This document shows, one piece after another, positions 1 through 64,000 of a stretch of 64,000 nt of DNA. The notes below the pieces were generated by a model that had not been told where the DNA came from, ran no database searches, and saw nothing but the letters and a program-made list of their open reading frames with translations. The number at the start of each line of letters is the position of its first letter. Positions within the stretch are counted from its first letter, which is position 1. The position numbers and the translations under genes were made by a program. The DNA is from Curvularia clavata. Its lineage: Eukaryota. Location of the stretch: NCBI GenBank assembly GCA_023920165.1, contig CP089275.1:3038001-3102000 (forward strand), read 5' to 3'.

Positions 1-336
1 TGTTTGGGAGCGCAATAAGCTAGCGCTCGTCTGACATGCAGACGCAGCGCGCCGATGGCTGCGTGGGCATTACAGAGATGGCGCCTATCGGCAAATACAT
101 TTGATGCAAACACATGCAGAGTACATGGATCCCCAGACCGGGGTCGTGGCGCAGAGGAACCTCATTGGTATTGAACGCCTTGAAAACAAGCACCGCCCAT
201 CATGATATCACGGCGAAGCCGAGAGACAAACTTGTGCAGTTCAAGTCCAGAGGATACCTTTAAGCCAAATCTCGACCGTTCGGGATTGAGATGGCAAGAT
301 GCATTTCACTTCCTTCGTCACTTTTCCATTTAAAGC

Positions 337-1570
337 ATGGCGATGGCGATGACCACCCCAGCTGTCGCTCTACCAACCGGCCCTGGAGGCATCCCCACGT
401 CTTTGTGGAGTTTGCCGGCGATGCCACCACCTGCTGGTCGAACGCCAAATTTTGAAAATCCGGAAAATCACGGCAGAGAGTTGATTGTATTGAACGCTGT
501 ATTCTTGAGTATTACGCTGATAGCGTTGGTGTTACGTTTCACTGCACGCTGCAGCTCTAAAGAAAGACTTGGTTGGGATGACTGTAAGCTACTGTGTCTG
601 TGTATTCTATTGGCGCTTATATGGATTAGTGTTTTGTGTCCTCGCGACATTCACCTCGGTCGCCCACAGTGGACTCATGATCTCCAGTGAGTGACCGGCC
701 TACTGCGTTGTTCTGGTATGGCTCTAACCAGAGCGCCAGGTCTCAATATCGGCTATGGCAGGCATTTATGGGACATTCGTGCGGTGACTTTGACACATTC
801 AAGAGTTTTGGTGCGTTTCTCTTCTATGAACATCTGCCGTTTCTAACCTACTGCAGCGATTCAGTCAGTTATCCACATTGTACATTATCGGCATCTGCTT
901 TGCGAAACTATCCGTCTTGTTGATGTACCTTCGATTCTTCGAGGTTGTCGACTTCACACGCCATCTGATCTACTTCGGCATCTTCTTGACTCTCTTTACG
1001 TCTGCGGCATTTATCGGCCATGGGATCGCGCAAACAGTGGTGTGCATAAACGTTTCGGCTGTGACGAACAAATTTTGTCAAGCCGTCAGCAAGGTCGTCA
1101 TTGCTCAAGCAAGTGTCAATGTTGCAATGGAATTTTACATCTTAATGATCCCGCTTCAGCAAGTCTACAAACTCAATATGGACTCACAAAGGAAGCTCGG
1201 ACTTGCTGCTGTTTTCGGAATAGGTCTTGTGTAAGTCATTCCGCCCAAGACACAACTGAATAAGTCTAAACTAAACGTAACAAGAGCCTGCATTGCCAGC
1301 GCTCTTCGCTTGGGGTGGTCAGTGAGGAACCTACACGAGCCCGATATCTTATGGGCGGCTGCTCTGATCTCGGAAATGTCCATTGTGGAGATGAACACCG
1401 CCATCATCGCGCCATGTCTTTGTCTTTGTATCTGCTACTACAAAGCACAACACCGGCGAAATGTCCCGCCTACAATTGTTACCGATGAGGAGCGGACAAA
1501 AAGCTTCATCGGAAGACTTCTATTCTGGACCACATCACACGGGCGCACACTGCAAGATACAGAACCTTGA
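337..1570 (+). CDS. PTH11-like fungal rhodopsin-domain (7TM) integral membrane protein, no CFEM domain; multi-exon
   Basis: N-terminal PPPAGRTPNFENP, TM1 followed by LRF..LGWDD, GYGRHxWD-type loop, AKLSVLLMYLRFF, RKLGLAAVFGIG and EMNTAII motifs. Introns include 584-629 (GTAAGC..TAG) and donors at 688 and 1231. The exact start Met (337/343/349) is uncertain. Confidence 0.85.
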
Positions 1571-2383
1571 TCCAATACAGCTCGTCTCAGTTTTTGAGAA
1601 GCTACCTACGTCGAAGCCACCAATCCTGTTCCTGGACACGGTTGATACTTGATATCTTGTATGTGCAGGGAGTTGGCTCAAGTCAGCTACGCAAAACTTT
1701 GCAGTGGTAAGATTGCAAAAACCAAGGTGTTATCATTGTCCGCCAAACATATGTCAACACTCACTATGCCAATGCAGTTTTGTCTACCAAGAGAGCCTTG
1801 TGGTCTTGTAGAAAATCCACGATATTACGAATCGCACATATTGACGCCGAGCTACTTTCCTGCGGTGACAAGGATTATCCGTAAATCGCGTGTCGGATAA
1901 AACCAAAGCAAAATATACCCGGTAACACAAAGATCGTCGTGAGCACCCAATGCTACGGAACTACGCGTTTAGTATTACTAGAATTCTCCTGCTAAGAACC
2001 CATGTCCCTCTCCATCTTGATCCAGAGCACTAGACCCCTGCACTACCTTTCGAGTGCTCAATGACTCTCTCCTACAAACTTACCCTTCCATTCTTACACG
2101 CTCCTCGATTCCAACACGTCTTTACATGCGGGTAAGGCCCACGAGTTTAATTTTTTCTTCGAAATTTAGGCGTGCAAGAAAGGGGTTGGGAAACCGTGCC
2201 GCAGCATCCCACAATCTATTGAAGTTGCTGCCTTGCCACATCCCTGCATTGCTATAGTAAACTCTGTCAAGACGGATGAACTGAACTCTTCGCTGCTTCT
2301 TTTCCTCACCAAATCTCTGGACTAAATATCCCACAGCTACAAGGAAAACAATATCTGCATCATCTCTCCCTGATAATCTTATC

Positions 2384-3484
2384 ATGAGCGACATCAAAAT
2401 TGATGGCCCCGTCCTGATACTCGGCGGCTGTGGCTTCCTTGGACACCACCTCGTCCGTGAATTCTCTCGCGCGACGTCCAAAATCTTTGTCGCTGATATA
2501 AACACTGAGTGCAACCGCAATCCAAACGCCACCTATCTTACCGCCAACATCCTCTCGCTCGATCAAGTCGCCAAGGTCTTCCAGGAAGTAAAGCCACAAG
2601 TCGTGCTACATACGATTTCGCCTTACCCTTTCGAAGTCGACCGCTCTGTGCTGGAGAGAGTGAATGTAGTCGGAACAGGAAACATCATCCAATGTGCCAA
2701 AGCCGTTGGCACTGTTCGCGCATTCGTCTACACCTCTAGTTCATCTGTTGTGCACAACCAGCGCGAACCCATGGTCAAAGCAACTGAGGACTTCCCTGTG
2801 CTATTCTATCCCGACCAGCCAGAGTTCTATTCTCATACCAAAGCGCTCGCAGAAAAGATGGTGCTCGCGGCAAACCGTCAAAACGGCATGTTGACTGCAT
2901 CCGTCCGGCCCGCGGCCCTATACGGTGCTGGTGACGGCATCATGACAACAAATGTTACGCAACAAGCCCTCAGTGGTCGTGCAAATATTCAATTTGGCAG
3001 CAAATCATATCTCTACGATACGTGCTACGTGGAAAATTGCACGTATGCGCAAATGCTTATCGTTAAAGCGCTCCTCGAAGCCAGCGCATCAGCACCGCTA
3101 CCAGCGGACGAAAAGATCGAGGGTGAAGCCTTCTTCGTCACAAACGACGAGCATATTCCCTTTTGGAATATTTCCAGACTCGTTGCCGAGCTCATAGGCA
3201 CGCCAGTCAAAGAAGAGGAAGTCAAATGCATTCCGATATGGTTCATGACGGCTTTTGCTTGGATGAGTTCTTGGTTACTCTGGATCTTTTCATTTGGTCG
3301 CAAACAGCCGAAGCTCACGCCCTGGGTGATTCGCCTCTTGACGATGGAGCGCACACTTTGTATAGATAAGGTTAAGAAGCGGCTTGGTTACAAGCCTAAG
3401 TTCACGAACAGGGAGGGCTGGGAGGAGGCGTTGAAGTGGGCGCTGCCGAAAGTGAAGGGTGACAAGGAGGGTAAAACTGCTTAG
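2384..3484 (+). CDS. 3-beta-hydroxysteroid dehydrogenase / sterol-4-alpha-carboxylate 3-dehydrogenase (ERG26/NSDHL-like paralog)
   Basis: Single 366-aa ORF with GGCGFLG Rossmann motif, YTSSSSVV, catalytic YSHTK (YxxxK), RPAALYG and a hydrophobic C-terminal segment. Confidence 0.88.
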   Translation: MSDIKIDGPVLILGGCGFLGHHLVREFSRATSKIFVADINTECNRNPNATYLTANILSLDQVAKVFQEVKPQVVLHTISPYPFEVDRSVLERVNVVGTGNIIQCAKAVGTVRAFVYTSSSSVVHNQREPMVKATEDFPVLFYPDQPEFYSHTKALAEKMVLAANRQNGMLTASVRPAALYGAGDGIMTTNVTQQALSGRANIQFGSKSYLYDTCYVENCTYAQMLIVKALLEASASAPLPADEKIEGEAFFVTNDEHIPFWNISRLVAELIGTPVKEEEVKCIPIWFMTAFAWMSSWLLWIFSFGRKQPKLTPWVIRLLTMERTLCIDKVKKRLGYKPKFTNREGWEEALKWALPKVKGDKEGKTA

Positions 3485-4104
3485 ACCTAGGACGATGTGA
3501 TTTCTGCAACTAATACCTAGGGATTTAGTTTCGCTGTTTTCTGGAAATCAAATTGAATGAAGTAGTGATCGCGCTCATTTCTACCGTGTGTTGAACAGAT
3601 GGTATGGTTAGCGTGGCGCAGTAGCACCATGTGACTGAATGTCTAGTTAATTAGCAGATTGAGCGTCTTTGCATCAAGAAAGTATAGCAAGATATCGAAG
3701 AGAGCAATCGTCTCAATATAAAAGTAACAACTACATACATGCTCAGATTATCGTGATGTCATTCGCAAATACCTTACTGCAACGCCCCTAGTTGCAATGC
3801 ACGCAATTGGCTCTCGACTTTACAAACACACCCAAATCCCATGTTTGGAAAATTTCCTTTATCAAACAATAGTAAGACACCTTATCACCAAGCGGGAATC
3901 ACCTACGCGCTACGAATGCTAACTGGATTGCAGAGCGGATTCGATGCCCAGAAGTAGCTTATTACCGACGCGCGATGGATGGGCTATCAGATGCATGTAT
4001 TCCTTCGCTTCAAGACCCCAGTCGAGCGAGGGCAAAAACGTAGGGTTCGCGTCAAACGTTTCGCCTTTCGTCTTCTTTCTTCATCATATCTCGAAATAAA
4101 AATC

Positions 4105-5811
4105 ATGGCGATACCATGGGGTGCCGTCGATCTCCACACTCTCAGCCTCATCTACCTCCCTATTTTGCTTGCCGTATATAGCCTCGTCTGGACCCTCTAT
4201 ACATTGACCTGGCACCCTCTATCTAGCATTCCCGGACCTTTTTGGGCATGTATTTCCCGTACATGGCTTATGTACCACCATGGCATTGGCGATGTAGACA
4301 TGGCGACACGAGAGCTACACAAGCGCTACGGCCCTATTGTGCGGATCGCTCCAGATGAAGTTACAGTGGCGGATCCGAGTGCGCTGCCGCTCATTTTTCC
4401 TGTTCAAAAGCCATTGCAGAAAACGGATTGGTATATCCCGTGGCGACCAAAGGGCCTGGGCTCTCAGCCAGATTTGTTCACCCAGACAGATGAGAAGGCG
4501 CATACAGCGTACAGAAAAATTGTCGGAGGCGTGTACTCGCTGTCTAGTATTTTGAGGAACGAGGCGGGCTTAGATGAGATGCTTGAGCTTTTTATGGAAC
4601 GATTGGCGAGCTTTGCGGATCGTGGCGAGGAGTTTGACTTTGGGCTTTGGCTGGAGATGTGAGTTCTAATATTTTACATTTTCGAAGGTTTTCTCCGCAG
4701 TTCACTAACGTGGGAGTATGCAGGTACGCGTTTGATAATATCGGTGTGGCGTTGTTTGGTCACGCTTTTGGGTTCTTGCGTGATAGCGTAGACTACAACG
4801 GCTACATCCATGCTGTCCATCTTGCGATGCCCTTCCTTACGCTCTTGACGGTGACACCGTACTATGCACAGCCGTTTCTAATGCTCGTCGCCGTGTGTAT
4901 CCCCAAACTACTTAAGGCTGTGCTAGCGGTAGAGGATATCAAGAAGTCAGCAATCAAAGAGACCCAGAAAGCCACTGAGCGGTCAAGGGAGGTGACAGGA
5001 AACCGGCCAGATGTTACCTCTCAGCTTCTTGCCATTGTACAAGAAAAGGGGGAGAAGGTGAACTACTCGCACAGGGAAATCACGTCGGACATGTGGGTGG
5101 GAATGTAGGTACTCGGGCACAAAACCCCAACTCATTACACTGACAAAACACAGCATGGCAGGCGCAGATAGTACAGCAGTAACTATGAGGTCTGTAATGT
5201 ACTTTCTGATGAAGAATCCCGATAAGCTGGAGAAAGTCCGAGCAGAGGTCGATGCAGCTTTCGAAGACGGCACGCTTTCATCACCTGTGCCATATAGCCG
5301 GGTGTCGACGCTGCCGTATTTAACTGCGGTGATCAAGGAAGCTGGGCGGCTATTTCCTGCATTTTCAGTGTCCATGCCTCGGTATGCACCAAGCCAAGGT
5401 CTTACGCTTTGCGGCAAATATATCCCAGGAGGCTATACTGTCGGCATGAATCCGGCTATCGTTCAGCACGACAGAGGTGTTTTTGGGGCAAACTCGCATG
5501 AATTCGAACCTGAGAGGTGGCTTGAGAGCGAGGAGCGGACACGAGCGATGAACAGGGCCATACTCAGCTGGGGTGCTGGGACACGGACGTGCGTGGGGAA
5601 GCCAGTAGGTGGCTCCAGAAGTGACTACCAGGTGCTTACTGACAGTGCACAGCTCGCCTTGACCGAAGTTTACAAAGTTACGGCGGAGATCTTGCGCCGG
5701 TTTACCTTTGAAATGGCGCACGACCGGCCTTGGAAGGTCCAGAACTGCTCTTTCAATGTTCAGACGGATGTGGTGTGCAGGTTCAAGAGGAGGGATTTGA
5801 CTGGCACGTGA
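4105..5811 (+). CDS. Cytochrome P450 monooxygenase (4 exons)
   Basis: N-terminal TM anchor followed by HPLSSIPGP, I-helix AGADSTA, ExxR (KEAGR), PERW and heme motif SWGAGTRTCVG. Introns at ~4659-4723, ~5105-5153 and 5605-5652. Confidence 0.93.
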
Positions 5812-6557
5812 AGGTCGTTGCAGACAATATGAGTACTGTGAGCAGACGCAGACCATTCTAAGCACCGATTTCCAGATTTGGGGCAGAGGGCGTGTGGTGC
5901 ATTTCCTACAAAGCACAGATGCAAAATGTGGTGGGGACAATGTAACTACCAGGAAGACCCTCGCAGCAAACGCGCCACGGAGCAGATCATCCAGGACGAG
6001 AATCAACAGATTTGAGAATCAATTGCCCCAATAGGCAGGTCGAGATGTTGGACGGTACGGCCTGGCCAGACGGTGGTTCGCTCGAGTGAATGAAGGATGT
6101 CGGTCGGGTGGGTGCATCCCCCTGTGCTATTGTGAGTTTGTCGCTCCGCCAGCCTCCCTATGGACGAAGCCGCGAAGTTGCACGCATGCATGCTGTGGCG
6201 TGCGATGGCAGACATAAGGATTGTTGAAGCCGAGAGTGGATGCAGATGCAATGCAGATGATGATTGACACAGGGGTGTTTCGATGACAACAGAGGACGAG
6301 GGGCCGGCTGCCTCAATTTGGATGGCACACGGCCACGATCCTGCTTGTTCCCTAGTCGCCCACCCGCTAACCCTGCCCTTACTCAGCCACGACTCTCTCC
6401 ATGTGAAGTTGCAGTCGTGCACACAGTAGTTGCATCTTTGCACTACTTTTTCCCGGTGCTTTCTGTCCCTCTCTCCATGTCGCGTCCCATTGCCTGCTCG
6501 TGTCCGTGATCCTGAACCAGCGCACCTCCGCGGCCAAGTCGAGATAGGAGACGTCCA

Positions 6558-9500
6558 ATGCCCCCCCAGGAGCGGCACCCATGGCACAAGCCTGATGTCG
6601 CCAACTTGCCCCCAGACTCGTATACGGCACAGAGATTGGTATGCAATTTGTTCAATACTGTGCAGACTACAGACTGACTAGCATTGCAGCAACATGCCAC
6701 GCCCGAGCATCTTCACCTCACCTCGAGGCGCTACTTCATTGGCCCTATCCCGGTACGCCTCTTCCCCACCATGTTCCTCGGCCCTACCCTACCGACACTG
6801 ACTCTCTGTCTAGACAGCATGGCTAACCAAGCATCGACGCGACTGGTACAAGCATCATCTCCGCATTAACTACTCGACGCGCGCCGGAACCTTTTCCTCA
6901 GATCCACGCGAAGCCCGCCAACGACGGTTGAGCGGACTCGAAGGCCCCAGTTCTTCCGCCCTATTCCAGCACAGTTTCCCCCAGCCCGAAGATCTCGATG
7001 CAGACGAGGGAGAAGAGAACGAGAGACAAGGGAAAGGCGGGCAGCAGTCTGAAGCGAGCGGCGCAAATGGTGAAGCAGGTGTAACTTCGGCAACACCGCC
7101 AGCCTTGCAGATACCTCGCAGCTCGGAGCAGAGGGAGGATGTAGTGACAGAGGCGGAAGAAGAATACTTTGTCGACGCGCCTTCTGAACCAGAGGATGGT
7201 CATGGCGACGACGAACACATGCCACCGCCAGCGACACGGCGGTCAAGCGAGAAGACGTTTGTGACTGCCTCCTCTGTGCCGATAACAGATCCGAACGACG
7301 ACCGCCCTACAGAAGACCAAGAGCCGCAGCAGGAGGAACAGCACCAGCGGCATGATGAGGAGGAGCAGGAGCAGGAGCTGCATGAGGAGCAGCACCAGGC
7401 GCAGCCAAGTGGACTACAAGTTCCCTCAAACGGAACCGAGACAAGATCCAAGTCGTTGGGCAAGCGCCCGCTCTCCAACACAGAGAGTCTTGGGCATCCT
7501 GCGTCTACTACGGGAGCTGCTTCTGTAGATGCAAATTCAACATCGTCTCTGCTACGTAACACTGACGTGAACAAGGCACCGGCGGTCACGGACGTCGATC
7601 CAAATCCACCCGCAAAGGGCATACTGGCCAAGGTCAGGAGAAAATCTGGAATGCCTTCTTCTTCCACTGGGCAAGCCAAGGATGCAGACGCCACGCTAGC
7701 AGAACTGACGCGGAAGAAATCATCCATCCGAAATCTAGTCAAATTTGATGTCCCTGAAGATTCGAGGCGAGCTGCCGTCCACCTCAAAGCTAAAAAGGCA
7801 CAGATGACTATCCAGCGAGCAGGTACCAGGGTCCGACGGCGGAACATCAAGGAAGGCCTCGTCGTCAAGATGGAGCGCATGCTCGTTCGTGTCGACGCTA
7901 CAGCGGAGGTCCCAGAGGACTTTGACGAAAACGCCAATCAACGAGTTGTGTCTCGCATCAAAAGCAAGTGGCGCGAGTACATGGTTGTCTGCCGCCATAG
8001 CCACGTCGATGGCGCCGACTTTGTCTTGCAATTTTACCAGACTCGAGTCATTCCCGAAATCGAGAGTGCAGGTGCGAGTAAAAAGGCTGCGTATCAAGTA
8101 CCCCTCAGTCGCAAGACTAGCAAGGTGAATCTGTACTCTCCTCTAGACAAGACCATGGTTGTCTCGTCGCCCACGTCACGCGAGACATTGATCTTCATCA
8201 TGCAAGCCAGGACTGCCTCCAATGCCGTCGAGTGGTACACCTTTGTCCGGAACTTACTCGGCTGGCAACGCGCTTCTGAGCTGCAAATCAATATACCAGA
8301 TATGAGTTTGAGCGTGAGCATAGTGAATCCATTCGCACAGCTGGAGGCGTCACAAAGCAAAGTGCAGTGCGCGGATGATACCGAACAGGCTCTCCTGAAA
8401 ACAATGCAGGAAGAAGAGGCGGTTGCAGAGAATCTGATAAGGCGTTGCTTGGATCAACTGGAAGATGTGCCAGAATGGTCCGATGTCTTAGCATCGTGGA
8501 TGAAAGACCAGCGTATCGGTCTCGCCTGGAAGCGTTACGACCGGCTTGAATGGATACATGGCGCCAACGAGCGGAAGATGTACGGCACCATTGCCATGCT
8601 CAAGTCACATGAGCTAGAACTCCGGCCCAAGACACACTACCCCACAACAGCGGTTACGCGAAAGAAGCACAAGACGCTGACCGAGCCGGTCCCAGTAGAA
8701 GGCTTTCTTATTCGACTGACTGGACAGCGTGGTCGATCCAAACGTCTAGGTCTCATGTACCACAAACAGCTCTACTTTGCTAGCCATGACCAATACTTGG
8801 TCTTTTCGCGTCCCACCAAAGTGACTCCACCGCCGCCGCCACGACTACCTGCTTCAGAGAATGCGGCTGTGCCAACGGCAGAGGCGGTCCGAGAGGCGGT
8901 ACCGGACAGCTGGGCAGTCAATCCTTATGGGCTGGATAATGGCCAAATCGAATGGCTTGTAGAGGGCCACTCTGGCACAACAGAGACTAGACGCTTGCAC
9001 GACGAGGATGCACTGGACGAAGCCGTACGCAAAGAACAAAATCTTCTCAACTGCGATGGATATATCAATCTGGTTGACGTTGTCAAAGTCCGCAAAGCCC
9101 GGTTGGGCGCCAGTGCTGTTGACGAGGACCTCGAAGAAGGCTCGGATGTTGACTTTGACGAGGATGTTGACGACTCTATGAACAATGACGGCGTGACAAA
9201 CGATCTTGATATCGAGCGTACTTTGGAGCTGGTCATGAAGAATGGCCTCGTCATTCGTCTCCAGGTATGTAATTACACGCAATGCTCTTAGCCCGCTCTA
9301 ACCTGACTATTAGGCCGCAAACAAAGCTCGTCGAAAGGAGTGGGTACAACATCTCCGCGCCCTTGTTAAGTACTGGAAACATCGTACTGCGTCTGACATT
9401 GCCCTTTACAAATCAACGCGCAGTCGCAACCTCAGCGCCCTCAAGATTGACGAAGAAACTGAAGCCCACGTCGGTCAATTCGCTCGAAAATGGGAGGTGA

Positions 9501-10144
9501 CGCAGTCCTTCGCCTCACCCGAGCTCTACAACATGTGCGGCATCGCCTGCTGCCGCTCCATTCACATGAGCGGGATGCTGTACCGCAAACCCCGTATCCA
9601 CGCCCCTTTTACCCGATGCAGCGTCCTCCTCACTGCCGGCACGCTCCTCATCTTCCGTGACGTCCTGCGCAGCCGAAACGGCAAACAACTCGCGCACATC
9701 CACCATGAACGCATGGCCAATCTCGACCTAAAAGACTGTTATGTTTACTCCGGTCTCCTCACTGAATCCGACCTCCTCTACCAAAACCAAACCTTCGACG
9801 CAAACAAACCAGGCCACCACGCCCTTCCTCGCATCTATCTCGAAGACGGCTGGACCTCAACTGACGAAGACGTCATGACTACTTTCGTCATCTGGCACGG
9901 CAAAGCAAAGAGCTGGTTCCGCGCTGAAGAAGGGGCTGGCGCCGGCGAACAGAGTCGTAAAGAAGGCAAAAGAACGAAACTTAAGCGCGTAGCTAAACTG
10001 GGAAGCAAAGGCCGCAGTGTCGTATTTCGCGCGAGATCTCGAGCTGAAAGAGATCACTGGGTTCTGGCGATTCAGAATGAGATTGAGCGCGTGCAGGGGA
10101 CGGCGGCGGATTTTAGGCTCGAGGAGAGTAAGACGGTTGCTTAA
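6558..10144 (+). CDS. SPO71: Spo71/Mug56 PH-domain prospore-membrane protein
   Basis: The spliced N-terminus reads MPPQERHPW..DSYTAQRL|QHATPEHLHLTSRRYFIGPIP|..WLTKHRRDW, which I recognise as the Spo71 N-terminal motif. Also IGLAWKRYDRLEW, PVPVEGFLIRLT and C-terminal PH VFRARSRAERDHWV. Introns at ~6640-6689, ~6753-6813 and ~9265-9313. Confidence 0.9.
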
Positions 10145-10402
10145 TTGGTGAAGACTTTCTTTTGATCTCTTTTGCATAGGGAGTTGGTGCGAGGAAAATT
10201 CTAGGAAGAAAACCCTTTCTTTGTTGTATTATATATACTTAACCGGTAGCATTGTTTGGCATGGAGCAAGGAGGCATAAGCGGACTTTTTTCGGGACATC
10301 CATTTAGCGAGTATAGGAATAGGCTCTGATTGTATAATGTAATTCACCCATTATCTCACCCTTTCTTCTTGTAAAAAGGTGAAGTGCAATGAGATGTGGA
10401 AA

Positions 10403-10433
10403 ATGGTATGGTATGGTATGGTTTGGTTTGGTT
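10403..10433. repeat. Pentanucleotide microsatellite (ATGGT)n/(TTGGT)n
   Basis: atggtatggtatggtatggtttggtttggtt, between the convergent SPO71 and YVC1 3' ends. Confidence 0.7.
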
Positions 10434-10997
10434 CCATTTGATTTCATTTCGCGTGACGCACGTAACCATGGACGTTATAATAACAATAACTGACCACCCT
10501 TGCCAACTACACTTTCGTCCATTCCACACTGCCTAAACAAGAGGGAGAGTAAAAAATAGGTGCGTGATGTGGTAAACAAGGGGTCGCGAAAAAGAAGAGG
10601 GGAGGGGAGAGAGGCCAGACGGAGAGAAAGAACCCTTTCCCCTCCTCTCATCCCCTGCCATCGCATCCCTGACCCATTCTTCGCTCCCTAGCCGTTCCAA
10701 GAGCGGATGGGCAAAGGATAAAAGCACAGATTGGATGGATGGAAGGGAGAAGAGTAAGAGAGACAAGAGGTCCCCTCGATCAATCCGAATGCCAATCGCT
10801 CGCATTACTCTCGCCAAACTCACTCCTATAGAAGCGCCTAGATGATGCGGAAAAGCACGAAAAAGTCAATACAACAAGTACACACTGACAAAGAAAGGGG
10901 ATGTTACAAGAGTATTAAGAAAGAGAGTGAGAAAGACGGAAAAATTACAGGGCGATTAAGGAGGGGTTGTTGTGGGATGGGACAAAATAAGAAACAC

Positions 10998-13103
10998 TTA
11001 CTCATCCCTTGCACCGTTATCAGAGCTCTCGCCCACGCCCTGCATGCCCAATTTACTCGCGTCTAGTTTAGACAGACCGCTTTGGCCAAGGGTATCGTCG
11101 CCCCACTTGCTGATGCCACCGCCAGCACCATTCTCAATCAACGTCTTAAGCATATCCTTGAGTTCACCAACTTCCTTGCGGAGCTGACGGACCTCCAGCA
11201 CAGCAGTGTCGAACTCAACGTTTGGCTTCGAGCGCTGGACCTTCTTGTCCCAGCCATCGGCTTCAAAGTCGCAACCGTCGAGGACCTGTTCCCACTCCAT
11301 GACGGTGTCCTCGTCGTCTTCACCGCGTCGGCGATTCTCTTTGACGACCCAGGCTTCTTGTTGCTCAAGCATGGCGGTGACAATGAGAAGGGGAGAGTAG
11401 ATGACTGCCATGACCATGTCGTTAAGATGGTCGTAGCGCTTCTGGTCCATCCACCATTCAAAGGGTAGGATGAGGAAGAACATTTCGATGAGATTGAAGG
11501 GGGCGATGAAGACGTTCTCGTCAGGCGCACGCACAAACTGCATCGTCTTCTGAGAAAAGAGAGCCATGTACTCGTCAATGGCATTGGATGTGATATCCTC
11601 GTAGGCCGAGTTGTAGAGAGCGATGAGGACATTGAGGAGAATGACCATTACAACAAAGGTAAAGACGTAGTAGAGGATGATACCAAAGGGTGGCTAGCAT
11701 ACGTTAGCATTTACGAGCAGAAAGTCTTCCCTGCAAAACTTACCGAGAAGTTGTCAAAGCCCTCGAATTCAGGAGACTGCATGATGGCATTCAACATAGC
11801 TTGCATGACAAAGACAGTATCGTCCATCAGCTGGTCGTCCACCACGTCGAGAGCAATAAAGGCTTGGAAGAAACCGATAATGACAATGAATAGCAGGGCA
11901 AAGAAAATGAGCGATTCGCGCATCATGACTTTGAGCACAACAAGCATGGCGCCGAAGAAGCGGAACGTGTCAAGGTAGAGCAGCAGGCGCATCCAAAACA
12001 TGGGAGCAGTAAAGGCCAAAAAGTCGTAGCCCAACTTGTTGAAGTAGTCACGTCTTGTGTCCTGATCGTTACTTCTGGGGTGTCCAAGCGCAACCATACG
12101 CAGAACGAAGGAGATTGTGAGCAGCGCGTACAGCGTGCTGTTGAACATGTTCCAGAAGGATACGTAGTACCGGCCCACCTTCCAGAACTTGTTTACTTCA
12201 TCGCATATGAAGCCCAATGTGAAGAGGTACAGAAGGCCTTCGACAATATCCAGGTCACCTGAGGAGTTGATCGTATTCACGGCGCCCGTGTAGAGTCCCA
12301 GGAAGATGAGCGTCATGGCAATCTGGACCCAGTTCTGGTACTTGGGAACCCGCATGCGGTCAGGATCCAGATGGGCCCAGTAACTGGTGTTGGTCTTGTG
12401 CTCGTACGTGACGAAGCGACTCGGGTCCTCGTCGTCCTGAACCACCCAGCCCCTCCACAGGTAATTGATGCATTTTTGGTAGCCCGATGATCCAATAACA
12501 GTCACGGCGTGTAGGTCTACCGCCTTCTCGACGGCATTAGCAGGCGCAGTAGGCTCGCCGTCGATAAGAGTCGAGTAGCGCTTGAGAAGGACCTCTTCGA
12601 ACAGGTAGTCGATGTCCTCCTCGGCCTCAATCAAACGCTTTGCCATGATCTCGGCCGCCACCGCGCGGACATGGTGGAGGTCGGCGTCCCATAGCTCAGC
12701 CTTGGCTTGTGCAGTGAACCACTTCTTGACTTGCAGCAAGCAGTAGACGACACAGGCGTTGTGCTCGGGAGCGCCCGCCTGTTTTGCCGTCTCAAGCACG
12801 GCGTCGGTTATGATATGGCTATGTGCGCGAGTGACCTGGTCCTCTTCCAGCTCACAGGGTATGACTTGCTCGATCTGGTGCTTCAAGCGCAGGGCCACTA
12901 CAGTGACATCTTTGGGGTCAATGGGTGGGGGCGGCATGTGGTGTTCGCGGCGCGTGGTCGGTAGTACTGGCACATGTCAGCTCTCGATTTCTCCACCCAG
13001 GGCCAGATTGTGAAGCTCCCGTACGTGCGCTCGTCTCATCGTGTCCCCTGTGTCTCCCATCGCGGCGGTCGACCGAGGTGAACAGCTCACCCCACCGGAC
13101 CAT
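10998..13103 (-). CDS. YVC1: Vacuolar TRP-family Ca2+ channel Yvc1/TRPY1
   Basis: AVDLHAVTVIGSSGYQKCINYLWRGW, DPDRMRVPKYQN, six TM helices, VILLNVLIALYNSAY and VRAPDENVFIAPFN. Start MVRWGELF at 13103, with a short intron near 12970-13024 and another near 11690-11743. Confidence 0.95.
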
Positions 13104-13713
13104 TGTTGCGGTATAGCAGTTGGATTTAGGCTGTGTCAAGCGCCCGAGGTTGCAGAGGAAAACTGCTCCCAGAGTTCCAGGAGAGGGAACAAAGAAAGAG
13201 GCGGTAACAGGGCGACAGCAAAGCAGGCAGGAATGCTTGGTCCCGACCGGGATTGCGCCAACTAGCGTTTGGCTGCGCGGGCACCAAAAGCTGGACTGGC
13301 TTCAGGCTTGCCAACGCTCGCAAACCCACAAGGGTAGCGTCATTGCGACTATCTCCCGCCCTAGCCCGCGCCCGCGAGCGGCCCAAGCTCCCTCTAAACT
13401 CCGCTCAAGCACCGCAACCGAATTCAACACCACGCCGCCATCGTCAGCCTTGCAATGTGGACGAATCTTGGTAGTCAACAGCTGCTTTTGATTGCTTTCT
13501 TCTTCTCCCGTCTGCCCAGCTCTTCTCCAACGCTGGAAAAGCACGCATTGGCCGCGGAAGGATGCTATACATACATTTCAAGTCGTCCTGCACACGCTGA
13601 GATCCTTCCCCAAGTGTCCTTGTTGACGCCTTCAACGCCGCATGTCCCTTTTTGACAGCCATTGCTCCTCATCGTGATCTTCGTTGCTCGTACCAAGTCA
13701 TCTTTCAAACCGC

Positions 13714-14813
13714 TTAATCCGCCTCGGCCACGCCACCCTCGTCGCTTGTGCTCTCATCCTCGTCACCGCTGACCTCCTGGTTCTCACGCTCACGTTTCTC
13801 CATAAGCGCAGCCAGCTCGGCGTCATCGTTCTCAGTGACGGCCTTGGGCGCCATCTTGACTTGGCAGTCACCGCCTGCCTTGGAAATGTTCTCCTTGATG
13901 TCGATGATGGCTTGTTCGAGGCATGCAATGCCAGCGTTCTTGTCGAGACATTGCGAGGTAAGGACTATGGGTATATTAGTAAAAATTTCGCTGCTTTCCT
14001 GCACTTTCCATAACATACCGTACAGAGGAGGCGATACCAGCTTAACCTTGACCTGGTTCTCGGGAGTGTTCTTCGCCTCAGCACATCGCAGAGCCTCCTT
14101 GACGGCATCGATGCCCTCGTAGCCGAAGCAGGTGACTATACACATCAGTAACAGACCCATGCCCCATCATCCTGCCCACGTACCTTCAATATCCGAGCGG
14201 ACCTTGGTAGGCTGTGGTGTCAACCTCTTGCCAATGTAGCTCTGAAGCTCTTCCTTGACCACCTCGTTGGGGAAAGTGACATCGTTCCACACCTCCGGGT
14301 TGGTGATACTGAGCTTGAACGCATCAATCGAGTGTCCATACTTCTTGTTGAGCGGCCAGCCGATCGTCTGGTAGATCTCCTCAATGGGTGTCTGCGTCTT
14401 CTCGGCAACGTGGCGCATAATGCTGTGCACCATCTTGGACTTGTTGTACCGCTCCTCGCACTTGACAATGTCTTCGGGCGACACTCGGCGCTTCGACAAA
14501 TCAATGTAGCCCTTGTCTTTGTCCACACGCAACACAACGACAACCTCGTTGCGACCAACTCGGATCAGCTTCTGGATCGATCGAATACGCCTTCGCGACA
14601 GTTCGGACAGGAGAATCATGCCGTCGATGTTGTCTTCATCCTTGTTAGCCCCAGAACTACGGAATACAACCCATTGTATTTTCCCGGGAACCCACCATAT
14701 TCCAACAGCTTTACGTATGCACCCATCTCTGCAATCTGCTTGACATTGACCATGACGAAGCTCTCCACCTCCGGGTACTTCTCCTCGTAAAACCGACAAT
14801 TTGTGAGAGACAT
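13714..14813 (-). CDS. SUI2: Translation initiation factor eIF2 alpha subunit
   Basis: [15 protein letters not shown] start, S1 domain with the [14 protein letters not shown] phospho-Ser motif, and KLVSPPLYV. Introns at 14634-14695, ~14131-14183 and 13965-14018. Confidence 0.98.
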
Positions 14814-15464
14814 GATGAATCTATGCTCCTGCTCCTATCCTATGTGGTGTTGTAGTAGTGTCGATCGGTCGGCTGCCTCTTTGGTATTCTCGTCGTCGCT
14901 GTCTGTGTGTGATGTTTTTTTTGTCGTTTGAGCAGTCCTTTTGTGCGGCTGGGATTCGGTGCGGCGACAAAATTCGGATCGATTCGTTTTGGGTGCCTAA
15001 AACGCCGCGATGGAGTGTGGTAAAGCGGAGACTGCAGTGTGAGACGTCCGAAGGCGTTTAGTTGGCAAAGTGACTCAAAGATTTGCCCAACCCACTGTGT
15101 GAGGCCTTCGCCCCGCCGCCGCCGTGGGGCAATGTGTGCTAGTCCGCTTTTGGCATAGCGCTATGTGGGAGACTTGGTTGTCGTCAAGGACATTGTAAAA
15201 TGACACTCAAATGCTAGGGAAGAGTGATGGACAGGATAAGCATGTGGGCAGTCATTTGTTCTTCAATCGATCCACAAAAACATTAACATTCAACGAAAGT
15301 ATCGTATTTCCTTCGCGAGTCGCACTGCACTATAAAACCCCTATCACTTATACGTCAAACGAAGAGAACCACTTCCTCTCCCATGAAAGTCCTTGTATCT
15401 CACAATCCTGACACTTCGCATCGCTATGATTGAAAAATCGGCTGCACGTTAGTAGTGTCGCTGT

Positions 15465-16131
15465 CTAGAATCCCAGAGCCATCAAGACACCTCCGGCAAG
15501 GACGACAGCACCGACGTTAGTAGCATCAGCAGCGGCAGTGAACAGCGGCATGGAGTTGTTAGGAGTAGCATAGGTAGCGCTGAGCATGGCGCTACCGCTA
15601 GTTTCCGCTACAGTGGCGGTAGTGCTTGCCGTAGTGTTTGCCGTGGTGCTCGCGTTGCTGTGATGCGAGGAGGAAAGGGTGAGCGTGGGAGCAGACATCA
15701 TGGAGGTTGCAGTTCCGTCGGTCATGGTGGTGGTGTGGTTCATCTTAACCGAAGTACGAGTGACAGTCCTGGTCGAGCTCATGGTGACCGTCTTGGTTGC
15801 GTTCATGGTTGTCGTGGACATGGCCTGCGGTGAGTGTGAGTCGAATGTATAAGGTTTTTTGCACAGTGAAGATGGGAGTATTTACGATTGATTCGCCATA
15901 CTGTCCAGGGATACTGACGGTGCTGTTGGGCATGGTCATGGGCTCGGACACAGTGGCAACCTCACATGCCTTGTTTGAGGAGGTAGATGCCATAGCGGAG
16001 ACGAAGGTGACGGACGTCATATATTGAATCGACGTGACCGCCGGCACCAGCTCTGACGAAAAGACATTGCTGGAGACAGCGACATTGAGGAGTGCCATGA
16101 CGGCAACAAGGAAAGGCTTAACGCAAGGCAT
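15465..16131 (-). CDS. Secreted Ser/Thr/Met-rich, probably GPI-anchored cell-wall protein
   Basis: Signal peptide MPCVKPFLVAVMALLNVAVSS. A phase-0 intron at 15825-15885 (GTAAAT..CTCAC..CAG) joins the two ORFs. The body is S/T-rich and the C-terminus PLFTAAADATNVGAVVLAGGVLMALGF resembles a GPI signal. Confidence 0.8.
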
Positions 16132-16316
16132 TGTTGAATTTTTGATGATGTCTGGAGTCAAGAGTGTAGCTTGGTTTTGCGTTGAGCGGCGTTGGCGGGT
16201 CAAGGTACAGCTGGATTAACGAGAGTGGAAGTTGAATTTGAGAAAGTTAAAAGGGCAGCTTCGAGGCATTTATCAATGGCGGCGGGCGTTTGTTTGTAGG
16301 CAGAGAGACCGTGCGG

Positions 16317-16336
16317 CGACGACGACGACGACGACG
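16317..16336. repeat. (GAC)n microsatellite
   Basis: cgacgacgacgacgacgacg, upstream of the GPI-protein gene. Confidence 0.7.
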
Positions 16337-16693
16337 GTGACATCATTGAATTAAATGAGCTTCTAGACCTCTATTTTGACGTTTGCTAGAATTTGCGTCT
16401 GTTGGTCATATCTGACTGGTAACTTGCTCGCCAATGCTGTGTACAGTCATGTGGATGGCATGAACTGTGCGTCGAGACATCACCAAGGGAATCATAAACT
16501 AGCAAAATTTCCAAATGATCCGAGAGAGATCTTGGTAATCACTACCTAACATCGAATGCATCCATATTGATTGACCCACAAGATCGCAGTGTCTTCTCAT
16601 CCTTTTAGTCCGCCCATAGGACTGAATGTCGTCTTTTGATCCAGCTAGTCTCATCACCTGCCTACATTGTCTCCATGCTCTCGTCAACCTCCC

Positions 16694-18133
16694 CTACTCA
16701 GCTGCCCCCCCACTCCTTCTTTCCATTCGCCGTTTCTCTGCCTTCGCAATTCCCAGCTTTAACCCCTCGCCCACGACACCGTGCAGCGCCAGAAACGGGA
16801 ACGTGAGAACATGACGAATGGGAAACTGGAAATGAAGCTTTACCTTTTCTGTGCTCAGGTTGATACTTATCTGATTCTTTTTCTCTTCTATGTCTCCATC
16901 TGTCCTCAAGCGGTTGACAGTGGACTGGATGAGTGCACGACGAGCGACAGGGCGTTCCTCAAATCTTCCTTTCTCTTTCCATTCCGCCAATGCATTGAGG
17001 TCGAGGTTCTGAGGCCCGAATGGCCTCAAAGGAACCCTCAGCGCACGGCTTAATGCCTGTACCTGTAGGACGTTGAGTTGAAGTGGCGGCGTGAAAGCAT
17101 TACGCCAGCTAAGGTACCAATCCAAACACTCAGTCATGCAGCGAGCGTCAAGACCAGATGCCAAATGACGCAGACCTCGTGTTATATCGTCGAGCGTGGG
17201 GACCGTAAAGCCGCCGCTCATATCTATGATGTATTTTCCAGGTGAAAGATGAAGGGTGTGTAGATTGCGATCGTGCTTCAAGTTGAAAGTGTCGGACTTG
17301 AAGCCGGGTATAACCTTTTTGAAGGAGTCTCGTTGGAAGGTATTCATGAGTGACATCGTGATGTGATGGGAAGGGGTGCCGCGGAAGAAGGCCTTTTGTT
17401 TATATATTAGTTAGCTGAAGCTTGAGAGAGAAGATATACTCGCCTCAATTTCCAATATATCGCCACCCCTGTATTCGTTTTTAGCCAAACGCAGTGAAAC
17501 ATCTCGCCACCGGACGTGGTGAGGGTAGTATGCTAGGATTTCTTTGGCGGAGAGAGGGATACCAGGAGGAAATATTGCATCGATTGGTACCGCGTCGTCG
17601 TACCAGGTAAACCTTGGTCCAAGTCCTTTGGCTGACAGATCGGTAGGCCGAACTGTTAAGAGGATACTGCGCATATTGAAATCTTGCGTCTCATCAACCC
17701 AGGGGCGATTGAACAGAGGATATGTCTTCGTGGATGATGTAGAGCCTATAATGCGTGGGCATTGTTCGGGTTTGCCTGACCTTGCTGTCATCAAACGATT
17801 GGATGTTTCTTCCAGGATGAGCCTGCCCGAAAAGCGTAGTCTGACAGTCAAGCTATATGGATAGTAGCCTAAGCTTTCATCTTGCGCCGAGCAGTCTAAA
17901 AGCTTGTACCTTGCCATTGATAGCCAGACATTTCTTTTGGCAGTTTCCGCTTTCCGTTTGAATGCTTCCACCCTCACCGTTGTGTGCAGAGTCTCAGCAT
18001 GAAGCTGTTGCCTCGCACGCTCTGGCGTACCGGCAAATAGCTGCATCTCGCAGAGCCTTCTACTCTCATCATTGTAGTGTTCGCCTGCACTTGCACTTTC
18101 CAGCTCACCGCGAACTGGATTTTCATACTCCAT
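16694..18133 (-). CDS. Hypothetical protein; start uncertain (MEYENP at 18133 or further upstream)
   Basis: Two long same-frame ORFs (17411-18487 and 16694-17356) are joined in frame by an apparent GC-AG intron at 17393-17443. The segment DAIFPPGIPLSAKEILAYYPHHVRW looks globular. Confidence 0.6.
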
Positions 18134-18970
18134 TTTGTGGCAAGTTGACTGATTTCTCGCGGATACAGAATCTGGTCGCGTAGTAGTGCCAGTCGTGGGT
18201 CGATATTCGAGTTGAGTCGCGCAAAGGTTAAACTTGCAGACAAAGTCTTGCACGTATCCAACGACTGTTGCATCAATGCTGTGAACACTATGTCCACTGC
18301 AGTGCGGGACTATGGCGCTAAATACATAGTAGGGATAACAAACGCGCAGAACAAGCTCTTGTGGTATATGATGCACTTTCGTTTGTGGTTCCGCTTTCAT
18401 TGTGATATTTTGCGTAGCGAAAGTAAAGGTAAACAGCACTTGCCGCACTCTCAAAATCGCCTGCTTTCGTGAACGCAAGTCGACCAAAGGCGAGGTGTCT
18501 CACCATACCTACGATCGCAGCATGAAAGGTGTTAATGTTCTAGAGTGTCTGGAGAGCTCGCATAAGGTTCCTACCCAAGAGTCGAACAGCCGAATGAGTG
18601 CGGCTATTGGTACCTTACGGCTGGTATCACTCAACACCGCGATTTTGTCTTTAGCTGCTTCATTGTAAGCTCACTGGTAGAAATGATTGGGTGCTGGAAA
18701 TACTGAACAAAGCGGGAAAAGGAACCAATTAGTACAGAGTCGATCCCCAGATGTTGGAACGACACGCTAATGGGTCAGTTGGAGAGACACAATATGAGCA
18801 AATGATTGTTGCTAGCATTTGACATGTACTTCATCTCAGCTTTTCTAGAATCATTCCAGGTGCGGGGTTTTTTCGTGAGGCAGCGTCTTTTCCAGACTTA
18901 GCAAACTGCATTTATGCATTTGACACCCAAGATTTAGAGCATTGTTCCACTTAAACGATTGCAAAAAATC

Positions 18971-19417
18971 TCATAGCTTTGCCTTGATCCCAAAGCTCTT
19001 CTCCACAGCCTCCACTCCCTTCTTCGCAACATCGTCGTCTTGACTAGGCGTCCCGGTGCTACATCCCACTGCCCCCACGACCACTCCGTCTTTCTTGATT
19101 GGAACACCTCCCGCAATCGTCATGAAGCGGCCTCCGTTACTGTGATTGATGCCGTAGGCCGGGCCACCGGGCCAAACGGCGTCTTTGTAGATGGATGTTG
19201 GACTGCGATGGCCAGCTGCAGTGTAGGCCTTGTCGATGGCAATGTTGATTGATGTAATCTTAGCGCCTTCCATGCGTGCAAATGCGAGCAAATGGCAAGC
19301 GTTGTCCATGACTGCGATGTTCATGGGTACGTTGATTTCCTTGGCGCGTGCCTCAGCAGCTTCGAGTGCGACGCGCGCGCCATCGAGGGTCAACGTCGGG
19401 ACCTGTTTTGTGCTCAT
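18971..19417 (-). CDS. DUF336 / GlcG / HbpS-like heme-binding protein with C-terminal PTS1 (-AKL)
   Basis: Intronless, 148 aa. PMNIAVMD..HLLAFARMEGA..SINIAIDKAYTAA and GGVPI..GVVVGAVGCS.G...QD are typical of the family. Ends IKAKL. TATA-like TATAA near 19432-19437. Confidence 0.9.
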   Translation of the reverse strand: MSTKQVPTLTLDGARVALEAAEARAKEINVPMNIAVMDNACHLLAFARMEGAKITSINIAIDKAYTAAGHRSPTSIYKDAVWPGGPAYGINHSNGGRFMTIAGGVPIKKDGVVVGAVGCSTGTPSQDDDVAKKGVEAVEKSFGIKAKL

Positions 19418-21769
19418 ATTGTTGGAAGTGGTTATAATGGCTCACAGAAGCGTTGGTAGGCAAGCAGTTATTGTGTATAAGGAGGGATAGGTGTTGGAGC
19501 AGGTTGAATGTTGGAGCCTCGGATAATGACGGGCTTTGATATCCATGACGGAGATCCTTCGTGATTCGCCGCTTGCTTGGATTCGTGAACTCGACGCGTC
19601 TAGTCTGGCTGACTACTTTATGTTCGGCAGATGTTGCTGTGCCGGAAATAAGAGCCTTTACTGTATATTTGGAGAGGGCAATGGTCTGAGGGTTCAAGCT
19701 TTTGCGTCCTTCGTTGCATCGACTACATGATCACGTGACCAAACCCACTATGCAAATGTCAGCCCGTCATTCATGCGGCACTGGAGAAAGAAGAGCGCAA
19801 GTATCCTAGATCATGAATCATTTTACTAACCACTCAACTGGCTTTGGCCCACGGGCTGACACTGGGAGAAAGTCATCAAACCGCCTACCTCTCTTTTGCA
19901 TCTATTTTTTTTGTGCAACTACTATATCTCGTATTTGATAAGACTGTAGTTGTATTGTAGGCCCATCAAACGTTCTTAGAGTGAGCCTGTCCCTAGCCAC
20001 AAACAGCTTCTCAAAGATCGTAGAGTACTAATGGCAATTTGTGATTGCTGGTAAGCAAGTGGAAAATGTCTGTTGATACAGGTCATCCAGAAACACGTCA
20101 CGAACCGCATTCTGGGTCCCATCTAGAATTATTTTGTTCCATCAGACCTTGGCGTATCCACATCTTCCAGAAGGCCCGTTGTGTTTAGTCGAAAAGATCG
20201 GGCCTTCTTCATCATCGCGTATTGAGTAAACATAGTACTTCAGTCAAGGATACTCAAGATGACCCACTTGGCATTCTGTCCATGACCAACTCGAGACGAA
20301 TGCCCCCTGCTACAGTGAAAGGCTAACCTTCCCTCAACCTTATCAAACGCCTAGAGTCATTGACACTGCAATTGGCTTCTGAAGCCTCCAAAAACCGATA
20401 TCGGGGATTTTACTAAGGCCCCCTGCGTGATGATATGGGTACAGCGACTGTGTACATGGACACATCCTTGCGTTATAATACGTGTGTCATACCGACATTT
20501 GTCCCGCTATTGCATCTGTTAGTCGCAGCATCTGCAGCTACATATTGGCATGTACGTATACCAAACCCAATTCCCGAGAGAGTGTATGCATCTATCACAT
20601 GCGCTCTGCCCATTGCTCTGATCCAGGGGGCGGGGAAGGCCAGGCTGGGGGCCTGGGGCGGATCCTTGACCTTGAAGAATCAATTGCAACAATCTGCTCG
20701 CCTCGATCCAGCGAAATCGTCCTTGCCACAGTCCGCAAAGTTGTGCAGAAATTCTGCAAACCCTCTGCTGCAAGCCCTAGGTGAATTTGTTGGTTGTGCA
20801 TGGCAGCTTGCCCCAGATAATCGGGCACTTCTGCATATTACGCACGAGGTCATCCCGGACATAGATATAGTGTAAACCAGCTGACGTAGCTCAAACGCGC
20901 CATTTATCTTTGGGCGGTCCGAAGGGCGATAGCGTTATTCGTGCTGGAGAAGAGATTGAAAAATAAACAGCTGAATATCCACCCATGTGTACCAGATCTG
21001 TGGTTGCAGCAAGCAGCACCGACGAGCGGCGACTTGTCTCGGGAGAACACGTGCAGGGCAATAAGGAGGGACTTCTGCAAGGGCCACCCTGTCTACCGCA
21101 GAAGTGCCGGCGCTAGCATGAATGCGGCAGGGCCGCGTCTGTCACACTAAGGCAAGCTCTTCGCACCGCCACTCTCCTTACAGATCCCATTGTTATCTAG
21201 CACGTACCAACCAGGATCCTACACAAAAATCTCCGATCGAGTTCCCTTTGCATGGTTTGGACATCACTTGATATCGGGCCAAGCCATGCATAGTTGTCAC
21301 ACGTCTCGGACGCCCCCGCGTTAGGCGCACCGGCGGGCCTGCGAGTCAGGGCAATTGCGACAGGAAGTGGAGCATTCGTTGATCGTCTACGCATGCACGT
21401 TAGCCCTCGTCTAAAAAGAATTTCGTTCTTTGCTTCTCAGGCCAATCATGTGCGGCCGGAATCGCTTCTATTGGTTCACTGACGGCAAGCATACCGCTTC
21501 ATCGATTCTGGTGCCATGGTAGTCTGGTTGAGCAAAACGCGGTCGGGCCACTGCCGACCGTCAGAGATATCATGCTGCATTCCAGCTACCTTTAGTCTCG
21601 GCCGCATCCTAGCCGTCTTTCCTGGCTTTCCTCTCTTTCATCTCCACAGCTGACAGCTTGGCACACAAGTGACACTGTCTGTATTCAATTACCGGTTCGC
21701 ACATTGGAACGTATACACCAACCAGACACACAGCTCTTCGCCACATTCACAACTGCGAACTGGACCAAC

Positions 21770-22612
21770 ATGTCAGGTATTCTTTGCGCCTGGGCTAACT
21801 TGCCCGAAGAAGTGGCAGAGTGGTTCAAAAATACCTACTTGCAAAACCAGCGTACCATAGATTGCATACACAGCATACATTGCGAGGTCACGGCCAGCGG
21901 AATGGAACACGAACCAGTCGGAAAGTTAGACGCACCATGGCCCTATCTCACAGTACACGAGGTGAAAGATGTCAAATGGGCAAACAAGCAACTTGAAGAA
22001 GCCGCCAACAACCTGCCGGAAGAGGCCAAGACTGGTCCGCTCAAGCATATCCATTTCGACGTGCGATCATATAAGGAAGTGAAGAGGTGGCAGGATGAGG
22101 ATTGGGAGGGCATGGGTGGCGATGGTAAGAAAGTCAGTTCAGACAAAGCGGGTCCTGACCTAATGCCGCTAGACATTGAGCACGTCGCGAGCATAGCAGC
22201 CATGGAATGGACCGTGGCAGCTGACAAAGAGGAAGAAGTCCTCAAATTTTACCAAGAAACCGTCGGCCCTACGATTGCCAGCTCGCCCGATGTGCTGCGT
22301 TTCCGTCTCTTCAAGATCGACTGCGCAATGACCATAGACAAGGAGCAGCAATGCAATTTCAAGGATGTACAGCAGCTTCACAAGTACTTTACTCTTGTGG
22401 AGCTTGAGGGTGAAGAGTGGCCTTGGGATGTTGTTGTCGACCTTGCCGAGGAACAAGGTTGGAAAGACTACTTTGAAACACAGCAAGTCGTGGTACGTAG
22501 TGTCAACGCAAATCATTCAGACTTCGCTAATCAAACTCAGAAATGGCAACTTAGTCATTACCTGGTCGACAAGACAGTCACCCCGCAAAAGCAAGAAGCT
22601 TCCGCTTCTTAA
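21770..22612 (+). CDS. Hypothetical protein, possibly dimeric alpha+beta barrel (EthD-like) fold
   Basis: Long ORF with likely start MSGILCAW. Two 48-nt GT-AG introns (22125-22172, 22493-22540) have branch sites. The fold guess comes only from the two-halves pattern (EWF....Y / F.RFRLF). Confidence 0.7.
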   Translation: MSGILCAWANLPEEVAEWFKNTYLQNQRTIDCIHSIHCEVTASGMEHEPVGKLDAPWPYLTVHEVKDVKWANKQLEEAANNLPEEAKTGPLKHIHFDVRSYKEVKRWQDEDWEGMGGDGKKVSSDKAGPDLMPLDIEHVASIAAMEWTVAADKEEEVLKFYQETVGPTIASSPDVLRFRLFKIDCAMTIDKEQQCNFKDVQQLHKYFTLVELEGEEWPWDVVVDLAEEQGWKDYFETQQVVVRSVNANHSDFANQTQKWQLSHYLVDKTVTPQKQEASAS

Positions 22613-25333
22613 GCAGTCTATGAGATCGAACAGGCCCCTGGATCATTGAGCTGTGCTCATATAAACTATATTCCTCCGATTGAGAGACATACACTGCTGG
22701 AGGATCTAAAGAGCTGAAGAGAAGCGCCGCTGGCTCCTGTCTACCACAAGAAGCTATTCAAGTCAGGTCGTGTTCCTTTGGGGCGTTCCAGTCCAAGTGG
22801 ACATGCGCCGGGCTCTCTCCGCAACTCATATGGAGCCACAAGGCTGGCCTCTTGAACCAGACTCCATGCAAAGATGGAAGCGATTGTGAGCCAATGCATA
22901 CCACGCCATTGCGACAGCTTCGAAATTAGACGGAGTCCACTCTAAACCCGCATCCGCATACCAGCCCGATGCCAGAGTCGTATAATGAACAATCTATTCG
23001 CGTCAGTTGCATGCTACTACTCCGCTTGACATAGTCTCCTCATTCATTCGACGGGGTCTTCTTCTCCCCCTTGAATCTCTTGAATTGAGCTGTCCACGCC
23101 TACTGATGGATACTCAACAAGCCCGCAAGCGCCTGCACATCGCCGAGTCAACCCGTGTCACCATAGTAACCTCATCATACATTTTTGGGGATGTGAGGGG
23201 AAACAATGGGGGAATGGGGGGTTGGGGTAACCAAACTAACCAGGAGCTATCTTCAAACCTGAATTAGCATTAGCACTTCCCGTAACTAAGCCCGTACTAA
23301 GCCCAACGATACCTTTGGGCCCATCTATCAGTTCATTAGTCAAAACCATGAACCCCGTCGCCACAGGCTGTGGCCAAAGCTTTTTGCGGCTGACTTGCAG
23401 ACCGCTTCTGAATCTTTTCATATCATCTCGTATACTCGCACATCTTTTCACTGTATGATTTTGGCAAGGTTCTACAAGCACCTCGTGACATCGTGCATGA
23501 TATGCAGGGTTTTTTAACCAGCGGTGCACCACGCCATCAATGCTGTTGGTGGTGCCCGAAGTTACCTTGCTCACAACATGCAGTATACTCTTTCGGTCCA
23601 TATAACGTCGATTGTGGCTTTTCAGGGTCTGATTCTACATTTTTTCTCGTGGTGCGGTGAATGGAAATAGGTCTTGCCTACATGCATAAGTCAATGGGAC
23701 CGGCCGCTAGACCGAGCACAATGCCACCGATAATGTGATAGCAGGCGAGCAGGGTGCTGGGTCTGGGGCCTGTTGAATGATTTTCTATGAGATTTTCCTT
23801 GGTGAAGCTTTAGCGTCCGTTAGCTTCTCTTTTCCCTAGCACTTCTTCCCGTCTTTTAGAGGGATACTACCTGTCGGGTACTGACAGCTGTAGCTTTTTA
23901 GTATCCAAAGATCTTTTCTGGTTAGTTTGGCCGCCTCGAGAGTCGATAGTAATATGTTTTTCTTCCTAATTAGCCATCTAAGGTGCCAGGTGTACAGTAT
24001 ACCACACAGTTGTGTTCCGGTGAGCTTTTCCGTCGATGCATCCGTGAGTATGCCGGTGACAAAATTAGCTGTCTCCGGCTCTCCTTATACGCTGCCGACA
24101 GCGCGCCCTGCCAAGTGGTTTTCGTATTCTAATTACTGGTCTTCTAGCCCTGGCTTCTGGTTTCAAACACACTCTACGTTTACTGACCGCTCTTTGTGTC
24201 GTTCGCGGGGCCTACTCCGGTGGATATGAGTTGTCTGGATCGACGCTTTCTTGTGACGTATGCTCCCTGGTTAACCCTGCATGTATTGAGGATATTGCTT
24301 TGGTTTCTAGTTTTGCAGTGGTAGGACAACTCACTCTCTATTTTGAAGAGTTCACACTCTACCCGTAGCAACTGCAGACCCGGCACATCCATATCCAGGT
24401 AACCCTGCAAATCTCTATCTTACATAAACAATATGATGATTAGCTAATAGAAAGACGTTGAGCGAGAAAATAAGCGTGATTGATTGCCATGGTTTACAAA
24501 ACATGCGCACTCTAGTGCCACGATCGGCCACACCGAGTAGGAGGGCAGTGTAGTCCGAGGTTGACAACGCTAACCCGTATGGAGGAGGTTTTGAGGGAGG
24601 TTTGGTAGGACGACGGGTCTGACTCGTGTCCAATTTTCCATCACGACGCGTACACCTGCATGTAGACGTATGTAGGCATTCACAATCTGCTGCCTACTAT
24701 ACAGCTTTTTTCAAGAGCTCGGCCCGTATAGACTCTCATTCGAAGTTATGTGAGAGAGTATCGTCGGTGCTGCGAAAGGCTAACAAGTTAATTACATAAT
24801 ATAGTCAGACTCCAAAATAATCATGATTTGGGCTTTACTGGTAACCATGATATGAAGTCTTCCTTTGATTTATAAGTCTGAGGTCCAACTCATCGCTTGA
24901 GAACATGTACTTGAAATCGTAAATTATCATCAGTAAAAAGATGTAACTATGAATTTATATTTTATTAAAGTAGGGAAATCTAAAAAGATATCAATGGAAA
25001 TATGATTCAAAATGTTACTCCATCCCCTAGCTACTAAAAGCCAAGGCAGAAACAAAGCTGTCATCGTTCGTGAGTAAATCTGGGATGTACCGTATAGCTG
25101 ATAGAGGTATTCCAGCAGATGTTCTCTGGAGAGCAAAAAATAACATCTTAGAATTTGACAACATTTCTACCCATTGCAGGGACGATCGGATATACTATAG
25201 ATCGATGTTATTGTCAAGAGCACTTACTATTGATATGCCCACCAAGGCATAACAGCTTTGTCAGAGGCAAAAAAGCAGAAGCTCCTGCCCTCAGATTTGG
25301 AAAGCAAAGACATCTCGAGGCTGACGAAACAGC

Positions 25334-25340
25334 AAAAAAA
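25334..25340 (-). terminator. RNA polymerase III oligo-T terminator of the tRNA-Pro gene
   Basis: A7 on the plus strand gives T7 on the minus strand, about 10 nt downstream of the discriminator base. Confidence 0.75.
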
Positions 25341-25349
25341 GTGATGAAT

Positions 25350-25489
25350 GGGTCTTACCGCGACTCGAACGCGGGGCCTCTCGCAAGCTGTGCTCGGGAA
25401 ATCCCTAAGCGAGAATCATACCACTAGACGGTAGGGTTGTTAGTACTCGAATGTGTTGTATTGTGATGTGGTTGCTTACCCATAAGACC
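25350..25489 (-). tRNA. tRNA-Pro-AGG: tRNA-Pro(AGG) with a canonical 17-nt intron (25386-25402) plus a 51-nt spliceosomal-like insertion in the D-stem (25429-25479)
   Basis: Minus strand reads GGTCTTATGG [51 nt] TCTAGTGGTATGATTCTCGCTTAGGG [ATTTCCCGAGCACAGCT] TGCGAGAGGCCCCGCGTTCGAGTCGCGGTAAGACCC. It has a perfect 7-bp acceptor stem GGTCTTA/TAAGACC, anticodon stem CTCGC/GCGAG, T-stem CCGCG/CGCGG with TTCGAGT loop, and C73. Functionality is unproven. Confidence 0.9.
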
Positions 25490-25527
25490 AAACACGTGAT
25501 TTGATGGAAGAACAGGGAATTCCAAAC

Positions 25528-25533
25528 TTTATA
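25528..25533 (-). promoter_or_regulatory. TATA box upstream of the tRNA-Pro gene
   Basis: TATAAA on the minus strand, 39-44 nt upstream of the mature tRNA 5' end. Confidence 0.5.
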
Positions 25534-25829
25534 TTGGTGAGTATTTCCATCTCAAGGGGCTTGGGCTGTGAAGATTTCTCGTTCGCGTGGTCGCACTAAC
25601 ATGAAGTGCCCCCACCCAACCAGTCTAACCGAACTCGAGACTCACACGCCCTATGATACCCAATCCGCGACTAGAACATTCGATATACAAGGAATGGGTG
25701 GGGTGAGTGAACCTTTGAGTGCATCAGGCCTCCCTAGCAGGCGGATATATTCGAAGCGCTTCTCTTGTCTGGATTTCTTTGGCAGTCAATTGCGCTCGAA
25801 ATCCATCTGTACACGACAAGTAAGCAAAG

Positions 25830-26447
25830 ATGGCTCGAGCAAACGTCAATATTCGGCCCGCTGTCTTCCCAAACGACAAGGAAATTGTGGGACAACTCTT
25901 CCTGGCCTATGCACAATCTCTGCCCGTCAGTCTCGACTTTCAAAACTTCGAACATGAGCTGGCTGGATTGCCAGGGAAATATGCAGTTGAAAAGGGCGGC
26001 GCAGTGTGGTTGGCGTATGCATCGTCCAAATCATCTGAGTTGCCCTCTTCCACAACATCCTCTGCACAGAATGGCGAAGCACAGCCGGAACCTCGTCCAG
26101 GGGAAGAGGAACGGGCGGTAGGGTGCATAGCCATCCGACCGTTTTTCACTACGCCGACAACCGCCGAGTCTTCCGCGTTACTGGCGAACTCGACTTCATC
26201 AAGCACCACCACATGCGAACTCAAACGGCTTTTCTTGACTCCTGAATCGCGAGGCCTTGGTGTATCCAAGCTATTGATGGATGTCGCAATTGCCCAGGCG
26301 AAGAAATTGGGTTACAAGGAAATGTTGCTTGACACGCTGAGAACGATGACGCCTGCACGGAAACTGTACGAGGGGTTCGGGTTTGAGGAGGTTGGCAGCT
26401 ATTACGAAAACCCAAACGATGCTGTCTTCTATCGACTGGTGTTATGA
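25830..26447 (+). CDS. GNAT family N-acetyltransferase
   Basis: LDFQNFEHELAGLPGKYA, CELKRLFLTPESRGLGVSK (acetyl-CoA motif A) and LDTL..M..ARKLYE.FGF. Intronless, with two Ser/Thr-rich loop insertions. Confidence 0.92.
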   Translation: MARANVNIRPAVFPNDKEIVGQLFLAYAQSLPVSLDFQNFEHELAGLPGKYAVEKGGAVWLAYASSKSSELPSSTTSSAQNGEAQPEPRPGEEERAVGCIAIRPFFTTPTTAESSALLANSTSSSTTTCELKRLFLTPESRGLGVSKLLMDVAIAQAKKLGYKEMLLDTLRTMTPARKLYEGFGFEEVGSYYENPNDAVFYRLVL

Positions 26448-26764
26448 GGAAAGCCATACACAGCTATTTGAAAGGCATATGCGAAATCACGGTCGGCAAA
26501 TACAAAGTATGTTGGGGTTGGATCGGAGTTGGCGCTTGGCAAATAGTAAATGACAGCTAGGAGCGTGATCGCGCGTTTGACAGATATCGTCATCGATTTC
26601 GCCTAGCGCGTCGCCATTGTTCGCGACCGTGTCTGCAGCCGCAACTCCAGTCTAAGGGGTTACCGCCACCGACACCCGACACTGGCATTGATAATTACTC
26701 TCTTGCGATATACCACTCTTGTTGTTAGTTTTTGGTCCTGTGCACAATCTAATTACTTTCCGTG

Positions 26765-29494
26765 ATGGGCGCAACAGTAAAATCCCAGTCGACACCTGCG
26801 TCGTCCCCGCCACCAGTCACCATGGACAAAGAGAATGTGTCAAAAGCGATGCAAGAGGAAGAAGAGCGCATGAGGATACAGCGTGAGAAGGAAGACGCAA
26901 AACGGGACGCGCAGCTGGAGAAGGAGAGACAGGCGGACATCAAGAGTGGACGAGAGGTTTTGGATAAGAAGTTTCAGCAATTGGAATTCCTCATGAACAA
27001 ATCGAAGCTGTATGCGTCAGTGATGCTTCAGCAAATGCAAAAGCAAGAAGAAGAAGAGAACGCGCAGAATGAGAAGACGAACGGTGCAACTTCGACACGC
27101 GAGAAGAACGCTGAAAAGACAGCTGCCGAATCGCAGAGACGAGCCACACGCGCAAGCGCAGCAAACGGAACCGCCTCAGCAAACACAGAAGAGACAGACA
27201 CCACCCCGAACAAGGGGCGTGGGGGATCCAAGAAACAGGGCACGAAAGGCCGAGGGAGGCCAAAGAAGCAGCAATCGGACATATCTAGCTACTTTAGCAA
27301 AGAAGAGCTGAAGAAGAAGGCGGGCACTGAAGAGGCAGCAGAGGACGACAAAGATAACGTCAAGACGGGCGATATTGGAATGACGAACTTGAAGTCTGCC
27401 CGGCAGCCCAAACTTGTCACTGGAGGTACAATGCGATCATACCAGCTAGAGGGGCTTGAGTGGATGGTCTCGTTATACAACAACGGTATCAATGGTATTC
27501 TGGCTGACGAGATGGGGCTGGGAAAGACTATACAGACCATTGCCATGTTGGCGCATTTATGGGAGAACAAATCGTACGGTCCTTTTCTGATTGCGGCACC
27601 ACTCAGTACCACAAGCAACTGGGTTGCAGAATTTGAGAAGTGGACACCAAGCATCCCGGTCATGCTCTACCACGGCGATAAAAAGGAGCGCGAGAGATTG
27701 CGTAAAACTAGATTACGAAACCCTGGCACCGCTGACTTCCCTATCATGGTCACGAGCTATGAAATATGTATGAACGACCGCAAATACCTTACCAGCTTCG
27801 GATGGCAGTTCATCATAATTGACGAGGGGCATCGCATCAAGAATCTCGATTGTCGACTAATTCGCGAGCTGCAGCAGTTTCAATCTGCAAACCGTCTGCT
27901 TATTACCGGTACTCCACTACAGAACAATCTGACAGAGCTATGGTCGCTACTTCATTTCCTTCTGCCTACAGTATTCGACAAGCTGTCGACCTTTGAGAGC
28001 TGGTTCGATTTTTCTGGCCTGAAGGACAAGGCGAGCTTCGAGCAACTACTGTCCGAAGAGCGCCAGCAATATCTAGTCAAGTCATTGCATGCAGTGCTAA
28101 AGCCCTTCCTGCTACGCCGCGTTAAGACGGATGTCGAAAGCTTGATGCCCAAGAAGCGCGAATACGTTTTGTACGCACCGCTAACCTCGATGCAACGTGA
28201 GCTGTACCAAGCCATTCTCGATGGTACGAGCCGATCCTTTCTCGAGGACAAGGCAGTGGAGCGGCTCAGCATTGGTCTGAGTAGCCGAGCAGGAACACCG
28301 TTGAGCATTCGCAGTGCTAACGGTAGTAACAAGCGCAAAGCTCCAAGCGGCTTGGACACTCCTAACAAGAGCTCAAAGACCTCTCGCGCTGGCACACCTT
28401 CTTCTGTCGCATCGACTAGAAGCCGAGGCCGTCCAAAGAAAAACTACGAGGAGGTTAGTGACCGAAAGTACTTTGCCAATTTGGGTCAATCGGAATCAGA
28501 GTCAGAAGACGAGCACGATCTAAGCTCGGATGCTGAGGAAGAGAGAATACGTGCTGCTACCTTTGAGATTGCGAAACGTCAACTCATGCAGAAGAAATTG
28601 GGCAACCCTATCATGCAACTTCGGCTATGCTGTAATTCGCCTTACAACTTCTTCAACCCGTTCATCAAGGTCGATACGGATGGGACTGAAACGTTCGCTT
28701 CAGAAACAGAACCGGATGAGACAATCGTCTCAACTTCGGGCAAGATGCTCCTATTGGACTCCCTCCTTCCCGAGCTAATAGCCCGGGGCCACAAAGTCCT
28801 CATCTTCTCTCAGTTCACAACGACCCTCGACCTCCTCGGCCACTATTTGAATCTTCGATCCTGGAACTACTCTCGTATAGATGGCTCAGTTGCACAGACT
28901 GATCGTCAAGACCAAATATTAGCTTTCAACAAACCCTCATCTGCCACAAAAGAAGCAGCTGATATCTTCATCCTGTCCACGCGTGCTGGTGGCCAGGGTA
29001 TCAACCTAGCAGCAGCAGATACCGTCATCCTTTTCGACAGTGATTGGAATCCACAACAAGATCTTCAAGCCATGGATCGCGCACACCGTATCGGTCAAAC
29101 TCGCAACGTCATTGTTTACCGCTTTGCAACGCGCAATACAGTCGAGCAGAAACTCCTTGAGTCCGCCGAAGCGAAGCGCCGTCTTGAAAAACTTGTCATT
29201 CGAAAGGGCGGCGTGCGCAATGATCGCGGCGGGGCTAGAGGCGCAGAGAAAGAGCAGGAGCTTGAAGAGCTTCAAAAGCTTCTAAGAAGGAGTGATGGAG
29301 AAAAGTATGATATTAATGAGGCAAGTAAAGGTGGAAAACTGTTGGGTAAAGAGGAGCTTGAGATTCTGTTGGACAGGAGTGATGATGCATATGAGAGAGC
29401 GGAGAAGGGGTTGGATGTTGGCGGAGACGGCGCTGTTTTCCAAGCTGTGGGGAAGAGGGAAGAAGGTGCACTTATGGAGGGTTTGCGGGCGTAA
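26765..29494 (+). CDS. IRC5: SNF2-family chromatin remodeler, HELLS/LSH/DDM1 (Irc5/MUS-30) subfamily
   Basis: Intronless. N-terminal coiled coil, RQPKLVTGGTMRSYQLEGLEW, GILADEMGLGKT, DEGH box, LLITGTPLQNNL, STRAGGQGINL and QAMDRAHRIGQ. Confidence 0.9.
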   Translation: MGATVKSQSTPASSPPPVTMDKENVSKAMQEEEERMRIQREKEDAKRDAQLEKERQADIKSGREVLDKKFQQLEFLMNKSKLYASVMLQQMQKQEEEENAQNEKTNGATSTREKNAEKTAAESQRRATRASAANGTASANTEETDTTPNKGRGGSKKQGTKGRGRPKKQQSDISSYFSKEELKKKAGTEEAAEDDKDNVKTGDIGMTNLKSARQPKLVTGGTMRSYQLEGLEWMVSLYNNGINGILADEMGLGKTIQTIAMLAHLWENKSYGPFLIAAPLSTTSNWVAEFEKWTPSIPVMLYHGDKKERERLRKTRLRNPGTADFPIMVTSYEICMNDRKYLTSFGWQFIIIDEGHRIKNLDCRLIRELQQFQSANRLLITGTPLQNNLTELWSLLHFLLPTVFDKLSTFESWFDFSGLKDKASFEQLLSEERQQYLVKSLHAVLKPFLLRRVKTDVESLMPKKREYVLYAPLTSMQRELYQAILDGTSRSFLEDKAVERLSIGLSSRAGTPLSIRSANGSNKRKAPSGLDTPNKSSKTSRAGTPSSVASTRSRGRPKKNYEEVSDRKYFANLGQSESESEDEHDLSSDAEEERIRAATFEIAKRQLMQKKLGNPIMQLRLCCNSPYNFFNPFIKVDTDGTETFASETEPDETIVSTSGKMLLLDSLLPELIARGHKVLIFSQFTTTLDLLGHYLNLRSWNYSRIDGSVAQTDRQDQILAFNKPSSATKEAADIFILSTRAGGQGINLAAADTVILFDSDWNPQQDLQAMDRAHRIGQTRNVIVYRFATRNTVEQKLLESAEAKRRLEKLVIRKGGVRNDRGGARGAEKEQELEELQKLLRRSDGEKYDINEASKGGKLLGKEELEILLDRSDDAYERAEKGLDVGGDGAVFQAVGKREEGALMEGLRA

Positions 29495-31951
29495 TGAACC
29501 TGGGAGCTGGCGGGGCTTAATTTTGGCTTCTTTTTCGGAATTGTAAGTACAGGACATACTGTTCAATTGTATAACAATAGTTATGGGCTTTCGCGTCGCT
29601 CACGTTCACAATCACCACATTTTCAGACGTAGCTTTGTTCCTATTCGTTCAGCTTGGAAATACTGCTCAGGAATACAAAGGTCATGCCATCAGGATAATA
29701 GATTTTGCCGCTGTTTTTGGCTGCTCTGATCTAATCAGCTAAGGCAGTGACTTTCTTAAGCCTTTATAGCACGTCCATGCCGTTTTCTTGGATCAGAGGT
29801 AACATTGTTATTTCCGGTGATACTTCGAACTACTATAAGGGACTTTAGTTGCCAACTAGGGTCGAGTCAGCTGACAGTGGTGATGGGTTGTAAGATTGGA
29901 TCCAAGTCATTCATAGTCTACGCTGAAAAATCATTAGCGATTCAGCGCGAGGTCTGAAGATCCTGGACGAGCAAGTGACACCATGCTATCGTCAGGTGAC
30001 ATGTAGCTCACATGTTGAACGCACGCAGCTGTCTAGATGTATCTCAGTAGCTTATGTTCTGGCATGACCAGCCTGTCATTGGGACAATGGAATGTTAGAA
30101 AGGTTTGCCTGGTTCCAGCAAGGTTCAGCTTCAGTGGGTTAGGGTAAACTACCCCGTGATGTCAACGACAGTTTGCCTCTAAGAACGAACAGATTTCTGC
30201 AGACCACGTATCACGATAATCTTAACTTTAACCAGCGCGGAACAGCCTCCCCCTTTACCCTGAAGCGGTACATCTTCGTAAACGTGAGCTGCAATTTTGC
30301 CGATCCCAAACGAAGACGTTGCTTCGTCTCAGCCGTGTTCACTGTGCAAAGCTACCTGCTACCTTGTTATTGGTGTCAATTTTACAAGACAAGGGTTGCA
30401 AGTGTTCAGCGCATTTCCTGTTGTCTTCTGATCGATATGCAGATCTGCTGTGATCAGCACGACTAGACTAATTCTGCATCTAACACGGGAAGCCCCACCA
30501 GCATCCTCCTGGATCCAAACAAGCCAGCAGTAGCATGAACTGGCTCAACCGAGGCAGGCTGCACAAGGACTGACTAATAGTATATTTCCTATTGAACCAA
30601 AGGAAGAACCGCTCGCAATAGCTCTGCTTGACAAATAGCCTTCCCACCACTCTCGCTCTTGCTAGCACTAGTGCAAGGGATCTGGATCTATCGAAAAAAC
30701 GACGTCAGAGATCAGACGAGTAAGGGGCACAATTGCAGATCGCACGCCGCCCACACCCAAATCAGGACCCTCATTCCCAGTAAACGGTCCGATGTACGCA
30801 ATTGGGCAATGAGAACAAATTCACAAACTCTTTTTGGCGTCTTTCCCCTCGTCCCGGCAATTACCAGACCCTAGCCTCATCCCAAAAGCACCTTAGTCCA
30901 CTATCTCGGAAACAAACGCGTCCGAGCCAATAGGAGGAAGTAGAATGAAACTTTTGGACTATCACCATTCCGTTGTTTGGAACAAGCAATCGACCTCGCA
31001 GCCCAGAACTCGTTGCAATTTTAAAATGATTGAAATATGTTTTAACTTCCCCCCATCATGCACTTGCTCGTTAGCAAAACCAATATCTTCACACCCAAGA
31101 TCGCAGACATGTGAACAATGTAGCGCTTCTCTTCCACGCAAACAACGACACATGTTCGTAGACCCTAGGATCCACACAGAGGACTAAGAAAGCCCACTTA
31201 CCCCAGACGCTCTCATCCCGCATGACCAAGAAAAGCGGCACAAAACACCGGGGGTAGTAGTGGGTAGTTGGGTAGGTGGCGACGTATGTATGCAACACAC
31301 GCCTTGCGCATCTCCCATCCATATTCCAACGAATCACGCGTCTCGGAAAGAGGCCAAAAAATCCATCATGCTACACACATGTGTTTTCCTCCGAGACTAA
31401 CGTAGGCCTCGAACGCCAAAAAGTCGGACGTGAAGACTGTTTACGTGCTAGAAGATGAAAGATCTAGGAACGACTTACATGCAGGCGTGCGTAGGAGGAG
31501 AGTAGCTTGATCGTAGATTTACCGCTCCATCTAGTCTCACCCAGAGAAACAAGGAACCCGGGGAAGTGGGTTTTTTGGCCGGGTAGTGGCGGGGACGGAG
31601 GAATGGCTATATCGGAGCATGTATGTATGCACGAGTGTAACAGCAGAAGATTGCGTAGTGCAATATGATGGAAATATAGTAAGTTTTACCCAATCGGGGC
31701 GGACATGTTTCTTTGTTCGGTTCACTACATGGTTTCGAGCGGATATGTCCGTTGTACGACCGTCGCTATCGCCGTCTGTTGACCGGGTCATGGGGAGAAG
31801 GGAGAGGAGACGGCAAAGGTGATGGATGACAGATGACGGGGAAACAGTCGGAAAAGGAAAGACGATCAGATATATATCTATTAACATTCCTCTCCTTCTC
31901 ACCCAGGAGACTCCTTGGCAAAAGCTCCTTTGTCGCGTTGAATTTGCAACC

Positions 31952-33459
31952 ATGTACTTCCCTTCCCTCCGACTAACCTTGTTTGTTGCCGGTGCTGCAA
32001 CACCACATTTAACAAGTGCCTGGCCAACTGCCATTCTCGACGCAGCAAGCCATGATCCCAATTTACTCAAGCGCGCAGAGGAAGCAGTAAGGGCGCTTGA
32101 GGCAAGACAAGGCAGTGCGAGCGCGGCCACGCCCATTTTTGAACCCGTACCCATTTTCGACGCAAAAACACAGTACATAAATGTGAGCGCAGGAAGCGGG
32201 CATGAATATGTTCCTCCTGGGCCGGGTGACCTTCGAGGCCCATGTCCTGGGCTCAACGCGCTGGCAAATCATGTACGTATATTCCGACTTTCTTGATCTC
32301 AAATTCCCACAATGCACATTTCTATCAACCATCCATCTTTTCCCCCTCAATCTACCTATAGATTATGTTAAACCCTAATGATTCCAACTTCTTTGACTTA
32401 ACCCAACTCACACACGCAGAACTTCCTACCCCACTCCGGCTACGCGACTGTAACCCAATACGTCGCTGCCACGACCTCAGTCGTAGGCATGGGCCCGAGA
32501 CTCGCCCTCTTACTTAGTGTTCTCGGCGGAGCTCTCGATGGAGACATCCTGAATTGGTCCATGGGCGGCAAGCCATCTCTCCTTCAGGCCGGTGCCACGG
32601 GCATCCTAGCCAACGGCCTCATCGGCTCCCACAACAAATACGAAACGGATGCTTCACCTACCCGACCTGATCTCTACCAATCCGGTAACAACTACCAAAC
32701 CGTGCCCTCGCAGTTCCAAGCCCTCGTTGATGCATCTGGTGGAAAAGAGGTCACGATGGAGAGTCTGACGTCGTTTCGGAGCCAGCGGGTAGACGCACAG
32801 AGAGGTAGTAATCCGTATTACTTTAGCGGACCGTTCTCCGGGGTGCTGGTGCAGCCCGCGGCGTATACATTTATATATAGGTTTATGGCGAATCATTCTG
32901 CGGAGAGGCCCGAGGGAGTTTTGCCAATTGATGTGCTGAAGAGTTGGTTTGGGATTGAAGGGGAGAGTGGTAGTTATAAAGCTGTGCAGGGAGCGGAGAG
33001 AATACCCGAGCATTGGTTTCGTCGACCGATTGCGTACCCGTACGAGACAGAATATTTCCTTGCTGATGTCCTGAATGCGGCGGCTTTGCATCCCAAATTC
33101 CTTGATATTGGAGGGTAAGTTCACCTACCTTACTTTTTTTTTTCTCCCTAAACATTCACACGGACTAATTTCATCACAGCAACACTGGCACACCCAACTC
33201 CTTCGTCGGCGTTGACGTCGCAGACCTGACTGGTGGCATTTTCAACTCTGCCGACCTTCTCAAAGGAAACAACCTTGGATGCTTCGTGTACCAGCTCTCC
33301 GCACAGGCGAAGCCGGATATTCTGCTTGGTGCGCTCATGGCACTTACTGATATTGTGGGAAAGCTGGTGGGTGCTTTGAGTTGTCCGCAGCTCAAGGCGA
33401 TTGATGAGAGCAAGTTGCAGCAGTTCCCTGGGTATAAGAAGCAGGCGGTGTATGGGTAG
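31952..33459 (+). CDS. Secreted heme-thiolate peroxidase / unspecific peroxygenase (chloroperoxidase family, long type); 3 exons
   Basis: Signal peptide MYFPSLRLTLFVAG.., proximal Cys motif RGPCPGLNALANH and SHNKYETDASPTR. Introns at ~32273-32419 and ~33115-33179. Stop TAG at 33457-33459. Confidence 0.92.
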
Positions 33460-34176
33460 AGAGTGAGACAGACAGAAGTGGGAATTGTGTTATGAATTTA
33501 CGACATATTTATTGAGTTCGAGGATTAGTATAGTCTGATATCTATAAAGGAAACGAATGCCTTTATGAACACAAGAACCTTTAAGTCATTCGAGACAATC
33601 TGGTTTGATCAAGCATCACATCACACTACAGACACGTGCGACAGGCAAGCCATATTATATGTGCCCACCTACACAAATATGTAACGAGACGTGTCAGGCC
33701 CGACTCTCATGTAAAGAGCCAGACATACAAAAGACACTTCTCGATCTTCTTCTTCCAACGTTCCGTTAAGAGTGCACCGTATCAAATCACAGGACTCCTG
33801 CAGGCTCAAGGCCTGCATCGTTGGTGTGTAGTACATCACAAAGTTGATCAAAGACTGTAAAGTCTCAAGACCGAGACGAAATCAGGGTTAGCTGGGCAAT
33901 CGACAGACAGGGACATGGTGCAAGCATCATGAATATCGAATCTTCGATATCTGCAACCTACTGGCCAATTGATGGCTTCGTATAATGTCCCGTTGAATCG
34001 TAATTTTTGCCCAAAAATAAACATGTGGTTTATGCCACCACCTACCCTTGCTCCTTTCTTACAACGCCTAACGTGCCTTCTACAAAAAGTAGTAAAGCGA
34101 CACCCATACGCCTTGCTAATAGCAAATAGCAAACCAGAGAGCGGACCTTTCCGCTTTTCCTTGGCATCAAGGTTCT

Positions 34177-36007
34177 CTAGTCGTAATGCATAAACAGCTG
34201 GCTCATGCTCTCACCATGGTGGTTTCGCCTTATTGCCTCTGCTAAGAGGTTGTCAACTTTGATAATATCTAGCTTGTCCTCGCTTGCTTGGGCGAGCTTG
34301 TGATCGGGGATGGGGAACGCATTGGTGATGACAATCTTGTCAATGACATCACAGTGGCTCATTTCCTCAAGACAGTCGCCGCCAAAGATGCCATGTGTAG
34401 CAAAGCAGTACACCTTGGTTGCACCACCGCGCTTGACAACAGTCTCAGCGGCCGCAATCCACGATGCGGACTTGTCCATCATGTCGTCGACAATGAAGAC
34501 GGGGCGATCTTTGACGTTGCCGACAAGCGTGACCATGGTTTCAAGCTCAGGGTTCTTGAGGTCTTCTTCCTCGTCTTCCGACGAAGCAGCGGCGTCGTAG
34601 GTACCACCTAGCGCATGCGAGTGCTCGGTCTCTCTGTTACGGCTGGATGAGGCATTGGAAACAAACGATGCCATCATGTGATTGGGTATGTCGTCGTTGT
34701 CGCCCTCCGACGGCGGACGATTGCGCCAGGTGCTGTGCGAGGTCGCGGACATGGACGGCGAAGGGTGACTGTCGTCGACAATGTGGCCTTGTACTAGACG
34801 TCCGTGGATGACGTTCCGAGCGCGCTGCGATGGTCAGCATGGCAACACAAACATTGAGAGCAGACAAACCTCATCCGTGTACTCCTCTTCGGCACCACTC
34901 TCATCTGCACTGGGCTCCTCGGACTCCTCTTGCTCCTGGTTCTCTGCATCAGTTCGAATGGGCTCGAGTGGGACCTCTGGCTCAACAATGGAGCCCGCTC
35001 GCATCGACTTGGACAATGGATGGCTGCCCGTTGGCTCTGAGCCATGAACTCGCCGCACGAGCGGGTTGGTGGGGGTGCGTCTAAGGTTGGATTTGCCTGG
35101 GTCCGCCTTTGGATCAATTGTGATGTTGCTGATGGGCGTGATATCGGCATCTGAATCTAGCGCAGCTCGGACTAAGCCGGGCGTCTCGTACGCACCATCC
35201 AGTCGAAGTTGCTCGAACATGGCGCTCTCGTTCCAGTGCACCGCTGTGCCAGCTCGGCGCCTGTCGGTCGTCACAATGCCGAAACTGAGCTTCAACGCAT
35301 CGGCTAGCGATGTGACACGCTTTGTGCCGCCGGGATTCTTGCTAACAACCACGGCCTCCCTCCAATTGGGGACATTAACGCGAATCCAACGCGCAATGAG
35401 GGGTTCGGCGACGAGGTTGTCCACGGGGCACTTGAAGAAGCCCTGCATCTGCGAAGCGTGCAGGTCAATGGTCATGACGTGACTGACACCGGCTATGTGC
35501 AAAAGGTTTGCGACCATGCGAGCGGTAATGGCACCACGGTGCTGCTTCTTCTTGGACTGGCGCGAGTAGGGGAAGTAAGGCATGACGGCTGGGGCAGTTA
35601 GTAGCTGGCGTGGAGCTCATGGAAACGCCCAGTACCTGTGACTGACTTGGCCGAGCCGCCTTTGCAGGCCGAGATCATAATCAGCAGCTCCATCACCGAG
35701 TCGTTGATTCTGACCCATTAGCCATTTGGCGCGCACGACAGGGCTGGGCTACGCACTTCTCGCTCCCACTCTGGACAATAAATACATCCTTGTTTCGGAT
35801 CGAGGTATCTGGGCTGCTATTAGCATTGGGGCGATGAAGTAGAGGGCATGTGAAGGGGTGTGAAGCAAACATACGGATGGTGACTGAAGTCTCTCCATTT
35901 TTGAATTTGCCTAGGGTTGCAGAGCCAGGCTTCATGCCCAGCCGGTCGCAAATGCCCTCGACAAGCTTGGGATGCGAAGTGCCGCCAAAGACGATGGCGC
36001 CCCTCAT
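34177..36007 (-). CDS. PRS1: Ribose-phosphate pyrophosphokinase, Prs1 type with long non-homologous insertion
   Basis: MRGAIVFGGTSHPKL, FKNGETSV, HRGAITARMVANLL, DLHASQMQGFF, SKNPGGTKRV and a long acidic insert before TLVGNVKDRPVFIVDDMMD. Introns include 35809-35874. Confidence 0.95.
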
Positions 36008-38411
36008 GGTGGGCGGTCCGAGTAGGGTGACGTTCTCGTAGTGAGCAAAGTGAGGTGAAGGCCGTTGAGGCCTGGCAAAATTGTTCGACATGCTAGCGGA
36101 GCTGTCGGCGCGTCGGGGCTTGGGCTTGGGCTGCCCCACTATCCGCTCAATGAGGCAACAACTACCAGCGTGCACCTGACTCGCAACCACCAAAAAGGCA
36201 CCGCACGAATTGGACTCTGGGACAGAAAAATGCAGCGGGAAGGGAGATTCATAGCCCTTGAGAAGGCGACAGGGCGAAGAGGCTAAAAATGGCCGGCTGC
36301 TGCTCATCTTTATGCACCCAGCTGCATTACCCAACGTCTTACAAGCAGGAGCTGCGCTGGCACGCGACCATTGAGTCGCTCTCTGTAGCCAGTCAGGGAC
36401 CTTGAGCAGACCACGATGTGCCTTGGTACCTGCAGAGGCTCTCGAGAGGCCCCCGCCCTCCGGACAATGGCCCAGCATGGTGTCTTCTCATAGGCATGTA
36501 TGTATGTAGTCTCTATGTATGTCTGCGCCGCTGGGCTTGGCAGAGGCAGTCACGTGCAGACTGGGTTCGGTTACACAGGCTCACCGCCTACTTTGGTACC
36601 TCTTCAGACTCCACGACAAATGCTTGCGTGGGGCTACATGGACGTCCATCTGGAAAGCCACCAATATGGTGGCTCTGTCCTGATGGAGTCGACGCTGATG
36701 TTCGCAGCAAGTGCTATGTCCAGCCGCAGCTCCCAATGCATCACGAAGGCATCTCTCGAGGATCTTTTTCTCCCCAGGGCTAACTAGTTTGTCTGTTTTG
36801 GGGCAGAGCGAGGTACATAGCTACTGTACTATTTGCGTAGGGTGCAGCAAGATTGCCTTGGCTGCGTGGTACGACGACTGGATCTGCTCAAAAGAGAAGC
36901 AATGAGGCCCCATGGGGCGGACAAGTGGATGATAGTCGTCTGGGACAGAGGCCTGATGCTGTATGAAGGGGGTGATTTTCCTGATGAGGCTGCACAGAAA
37001 CAGCCCGATTGGCCGATGGGGGCTGCAAAAGGAGCGGACACTAGTATCGACCATCTGGTACCGAACACCGGGTCTGGCGGCGCGATCTGGCTGTGCGTGC
37101 CGCCATGGTGAAGTGACAGAAAACGGCGTGCACAACAGCAAAGTTGACGGGAGAGTGGCTCAGAGGCAATGAGGCTGACAGGGGAGAGGCTTTTCCAGGC
37201 GCCTGGTCTGGGGGTGATGAGCCATCTCTTGGGCGGATGGGACGTGGCACAGCGGATGAGTGCTTTGAGGGAGTGGTTAGAGAGACGGATGGTGTAGGCA
37301 GTCGAGGTGGGCAGCGGGCAATGGGGCTAGGCTAAAAGGCAGTGGGCCACACAAGGTTACACGATCTCGTATCGTGGCACCGGGCGGCAGGGTCAGTCCG
37401 ATCCAGGGCAGGCCAGAAGGATGCAAGCAAGCGAGTGAGGGTAAGCTTGAGTAGGTACTGGTGTGGGTGGAGGGGTGAGCAGACGACAAGGGCAGGGCAG
37501 GCCTCGGAGGCCGGGAGCCAGCCACGTTGCTGGCGTTGATGGCGGCGATGGCGTGCGTAAGTGGTTTTTTGCTTTTGCTTTTGCGAGCAATGTCGTGGTC
37601 AGCGCGCGACGTCGTTTGGATGGCGTGCGGTGGGTGTTTACGGGGGTGTTCAGGCGCCCACCGGCACCCATGGAAGGCCATGCACAGCGACGGTTTCGGC
37701 AATCGCGTCTGGGCCGTCCAGTAGCCCATGCGGCTCGCGCACACTTGCGGCGGGCATGTCTGGCCGCGGGCAGCCATTGGCCGGGGCGCGGCGAGCAAGC
37801 AACCGCCAGCGCCAAAAAGGAAAACCACCATCACATCGGCCCAGCTCAGCCCAGCCCAGCGTGGGGCGCGGCGGCCGACAATGGCTCACGCACACGCAGG
37901 TACAGACTCGCGCGCCCCGTGGCGAGGGCGGGAGCTGCTCGTCTACTTGCGGAAGCGGGCGCATATGCCATGACGCTGGCCGTGACACACTGGCTGCAGC
38001 AGCGCTGCCCTCGAACTCTCTCGGAACATTCGCATCGCCGGCCCTGCTGCGGCCTCGACATGGCCTTGCAATGCCATGGCCCAAGCGAGCAGCAGCCTGC
38101 CCTCGACTGGGCAAAAAGCGCAGACGACGGCCAGATGACAAGGACACGGCCAACACACAGACAGAGAGCCTCAGATGCCATGGCGGCCGGTCTCGTAGGC
38201 GGCCGGCTCTGGCCGTGTCACCACCATGTCCGTCTTGGGATGTCATGTCCACCAAGGCACCACGGCAAGACGGCCTGACGGCTGCACGCTTGCTGCTCGT
38301 TGTACACTTGGGCCCTCCCTGGCGTCCAAGAGGCCGTCGACTGGCCCGACTTGACCGTGACTTTGAGCCAAAGTTTATTCTCCGCTCCAACTAGCCCATC
38401 GACACAGTCAG

Positions 38412-38417
38412 TATAAG
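38412..38417 (+). promoter_or_regulatory. Putative TATA element for the microprotein gene
   Basis: TATAAG followed by a pyrimidine-rich leader leading to the ATG at 38835. Confidence 0.35.
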
Positions 38418-38834
38418 ACGGGCCCAAGATCCGCGTCGTTAGCGTCGCTGGTCGAGCAACAAGCAAGCAAGCCCTGGAGTCGTTCCTTCTCCAGTCAGTA
38501 GTATCAAACCACCCTGATCCCGACACGTCAACTCACCCACCTCCACCTCCACCTCCACCCAGACTTTTGTTTTGCAAGCCACGATCCAGACGACCCTAAA
38601 CACCCTCGCTCGACACCTCTCTGCCCTACCCCAATTCCATCCTAGCCTCCGCCGTCGTGCCGCCACTACTCACGTCAGTACCTTCACCTCCTCCCATGGC
38701 CACTTGTATATCTACTCGTCCCCATCCCGCTCCTTCCGCTTCTCCCACTAACCACACCCCCCACAGTCGTTCCTGCCTCCTCCCCTCTTGGCCTCCTTCA
38801 CCACCACCGCCATATCTCTCCCATCCTCAACGCA

Positions 38835-38996
38835 ATGGCCCGCCCAAGCTGCTCCCACAGCTTCAAATTGATCAAGTCAGACACCACCCTCGTCGTCTGG
38901 ACTTGCAACCTGTGCCACAGCGGGCCCTTCACCTCCATCTACCAATGCGACCAGTGCAAGCTCAAGACATGCCAACCCTGTGCGTCAAAGGCATAG
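38835..38996 (+). CDS. 53-aa Cys/His-rich zinc-finger-like microprotein (C1/ZZ-like spacing); below the ORF-track cutoff
   Basis: MARPSCSHSFKLIKSDTTLVVWTCNLCHSGPFTSIYQCDQCKLKTCQPCASKA*. It has CxH plus three CxxC pairs, strong C/G third-position codon bias and a good start context (GCAATGG). Confidence 0.8.
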   Translation: MARPSCSHSFKLIKSDTTLVVWTCNLCHSGPFTSIYQCDQCKLKTCQPCASKA

Positions 38997-41075
38997 CAAG
39001 TGAGTCGCTCCCCTCCCCTTCCCTGCACCAGCTGCATCACCACACCTGCAACCACCTACCCAACCCGCCAAGCTGGGGCCAGGAAAAACCCACAATGGAT
39101 TGATGCTGACTCGCTGGGTTGCAGGTCCAATGCAAAGATCGCCGGCTACGATCCAAGCCGCCCGAGATCCCGGTAACCAGATATGTAAATGCACGCGACA
39201 CGGCCGAATACGCTTCGTCTTCTACTCGGCAACTCACCCAACCCCGTTCCTCATCCACCACACCAACCGGCGTTTTTCTCCTTGCATTCATCACGTGGCC
39301 TTGTTCTTCATCTCTTACTACTAGCACGGCGTTTTGGGCGGCCTCGTCTATCGGTTCGGTTTTGTCCCAAAAAGCAACTTGTCTTACCACGCAATCAATC
39401 GCACGTGTTTCTGCCCCTGCCGGAACTGGCTTCCGCACTCGCTCGCTCTACAAAAAGGAAAAAGGTGCCCGCTTCTGGCCGTTTCAGGTCCGACCAGCCC
39501 TCTTCCCCTGGTAACTGCCACCTTTCCCCGTTTTGTCAATCCTACAGCTCTTCTCTCTTCGGTAACATGACGGCCACTGTTTCCATCCCGTCTCCATTTT
39601 TTTTGTTCCATTTTTTTTTCCTTCTCTCTTGGGCTTCCGTCTTCTGACAGTACAACGACTGGTGCAAACCATTACGCCTTAATGTTTCCAATTTTCTTTT
39701 CGGCTCATCATCTGGTACTCCGGCATGGTCTTCTTTTGTCCTTGGATGCAACACCTGTCAAATTGAGCTACATGTACTTTTAGACACCTGTGGGTGGGGG
39801 GGTTTTCGGTTTCACGTTCCCACGAGGTCACCCGACTTGGCAGTTGTAATAGATAATATTACAACACACTGACTTGATCTCAACGACCCGCTTACCGCTT
39901 GAATTATGCAGCAATGACGACGTTCGAGAAAGTTTCAGAACCGGGGGCTGAGCTCCCAAGTTCATCGCATCTTTCCATGGCCTGCACTAGTTGAGACGCC
40001 TATTCCAGGTTCGCTGCATATGCAGCCTATATGAGCTTCGAGATTCCTTCTTCAAATGCTTCGCAGTGCCAAAAGGGGTTAAAAGTGCGAGCCGCTCGCT
40101 CTTGTCCCAGATAGGGTGTTGGTGGGCGCCGCCATCGCCCCTAGCCCTAATAAATGCATACTTACTAGTAATAGTAAACCGCTTCTAATGTGTTCCTGAC
40201 GGCTGCGCACAGAACCATGCCAAAGTTTCGTCCGTCGACTTTGCAGGCGGCAAGGAATCCACCTGGCCTGACCCATGGCGTATGCGTACAAAGCCAATTT
40301 TCACGACGGCCGACCACTGAACAAAGCTTCTACCCACATTTGGTGCTACCAGCCAGGGATGAAACACGCATATGATGGCCTACAGATAGGTCATGGTGCT
40401 ACCTACCCCTCCACTCCCTCGCACCTACCGATACAGCTCTTCAGCGCACGGTCTCGGCCCGGTACGCTAACAACTAGCCGATGCAAAGACCACTATCCGT
40501 ATGCCGAATGCAATCAGTCTTATTGCTCCTGTTGCAATTATTACATGGCAGCCTGAAACCCATCTACTCTTGTCCTTCCTCTCTTGAGCTGAAGCTGCAG
40601 GTCATGCTTTGGCAGCAATGCAGTTGCCTTGCAGCCTAAGCGCTAAAAGCTTGTGCATCGAGCGCCGCCTTTCTCCGGCAGATGCACTTTTCCTTGCCCT
40701 CGTCAGCCTCGTTCTTGTCCATGTCGACTGTGTATGTCGTGCGCAAGATTGCTCGGAGCCTGATACGAGGAGAACATCTTGCTCAAAATACATACAAAGT
40801 CAACTCGGGACCCCGCGTCTCCTACTCCATGTCGGGCAGCTACGCAGGCATCCTTGATTATCTCACACCTCATCGGTGGTCTCAAGCCACTAAGACAACG
40901 CATTTCAGCTGTACACGCAGCAGGCAACCATCATACTAAATTTATCGCTTTGGCCTTATTTTGATCACACATGTATATATTATTTCTAACAAAGCCATGC
41001 ATCGCTTCCATATTTTCCTAGCCGCTTCTCCAATCCTTGTATCGTGCACACTATTCAACCAAACGAAGAGCAAAC

Positions 41076-43746
41076 ATGGGCACAGATGGCGACGGCGGTA
41101 ACACGCAAGTCGGCGAGCCTCAGGCAGCCATTGACGAGTTCTGGGACAGCCTCATTACCAAGAAGCCAGCCAAAGTCACCAAGATATTCCCACAAAGTCT
41201 CTATGCAAACCTCCTCCCTCCCCAACACCCAGTCGGAACTGTCGTGGGCAAGAATGCAGCCGAATCATACCAGGCTGCAGCTGCAGAGTGTCGCGCTCGC
41301 GTCAAACGCATCGTCAAAGAATGCCACCGCACAAATGAGAAATTTACCGACCCTGACTTCGACATTAGCAATCTCACCGATAAAAGTTGCCTCGAAGGCC
41401 TCATGTATTGGTATAGGGATGCGACAGAGTCCCCACCCGTGACCACTGCATCCGAGCTAGGCCAGGCTCTCTCTACTATTGTCCAAAGTGGCATAATACT
41501 GAACGATGGTGCCGCAATCGACATCAAGGCTACCTCAAAGATACTGGCATCCCTGAACAACTCCACAACTAGCTCAGCCTGTCCACGATCAGTCCATCGC
41601 GTCGACTGGATCTTTGAAAACCCACAATTTGTTGTGGATGGCTTTTCGGGTTCTGACCTTAGACAGGGCTCTTCTGGAGACTGTTGGTTCATTGCTGCCG
41701 TTTCGACAATTTGCACGTACCCTGCTCTCATGGATAAGGTCTGTGTTGCTAGAGACGAGGAGTGTGGAGTATACGGCTTCGTTTTCTACCGAGATGGCGA
41801 TTGGGTCTGGACTGTTGTTGACGACAGCCTTTACCTTACTAATGGCGACTTTGACGCTGAAGTTGGTGATGGATGGGACCCAACCAATTCCAGAGAGGCC
41901 AAGTGGAAAAAGAACTATCAGACTGGATCCGAAGCACTCTGGTTTGCCTCATGCGTTAAGGAATGCGAAACATGGCTTCCTCTTCTAGAGAAAGCGTACG
42001 CCAAAAGTAAGATCCTCGTTTTTACATGACTGAACCCCACTCATGCAAGGCTAACATGGCAATAGTACATGGTGACTACGATGCCATTTCTGGTGGATTC
42101 AGTGGTGAAGCTGTCGAGGACCTGACTGGCGGCGTCACGACCAAAATCTTGACGAACCGCGTATTGAGCAAAGAAAAGCTTTGGAAAGAACTGTTGCAAG
42201 TTGGCAAGGAATTTCTATTCTCAGCTTCATCGCCCACCTCAAGCGTATTTGGCGTACAGTCGGACTCCTTAAGAGGTCTTGCTCTTGGCCACGCTTATTC
42301 CGTCTTGAAAGCCGTAGAGGAGCAAGACAAAGATGGCAAAAGCCACCGATTGGTAATGATACGCAACCCATGGGGTAAGAAACTGAGCGCAGGAGTAGGA
42401 GAATGGACGGGACCGTGGAGCGATGGGTCTCGTGAATGGACCCCTTACTGGCTCGACAAGCTGGATCACAAATTTGGAGACGATGGTCTCTTCTGGATGT
42501 CCTATGAGGACCTTCTCAAGCGATTCGATCTGCTTGATCGCACTCGCCTCTTCGACGAACAATGGACTGTTGTACAGCGATGGACAAGTGTATCGGTGGC
42601 ATGGGTACGTAACGCAATCTCCCTGGAACAACATATGAGCTAATCATGATTTGTTCAGGTCACTGGCTACCTAAACACAAAGTTCTCAGTCGAAATAAAA
42701 AAGGCTGGGCCTACCGTTTTTGTCCTTTGCCAGGTAAGCAGTCGGCTTCTATTTAGCTCTTCACCTACTAATGACAGTAGCTCGATGAGCGGTACTTCCA
42801 AGGGCTTCAGGGAAAATACACCTTTGACCTACATTTTGTACTACAAGAAAAGAATGCTAAAGCGGGTGAGCACCTGGTACGCGCCCGCGGTGCTTGGTTC
42901 GGAAACCGCAGTGTCGCCGCAGAGGTCGACCTGGAAGCCGGTGTATACGAAGTAGTGCCAAAAATCGTAGCGACACGTGACTCGGATGTGCCAGAAGCCA
43001 TCGATGTCGTGAAGAAGCTTGCGATGCGCAACCCGCAGAAGCTTCGGCAGATTGGAATGAACTACGACATGGCAAACGCGAAGGGCGTGGTTGAACTTCC
43101 AGAAGAAGAGAAGGAGAAGAAAGTCAAAGAGAATGAGGCTGAAGGGAACAAGGCTGGAGAGAAGGGAAAGACGGAGTCAGAAGCACAGAGGAAGGAGGAG
43201 GGCGCCTCGGACGTGGTTGCAAAGCAGCACAAACAAGCAGAGGAGAAAAAGGAATCAGACCAAGATGCTGGATCCAAGCAACAGACCAAAGACAGCGACA
43301 CCCAGAAGGAGCAGAGCGATACCCCCAGAAATGCGAATGCGAATACAGAACAACAACCTGACACGGATATCACCACCCTTGCCGCGAAAGCCCAAGCCCA
43401 AGCTCCCACCTCCGACTCGGACCTCACAAAACTTCTGCTTCTATTAACAGAGCATATCCTCCGACCCCCTGCCACCACCACTGACACACCCGAACTTCCC
43501 TCTGCAGACCTTGCCACCACCACCGATGCACCTCCTGCCCCCGATACCTCCGATGACACCCCTACTACCACCTCTGACAAAGACAAAGACAAGAACCAAA
43601 AATCCTGGAACGCAGTCTGCACGCTTGGCCTCCGCGTATACAGTCTAGATCCCAGCGTCACAATCCAGCTCATCAGACCACAGAGTGTGGCCGAGACGTC
43701 GATTCTGGACGTCGATGGCGCGACACAGGCGGGTGCGACGATGTAA
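41076..43746 (+). CDS. Calpain-family cysteine protease (peptidase C2), non-PalB type
   Basis: Catalytic triad motifs QGSSGDCWF, GHAYSVL and RNPWG, plus ETWLPLLEKAYAK and C-terminal WNAVCTLGLRVYS. Introns at ~42007-42065, ~42605-42658 and ~42733-42780. Confidence 0.93.
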
Positions 43747-44333
43747 ATCTCCCGATACATGGTGGATGCGTGATTGGGCCGGGAGGGGCAGCCGGGCGGG
43801 GCGGGTGGAGAGAAAGTGGAAAGGACGGGGGAGCGGGGAGTGAACCAGAGGGATGGTAACGACAGGAAAAGCAAGCACGTTAAATGTGGCTTTTCTTCTT
43901 CTTGTTGTTCTTTTTTTCGATGTGGGCTGTGTCAAGGGAAACAAAGACAAGGGGGGTGGTGGTGGTGTGGCTTACGCCTCATTTTCCTTTTTTATTTCTC
44001 CCCACGGAATGGCGTCAAGAAAAGGTCATGGAGAAACAATGTGCTATGAGTTACGACGAGGTATGATCTGGATTGTTTAGTTGGTACGGATAGATGGCAA
44101 AACGAGGGGGTGTTGTGGGAGTTTGGGGCAAGAGGACACTGTTGTATTGAATAACTGACTGGGCTGGGGGTTCATTCTCCGCTATTTTGCCCTACGTAGA
44201 CAGACTCTCCGAGGAAAAATTCCACTCTTAATATGAATCATTGCTCCACTCTGAATAAGAACTTACGTCATTTTCTTTTCAGCTTCACTCAGCTTCACTC
44301 CCCCAGAGTACCTACCTACTAGTCTCCAGCCAC

Positions 44334-46022
44334 TCACTCCGCCAACTTAACCCCATGCAGCGAAATCAGCGCACGAACCTGGACACCGTTCCCTACACCA
44401 AAGTTATCCTGCAGCGCCATATTCTCCGCGGCAAGCACATCCCTAAACTCGACCTGGGCACTGCCAAACTCAACATTCTTGTTCAGCAGCGCGAGCTTAA
44501 ACGGTACCGGGTTCGCCAGCATATCCGCGGAGATGGGGATATTGAAAGCCTGGTCGAATGACGGGTTGAAGATATCTGTGCCGGGTGAGTACGTCTTGGC
44601 TGCTGTCTGGAACGTCTTGTCGCCCCAGGTAACTTTGACGCTGGGGTTGAGCTCATCACGATTACCCTGGAGCTCATGCGCACCGGCAATGAGAACGGTA
44701 GCGAGACCGCAGATCTGGCCTTGGGCTGTGCTTTGCGGGCTGGGTGAAGAAAGGACCTGTGGGTCAGGGACGAGGTGGAAGAATTTAGCGTGGATTAGGA
44801 GTCTACCGGCTGTTTCCTGGCCCTTGTGCGAGAGAACGAGTTCCTGGGTTCCGCCCTTGAGCAGGATCTCTTTGATGGTGGTGGAGCCGATACCCATGTC
44901 GTCGTCGCCGGCCATGTCCTCATCTTGCACGTCGACAGTGATGTCTTGCTCAAAGTCCGTAACTAGGAAGTCGTGGCTTTCGTTCCATTCAGGCTCGCGG
45001 TTGTTGTCGACGGTTGAGGTCTTCCACTCGCCTTCGGCGCCCACCTTGACTTTGACGTAGCAGTCTGGGACGTCTTCGAGCTTGACTTTGGCCATGAGCT
45101 TCTTGAGGCCGCTCTTCTTTTCGCCACGCTTGGGTACGTCGATGCCAGTGGCTTTGCTGACAGTTACGCGGATCACGCCGTTGTGTGGCTGGTAAGTCTT
45201 GAAGTAGTCGGTGTTTGGATCCAGCTTGACGAGGAAGCGGTTGGGAAGCGTGGCCATTGAGTCAATGACACCGAGGATAGTTTTGCGGACAGTGTTGTCA
45301 ATGATAGAAAAGTCGGCAATGTTTGCAGCGTCGGTGAAGTCAAGCTTCAGGGTTGGTGTGTTGAGAAAGGCGATCTGGACGGCTCCAATCTATCACTGAA
45401 TTAGCATTGGCTTTTATGGTACTCAGACATCACTTACCAGAGGAATGACGTTTGTCAATGGGCACAGCAAGACGCTGATGCGGCCCTTCATATGAACCCG
45501 CTCCACACCCTATCCATCTCGTTAGCCCAACCCCGGTCTCCATTCAACCTCTACAAAACATACCACTTTCGGAACTAGTTTGCCGTCAAGTTCAAAGTCA
45601 CATACACCCTCCCAGTTCATATCCATGTCCAGCTTGATCCCTCCCGCTGTCGTCTTGTGCACATCAACATTCGAAAAGCCAATTGGAACATGGCCAAACT
45701 CAATCTTGACGAAGCGCAGGTTGGACAGCGGGCTGGGAAGCGTAGAGGCAAGAATGGGTTCTACCGTGTCCTTGATTATGTTGGAGCCAGCCACGCAGAT
45801 GTTGGGCCATAGATTCTTAATGATGTCATTGAGGAAACCTGGTACGTGTGTTAGCAAATTGTATGATGAGGTTTGGTGGTGAAGGCTGTCGTGATATGGG
45901 ACGGAAGGTGTAGAGCAGTGGAATAGTATCAATGAGCTCCTCATTCACCCCATACCTGCTTGTTCAGAGCCGCCAGAGGCAGTCAATTGGTGGACGAGCG
46001 ATGCAGGTGCTTGGTTCGCCAT
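44334..46022 (-). CDS. SMP (synaptotagmin-like lipid-transfer) domain plus two C2 domains; extended-synaptotagmin/tricalbin-like
   Basis: MANQAPAS..SEQAG|FLNDIIKNLWPNI..LRFVKIEFG (SMP). C2 motifs DVPDCYVKVKVG..PEWNE..DVQDED..DDDMG and a second C2 NPSVKVTWG..FNPSFD. Several GT-AG introns. Confidence 0.88.
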
Positions 46023-46306
46023 GATGTACTGTCAACTCGTCTTTGTGAAGGTATAGGTAATGTCACGTTTCAGGTTCCGCAAGGTGGGCAACAATAAGCT
46101 CAAAGCAGTTGAGAGGAGCTTGATCTCACTGGAATCGTGAAATACAGGAACAAAAAGGATACTGAGAGCTATTGAGAGAGATGAAGGGAAGTAAGTTTGG
46201 TCTGAGAAGGAGTAAAACGCAGTACCAGCAACTAGCCAGTTTAGACTGCATGCAACTACACGTGTTGCATCCTGTTTGTTGTCCCTTTGCTTGGAAGTAA
46301 CCACCT

Positions 46307-46314
46307 TGACGTCA
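46307..46314. promoter_or_regulatory. CRE/ATF-type palindrome upstream of the SMP-C2 gene
   Basis: TGACGTCA about 285 nt upstream of the ATG. Confidence 0.3.
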
Positions 46315-47358
46315 CGGCACGTCCCCAAACAACGCCTGTGCAACTGAACCCCGCTGTGGCAGGTGAAAGCCACACGGTTGAAGCCACACATCACGTGCCG
46401 TGGCTTCAGCCCCAACTTCACGCTTAGGTCAGCGGAAGCACCGATGACTATCTCCTTTTTTATTTTTTCTACACACTCGGCTATACTTGTAATCTAGACC
46501 AAACACCCCAGCACGCATGGATGAACTGATCGCGCCATGCTGACGCCACACCCATCCTTTTTTGTCCGACACACCCACACCCTCTTCAACCCATGTACCC
46601 ATGATCATCTCCCGATACTGTGCATAATGCGGAAACAAAAAACCCGTGCGTTTTTCGTCGCTAATCTGGTAAAAAAGCAAGCCCAAGCACCCTGGCTTCA
46701 TACCGTACATCGGTTACACCGAAACCGTCTACCCTGGAGGGACTAATTGTATATCCCTACCTTGTTACTAACGATGGCGCACGAGGATAAGAAGATGCTT
46801 TTTCTCCCTCCATCATTGCTTCCGCTCACGTCAAGAGTCTGTAATCCGAGCGTTGTAGGGGCAGACGCTCAGACCGGCGTTGAAATCGAGCACGTTGTGG
46901 CTTGCGCAAGGAGGGTGTTTGGCACCAGTACTATCCATGCGTCCGTGTGTCTATAGCTGCTTTGCTATATGTCCCCTGTACCCTGTCCTCACCACTATGT
47001 ACATCAGATCCATGATTGTCATGATCCCAGCTTGATCAGATACCTGGTAGGTATATCATGCATACACCGATGAAGGCGTAGCCACCGGGTCCTTGCGACG
47101 TACATACACAGGGGGAGATTGTATGAGGTAACAAGATTCTGAATGGTTGGCATTGAATACCGTAGCAAGATGTTGCTTTTTGCAGTGCGATTCGCGAAGT
47201 GAGATTAGCGATTTGGACGAGGACAGTGGACAAAGAATGTGCATATACATGTGTGTACACACTTGGCAGGAATCATGCAATCATATGTTGATCTCGCCAA
47301 GCACTCTTTAACTAAACGGTGTAGATATACGTGTTTCTTCTCTCTGCAACCCTCCATT

Positions 47359-48952
47359 CTACGGCGGCAAAGGCTTGCCATTATACTGCGTGCCATTGCA
47401 AGGCGCCTCCAACGCACTCTCCTTGATACCCTGTACCACACTTCCCTCGTACGCGATCAAGACTGCATCGCCACTGGGCTCATACGCCTCCCAGCCCATC
47501 TTGGGCAGACCGCGCACCGGGTCCTTGGCAAACGCCAGATAGTAATCTTGCACCTTCTCGCTGACTTGTCGCTGGAAGTCAGTGCCGTTTCCCCTCGCAA
47601 TACCGTATGTGCCAAAGTACAGCGGCAAATCAGACGAGTGGTACGCGCCCTCCCAAGGCTGAGGCGCAATGTTGCTGAAGTTGCCAGCGTACAGATAGCG
47701 GAAAGTGGTGGTATTGGCCGAGTAGCGATTCTGCGTTGTCTGAGCCGCAGGGCAGAGAAAGTAAGTCGCGGTAGCAGCGTCGGCCTGAGATTTAGGCGGT
47801 CCATACGTCTTGTTGTACGCTGGGAAAGCAGTGCCTTCGTCCTTGGTCGTGCCAATGATGGCAGGCTTGCGACTGAATTTTCCAGCCAACGCACGAGCCG
47901 TGACGTCGGAGAAGAAGGTACGGTTGTCGTATACTGGCACGAAACTGAGGCCGGGTGTTGCACCACTGTCGGCGTGCTGCTTGAGGAATTTCTCAATAGA
48001 GACAGAGTCGACGCCCCGGAGGCAATCAATCTCAGCTGAGGCGCGGGTGTCGTTGCAGCCAAAGTGCTGAGCAACATAGGTGAAGCTAGTGTGCTGTGCG
48101 TCTTGGCTTACGAGTGGCAGAAGAGAAGTGCCTGAGTTCATAATCAGGCCCGAAACAATGGGGTCGTTGGGGTAGGCGAAGTTGTAGTTGTCGACCGAAG
48201 CAGCGCCAGCAGACTGTCCCCAAAGCGTGATGCGGGCTGGGTCACCGCCAAAGTTGCGAATGTTGTCTCGGATCCATTCCAGAGCTAGACGCTGGTCCAG
48301 GAAGCCGAGGTTCTGTTCGTCAGCCTTGAGGTCTTTGGAATTGGGAAAACCAAAGATATTCAGACGGTAACTGCGGATGGGTAAGTCATCTCTCCACGCT
48401 TGCTAGGCTTTTTGTTGTCTCGACTTACTTGATTCCAACAACGATGTGTTCTCCCGTTCTCTCAACCCATCTCGCAGGGACCTGATACGGGACGGTCGGT
48501 CCTCCCGTCACGAAGCCTCCGCCATGAATCCAAACAAGCACAGGCAGCAAGTCCTTCTTGTCCTTACGACCCTCGCACCGATCCAAGGGCGCCCAGATGT
48601 TGAGTTTCAGGCACTCTTCAGACTGATAGAGGCGCGGCGTAATAATGTACTCAGGCGCGTCGTTGAGCCAAACGTTTGGCTTGTCGCCTTCGAACTGAGG
48701 ACAGGAAGGACCTAGGTTATTCGCGACAATGACCTTATTCTCCCTCTTCTTCGCAACTGGAGGCAACCACCTCCTTCTTCCGACCGGCTGTTCAGCAAAC
48801 GGAATACCGAGGTACTGCGCAACATTTGGCGTTACATTGTCAGTAAAACCTTTAACTTGGCCGGACGAAGTACGAATAGTCGCAGGGGCACCTGCTACAG
48901 CCCAAGCAGGGAACTGAGCGAGTCCCAGCAAAATTGCCGTGGCGAACACCAT
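47359..48952 (-). CDS. Secreted type-B carboxylesterase/cholinesterase-like alpha/beta hydrolase
   Basis: Signal peptide, YLGIPFA, SEECLKLNIW, WIHGGGF, nucleophile WGQSAG, GTTKDEG and AYHSSDL. One intron at ~48371-48428. Confidence 0.93.
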
Positions 48953-49787
48953 ACTGGACAATGAGAAAAGCAGCAGAAGAAGCGGAGAAAGCTGGGGAAA
49001 AATCCCCTCAATCTCCTCACTCCCCCAGGTTTTTGTACTCCATAGCTGTCTGGGGTTACCTCGGGACAATCTCCACGAGGGCAACCAGACTACTCCACAC
49101 TGTAGTAGCGGCGGAAAACTTGGGTCCGCAGCTAATACGTTCTAGGGGGACGTGTACTCCGTAATTGACATCATTCGGAGATTCGGCGGGGGCATGTCAT
49201 TGGTGCCGCGTGGTTTAACATATCCTAGTCCAACGTCGAAAGGAGCCTTCCCGTTGTAACTTAGGACTAGTGCGCTTGATCTCTACCGTGTATGTACGGG
49301 TAGAACTGTTTAGCAGGGCAGGGGTTCGCCATAGACATGGGGAGGAAAATAAGCATTTGGACAAAATAAAGTTTCGTAACGACCTTTACAACAAATGGGA
49401 GAAAGCTTATAATTACGGGTGTGATTATCGACCACCAGCATGGGAATTGTCTGTTCGTCGAGGAATCGAGATGCAAAGCGTCGATAATTGACCTCGGGAA
49501 AGCAACAAGTCCGGACCAATTGCCGGTCCCACTTCGTAATGGAAACCCGCCATCGGCATCATCACCGAGTATGCGATGACCATAAAGGAAAGTGGCTGGA
49601 CTACCAAGTAGAAGCCGTTTAACCACGCTACCTTGTTCTGAGTATTCCTCCTAGGCCCATTCTCCTTGAAGCGGCATTTTCACTCACGTGGTCCTACAAT
49701 CCCTGGCCCTGCTCGTCCAACATCCCAGGCCCATACAAGCCTAAACCCCAAAGGACTACTAAGAAACAAACTGCCTCCTAAACCACT

Positions 49788-50756
49788 ATGAAGATCCTCA
49801 TAACTGGCGCCAACGGCTTCGTTGGCCGGCTCCTCGCCAGCCACCTCCACACCACGCACCCGACCGCCACCCTCATCCTAACCGACATCACCGCGCCTCC
49901 CTCTCCTTCTCCCTCCTCCTCTCCCAATATCCACTGCCTCTCCACAGACCTCACCTCCCCCTCCGTCTGCACCTCGCTCATCACCACGCATGCCCCCGAT
50001 GCCATCTACATCCTGCACGGCATCATGTCGAGCGGGAGCGAATCGAATCTCGACCTGGGGTTATCCGTAAACTTTGATTCCGTGCGGACTCTGCTCGACG
50101 TGGTGCGGACGCAGCGTCCCGGCACTACCAAAGTCGTCTTTACCTCGTCGTGCGCCGTGTACGGCCGGCGCGCCGTGACGAATCTCGCGAGCGAAGTAGA
50201 CGTAGTGCCCATGCCGGAATCTAGCTACGGGACGCAGAAACTCATGATTGAGATGCTGGTCAATGACTACTCGCGACGGGGTCTCATTGATGGCCGCAGC
50301 GTGCGACTGCCCACTGTCTTTGTGCGAGCGGGAACCCCCACGGCGGCCGCGTCGTCTTTTGTATCGGGTATTGTGCGCGAGCCGTTGCACGGCGTTGACG
50401 CTGTGTTACCTGTAGATCCCAGCATAGGGATTTGGTTGACTTCGCCAAGGACGCTGGCGCGTAATTTATTGCATGCGATGGAGGTGCCAGGGGAAAAGTT
50501 GGGGCATTTTAGACAGGTGTTGTTGCCTGGGTTTACGGCGTCGAGTGCACAGATTCTCGAGGCATTGGAGAAGGTGGCGGGGAGGGAAGTCAGAGACAGG
50601 GTCAAGGAGGAGAGGGATGAGGTCGTACAGAGGATTGTAGAAAGTTGGCCTGAGAGGTATGATACGAGTAGGGCGATGGAGCTGGGGTTTAGTGAGGATG
50701 TGGGTCTGGAGCAAACGATTAGGGATTTTATGGAGGGGGAGGGGATTAAGGTGTAA
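49788..50756 (+). CDS. NAD-dependent epimerase/dehydratase (extended SDR), D-erythronate-dehydrogenase-like
   Basis: Intronless. TGANGFVG, FTSS, SYGTQK, DYSRRGLIDGRSVRLPTV and AASSFVSGIVREPL. Confidence 0.88.
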   Translation: MKILITGANGFVGRLLASHLHTTHPTATLILTDITAPPSPSPSSSPNIHCLSTDLTSPSVCTSLITTHAPDAIYILHGIMSSGSESNLDLGLSVNFDSVRTLLDVVRTQRPGTTKVVFTSSCAVYGRRAVTNLASEVDVVPMPESSYGTQKLMIEMLVNDYSRRGLIDGRSVRLPTVFVRAGTPTAAASSFVSGIVREPLHGVDAVLPVDPSIGIWLTSPRTLARNLLHAMEVPGEKLGHFRQVLLPGFTASSAQILEALEKVAGREVRDRVKEERDEVVQRIVESWPERYDTSRAMELGFSEDVGLEQTIRDFMEGEGIKV

Positions 50757-51035
50757 GATGAACGAGACATGGGTGGAGGATTGAGTAATGATAGAGATAT
50801 GTCTGAGATATTAGGCACATTGTAGGCACAAGACATGAATGACAACCACGAATCAGATTGCAATAGATTGCAACATCCGTGTAATATACATTGTTAGGTT
50901 TCAAGGAGTTCGCCGAGTACATATCCAACGAATCCATAAAATGGCTCAGTATCAAACGGCAACGAACGCAGTTTGAGTTCAGTCCGAATCAATATGCCGC
51001 TAAATTGCAAGAAAACACGTCAGGGCCAGCGCAGT

Positions 51036-53343
51036 TTAGTCCTTTGCCGCAACTTTGTCCTTCTCAACATCAGCCTCATCCTTCTTAGCATGAGTCTTGT
51101 CGTCAGCGTCAGCCTTGTCGCCCTCAGCATCAAAGACCAAACTGCGTCTCTTGACATCCTGCGGTGGAGGCGAAGTCGCTGGTTTGTCCGCACCGAGCGT
51201 CGCGTCCTTTTCCCGCTTGAAATCTTCAGCCCTCTTGGTATCATCTGGCGGAGGTGAGGACACAGGGGTCTTGTTACCCCATCCCTTTCGTTTCTCGCTA
51301 GCCCAAGTGCCCCAACTGGAGAAATATGCACTAGCTCTTGCTTGTGCATGTGAGAGGTCCGGAGCTTGGGATTTCCCTTGTGGCTAATCAGTCCGCGATT
51401 CCTCGTACTTTGAGTGTGCAACTTACACTTCTTCTCTTCCTCGGCCGGCCGTCCCTCCTTTTCAGCCTGGATCCTTGCTTCTTCAGCCCTCTGCTTCTGG
51501 GCTTCACGCATTGCCTCCATCTCCGCCCAAAGTCTGTTGTAGGCAGAGGAAAACCTTTGCTGGCCCACGGCAAGCTGTTTTCCAATGATCTCTTTGCTCT
51601 TCTCCAGTCGTTCATCGAGGTGCATCTCTGCTACTTGCCTAGTCGCCACGCGAGGATCAGTACACATATCCCAAAAGAGACGGCTTGGAATGTGGGGTTG
51701 TTGCAAAGACTAAGAAAGAAAACTTAGTTGGAATTGCAAGGCGGAGAAAAGAAAGAAGAGAAACATACTGTGCTAAGCGGCGCTGAACATCTTCCATGCT
51801 GAGTCCACCCGAGCAGGGGTGTTTGGGGTCCACGATATCGAAAAGATGGGAGTCGGTGAACTTGTTCCAGATGCGAAAATTCTCCGTTTGCATCCACGCA
51901 TGCACCCACTCGTTTGAGAATTCACTCGATGGATCACCTTCGACCTCAGTAATCAAGTGCTCTTTATGCGCGTTCTTCTCCATGTACAGCTTGTACTTGA
52001 CTGAGCTGAGCATTGCAAGCAGATACTCCTCGAACTGCATTCGAATGAATTCTTCACTCCCAGCATAGCCATGATCCTTGGGTCGCGCAGGGTCTGACTC
52101 ATCCCATGTATCATGGACGGTTTGGGTTAAGAAATCAATCCACCGCCGATCTGGTGTTGATAGAACCGATGCTTGACGAAGCGAAGCCGAAGTGATGTTC
52201 ACGGTATGGTCGTCGAGGTTGATGAGAATGTCGCTGTAACGGTCTTTTTGCTGCAGTAATAGTGAATTTGTAGAGCCAACAATATACGACTTTGTGTCTT
52301 GGTCGGCCAACACATCGAGCTGTTGGAGAGGAGTGTACGGTCCGAAAAGCGAGCCTGTGCCGAACAGCTGCAGGGGTAGGCCCATGTATGCGAGCACTGC
52401 TACAAGTTAACACAACGAACCGCTGTCTGGATTTGAGAACTGACAGGAGGCACGCTCCGAAGTTTTTAGAGACGTAGGCATGACACACTTCTCCTCGCAT
52501 GAATTGAACTTTGGGTCAGCAGCATCTTGTAGGTGGCGAATAAGGCCGGGTATCAGAGAAATAAGAGCAAATTGCATCATGCATAATCGTTCGCAATGGG
52601 AGCCAAAGAAAAGGACCTGTGGTGTGTTGGATTGCGCCAGCTTTTGTTTGCAAGAATATATCGTACCTTGGGCTGAAGTAAGGCGCACTTGAAGAGGACG
52701 AGTGTCTGCGATTTAAACTCGTGTATGAGTTCACGAAGAGAGATACCGAAGTAGTGGTCCTGTCCCTCCTGGTTCTTAAGCAGCTGAGGCAGACTTTCTG
52801 TAAACCGCTCTAAAATCTCTATGTCTGTAAAGTCTCTATGCTGTGCGTCAGCCTCAACACTAATCTTCTCTCTTGTGACCTGATTACCTCTGCGCAAACC
52901 ACAATTGAGTGACGACACTCAATTGTGCCTTGATGGCGCCAAAATGCTGTGGGCTGTTGGTTATAACCACCACCGCCTTCTGCACCGTACTCCTTGTAAC
53001 CTCAGCGGGCCGATCAATGAGCTTGCTGGCGTCTAGCTGGCGCGTACACGAGATACCAAAAAGAGAAGTTGCGGGCTCGGTCGAGGTTTGTGCGCGGCGG
53101 AGCGTGAAGTAGGAGTAGTCTTCGGTCGAGGCATGAGCACCGTCGCTCAGGGCCATGAAAGGCAGGAGAGACCAGTCATTGTCTGCTGCTGGGTCGGTTC
53201 CCTCTTCTGCCCCAAGCCAGAGCTCGATTTCCGGGCCTCTAGCATCCTTATTAGCAATGCTGCCCCTTGCCTCTTGAGATGAATGCAGCTTACCGTGCAT
53301 GATGAAAGTCAACCACACATACAAGAGGACGAAGCGTCGCCAT
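51036..53343 (-). CDS. AVL9: Late secretory pathway protein Avl9 (DENN-like); multi-exon
   Basis: MATLRPLVCVVDFHHA|RGPEIE, LPFMALSDGAH, LFGISCTRQ, TRSTVQKAVV, FGPYTPLQQLD, GSEEFIRMQFEEYL and C-terminal AYFSSWGTWASEKRK. Confidence 0.93.
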
Positions 53344-53905
53344 GGCTGTGCGCTTGCAAAGAATAATCGCACGGCGGTCAGGTTCGAGAAACTGAAAAAT
53401 GCAAGGCCATAGGGGCCGGGCTTACGTCCTAGACATAGTTGCGGAACGCGATGCGGGCGGTGACGAACAGCACCCGTCCCTCCACCAAGCCAGCCTTATG
53501 GTACGGGGCTAGGCCGATTCGGGCCGAAACCTCGGCCTCACTAGCCACTATCTAGAGTTCCGCCGCCACAGCGAATCTATTGCCCAAAGCAGATGTGATT
53601 TGCGATTTGTTTGACAACATAATCTCATGTATTCCTACCTAAGCTAGGCCATGGCCCCAATCGCGTCATGAAACATTTCCTTCGTGTACCAGCATTGATA
53701 ATCCAAATGACAGAGACATAGCTGTGTCCATCTAACTGCCCACCTTCATGCCACATGGGTCCACTGAACGAGACCCTGGGAATCATTGAGAAAATCCAAA
53801 TCCGCATGCTCCACGCAGATGATACATCGAACTTTGGTAAACTACATAACTCGGTGCCGGAAGCTGCAAAGTATTATGGCTCGATTCTGGACAGCCATAG
53901 CTAGA

Positions 53906-55402
<1,497 letters not shown>

Positions 55403-55947
55403 GGTGGTTGGTGGTGGTTCTGGTGCTGCGACAGGCGCGGGTGTGTGAGACTTTGAATGGGCTTTTTGGGGTGGGTGGGTGGTGGAGAAGGGTAGGCTGG
55501 AGATCGTGGGGCAGTCGCGAATACACGGGGACTGCGGTCGCACGGCGAGGGTGCTAAATCCAGGTAGGTTTATTGGATTCGGTGGCGAGTTCCGGCAAAG
55601 AGGCGATTGCGCGACACTGACTCCGAGGACTTTGTTGTCAGAGTTCAGAGTTTGCACCAGGGTGTGGAGGACGAGGGACGGAAGTACTGTAGCCGTGTGT
55701 GGTAGCCGGCTTCAGGGTCGAGAGCAAGCGTTGGGGCGAGGGGAGTAGTGGCGCGGGCGGAAGCACCTAGCTAGACGCAGCACACAGGGGCGAGGAAAGG
55801 GAGACAAGCGGGTTGATGAGAGGCGAGAGCAGAGGAGAGTGAAAGTCTAAAGAGGATGACGAGGGGCAGGCACCGGACGCGATGCAATCGAGGGCTGCAT
55901 GGCCCGGGCTCTAGACGTCTCTCACGCAGGTTTCGGCGTGGACAAGA

Positions 55948-55957
55948 GTGACGTCAC
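55948..55957. promoter_or_regulatory. CRE (Atf1/Sko1-type bZIP) palindrome in the HOG1 promoter
   Basis: Perfect 10-bp palindrome GTGACGTCAC about 550 nt upstream of the HOG1 ATG. Confidence 0.45.
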
Positions 55958-57514
55958 GATGGTTATTCGGAGTTTTCGATCAGAGCCCGTGCATCACGTC
56001 GAGCGCAATTTTTCCCTAGGCCCATTGCATGCTCGTTGGATGCGTAATTGGCCTGCAATTCACATGTGCCGTCTTTGTGTTGTCCTGTCCAGGTACCCCA
56101 CCATGACCGACGTCAACAGCGCTCAAGACGGCCTCACGCCTGTCAGTCTTCCCCTCACTTCACGTGGTCGTAGGCTCGTGCGCGATGCCGCCCACGATGC
56201 ATCCGCCCACGCCCGAGCCGAGTGGACTGAGTCGCTGCGCTGCTACTGTTGCTACTGCTGCTACTAATCATTACCATGCTGTCTGGGTAGCCAACAGCTG
56301 AGACGTGTTTGGCTGGCGGTCCCATGCCCAACAGCCGTGGCATACAGTGGCAGCCAAGCCACAGCGCCCATTTGGATTTGGGATGCATGCATTTGGACAG
56401 GCACAGTACAGGCCCAAGGGGCAGCCATGCCATGCCATGCCATGGCAATTCGACGACGACAGGCAGAATGCGATGTGCGATGCACACACATGGCACTAGA
56501 CATGCGGTGTTGGCCACGAGGGTCGTCTACTCGGGCTGCTCCGAAGGGGAGCGGACGGCAACCCCTGCGGCTATCACGGCAGGTTGTAGCCGCGGAATGA
56601 GGGCAGGGCGAGATTACAGTAGACAAGGCGAAGCGGCAGCTGACAGACGTGGTGTTGCCGGGGGCGGACGGAGGCCAACAGAGAGAGCATGGCGCGTCAT
56701 CATGCACGACATGGCGGGAAGCGTGTCACTGCGCGGCCGTTGAGTGCGAGTTTGCCTGTGTGGGCTATGGTTAGGTGGATGTAGAGGATAGCGTACCGTA
56801 CCGCCGTCTGCTGGCGTGCCACCTAGCGTCTCACGACGCGACCATGGCAGACTGAGGAGCAGTCTGGCCACGCCCAGGGGGGAGCGAATGAGCGAGCAGC
56901 ACCATCGCCAGAGTTTGAACGGGGTCCTTAATTTAGATGTCGTTTGGCATTGCATAGACACGCCCGCCTGTCGTCGACTGCCGATCCAGGGCCGTTGATT
57001 GAGACAAAATGGGCGGTGCCCGGTACGCGGTTGCACGTGTGCTGTACCATGTTGAGACGGGCGGCAGGGCAAGACAGTGGCAGGCGGCGGGTGGGCACTG
57101 TCTGCCATGTGTACACATACACACACACACGTCCTCAGGGCACGAGCACGGCTGCTGCTGCTGCTGTTGCTGCGTATGCGTCTGCGTCTGTTTCTGCTGC
57201 AAGGGGCGGTGCTATGTACTTGTAATTATCAAGGGGAAGGTAGTGCTCGACTGCCAAACGCCAGACGCCCGCCCGCAACCTGCCAATTACAGCGCGACGC
57301 CGGACATGGCGTCCACGATGGGATTGGGATGCCATGCGATGCGTGAATAGGCCCCCCGATACTGAGAGAGGGCTGCTACTCTACTCCACTGCCCGCCTCC
57401 GCCCTCTCTCTCTATACCCTGGCCTGTGCCGTTCCCTCTGACCCTGATCGCTGTTGTCCTGGCTCTGGTCTTGCGGGTTGCATGAGGCTTAGCAGCACAG
57501 CACACGGCGCCTGC

Positions 57515-57547
57515 CATCATCATCAGCATCATCATCATCATCATCAT
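57515..57547. repeat. Interrupted (CAT)n microsatellite upstream of the G-alpha gene
   Basis: catcatcatcagcatcatcatcatcatcatcat. Confidence 0.8.
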
Positions 57548-58226
57548 CGTCCGCCGCCGCGGCACACGCACCACTGCCACCGCTGCCCCCTCTCCGCCAT
57601 TCCCATCCTCTCCCCTAGCCTCCGCCCTCCCAGCTGCCCAGCTCCCCGTCCCCGACGCTGCCTATCCGCCTGCCGCCGCGACGCCTGCCGCCTGTCAACT
57701 GGGCCGTTTTGCTGAGCCCGGCGACGTTGCAAGCTTCGCCGACTCCAGATCCCGCGCCTTCCTCGTCAACTTGCTGGGGAAGCCACCTCCGCACGAGCCA
57801 CTGCCAGCCCTGGAGTCTCGCATCTAGCTCGACCACAGCACCCTACCAACCGTCCAACACCACCACCACCCTCGTTTGCGAGCCCCTCCGCCTCTGCGCC
57901 AAACCAGCCTGGCCCCGCAACCCATCGCTGCCGCTCGACACGCTGGCGACCGTCCTCCCGTGTCTACCCTCGACGCTGCAAGGCCCCCTTTGACAGGAGC
58001 TGCGCCTCGGGTTCGCCGACAAAGGCCTCAGCCAGCACAGCTCCGCCCATCCAACGCGCCCCAGCCCTTGCGCCGCCCATCTCATTGCCCGACCGCCTCT
58101 CCTCCATCGCCTCCCGGCCAGCAGACGACCGCCTCGCGACGCGCTGAGCCTAGTGCTCGCCCATTATCCCGCGCCCGACGTCCCCCCATCGCCTGCGGCC
58201 GCGAGCCGCACCACACGACAGCCACC

Positions 58227-59574
58227 ATGGGTATCTGCATGAGCACAAACAACGAAGATGTCGAACAGAAGAAGCGCAGCCAGGCCATTGACCGCAAGCT
58301 TGAGGAAGACTCGCGCAGGTTACGGCGAGAGTGCAAGATTCTGCTGTTGGGTGAGTGGCCCACCCCCAACCTGCGCCTGCCGTTGGCTGCCTTGAGCCCT
58401 GCTAACCCGCCCCTACAGGTTCCGGAGAGAGCGGCAAGTCAACCATTGTCAAGCAGATGAAGATTATACACCAAAACGGCTACACGCAGGAGGAGCTTGC
58501 CATGTACCGCCTGACCATCTACAAGAACGTCATCGACTGCGCCAAAGCCCTCATTGGCGCCATGCGACAATTCGACATCGCCTGCGAGAACCCAGGCAAC
58601 GCCGAACTGTGTGACTACCTGGCCAACTACACGGTTGATCCCGACCCAGAAAAGCCCCTCGATGTGAGGGTTGGCCAGGCCATCACCTCCATGTGGCGCG
58701 ACCCCTGCATACCAAAGGTCCTAGAGCACTCGAGCGAATTCTACCTGATGGATTCTGCGCCCTAGTAGGTTTGCGCAACTCGTCTTCATCTACTCCCCGC
58801 TAACCGCCCCTCTCCAGCTTCTTCGACGAGGTAGAACGGATATCCGACCCAAACTACGTTCCCATCGAATCCGACGTCCTGCGAGCGCGTACCAAGACGA
58901 CGGGCATCTATGAAACGCGATTTACAATGGGCCAGCTGAGCATACAGTACGTGCGCCTCTTCAAACCAAGCTCTTTGGTGGCTCGGACTAATGTGAAACA
59001 GCATGTTTGATGTTGGAGGCCAACGGAGCGAACGCAAGAAATGGATACATTGTTTCGAAAACGTCACATCCATCATCTTCTGTGTAGCACTGAGCGAGTA
59101 CGACCAGGTCCTGCTGGAAGAGAGTTCACAAGTACGCATTCCCACCGGGTCCCCCCGGCTCCGACTCCATACTGACTGGCTGTCTAGAATCGAATGATGG
59201 AGAGTCTAGTCCTGTTTGACTCGGTAGTCAACAGTCGATGGTTCATGCGAACGAGCATCATCCTTTTCCTCAACAAGGTAGATCTCTTTAAGGCGAAGCT
59301 GGCGCGATCACCCCTCGGCAACTACTTTCCCGACTACTCGGGTGGCAACGACGTCAACCGTGCCGCCAAATACCTTCTGTGGAGATTTAATCAAGTAAAC
59401 CGAGCACATTTGAACCTCTATCCTCAGTAAGAATTGCCGTCCATATTCCTATTACTAAAATCTAACCTGGCCAGTCTTACGCAAGCCACCGATACATCAA
59501 ATATCCGCCTCGTATTCGCCGCCGTCAAGGAGACAATATTGCAAAACGCGCTCAAAGACTCGGGCATTCTGTAA
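58227..59574 (+). CDS. GPA3: Heterotrimeric G protein alpha subunit, group III (cAMP pathway; GanB/Gna-3/Gpa3)
   Basis: MGICMS myristoylation/palmitoylation start, [36 protein letters not shown] and C-terminus ALKDSGIL. Five GT-AG introns. Confidence 0.96.
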
Positions 59575-59645
59575 TTGTCCGACACAGCATGCATGCATCG
59601 CCCCCCTTCCCCTCGCCCGCTAGGCATACTCCACGGCCTATTAGT

Positions 59646-59667
59646 GCTCTCTCTCTCTCTCTCTCTC
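59646..59667. repeat. (CT)n microsatellite in the G-alpha 3' region
   Basis: ctctctctctctctctctctc. Confidence 0.75.
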
Positions 59668-60398
59668 CGCCTTTGGGAATTTCCGCCCATCCGTTCCTCT
59701 GTTTACAACTTACATAATACACGAGCCCTTTTTTTACGATCATTAAACTCTCCCGAGATCGTTTGCCACTCACGATGACACACACATTTGCGGGCTACGA
59801 ATTGGGAAATTTGGGAGATATCATTGCCCTCTAGCTATTGACACATAGAGAGCGCAACAGCATTGGCGTTTGTTGGCGTTAAAAGAGATTCCCTGGACCC
59901 CTTGGTTGTTACTCTTTTTTCTTTCTTTCTTTTCATCATCTGGGAAATGCTGGGAAATGCGCCCGCATGCACGTGGGAGGGGGGGAACTGGCTGGCTGGC
60001 TGGGCTATTTCGCCAACATTATCAAGTGTTTTATCATATCTTTGGGTGGATGGGGCAAGCCGGGGCTTCTTCTTCTTTCTTGTGTCTTTTTTTATGTGTG
60101 TGTGTGCCGTTTTTCTAATCCGTCAAACCTCTTTTTTTTTCACAGTGTTTTGCTCTAGTCCACACATAGCTCTTTTCTTTTCTTTTCTTCCTTTCCCTCT
60201 TAACACTCAAAGCTTTTCCTTTTCGAGTTTCTGGTTTGATAGTCGACTTGTCCGAGTTGTTGGAGCCCCGCTCTCCCTCTGTCTGTCTCTCTGTTTGATA
60301 TGGTATTGTATGTATGTTGAGGAGAAAGAAAGAAGCAAAGAAAGAAAGACAGAAAGAAGAAAAAGCTGAATTGAATGGATAATTTACCTCCCCTTCTG

Positions 60399-60510
60399 CT
60401 CCTCCTCCTCCTCCTCCTCCTCCTCCTCCTCCTCCTCCTCCTCCTCCTCCTCCTCCTCCTCCTCCTCCTCCTCCTCCTCCTCCTCATCATCATCATCATC
60501 ATCATCATCA
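60399..60510. repeat. Compound microsatellite (CCT)~28 followed by (CAT)~9
   Basis: Uninterrupted cct run at 60399-60485, directly followed by a tca run to 60510. Confidence 0.95.
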
Positions 60511-62790
60511 CTGTTGTCAACTGGAGTCTTGATGGATGTTGAATGCAATGGCACAGCTGGATAAGTGAAATCTTTGGTGGGTTTGTCTTGGGATGTTTTT
60601 CTACTTTCTTGCCTTATTTCCAATTGGTTCAATACTATTTTCTGCTTCCCTTGAACCACCCGCTTGTCTTGTACATTTTCCCTTTCGTATGCTCTTATCT
60701 CCTCTACTCAACCCTGCGAAACTACCTAGAGAGCGCAGTTTGTTTCAACTCTTTTTCCCTGCTTTCTTCTACCGTTCTGCTATGCTAAAACATCGTCTTG
60801 TGCAAGTGGGATATTTTAATTCATATGCGAGTTGGTATAGTGGGTGGTGTGGAAACGGAAGAATTATAGGAACGAGATGAGACGGAAGAGAGAGGGATGA
60901 TGTGATGGACAGATACAAGGTCAATATTGAACTGCGGAGGCGGTCTGAGAGAGCTGTTTCTATCGTGATATGGTACATATCAATATACGTATGATACAAA
61001 ATTCATATGTCCTTAACATTGTCTTACTACCCGTACTATAGTTCGTTCTATGAAAAACATGTTTAGGCACAAAAGGCCTAGTCAATGCTACTTACTCATC
61101 GCGACATCGTACCTTCATGATTCTTTCCTCTAGCCCATGCAGGTCCCCGCAAGCAAACGAAATAGGCACGTGGTGTAGGAAACGGAGTATACTTCTCATT
61201 CCGCTGAGTTGAGACAATGCACTTGCGCGGGGAGACGGGCTGCCTACCTGCATAGAGTATATGTTGGGGGTATTCAACATGGCCGAGGAAGTCAACACAA
61301 CCAAAGGGGGGAAGCGGGTTGGCGTTGAATCTGGACCTGACTCGACTCAACGTCGTTTAGCTGGTCTTGTCCTTTTTTGCTTTTTTGCGCCACGGCGGCG
61401 GCGGAGGCGGAAGAGGCGGGAGGCGGAGGAGGATTCTCGCAAACGCGAATCGTTACATCGTCAGTGGTGAGACTTCCACACTCCTTTGAAAGAGGGTGGG
61501 AGGGAAAAAAGAGGAGAGAAAGGGATGTTTCTGTGTGTATACATATCAACGGTTTTACCTACATGTTTCGATCGACTGCCTTTGTGTAGTCAATTGAACT
61601 CATCTTATGTGCAGGTTTATGTATATTGAGACAAAACGGAACTAGTCCCTCCTGAATCTTACAAAGGGTGCGGGGAGGAAGAGGGGAAGGGGGCAGTTTA
61701 GCTATGCTGTATGGGGGTAGGTGTATTGGTTGAGTAAAAGGAAATGCTTCTGATTGGGCTGTTGAACGCTCTTGATAAGGCTGATGCAGCTGTCCACGCA
61801 TGCCGCCATGGGCGCTGAAACATAGGAAAACATAGGAAGGTCAATTGGAGGGAAACAGAAGATGGAGCAAAGGGGGGAGATGACGATGTGCAAGAGAGCG
61901 AGCCTAGCGTAGGGACGAGAAGAGAGAGACGGGACTTGGCGCCAAATCCCTCTCCTACATTGTGCGCGTGGGCGGACAGCGTGGGGCGCTTGGCTTTTTG
62001 TGTATGATTTCTTTTTCTTGTGCGTGGCTGAATCGCTTTCTTGGTCTTTGCTTCATTTTTCTATTGCGTAGTTATGAATTTACATACATGCAGCATAAAT
62101 AGTATTACATAACATAATACACATAGATACCCTCGTCGCGGTCCACAAAACATCATTCGAGCGATAACGCGCTGTTTGCCACATAGGGTTTTTGTTATCA
62201 GACAATGGCAATGGCCATGGAACATAAGGCGTATGCAAGTGTTTGTATAAGCATCTCTAAGCTTTTCTTCGCGCGGCCAGGGTGTTGAGGAGCCCTGCCT
62301 GTGTATGTGGAGACCAGTCCCATTTGCTGTCCATTCAAGGGAAGGCTACGGGGAAAAGAGTGGAGAGCGTGATGTTACTGTTACGAGAGCACTTCGGACT
62401 TCCGGATGCGTGCAGCTTTTTCACCAATGTGGGCATTATTTGAGAAACTGGGACTGTGGCGAGAAATTGTGCTCAGGCTACAATGTCAATTTTGTCCGAG
62501 TATGTATATCTGGTGTGGCCGCTAATTCCTAAGCTACCTGGTTTGAAACCCATGAATGAAATCATAAAACGCCTATCCATGCCATCCGTAGCCACCAATC
62601 GCGAGTGATCTTTTTGTGATGTTGATATTGACTGTGAAAAAAAAAACGAAAAGGTATCATAACGTCGTAAACGCCCGCAGCACCTGGGCTAGTGTAGTAG
62701 AACTCCTTCGCCACAAACTACGAGGTGTAGCCCACACCCACAGCGGGTCAAGTCAGAGTTGCTTTCGCAGCTAAGTGGCCTGCGTAACAC

Positions 62791-63207
62791 CTAGTAGATG
62801 TTGGAAAGGAAGGTAGACCTCTCGAAGCTCAGGCGCCTCTGTCGCTCGGCGGCGGTCATCTCCGCAAAGCCCGGCGGGGCAGGATGCTTCGTGTTAACCG
62901 CAAGAGGAGCGAAAATCTTAGGGCCAAGGACTGGTGAATCGGCAAGCTTTGTGGTGGGAGAAGATGGCGGGCTGATAGTGCTAGCCTCGGAGGCTGGGAC
63001 GCCGACGCTGCTTGTGACACTGGAGACGGAGGATACGGACTGGTGGCGGCCGCTGGCTGGACGGTTGGAAAGAAACCCGTGAGCAGGTACGACGGACTCG
63101 GTGGGAGATGACACAGTTGGGCTGAGTACTGTTTTCTTGACGGGAGTGTTGACAGCGAGAAATGTCTTGGGGAAGGGAATGTGGTAGGTTGGGCGGGTGG
63201 AAGCCAT
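62791..63207 (-). CDS. Small Ser/Pro-rich hypothetical protein
   Basis: 138-aa ORF with good start context (GCCATGG) and upstream TATAA (~63348-63352). Recurring FLAVN/FLSN/PLAVN/FLSN motifs. Confidence 0.65.
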   Translation of the reverse strand: MASTRPTYHIPFPKTFLAVNTPVKKTVLSPTVSSPTESVVPAHGFLSNRPASGRHQSVSSVSSVTSSVGVPASEASTISPPSSPTTKLADSPVLGPKIFAPLAVNTKHPAPPGFAEMTAAERQRRLSFERSTFLSNIY

Positions 63208-64000
63208 GGCGCCAGGTTGGTTGTTGAAATGGTAGATGGGTAGTGGATGGATAAGTGGTAGATGGATAGGCTTGAGATGAAGAGTGTGGATGAGGAAGAG
63301 AGATAGCTTGGTTGTCTGGGGATTACTCGAGAGGCAGCAGGTACCCCTTATATGTCACTCGGGGATGCTTGTAATTGTGGGTGTTTAGGTTGGTGCCGTC
63401 TGTGGGTAACACAGTAGCGCTGCCAAGAAAGTTCCGCTGAGGCTTGCGTGGACCAGACGGGCCCTGTAACTGGCTGGAACGGCTTGGTGATCTACGAAAA
63501 GCAACTGAGACGCTTCTAAAGTGTCCGCCTATGGAGCTAGTGGATATATCGACTGTGGAATACTCCGCTTAGCATAAGAGATCTGGTTCCGCAAGCGACT
63601 TGGGGCCTGGGGTTGTAGCGCGGGATGTTGCAGTGCTTCCGCACGCTTGGTCTTGGCGGGCGAGCTGTGCTTGTTGATATGGACTGGTATTGGTCCGGCG
63701 GAGTTCCGGTGAGGGATGCTTAATTGACTGATAAGACTGTAAACAGGTGCGTGTTTCGCTGCGTAAGCCTCTGGGTGCGCCTATGTGTGTGATCGGCGCG
63801 GATTCTGAGGCTGTTTGTGGAGACAAAGAGCTTGGCAAGAGAGATACACAAGCACAAGAGTGTTTCCAGTGGGTTGAGTCGAGTCCCAGTGTCGAGTGGT
63901 GTCCGTGTTTATTGGTTCCAAGTCAATTTTGAGACCGGCAGGGTGCGCTTGGGGGTCGCAATGTCTTGGAGCACTTGGGCGACTATCAAGATGGCTTGGC

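Follow-up and report, generated by a model that had tools for sequence, protein, structure and literature searches.

A tRNA-Pro(AGG) gene of a Pleosporales fungus split by a 51-nt insert with spliceosomal donor and branch-point signals

Introns of the mRNA type have been described in snRNA genes, namely in U6 of Schizosaccharomyces pombe and other fungi and in U1, U2 and U5 of Rhodotorula hasegawae (available part of PMC5855946, where Tani & Ohshima 1989, 1991 and Takahashi et al. 1993, 1996 are cited for them). Spliceosomal introns were also found in the nuclear rDNA of ascomycetes (Cubero et al. 2000; Bhattacharya et al. 2000; both as cited in the available parts of PMC5855946 and PMC11889510), and for both kinds of host gene these sources give reverse splicing as the usual explanation of origin, followed, in the proposal for the snRNA genes, by reverse transcription and recombination. 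For tRNA genes, the available part of PMC4090602 treats eukaryotic multi-copy tRNA genes of which single copies have D-arm or T-arm insertions and are regarded as pseudogenes, and the non-canonical tRNA introns of nucleomorphs and of Cyanidioschyzon merolae (Kawach 2005; Soma 2007, 2013). Introner-like elements (ILEs) have been described in Dothideomycetes (van der Burgt et al. 2012, cited in the available parts of PMC3609843 and PMC4457414). In the full-text literature searched, the coverage of which leaves out most subscription journals, no tRNA gene was found to be described as having a spliceosomal or mRNA-type intron.

In the 64,000-nt stretch of DNA analysed here (the window), a tRNA-Pro(AGG) gene occupies positions 25489-25350 of the minus strand and is split after G10 by 51 nt. 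Exon 1 (G1-G10, comprising the 5′ strand of the acceptor stem and nt 8-10) is located at 25480..25489 and is followed on the same strand by the intron-like insert at 25429..25479, by exon 2 at 25403..25428 (nt 11-37, comprising most of the A box, the D-arm, the 5′ strand of the anticodon stem and the anticodon AGG), by a 17-nt intron of the endonuclease type between nt 37 and 38 at 25386..25402 (i(37,17) in the ARAGORN output), and by exon 3 at 25350..25385 (nt 38-73, comprising the B box/T-arm and the 3′ strand of the acceptor stem). A run of seven T resembling a Pol III terminator (25334..25340, minus strand) is separated from the tRNA 3′ end by a 9-nt trailer, and a TATAAA (25528..25533, minus strand) is located at -44..-39 from tRNA nt 1. 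The 17-nt intron is canonical both in its position at 37/38 and in its pairing with the anticodon region (ARAGORN and predicted fold), its CCC being paired with GGG of the anticodon loop in the predicted fold. No run of more than three T was found within 25350-25489, nor from the leader to the terminator.

On the native DNA no tRNA was called by ARAGORN, and none was returned by Rfam, either at the gathering threshold or with E-values up to 10 on 25250-25650. The Rfam matches obtained on the latter region, GmglnB1 5′UTR (E 2.2) and sR17 (E 7.9), were at chance level. At relaxed settings, ARAGORN called on the native locus a 'tRNA-Leu(tag)' in which one arm was malformed and the intron had 50 nt; this call was rejected as an artefact of the shared acceptor and T-arm. 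When the 51 nt were deleted by script, ARAGORN called a tRNA-Pro(agg) with i(37,17) and drew a regular 72-nt cloverleaf with anticodon AGG, whether or not the 17 nt were kept; in this cloverleaf, exon 1 was paired with 25351-25357. All stems were intact, and the 17-nt intron, the B box, the upstream TATAAA and the T7 terminator were present. The first-pass annotation had thus correctly described a tRNA-Pro split between nt 10 and 11 by 51 nt, the restoration of this tRNA on removal of the 51 nt, and the ordinary 17-nt intron at 37/38 together with intact stems and a T7 terminator; its expectation that such genes would be missed by standard scanners and its reading of GTAAGC, from 25479, as a consensus donor and of TACTAAC (25445-25439) as a branch point held as well.

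The donor of the insert (G|GTAAGC at 25480|25479) agrees with the U2-type pattern GTRNGY, and TACTAAC, the branch A of which lies 11 nt from the junction, agrees with the branch-point pattern CTRAY, for which a distance of a few to about 30 nt from the 3′ end is usual. The combined motif GTAAGY-N20-45-TACTAAC was found once in the window, both strands included, compared to 0.04 matches expected (100 shuffles), and this single match begins at the exact base where the tRNA is broken. In a deletion scan, which took out 35-130 nt following each GTRNG in the window, only 8 of the 85,576 constructs gave a tRNA call, and all eight started at the donor of the insert; no other split tRNA and no false positive were found elsewhere in the 64-kb window. 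The similarity in length to the mRNA introns of the window, which had also been pointed out in the first-pass annotation, stands in so far as 51 nt falls inside the range of 48-68 nt shown by 16 such introns, all of them inferred from bridged open frames and none supported by RNA. These 16 introns have GTRNGT-like donors (GTAAGT, GTGAGT, GTACGT etc.), CTRAY branch points and YAG or AAG ends. The branch point of the insert is nearer the consensus than those of all 16, TACTAAC being present in none of them (0/16).

TACTAAC is rare in the window, with six occurrences on both strands, and the textbook branch point of the insert relative to the host introns may hint at its source or be due to chance. 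The composition of the insert is unusual (41% A, 33% C), and the insert is predicted to be unstructured, with an MFE of 0 kcal/mol and with 200 of 200 shuffled sequences folding at least as well. It contains no T run of 4 or more; since 11 of the 16 ordinary introns share this feature, it carries little weight as a sign of selection for passage by Pol III. In its donor, branch point and length, and in being unstructured, the insert agrees with a spliceosomal intron, and most likely it is one or is derived from one.

At its 3′ end, the insert terminates in CCG and not in a YAG acceptor, a point that the first-pass annotation had passed over. A shift of the boundary by the single ambiguous G gives GG..CC, so that an AG is missing from every tRNA-restoring junction. 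Past the branch point, AG is first met in TCTAG, which corresponds to tRNA nt 11-15, at 16 nt from the branch A. The resulting 56-nt GT...TACTAAC...AG unit (25424..25479, minus strand), the last five bases of which are this TCTAG, is the only strict donor/branch/AG match in the window, and when it was deleted no tRNA was called even at the relaxed ARAGORN threshold. Since use of the first AG takes out tRNA nt 11-15, no tRNA would be obtained by ordinary GT-AG splicing, and the ordinary spliceosome is expected to destroy the D-arm and not to restore it. To our knowledge, non-AG acceptors are very rarely used by the spliceosome.

The insert also affects the predicted promoter. The A box (nt 8-19) is split after nt 10, so that nt 8-10 are now 51 bp upstream of nt 11-19; the gene therefore has the B box and T7 terminator of a type 2 Pol III gene without a contiguous A box, and the upstream TATAAA has likewise been displaced from the remainder of the A box by 51 bp. 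As expected for type 2 Pol III promoters, the displacement would tend to shift the start of transcription into the insert. Transcription of the gene by Pol III would still be possible, given that no T run longer than three occurs from the leader to the terminator.

The locus is followed on the plus strand by two genes. The first encodes a GNAT-family acetyltransferase (25824-26447; PF00583, E 1.9e-10) in a single open frame; it is divergent from the tRNA gene at a distance of about 300 nt. The second (26753-29494) encodes a SNF2-family helicase, named in several sources lymphoid-specific helicase / PasG / ISW2-like (PF00176, E 2.6e-84). The SNF2 protein showed 90% identity to that of Stemphylium and 87-89% to those of Alternaria, which assigns the window to the Pleosporales.

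A search of public sequencing runs gave 19 rows from five coded organisms, all of them contigs for which origin from DNA or RNA is not on record. Four runs, one per organism (X1, X9, X13 and X19), were compared by aligning their contigs to 24450-26450 at 80% likeness. A 4342-nt contig of X1 (depth 28.5) was found to join 25428 directly to 25480, and the same join was made by a 289-nt contig of X19 (depth 3.2), the source of either contig being DNA or RNA. Both contigs skip exactly 25429-25479, keep the 17-nt intron, as contig and window agree in span over 25345/25291-25428, and run on into the flanks. The insert was thus held by a contig in none of the four runs (0/4) and the locus without the insert was present in two (2/4), the contigs of X9 and X13 not covering the junction; stretches lacking cover were given no weight, and contig assemblies drop rare variants.

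The flanks differed from the window by 19 of 971 letters in X1 and by 7 of 205 in X19, which corresponds to 1-3% divergence. All differences were located in the flanks, and the tRNA exons and the 17-nt intron showed none, which fits a recent insertion as far as can be judged from the alignments. At about 2% divergence, zero changes over 89 nt are expected by chance in about 1 of 6 cases, so the intact tRNA sequence has little weight as a sign of upkeep. Both X1 and X19 have a C for the first T of the window's TATAAA (T to C at -44); the stronger TATA of the insert-bearing lineage may be linked to its displaced A box.

Further contigs from these runs showed variation around tRNA-Pro(AGG) genes. 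In X9, a 168-nt contig aligned over 25347-25429 matches exons 2-3 and ends at the exon 2 border; it has a different 3′ flank (an 80-letter loose end), which marks it as another locus, and a variant 37/38 intron with 2 substitutions and 3 small indels. Judging from this alignment, there are other tRNA-Pro(AGG) copies with a 37/38 intron in related fungi. In X1, 91 other letters stand in place of 124 nt at window positions 25166-25291, downstream of the tRNA terminator, and a separate contig of low depth (4.13) has a 105-nt skip (24865-24971) with 6 other letters in its place and about 10% mismatches. As judged from these contigs, the intergenic DNA beside the tRNA gene is structurally variable among relatives.

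Whether the X1 and X19 contigs derive from DNA or from RNA bears on how the missing insert is to be read. A second contig of X19 begins at 25796, 34 nt upstream of the GNAT start codon, and continues for about 245 nt beyond the stop; the X1 contig ends about 58 nt past the SNF2 stop, and the tRNA contig of X19 stops shortly before the T7 run, 5 nt beyond the tRNA 3′ end. A TATATT at 25742-25751 (plus strand), about 45-50 nt upstream of the start of the X19 GNAT contig, fits a Pol II start. Because the contig ends resemble transcript ends, and because depths differ several-fold between adjacent contigs, the two runs are probably RNA-seq. Both neighbouring genes are single open frames and thus contain no retained mRNA intron by which DNA could be told from RNA. 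On the plus strand, the 51-nt skip reads CG..AC and has no splice signals; therefore either plus-strand read-through RNA or DNA without the insert would mean that the insert is absent from the genome concerned. The X1 contig was found to run past the T7 terminator and to be continuous with the two plus-strand genes.

An insertion private to the window's lineage explains these data for contigs of DNA and of RNA alike and for transcription of either strand, and for this reason it is favoured: the insert is very probably private, and the X1 and X19 contigs would reflect the DNA of the relatives. That they represent spliced RNA of an insert-bearing genome is very unlikely. A strain-private insertion had been set beforehand, in the first-pass annotation, as one of the observations that would speak against a functional intron. 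This is what the X1 and X19 contigs show, unless they consist of spliced RNA. The proposal made there, that the pre-tRNA matures by way of both the spliceosome and the tRNA endonuclease, was not supported, since there is no AG at the junction, the A box is displaced and the relatives' contigs are without the insert; a functional dual-intron tRNA is accordingly unlikely to very unlikely.

Several other readings of the locus were weighed. The insert could be a recently gained working intron, private to this lineage and spliced precisely at GT..CG before an endonuclease step yields tRNA-Pro, and we consider this unlikely. A consensus donor, a perfect branch point 11 nt from the junction and an intron's terminal G that has been kept speak for it, as does the intact remainder of the gene; the lack of structure and of T runs of 4 or more is compatible with Pol III, although the missing T runs weigh little when 11 of the 16 ordinary introns are likewise without them. 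However, non-AG acceptors are very rare and a well-placed AG is available 5 nt further on, and the geometry of the A box is disturbed. A variant in which, for example, the AG at tRNA nt 14-15 is hidden in a folded D-arm is doubtful to the same degree. The U6 transcript of S. pombe, made by Pol III and spliced by the spliceosome (available part of PMC5855946), provides a precedent for a working intron of this kind. If the insert were a conserved functional spliceosomal intron, the relatives' DNA would carry it and the X1 and X19 contigs would be spliced minus-strand RNA. The exact tRNA-restoring junction in two coded organisms from two studies, with the 17-nt intron kept, would agree with this, and so would the transcript-like contig ends, among them that of the X19 tRNA contig just before the T7 run. 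Such an intron would, however, need a CG acceptor that is used efficiently, or else an AG that the relatives have and the window alone has lost (at this divergence a coincidence of about 1-2%), besides minus-strand transcripts with a leader of at least 195 nt, whereas the X1 contig passes the T7 run and joins plus-strand genes. No unspliced form was present in the contigs of any of the four runs (0/4), though contigs drop rare variants, and relatives without the insert are a simpler assumption that fits DNA and RNA alike; we therefore give this reading a very low probability. Only slightly more room is left for a Pol III tRNA gene with a spliceosomal intron that works, in which case the relatives' contigs would be spliced RNA keeping the 17-nt intron and the window's copy would be using, or would have just lost, a non-AG acceptor.

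It is also quite improbable that an ILE, i.e., a mobile and multiplying spliceosomal intron, landed in the tRNA gene. The window comes from a fungus of the Pleosporales (Dothideomycetes), the class in which ILEs have been reported (available part of PMC4457414), and the insertion is apparently recent. However, known ILEs are described as having copy numbers in the hundreds, exceeding regular introns in length and having stable predicted structures (available part of PMC3609843), whereas the insert has a length of 51 nt, a folding energy of 0 kcal/mol and no AG. Neither a second copy nor a source of the insert was found within the 64-kb window, and a 22-mer from the core of the insert had no exact match in a metagenome collection, nor did a 22-mer of the 5′ flank and exon 1 match there. 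Removal of the insert as a non-canonical tRNA intron, cut by the tRNA splicing endonuclease via a bulge-helix-bulge (BHB), has the precedent of the D-arm introns of nucleomorphs and Cyanidioschyzon (available part of PMC4090602). In the canonical geometry, with a 4-bp central helix formed by tRNA nt 5-8 and insert nt -6..-3 and with each junction placed in a 3-nt bulge, only 2 of the 4 central pairs were possible at the 51-nt insert and no outer helices could be drawn (hand check), and neither the MFE nor the centroid fold contained a helix bridging both insert junctions (z-score -0.57); the probability of this route is close to nil. An artefact of assembly or sequencing in the window's genome might be suspected because the best-matching public run contains only a fraction of 0.48 of the window's sampled words. 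No known error mode places donor and branch-point consensus at the exact tRNA-restoring boundaries, though, and the flanks are collinear with those of the relatives, which makes an artefact highly improbable.

We consider it rather probable that the locus represents a lineage-specific insertion of intron-derived DNA into one tRNA-Pro(AGG) copy, which is probably disabled by it. According to this proposal, the ancestral locus, as kept in two close relatives, would have been a tRNA gene of the usual Pol III type that had the 17-nt intron at 37/38. A stretch of 51 nt with an mRNA-type donor and branch point would then have entered between nt 10 and 11 in the lineage of the window, and no target base apart from one ambiguous G would have been lost or duplicated. 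Two origins may be envisaged. A 56-nt copy of an excised intron may have been taken up where the DNA was broken between nt 10 and 11, and would have been joined there through a 5-nt TCTAG microhomology with tRNA nt 11-15; alternatively, reverse splicing may have placed the intron precisely, its acceptor having changed later. A single substitution separates CCG from a YAG acceptor. The present copy would be a young pseudogene or a failed intron gain, most likely disabled, and tRNA-Pro would presumably be supplied by other tRNA-Pro(AGG) genes.

If the preferred reading, i.e., a lineage-specific insertion of intron-derived DNA, is true, the locus offers a datable natural snapshot of the entry of spliceosomal-intron sequence into a gene that Pol II does not transcribe: the insertion is exact, without target duplication, in a tRNA gene, and absent in relatives that are 1-3% diverged. 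It would be relevant to the mechanism of intron gain, be it reverse splicing or the capture of intron copies where DNA is broken, a question also raised by the introns of U6 snRNA. On the practical side, it points to a blind spot, since ARAGORN and Rfam miss the gene and similar events would go unseen in the annotation of fungal genomes. If the minority reading of a working intron is true, a new route of tRNA maturation would be represented, and the tRNA-Pro(AGG) of this Pleosporales clade would be the first tRNA known to depend on the spliceosome as well as on the tRNA splicing endonuclease. The weight of the case is moderate, as it concerns a single copy with a defective acceptor.

Compared to known systems, the insert shares with ILEs that it is a recent, lineage-specific sequence of spliceosomal type in a Dothideomycete. 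It is unlike ILEs, as these are described in the available sources, in being short and unstructured, in having no other copy in the 64-kb window or the metagenome collection, and in having a host gene that does not code for protein. The tRNA genes of nucleomorphs and Cyanidioschyzon resemble the present gene in being interrupted twice, once in the D-arm region; in the available source, however, their introns have 3-24 nt in the nucleomorph example or depend on a BHB for cleavage by the endonuclease, whereas the insert has 51 nt, no BHB and spliceosomal signals. The insertions in D- and T-arms that are regarded as pseudogenes are similar to the insert in affecting the D-arm region of one nuclear tRNA gene without forming a BHB. 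In the source seen in part, these insertions are short and of no particular kind, whereas the insert has donor and branch-point consensus far beyond chance.

The introns in ascomycete rDNA are, like the insert, of the spliceosomal type and present in genes of Ascomycota that are not transcribed by Pol II. According to the available parts of the sources, these rDNA introns differ from the insert in that their host genes are transcribed by Pol I, that conservation between related species is frequent and that the terminal consensus can be recognised at both ends. A parallel is also provided by snRNA introns, which are described, in the part of the source that is available, as short, with mRNA-type donor and branch point, and located in a small structured non-coding RNA gene as the insert is, U6 being transcribed by Pol III. 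Differences were found in the ends, snRNA introns having GT-AG and the insert having no acceptor AG, and in the host, since tRNA is absent from the list of non-coding RNA hosts in the available part of the snRNA-intron paper (PMC5855946) and the host of the insert is a tRNA gene. As a further difference, the insert was not seen in two close relatives. The U6 intron of S. pombe is spliced out of a working gene. Without the AG, and thus without one defining feature of a spliceosomal intron, the present case resembles the snRNA introns in what was inserted and where.

Follow-up and report, generated by a model that had tools for sequence, protein, structure and literature searches.

The window, by which we mean the whole 64,000-nt stretch of Curvularia clavata DNA analyzed here, carries a tRNA-Pro(AGG) gene on the minus strand that is interrupted by two inserts. 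The gene is flanked by genes encoding a GNAT acetyltransferase and a SNF2-type ATPase, both on the plus strand, and the stop codon of the SNF2-like ORF lies at 29494. By its GNAT protein, the DNA belongs to Ascomycota. The features of the tRNA gene are the following.

25350-25489, minus strand: tRNA-Pro(AGG) gene with two inserts; after in silico deletion of 51 nt, ARAGORN reports a 72 nt tRNA with a 7/7 acceptor stem
25480-25489, minus strand: exon 1, GGTCTTATGG, tRNA nt 1-10, pairing with TAAGACC at the 3′ end of the gene
25429-25479, minus strand: spliceosome-type insert of 51 nt between G10 and U11; a contig of the public run X5 omits exactly these 51 nt
25474-25479, minus strand: GTAAGC, the first bases of the insert, a GTRNGY-like hexamer resembling a 5′ splice site and the commonest 5′ hexamer in the family described below (6/28 distinct inserts)
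25439-25445, minus strand: TACTAAC, a sequence motif resembling a branch site (CTRAY), with the branch A at 25440
25429-25430, minus strand: terminal CG, the acceptor that restores the tRNA, its G being 11 nt past the branch A; the sole non-AG end among 36 D-arm inserts
25424-25428, minus strand: TCTAG, the start of the exon downstream of the insert as read from the sequence
25424-25426, minus strand: the first YAG past the branch, 16 nt away, which is tRNA U13-A14-G15 and whose use deletes UCUAG
25403-25428, minus strand: exon 2a, tRNA nt 11-37 with the anticodon AGG at 25406-25404, from the sequence and ARAGORN
25386-25402, minus strand: canonical tRNA intron of 17 nt after nt 37, called by ARAGORN and retained in the X5 contig
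25350-25385, minus strand: 3′ exon with the 3′ strand of the anticodon stem, the T arm, the 3′ strand of the acceptor stem and the discriminator C, from the sequence and ARAGORN
25334-25340, minus strand: T7 run resembling a Pol III terminator, 9 nt past the tRNA end in the sequence
25493-25535, minus strand: leader with TATAAA (25533-25528), CCATCAA (25507-25501) and CACGTG (25498-25493), conserved in orthologues

With slashes at the insert borders, the minus strand reads GGTCTTATGG / GTAAGC...GAGTACTAACAACCCTACCG / TCTAGTGG..., and the full gene reads GGTCTTATGG / GTAAGC...GAGTACTAACAACCCTACCG / TCTAGTGGTATGATTCTCGCTTAGGG / 17-nt intron / TGCGAG...TAAGACCC, followed by 9 bases and the T7 run. 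The border of the 51-nt insert can be slid by one base (G/G), so that GT..CG is the sole placement with a GT donor. The original prediction had placed the branch A at 25440, the CG at 25430-25429, 11 nt further on, and the UAG corresponding to U13-A14-G15 at 25426-25424, all of which agree with the sequence. The insert is composed of 21 A, 17 C, 8 T and 5 G, and its longest T run is 2. Its length falls within the 44-68 nt of the short mRNA introns of the window that are candidates by ORF continuity. The pattern GTAAG-N(20-40)-TACTAAC matches once on the two strands of the 64-kb window, at the insert itself, against an expectation of 0.07 from shuffled sequences. No second copy of the insert was found within the 64-kb window in a test for introners and repeats, and the region 22600-25350 contains no convincing minus-strand ORF whose UTR could own the insert as an mRNA intron. 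Elsewhere in the window, a GGA/TCC low-complexity stretch at 60307-60556 gives weak, sub-threshold matches to plant miRNA models that are almost certainly noise.

In its raw form the gene escapes detection. ARAGORN, with default settings and also with introns allowed, reported no tRNA in the raw window, and Rfam gave no tRNA match there at gathering scores or at E values up to 5; under relaxed settings ARAGORN made five poor calls, one of which misread the tRNA-Pro gene as Leu(tag). When 25479-25429 (51 nt) was deleted in silico, ARAGORN recovered a tRNA-Pro(agg) of 72 nt whose acceptor stem is paired 7/7 and which has the canonical 17-nt intron, and when 56 nt were deleted, as by use of the first AG as the acceptor, it recovered none. 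This bears out the earlier claim that the tRNA is restored only by a junction after ..ACCG. The mature tRNA of the window scores 130 against those of the metagenome loci L009, L024 and L046, which equals its self-score. Thermodynamic folding leaves the G of the UAG mostly paired (probability of being unpaired 0.01-0.04) and that of the CG free about half of the time (0.55), but these folds differ from the tRNA cloverleaf, and the pairing figures for CG and UAG are therefore given no weight.

We scanned metagenome contigs for CTAAC-N(4-30)-TAGTGGTATGATTCTCGCTT, a pattern that requires neither the GT nor the AG, and obtained 78 loci. These comprise 35 with a D-arm insert, 37 ordinary tRNA-Pro genes with a chance upstream CTAAC, and 6 others that are truncated at a contig end, degenerate, or ordinary genes that had been overlooked. 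The D-arm inserts of the 35 fungal tRNA-Pro loci have the form GT..CTAAC..AG, span 44-57 nt, and are located at G9/G10 (3 loci), G10/U11 as in the window (11), U11/C12 (12) or G15/U16 (9). Deletion of the GT..AG inserts yields a tRNA in 35/35 loci, 34 of them called Pro(agg) by ARAGORN and one, L036, miscalled. Together with that of the window, there are 36 D-arm inserts with 28 distinct sequences. Their terminal dinucleotides, which the original prediction had proposed to tabulate, are GT-AG in 35 cases and GT-CG in the window alone. The 3′ end that restores the tRNA lies 10 nt past the branch A in 16 of the 36, 11 nt in 17, 12 nt in two and 13 nt in one.

The same genes contain 13 further GT..AG inserts, 5 between anticodon nt 34/35 and 8 in the T arm, and some tRNA-Pro genes thus have two mRNA-type introns in addition to the ordinary tRNA intron. 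The AG end is found in 48/48 other family inserts, and the CG of the window is 1/49 overall. In 34/36 genes all 7 acceptor-stem pairs form across the insert, and the pair types covary, indicating that these are working genes that need the insert to be removed and are under selection for joining. A T run of at least 4 is present within 30 nt downstream in 33/36 family members; runs of at least 5 occur in 0/49 tRNA-gene inserts vs 3/26 candidate mRNA introns, a difference too weak to serve as evidence. The only real tRNAs in the 600-nt flanks of the metagenome loci are ordinary ones for Ala (L010), Cys (L065) and Tyr (L076). Judged by its sequence, the 51-nt insert is one member of a family of spliceosome-type introns in fungal tRNA-Pro genes. 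Signals shared across the family, at a fixed spacing, speak for removal by the spliceosome in its ordinary two steps.

The inserts at the 11 metagenome loci with the G10/U11 site can be aligned with that of the window, and inserts of this type, including the window's, are markedly rich in A+C and poor in G/T. Five of the loci (L006, L021, L045, L046 and L075) are syntenic orthologues, in which the start of the GNAT gene adjoins the tRNA gene; the GNAT proteins are 74-79% identical to that of the window over 57 aa, and the leader CCATCAAATCACGTGTT and the trailer are shared with the window. The intron at G10/U11 ends with CAG in 5/5 syntenic orthologues, and thus the CG of the window is a derived variant. 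Since it is rare (0/48 other inserts), it could be a recent defect. In addition, the public run X3 contains a paralogue on a 13,848-nt contig with other flanks and a related insert (12 substitutions and 1 gap over 25400-25489). This paralogue has a minus-strand A at 25430, which creates an AG end at the restoring site; run X4 has it at low depth. Further tRNA-Pro paralogues without a D-arm intron are present in the public runs. As other tRNA-Pro copies exist, the window copy may be dispensable.

The public runs X3, X4, X5 and X16 were compared as contigs, which drop rare variants, and stretches without cover in X5 or X16 were excluded as evidence. The orthologous X3 contig (10,273 nt) matches the window over 25400-25650 without a gap and with 6 differences, includes the insert, and has no change at 25429-25430 among the differences listed. 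In X4, most of the depth is likewise without a change at these positions among the differences listed. The X16 contig carries a diverged insert (11 substitutions and 5 gaps), again with no change at 25430 among the differences listed. The CG is thus unchanged, among the differences listed, in three further runs including the diverged X16, and would then not have arisen very recently as a lesion. Another X16 contig has a loose end, ..GAGTACTAACAACTCATCAG/CTAGTGG, that is a U11/C12-type intron. At 25291 the X5, X3 and X16 contigs all depart from the window sequence and continue with an identical stretch of 30 unplaced letters, indicating that an indel or rearrangement sets the window strain apart there, some 60 nt beyond the 3′ end of the tRNA gene.

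In run X5, whose species label is that of the source, one 4342-nt contig covers 25291-25428 and 25480-25650 and joins 25428 to 25480 (ATGG/TCTAG). The comparison describes it as a contig that 'skips 51, ends CG..AC', that is, 51 and not 56 nt are missing. The contig retains the 17-nt tRNA intron and reads past the T7 run, and the X5 strain differs from the window at 8 positions in 309 nt. This exact skip indicates that the junction defined by the CG does occur, be it in spliced RNA or in an allele that has no intron. X5 is labelled as RNA by guesswork, no run being on record as RNA, but we consider it to be probably an RNA run. The contig is unbroken across the repeated tRNA exons, where the X3 DNA contigs stop (25376 and 25400); its far end lies about 58 nt past the SNF2-like stop codon, where the X3 contig continues for 10 kb; the longest X5 record is 19 kb vs 79-166 kb in the DNA runs; and there are eight like runs (X5-X12) from two studies. 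Against this, the intergenic DNA is covered without a gap and there is no trace of an unspliced form, and the continuous intergenic cover, the read-through of the T7 run and the missing unspliced trace would also fit DNA of an insert-less strain. Paralogue pieces are absent among the X5 records left after filtering, which is a hint at most. Whether the X5 skip reflects splicing at the CG is, in our judgment, evenly balanced.

Our preferred reading, to which we would give an even chance, is that the 51 nt are a spliceosome-type intron excised by the spliceosome at ATGG/UCUAG, with the 3′ splice site set by the distance from the branch. The ancestral intron would have had an AG at the tRNA-restoring position, about 10-11 nt past the branch A, and the lineage of the window would have acquired a C before the last G (..ACCG). 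Excision would still occur at the same phosphodiester bond: over so short a distance from branch to acceptor, the nucleotide docked by the spliceosome would be the one at the measured distance, with the terminal G kept, and scanning would not go on to the UAG, which lies 5 nt beyond and is part of the tRNA body. Two-step spliceosomal removal would presumably come first, after which the 17-nt intron would leave by the ordinary endonuclease and ligase pathway. Yeast spliceosomes can do without Prp18 and Slu7 if the 3′ splice site is close to the branch, and without Prp18 they use BG ends such as ACG, AUG and UGG, mostly upstream of the normal site (PMC10711555); a terminal G at 10-11 nt could thus dock without the A. 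As a counterpoint, there is a perfect UAG 16 nt past the branch, a distance well within the range of the candidate mRNA introns of the window. The CG and AG acceptors may compete at the window gene. Among the options offered by the original prediction, a GT-CG intron defined by distance or folding is the best supported, namely by the 10-13 nt spacing in 36/36 D-arm inserts and by the ATGG/TCTAG contig of X5, though it stops short of proof. The anatomy, the family with its AG rule, the CG left unchanged among the differences listed and the form lacking exactly 51 nt are observations; we infer the RNA nature of the skipped form, its production by the spliceosome and the role of distance in setting the site.

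The main rival to splicing set by distance is a crippled gene copy, whose AG was lost through an A-to-C change or a 1-nt indel. The spliceosome would then stall, or use the UAG 5 nt downstream to yield a tRNA without UCUAG that is discarded, while other tRNA-Pro(AGG) genes supply the cell; the X5 contig would come from a strain without the insert or with an AG. The CG occurs in 1/36 D-arm inserts and 1/49 overall where 5/5 syntenic orthologues have CAG, the UAG at 16 nt is the acceptor expected under the standard first-AG rule, and paralogues are present, one with an AG-ended intron and others without a D-arm intron; moreover, the X5 strain differs from that of the window. We nevertheless regard a crippled copy as rather unlikely, given that the exons are intact (the score of 130 against L009, L024 and L046 being the self-score), that the CG is unchanged among the differences listed in three further runs including one with a diverged intron, and that the only joined form seen has the 51-nt skip and not a 56-nt one. 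Alternatively, X5 could represent DNA or RNA of an insert-less allele produced by recent gain or precise DNA loss, in which case the contig would say nothing about the handling of the CG. Such a mere presence/absence polymorphism would account for a contig that spans the promoter and intergenic DNA without a gap and contains no unspliced k-mers, and the RNA label of X5 is only guessed. It is improbable in view of the X5 flanks, which share listed variants with the orthologous X3 contig that has the insert, and of the unbroken contig at the repeated exons; besides, precise DNA loss is easiest via a spliced RNA copy, which would need the CG junction anyway.

The remaining explanations invoke other enzymes or an error. 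The original prediction had also considered that only the first spliceosomal step is used, another nuclease and a ligase finishing the reaction. Nothing beyond the missing AG speaks for this or for the CG being an assembly error, and we consider both highly improbable: 35/35 relatives have the AG exactly at the restoring site, the signature of two-step splicing, so that the first-step option finds no support, and independent X3, X4 and X16 contigs cover 25429-25430, where the only change among those listed is that of the paralogue. Removal of the insert by the tRNA-splicing endonuclease and ligase, as for the bulge-helix-bulge (BHB) introns of archaea and Cyanidioschyzon, with GTAAGC and TACTAAC as a coincidence, would draw on a pathway that the gene already uses for its 17-nt intron, and non-canonical D-arm introns are known elsewhere (PMC3978253). 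It is barely credible, since the strict BHB fails, with 0/4 central-helix pairs in the window and 4/4 in 0/48 family inserts, and the GT, CTAAC and AG at fixed spacing in 35/35 relatives are no coincidence. The site of the insert, at nt 10/11 rather than 37/38, is also not that of a canonical tRNA-endonuclease intron.

Textbooks present tRNA introns and spliceosomal introns as two unrelated kinds, each with hosts of its own. A 2025 paper describes three intron types as unrelated and spliceosomal introns as residing in Pol II transcripts (PMC12530127). mRNA-type introns are known, however, in the fission yeast U6 snRNA gene, which is transcribed by Pol III, in the U1, U2 and U5 genes of Rhodotorula and in ascomycete rDNA, as listed in a review whose list of mRNA-type introns in ncRNA genes does not include tRNA genes (PMC5855946). 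Like these introns, the insert in the window is a short GT..branch..AG-type intron in the gene of a conserved, structured ncRNA whose folding needs its removal; as for U6 the gene is presumably of the Pol III type, and as for the rDNA introns the host is an ascomycete. Unlike them, it resides in a tRNA gene that has an ordinary tRNA intron too, and the copy in the window ends with CG. The canonical intron after nt 37 (25402-25386) shares the gene, but its position, its length of 17 nt, its signals and the enzymes involved are all different. The full-text literature searched, mostly that outside subscription journals, yielded no report of tRNA genes with spliceosomal introns. The 'split tRNA genes' of Kuraishia were considered as a precedent and rejected, as the term means ordinary introns there. 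From the sequence, what appears to be new is that the spliceosomal intron of stable RNA genes now occurs in a tRNA, with a non-AG end.

Introns in the D arm rather than at 37/38, and several introns per tRNA gene, are possible in Crenarchaeota and Cyanidioschyzon merolae (PMC3978253), as in the genes described here. Those introns are defined by the BHB and cut by the tRNA endonuclease, unlike the window insert, which has spliceosomal border signals and no BHB. As for the acceptor, TG is used in human genes (PMC2374985) in addition to the BG sites of yeast without Prp18. Like these non-AG sites, the CG of the window keeps the last G, misses the A, is close to the branch, and is located upstream of a normal YAG. 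The yeast and human sites are minor or mutant-dependent, unlike the CG of the window, which would be the productive site in apparently wild-type cells.

One tRNA gene here appears to need both splicing machineries. More broadly, and with slightly less than even confidence, we propose that an ascomycete lineage routes tRNA-Pro maturation via the spliceosome, with up to three mRNA-type introns (acceptor stem, D arm, anticodon and T arm) in addition to the ordinary one, that the acceptor is measured from the branch with the AG being dispensable, and that the GT-CG copy is spliced efficiently and precisely in wild-type cells. If a tRNA gene does depend on both machineries, intron-blind tRNA finders overlook such genes, as ARAGORN and Rfam were blank on the raw window. 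The genes would also offer a compact natural system to study how Pol III transcripts meet the spliceosome, and the CG copy beside AG orthologues and an AG paralogue would make the choice of the 3′ splice site, by sequence vs branch distance, testable.

Several further arrangements were observed in the family. L006, L021, L029, L045 and L075 carry, between anticodon nt 34/35, another insert that has the form GT..CCTAAC..YAG and spans 51-52 nt, which amounts to three introns (D-arm, anticodon and ordinary 17-nt) per 72-nt tRNA. T-arm inserts that have the form GT..CTRAY..AG, span 50-54 nt and follow linear nt 49, 53 or 59 are found in L005, L032, L008, L044, L054, L055, L062, L028, L040 and L067, and fall within or beside the B box of the tRNA-Pro genes. 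L050, the nearest relative of the window by nucleotide identity (81.6% over 163 nt), has an extra 49-nt GT..CTAAC..CAG insert between tRNA nt 2/3, and a 9-nt micro-exon precedes its U11/C12 intron. Deletion of both inserts gives the pair G1-C72, and A1.C72 results if only one is deleted. To the eye, the window intron resembles the first insert of L050 in its 5′ half and the second in its 3′ half; at the sequence level, this resemblance hints at intron duplication or recombination.

Upstream of the genes, CCATCA is present in 14/28 distinct intron-bearing regions vs 1/25 ordinary ones, and CACGTG in 9/28 vs 0/25, with a TATA-like box about 30 nt further up. The conserved leader could be a start-site or promoter module that permits initiation despite the displaced A box, or could reflect a lineage effect.
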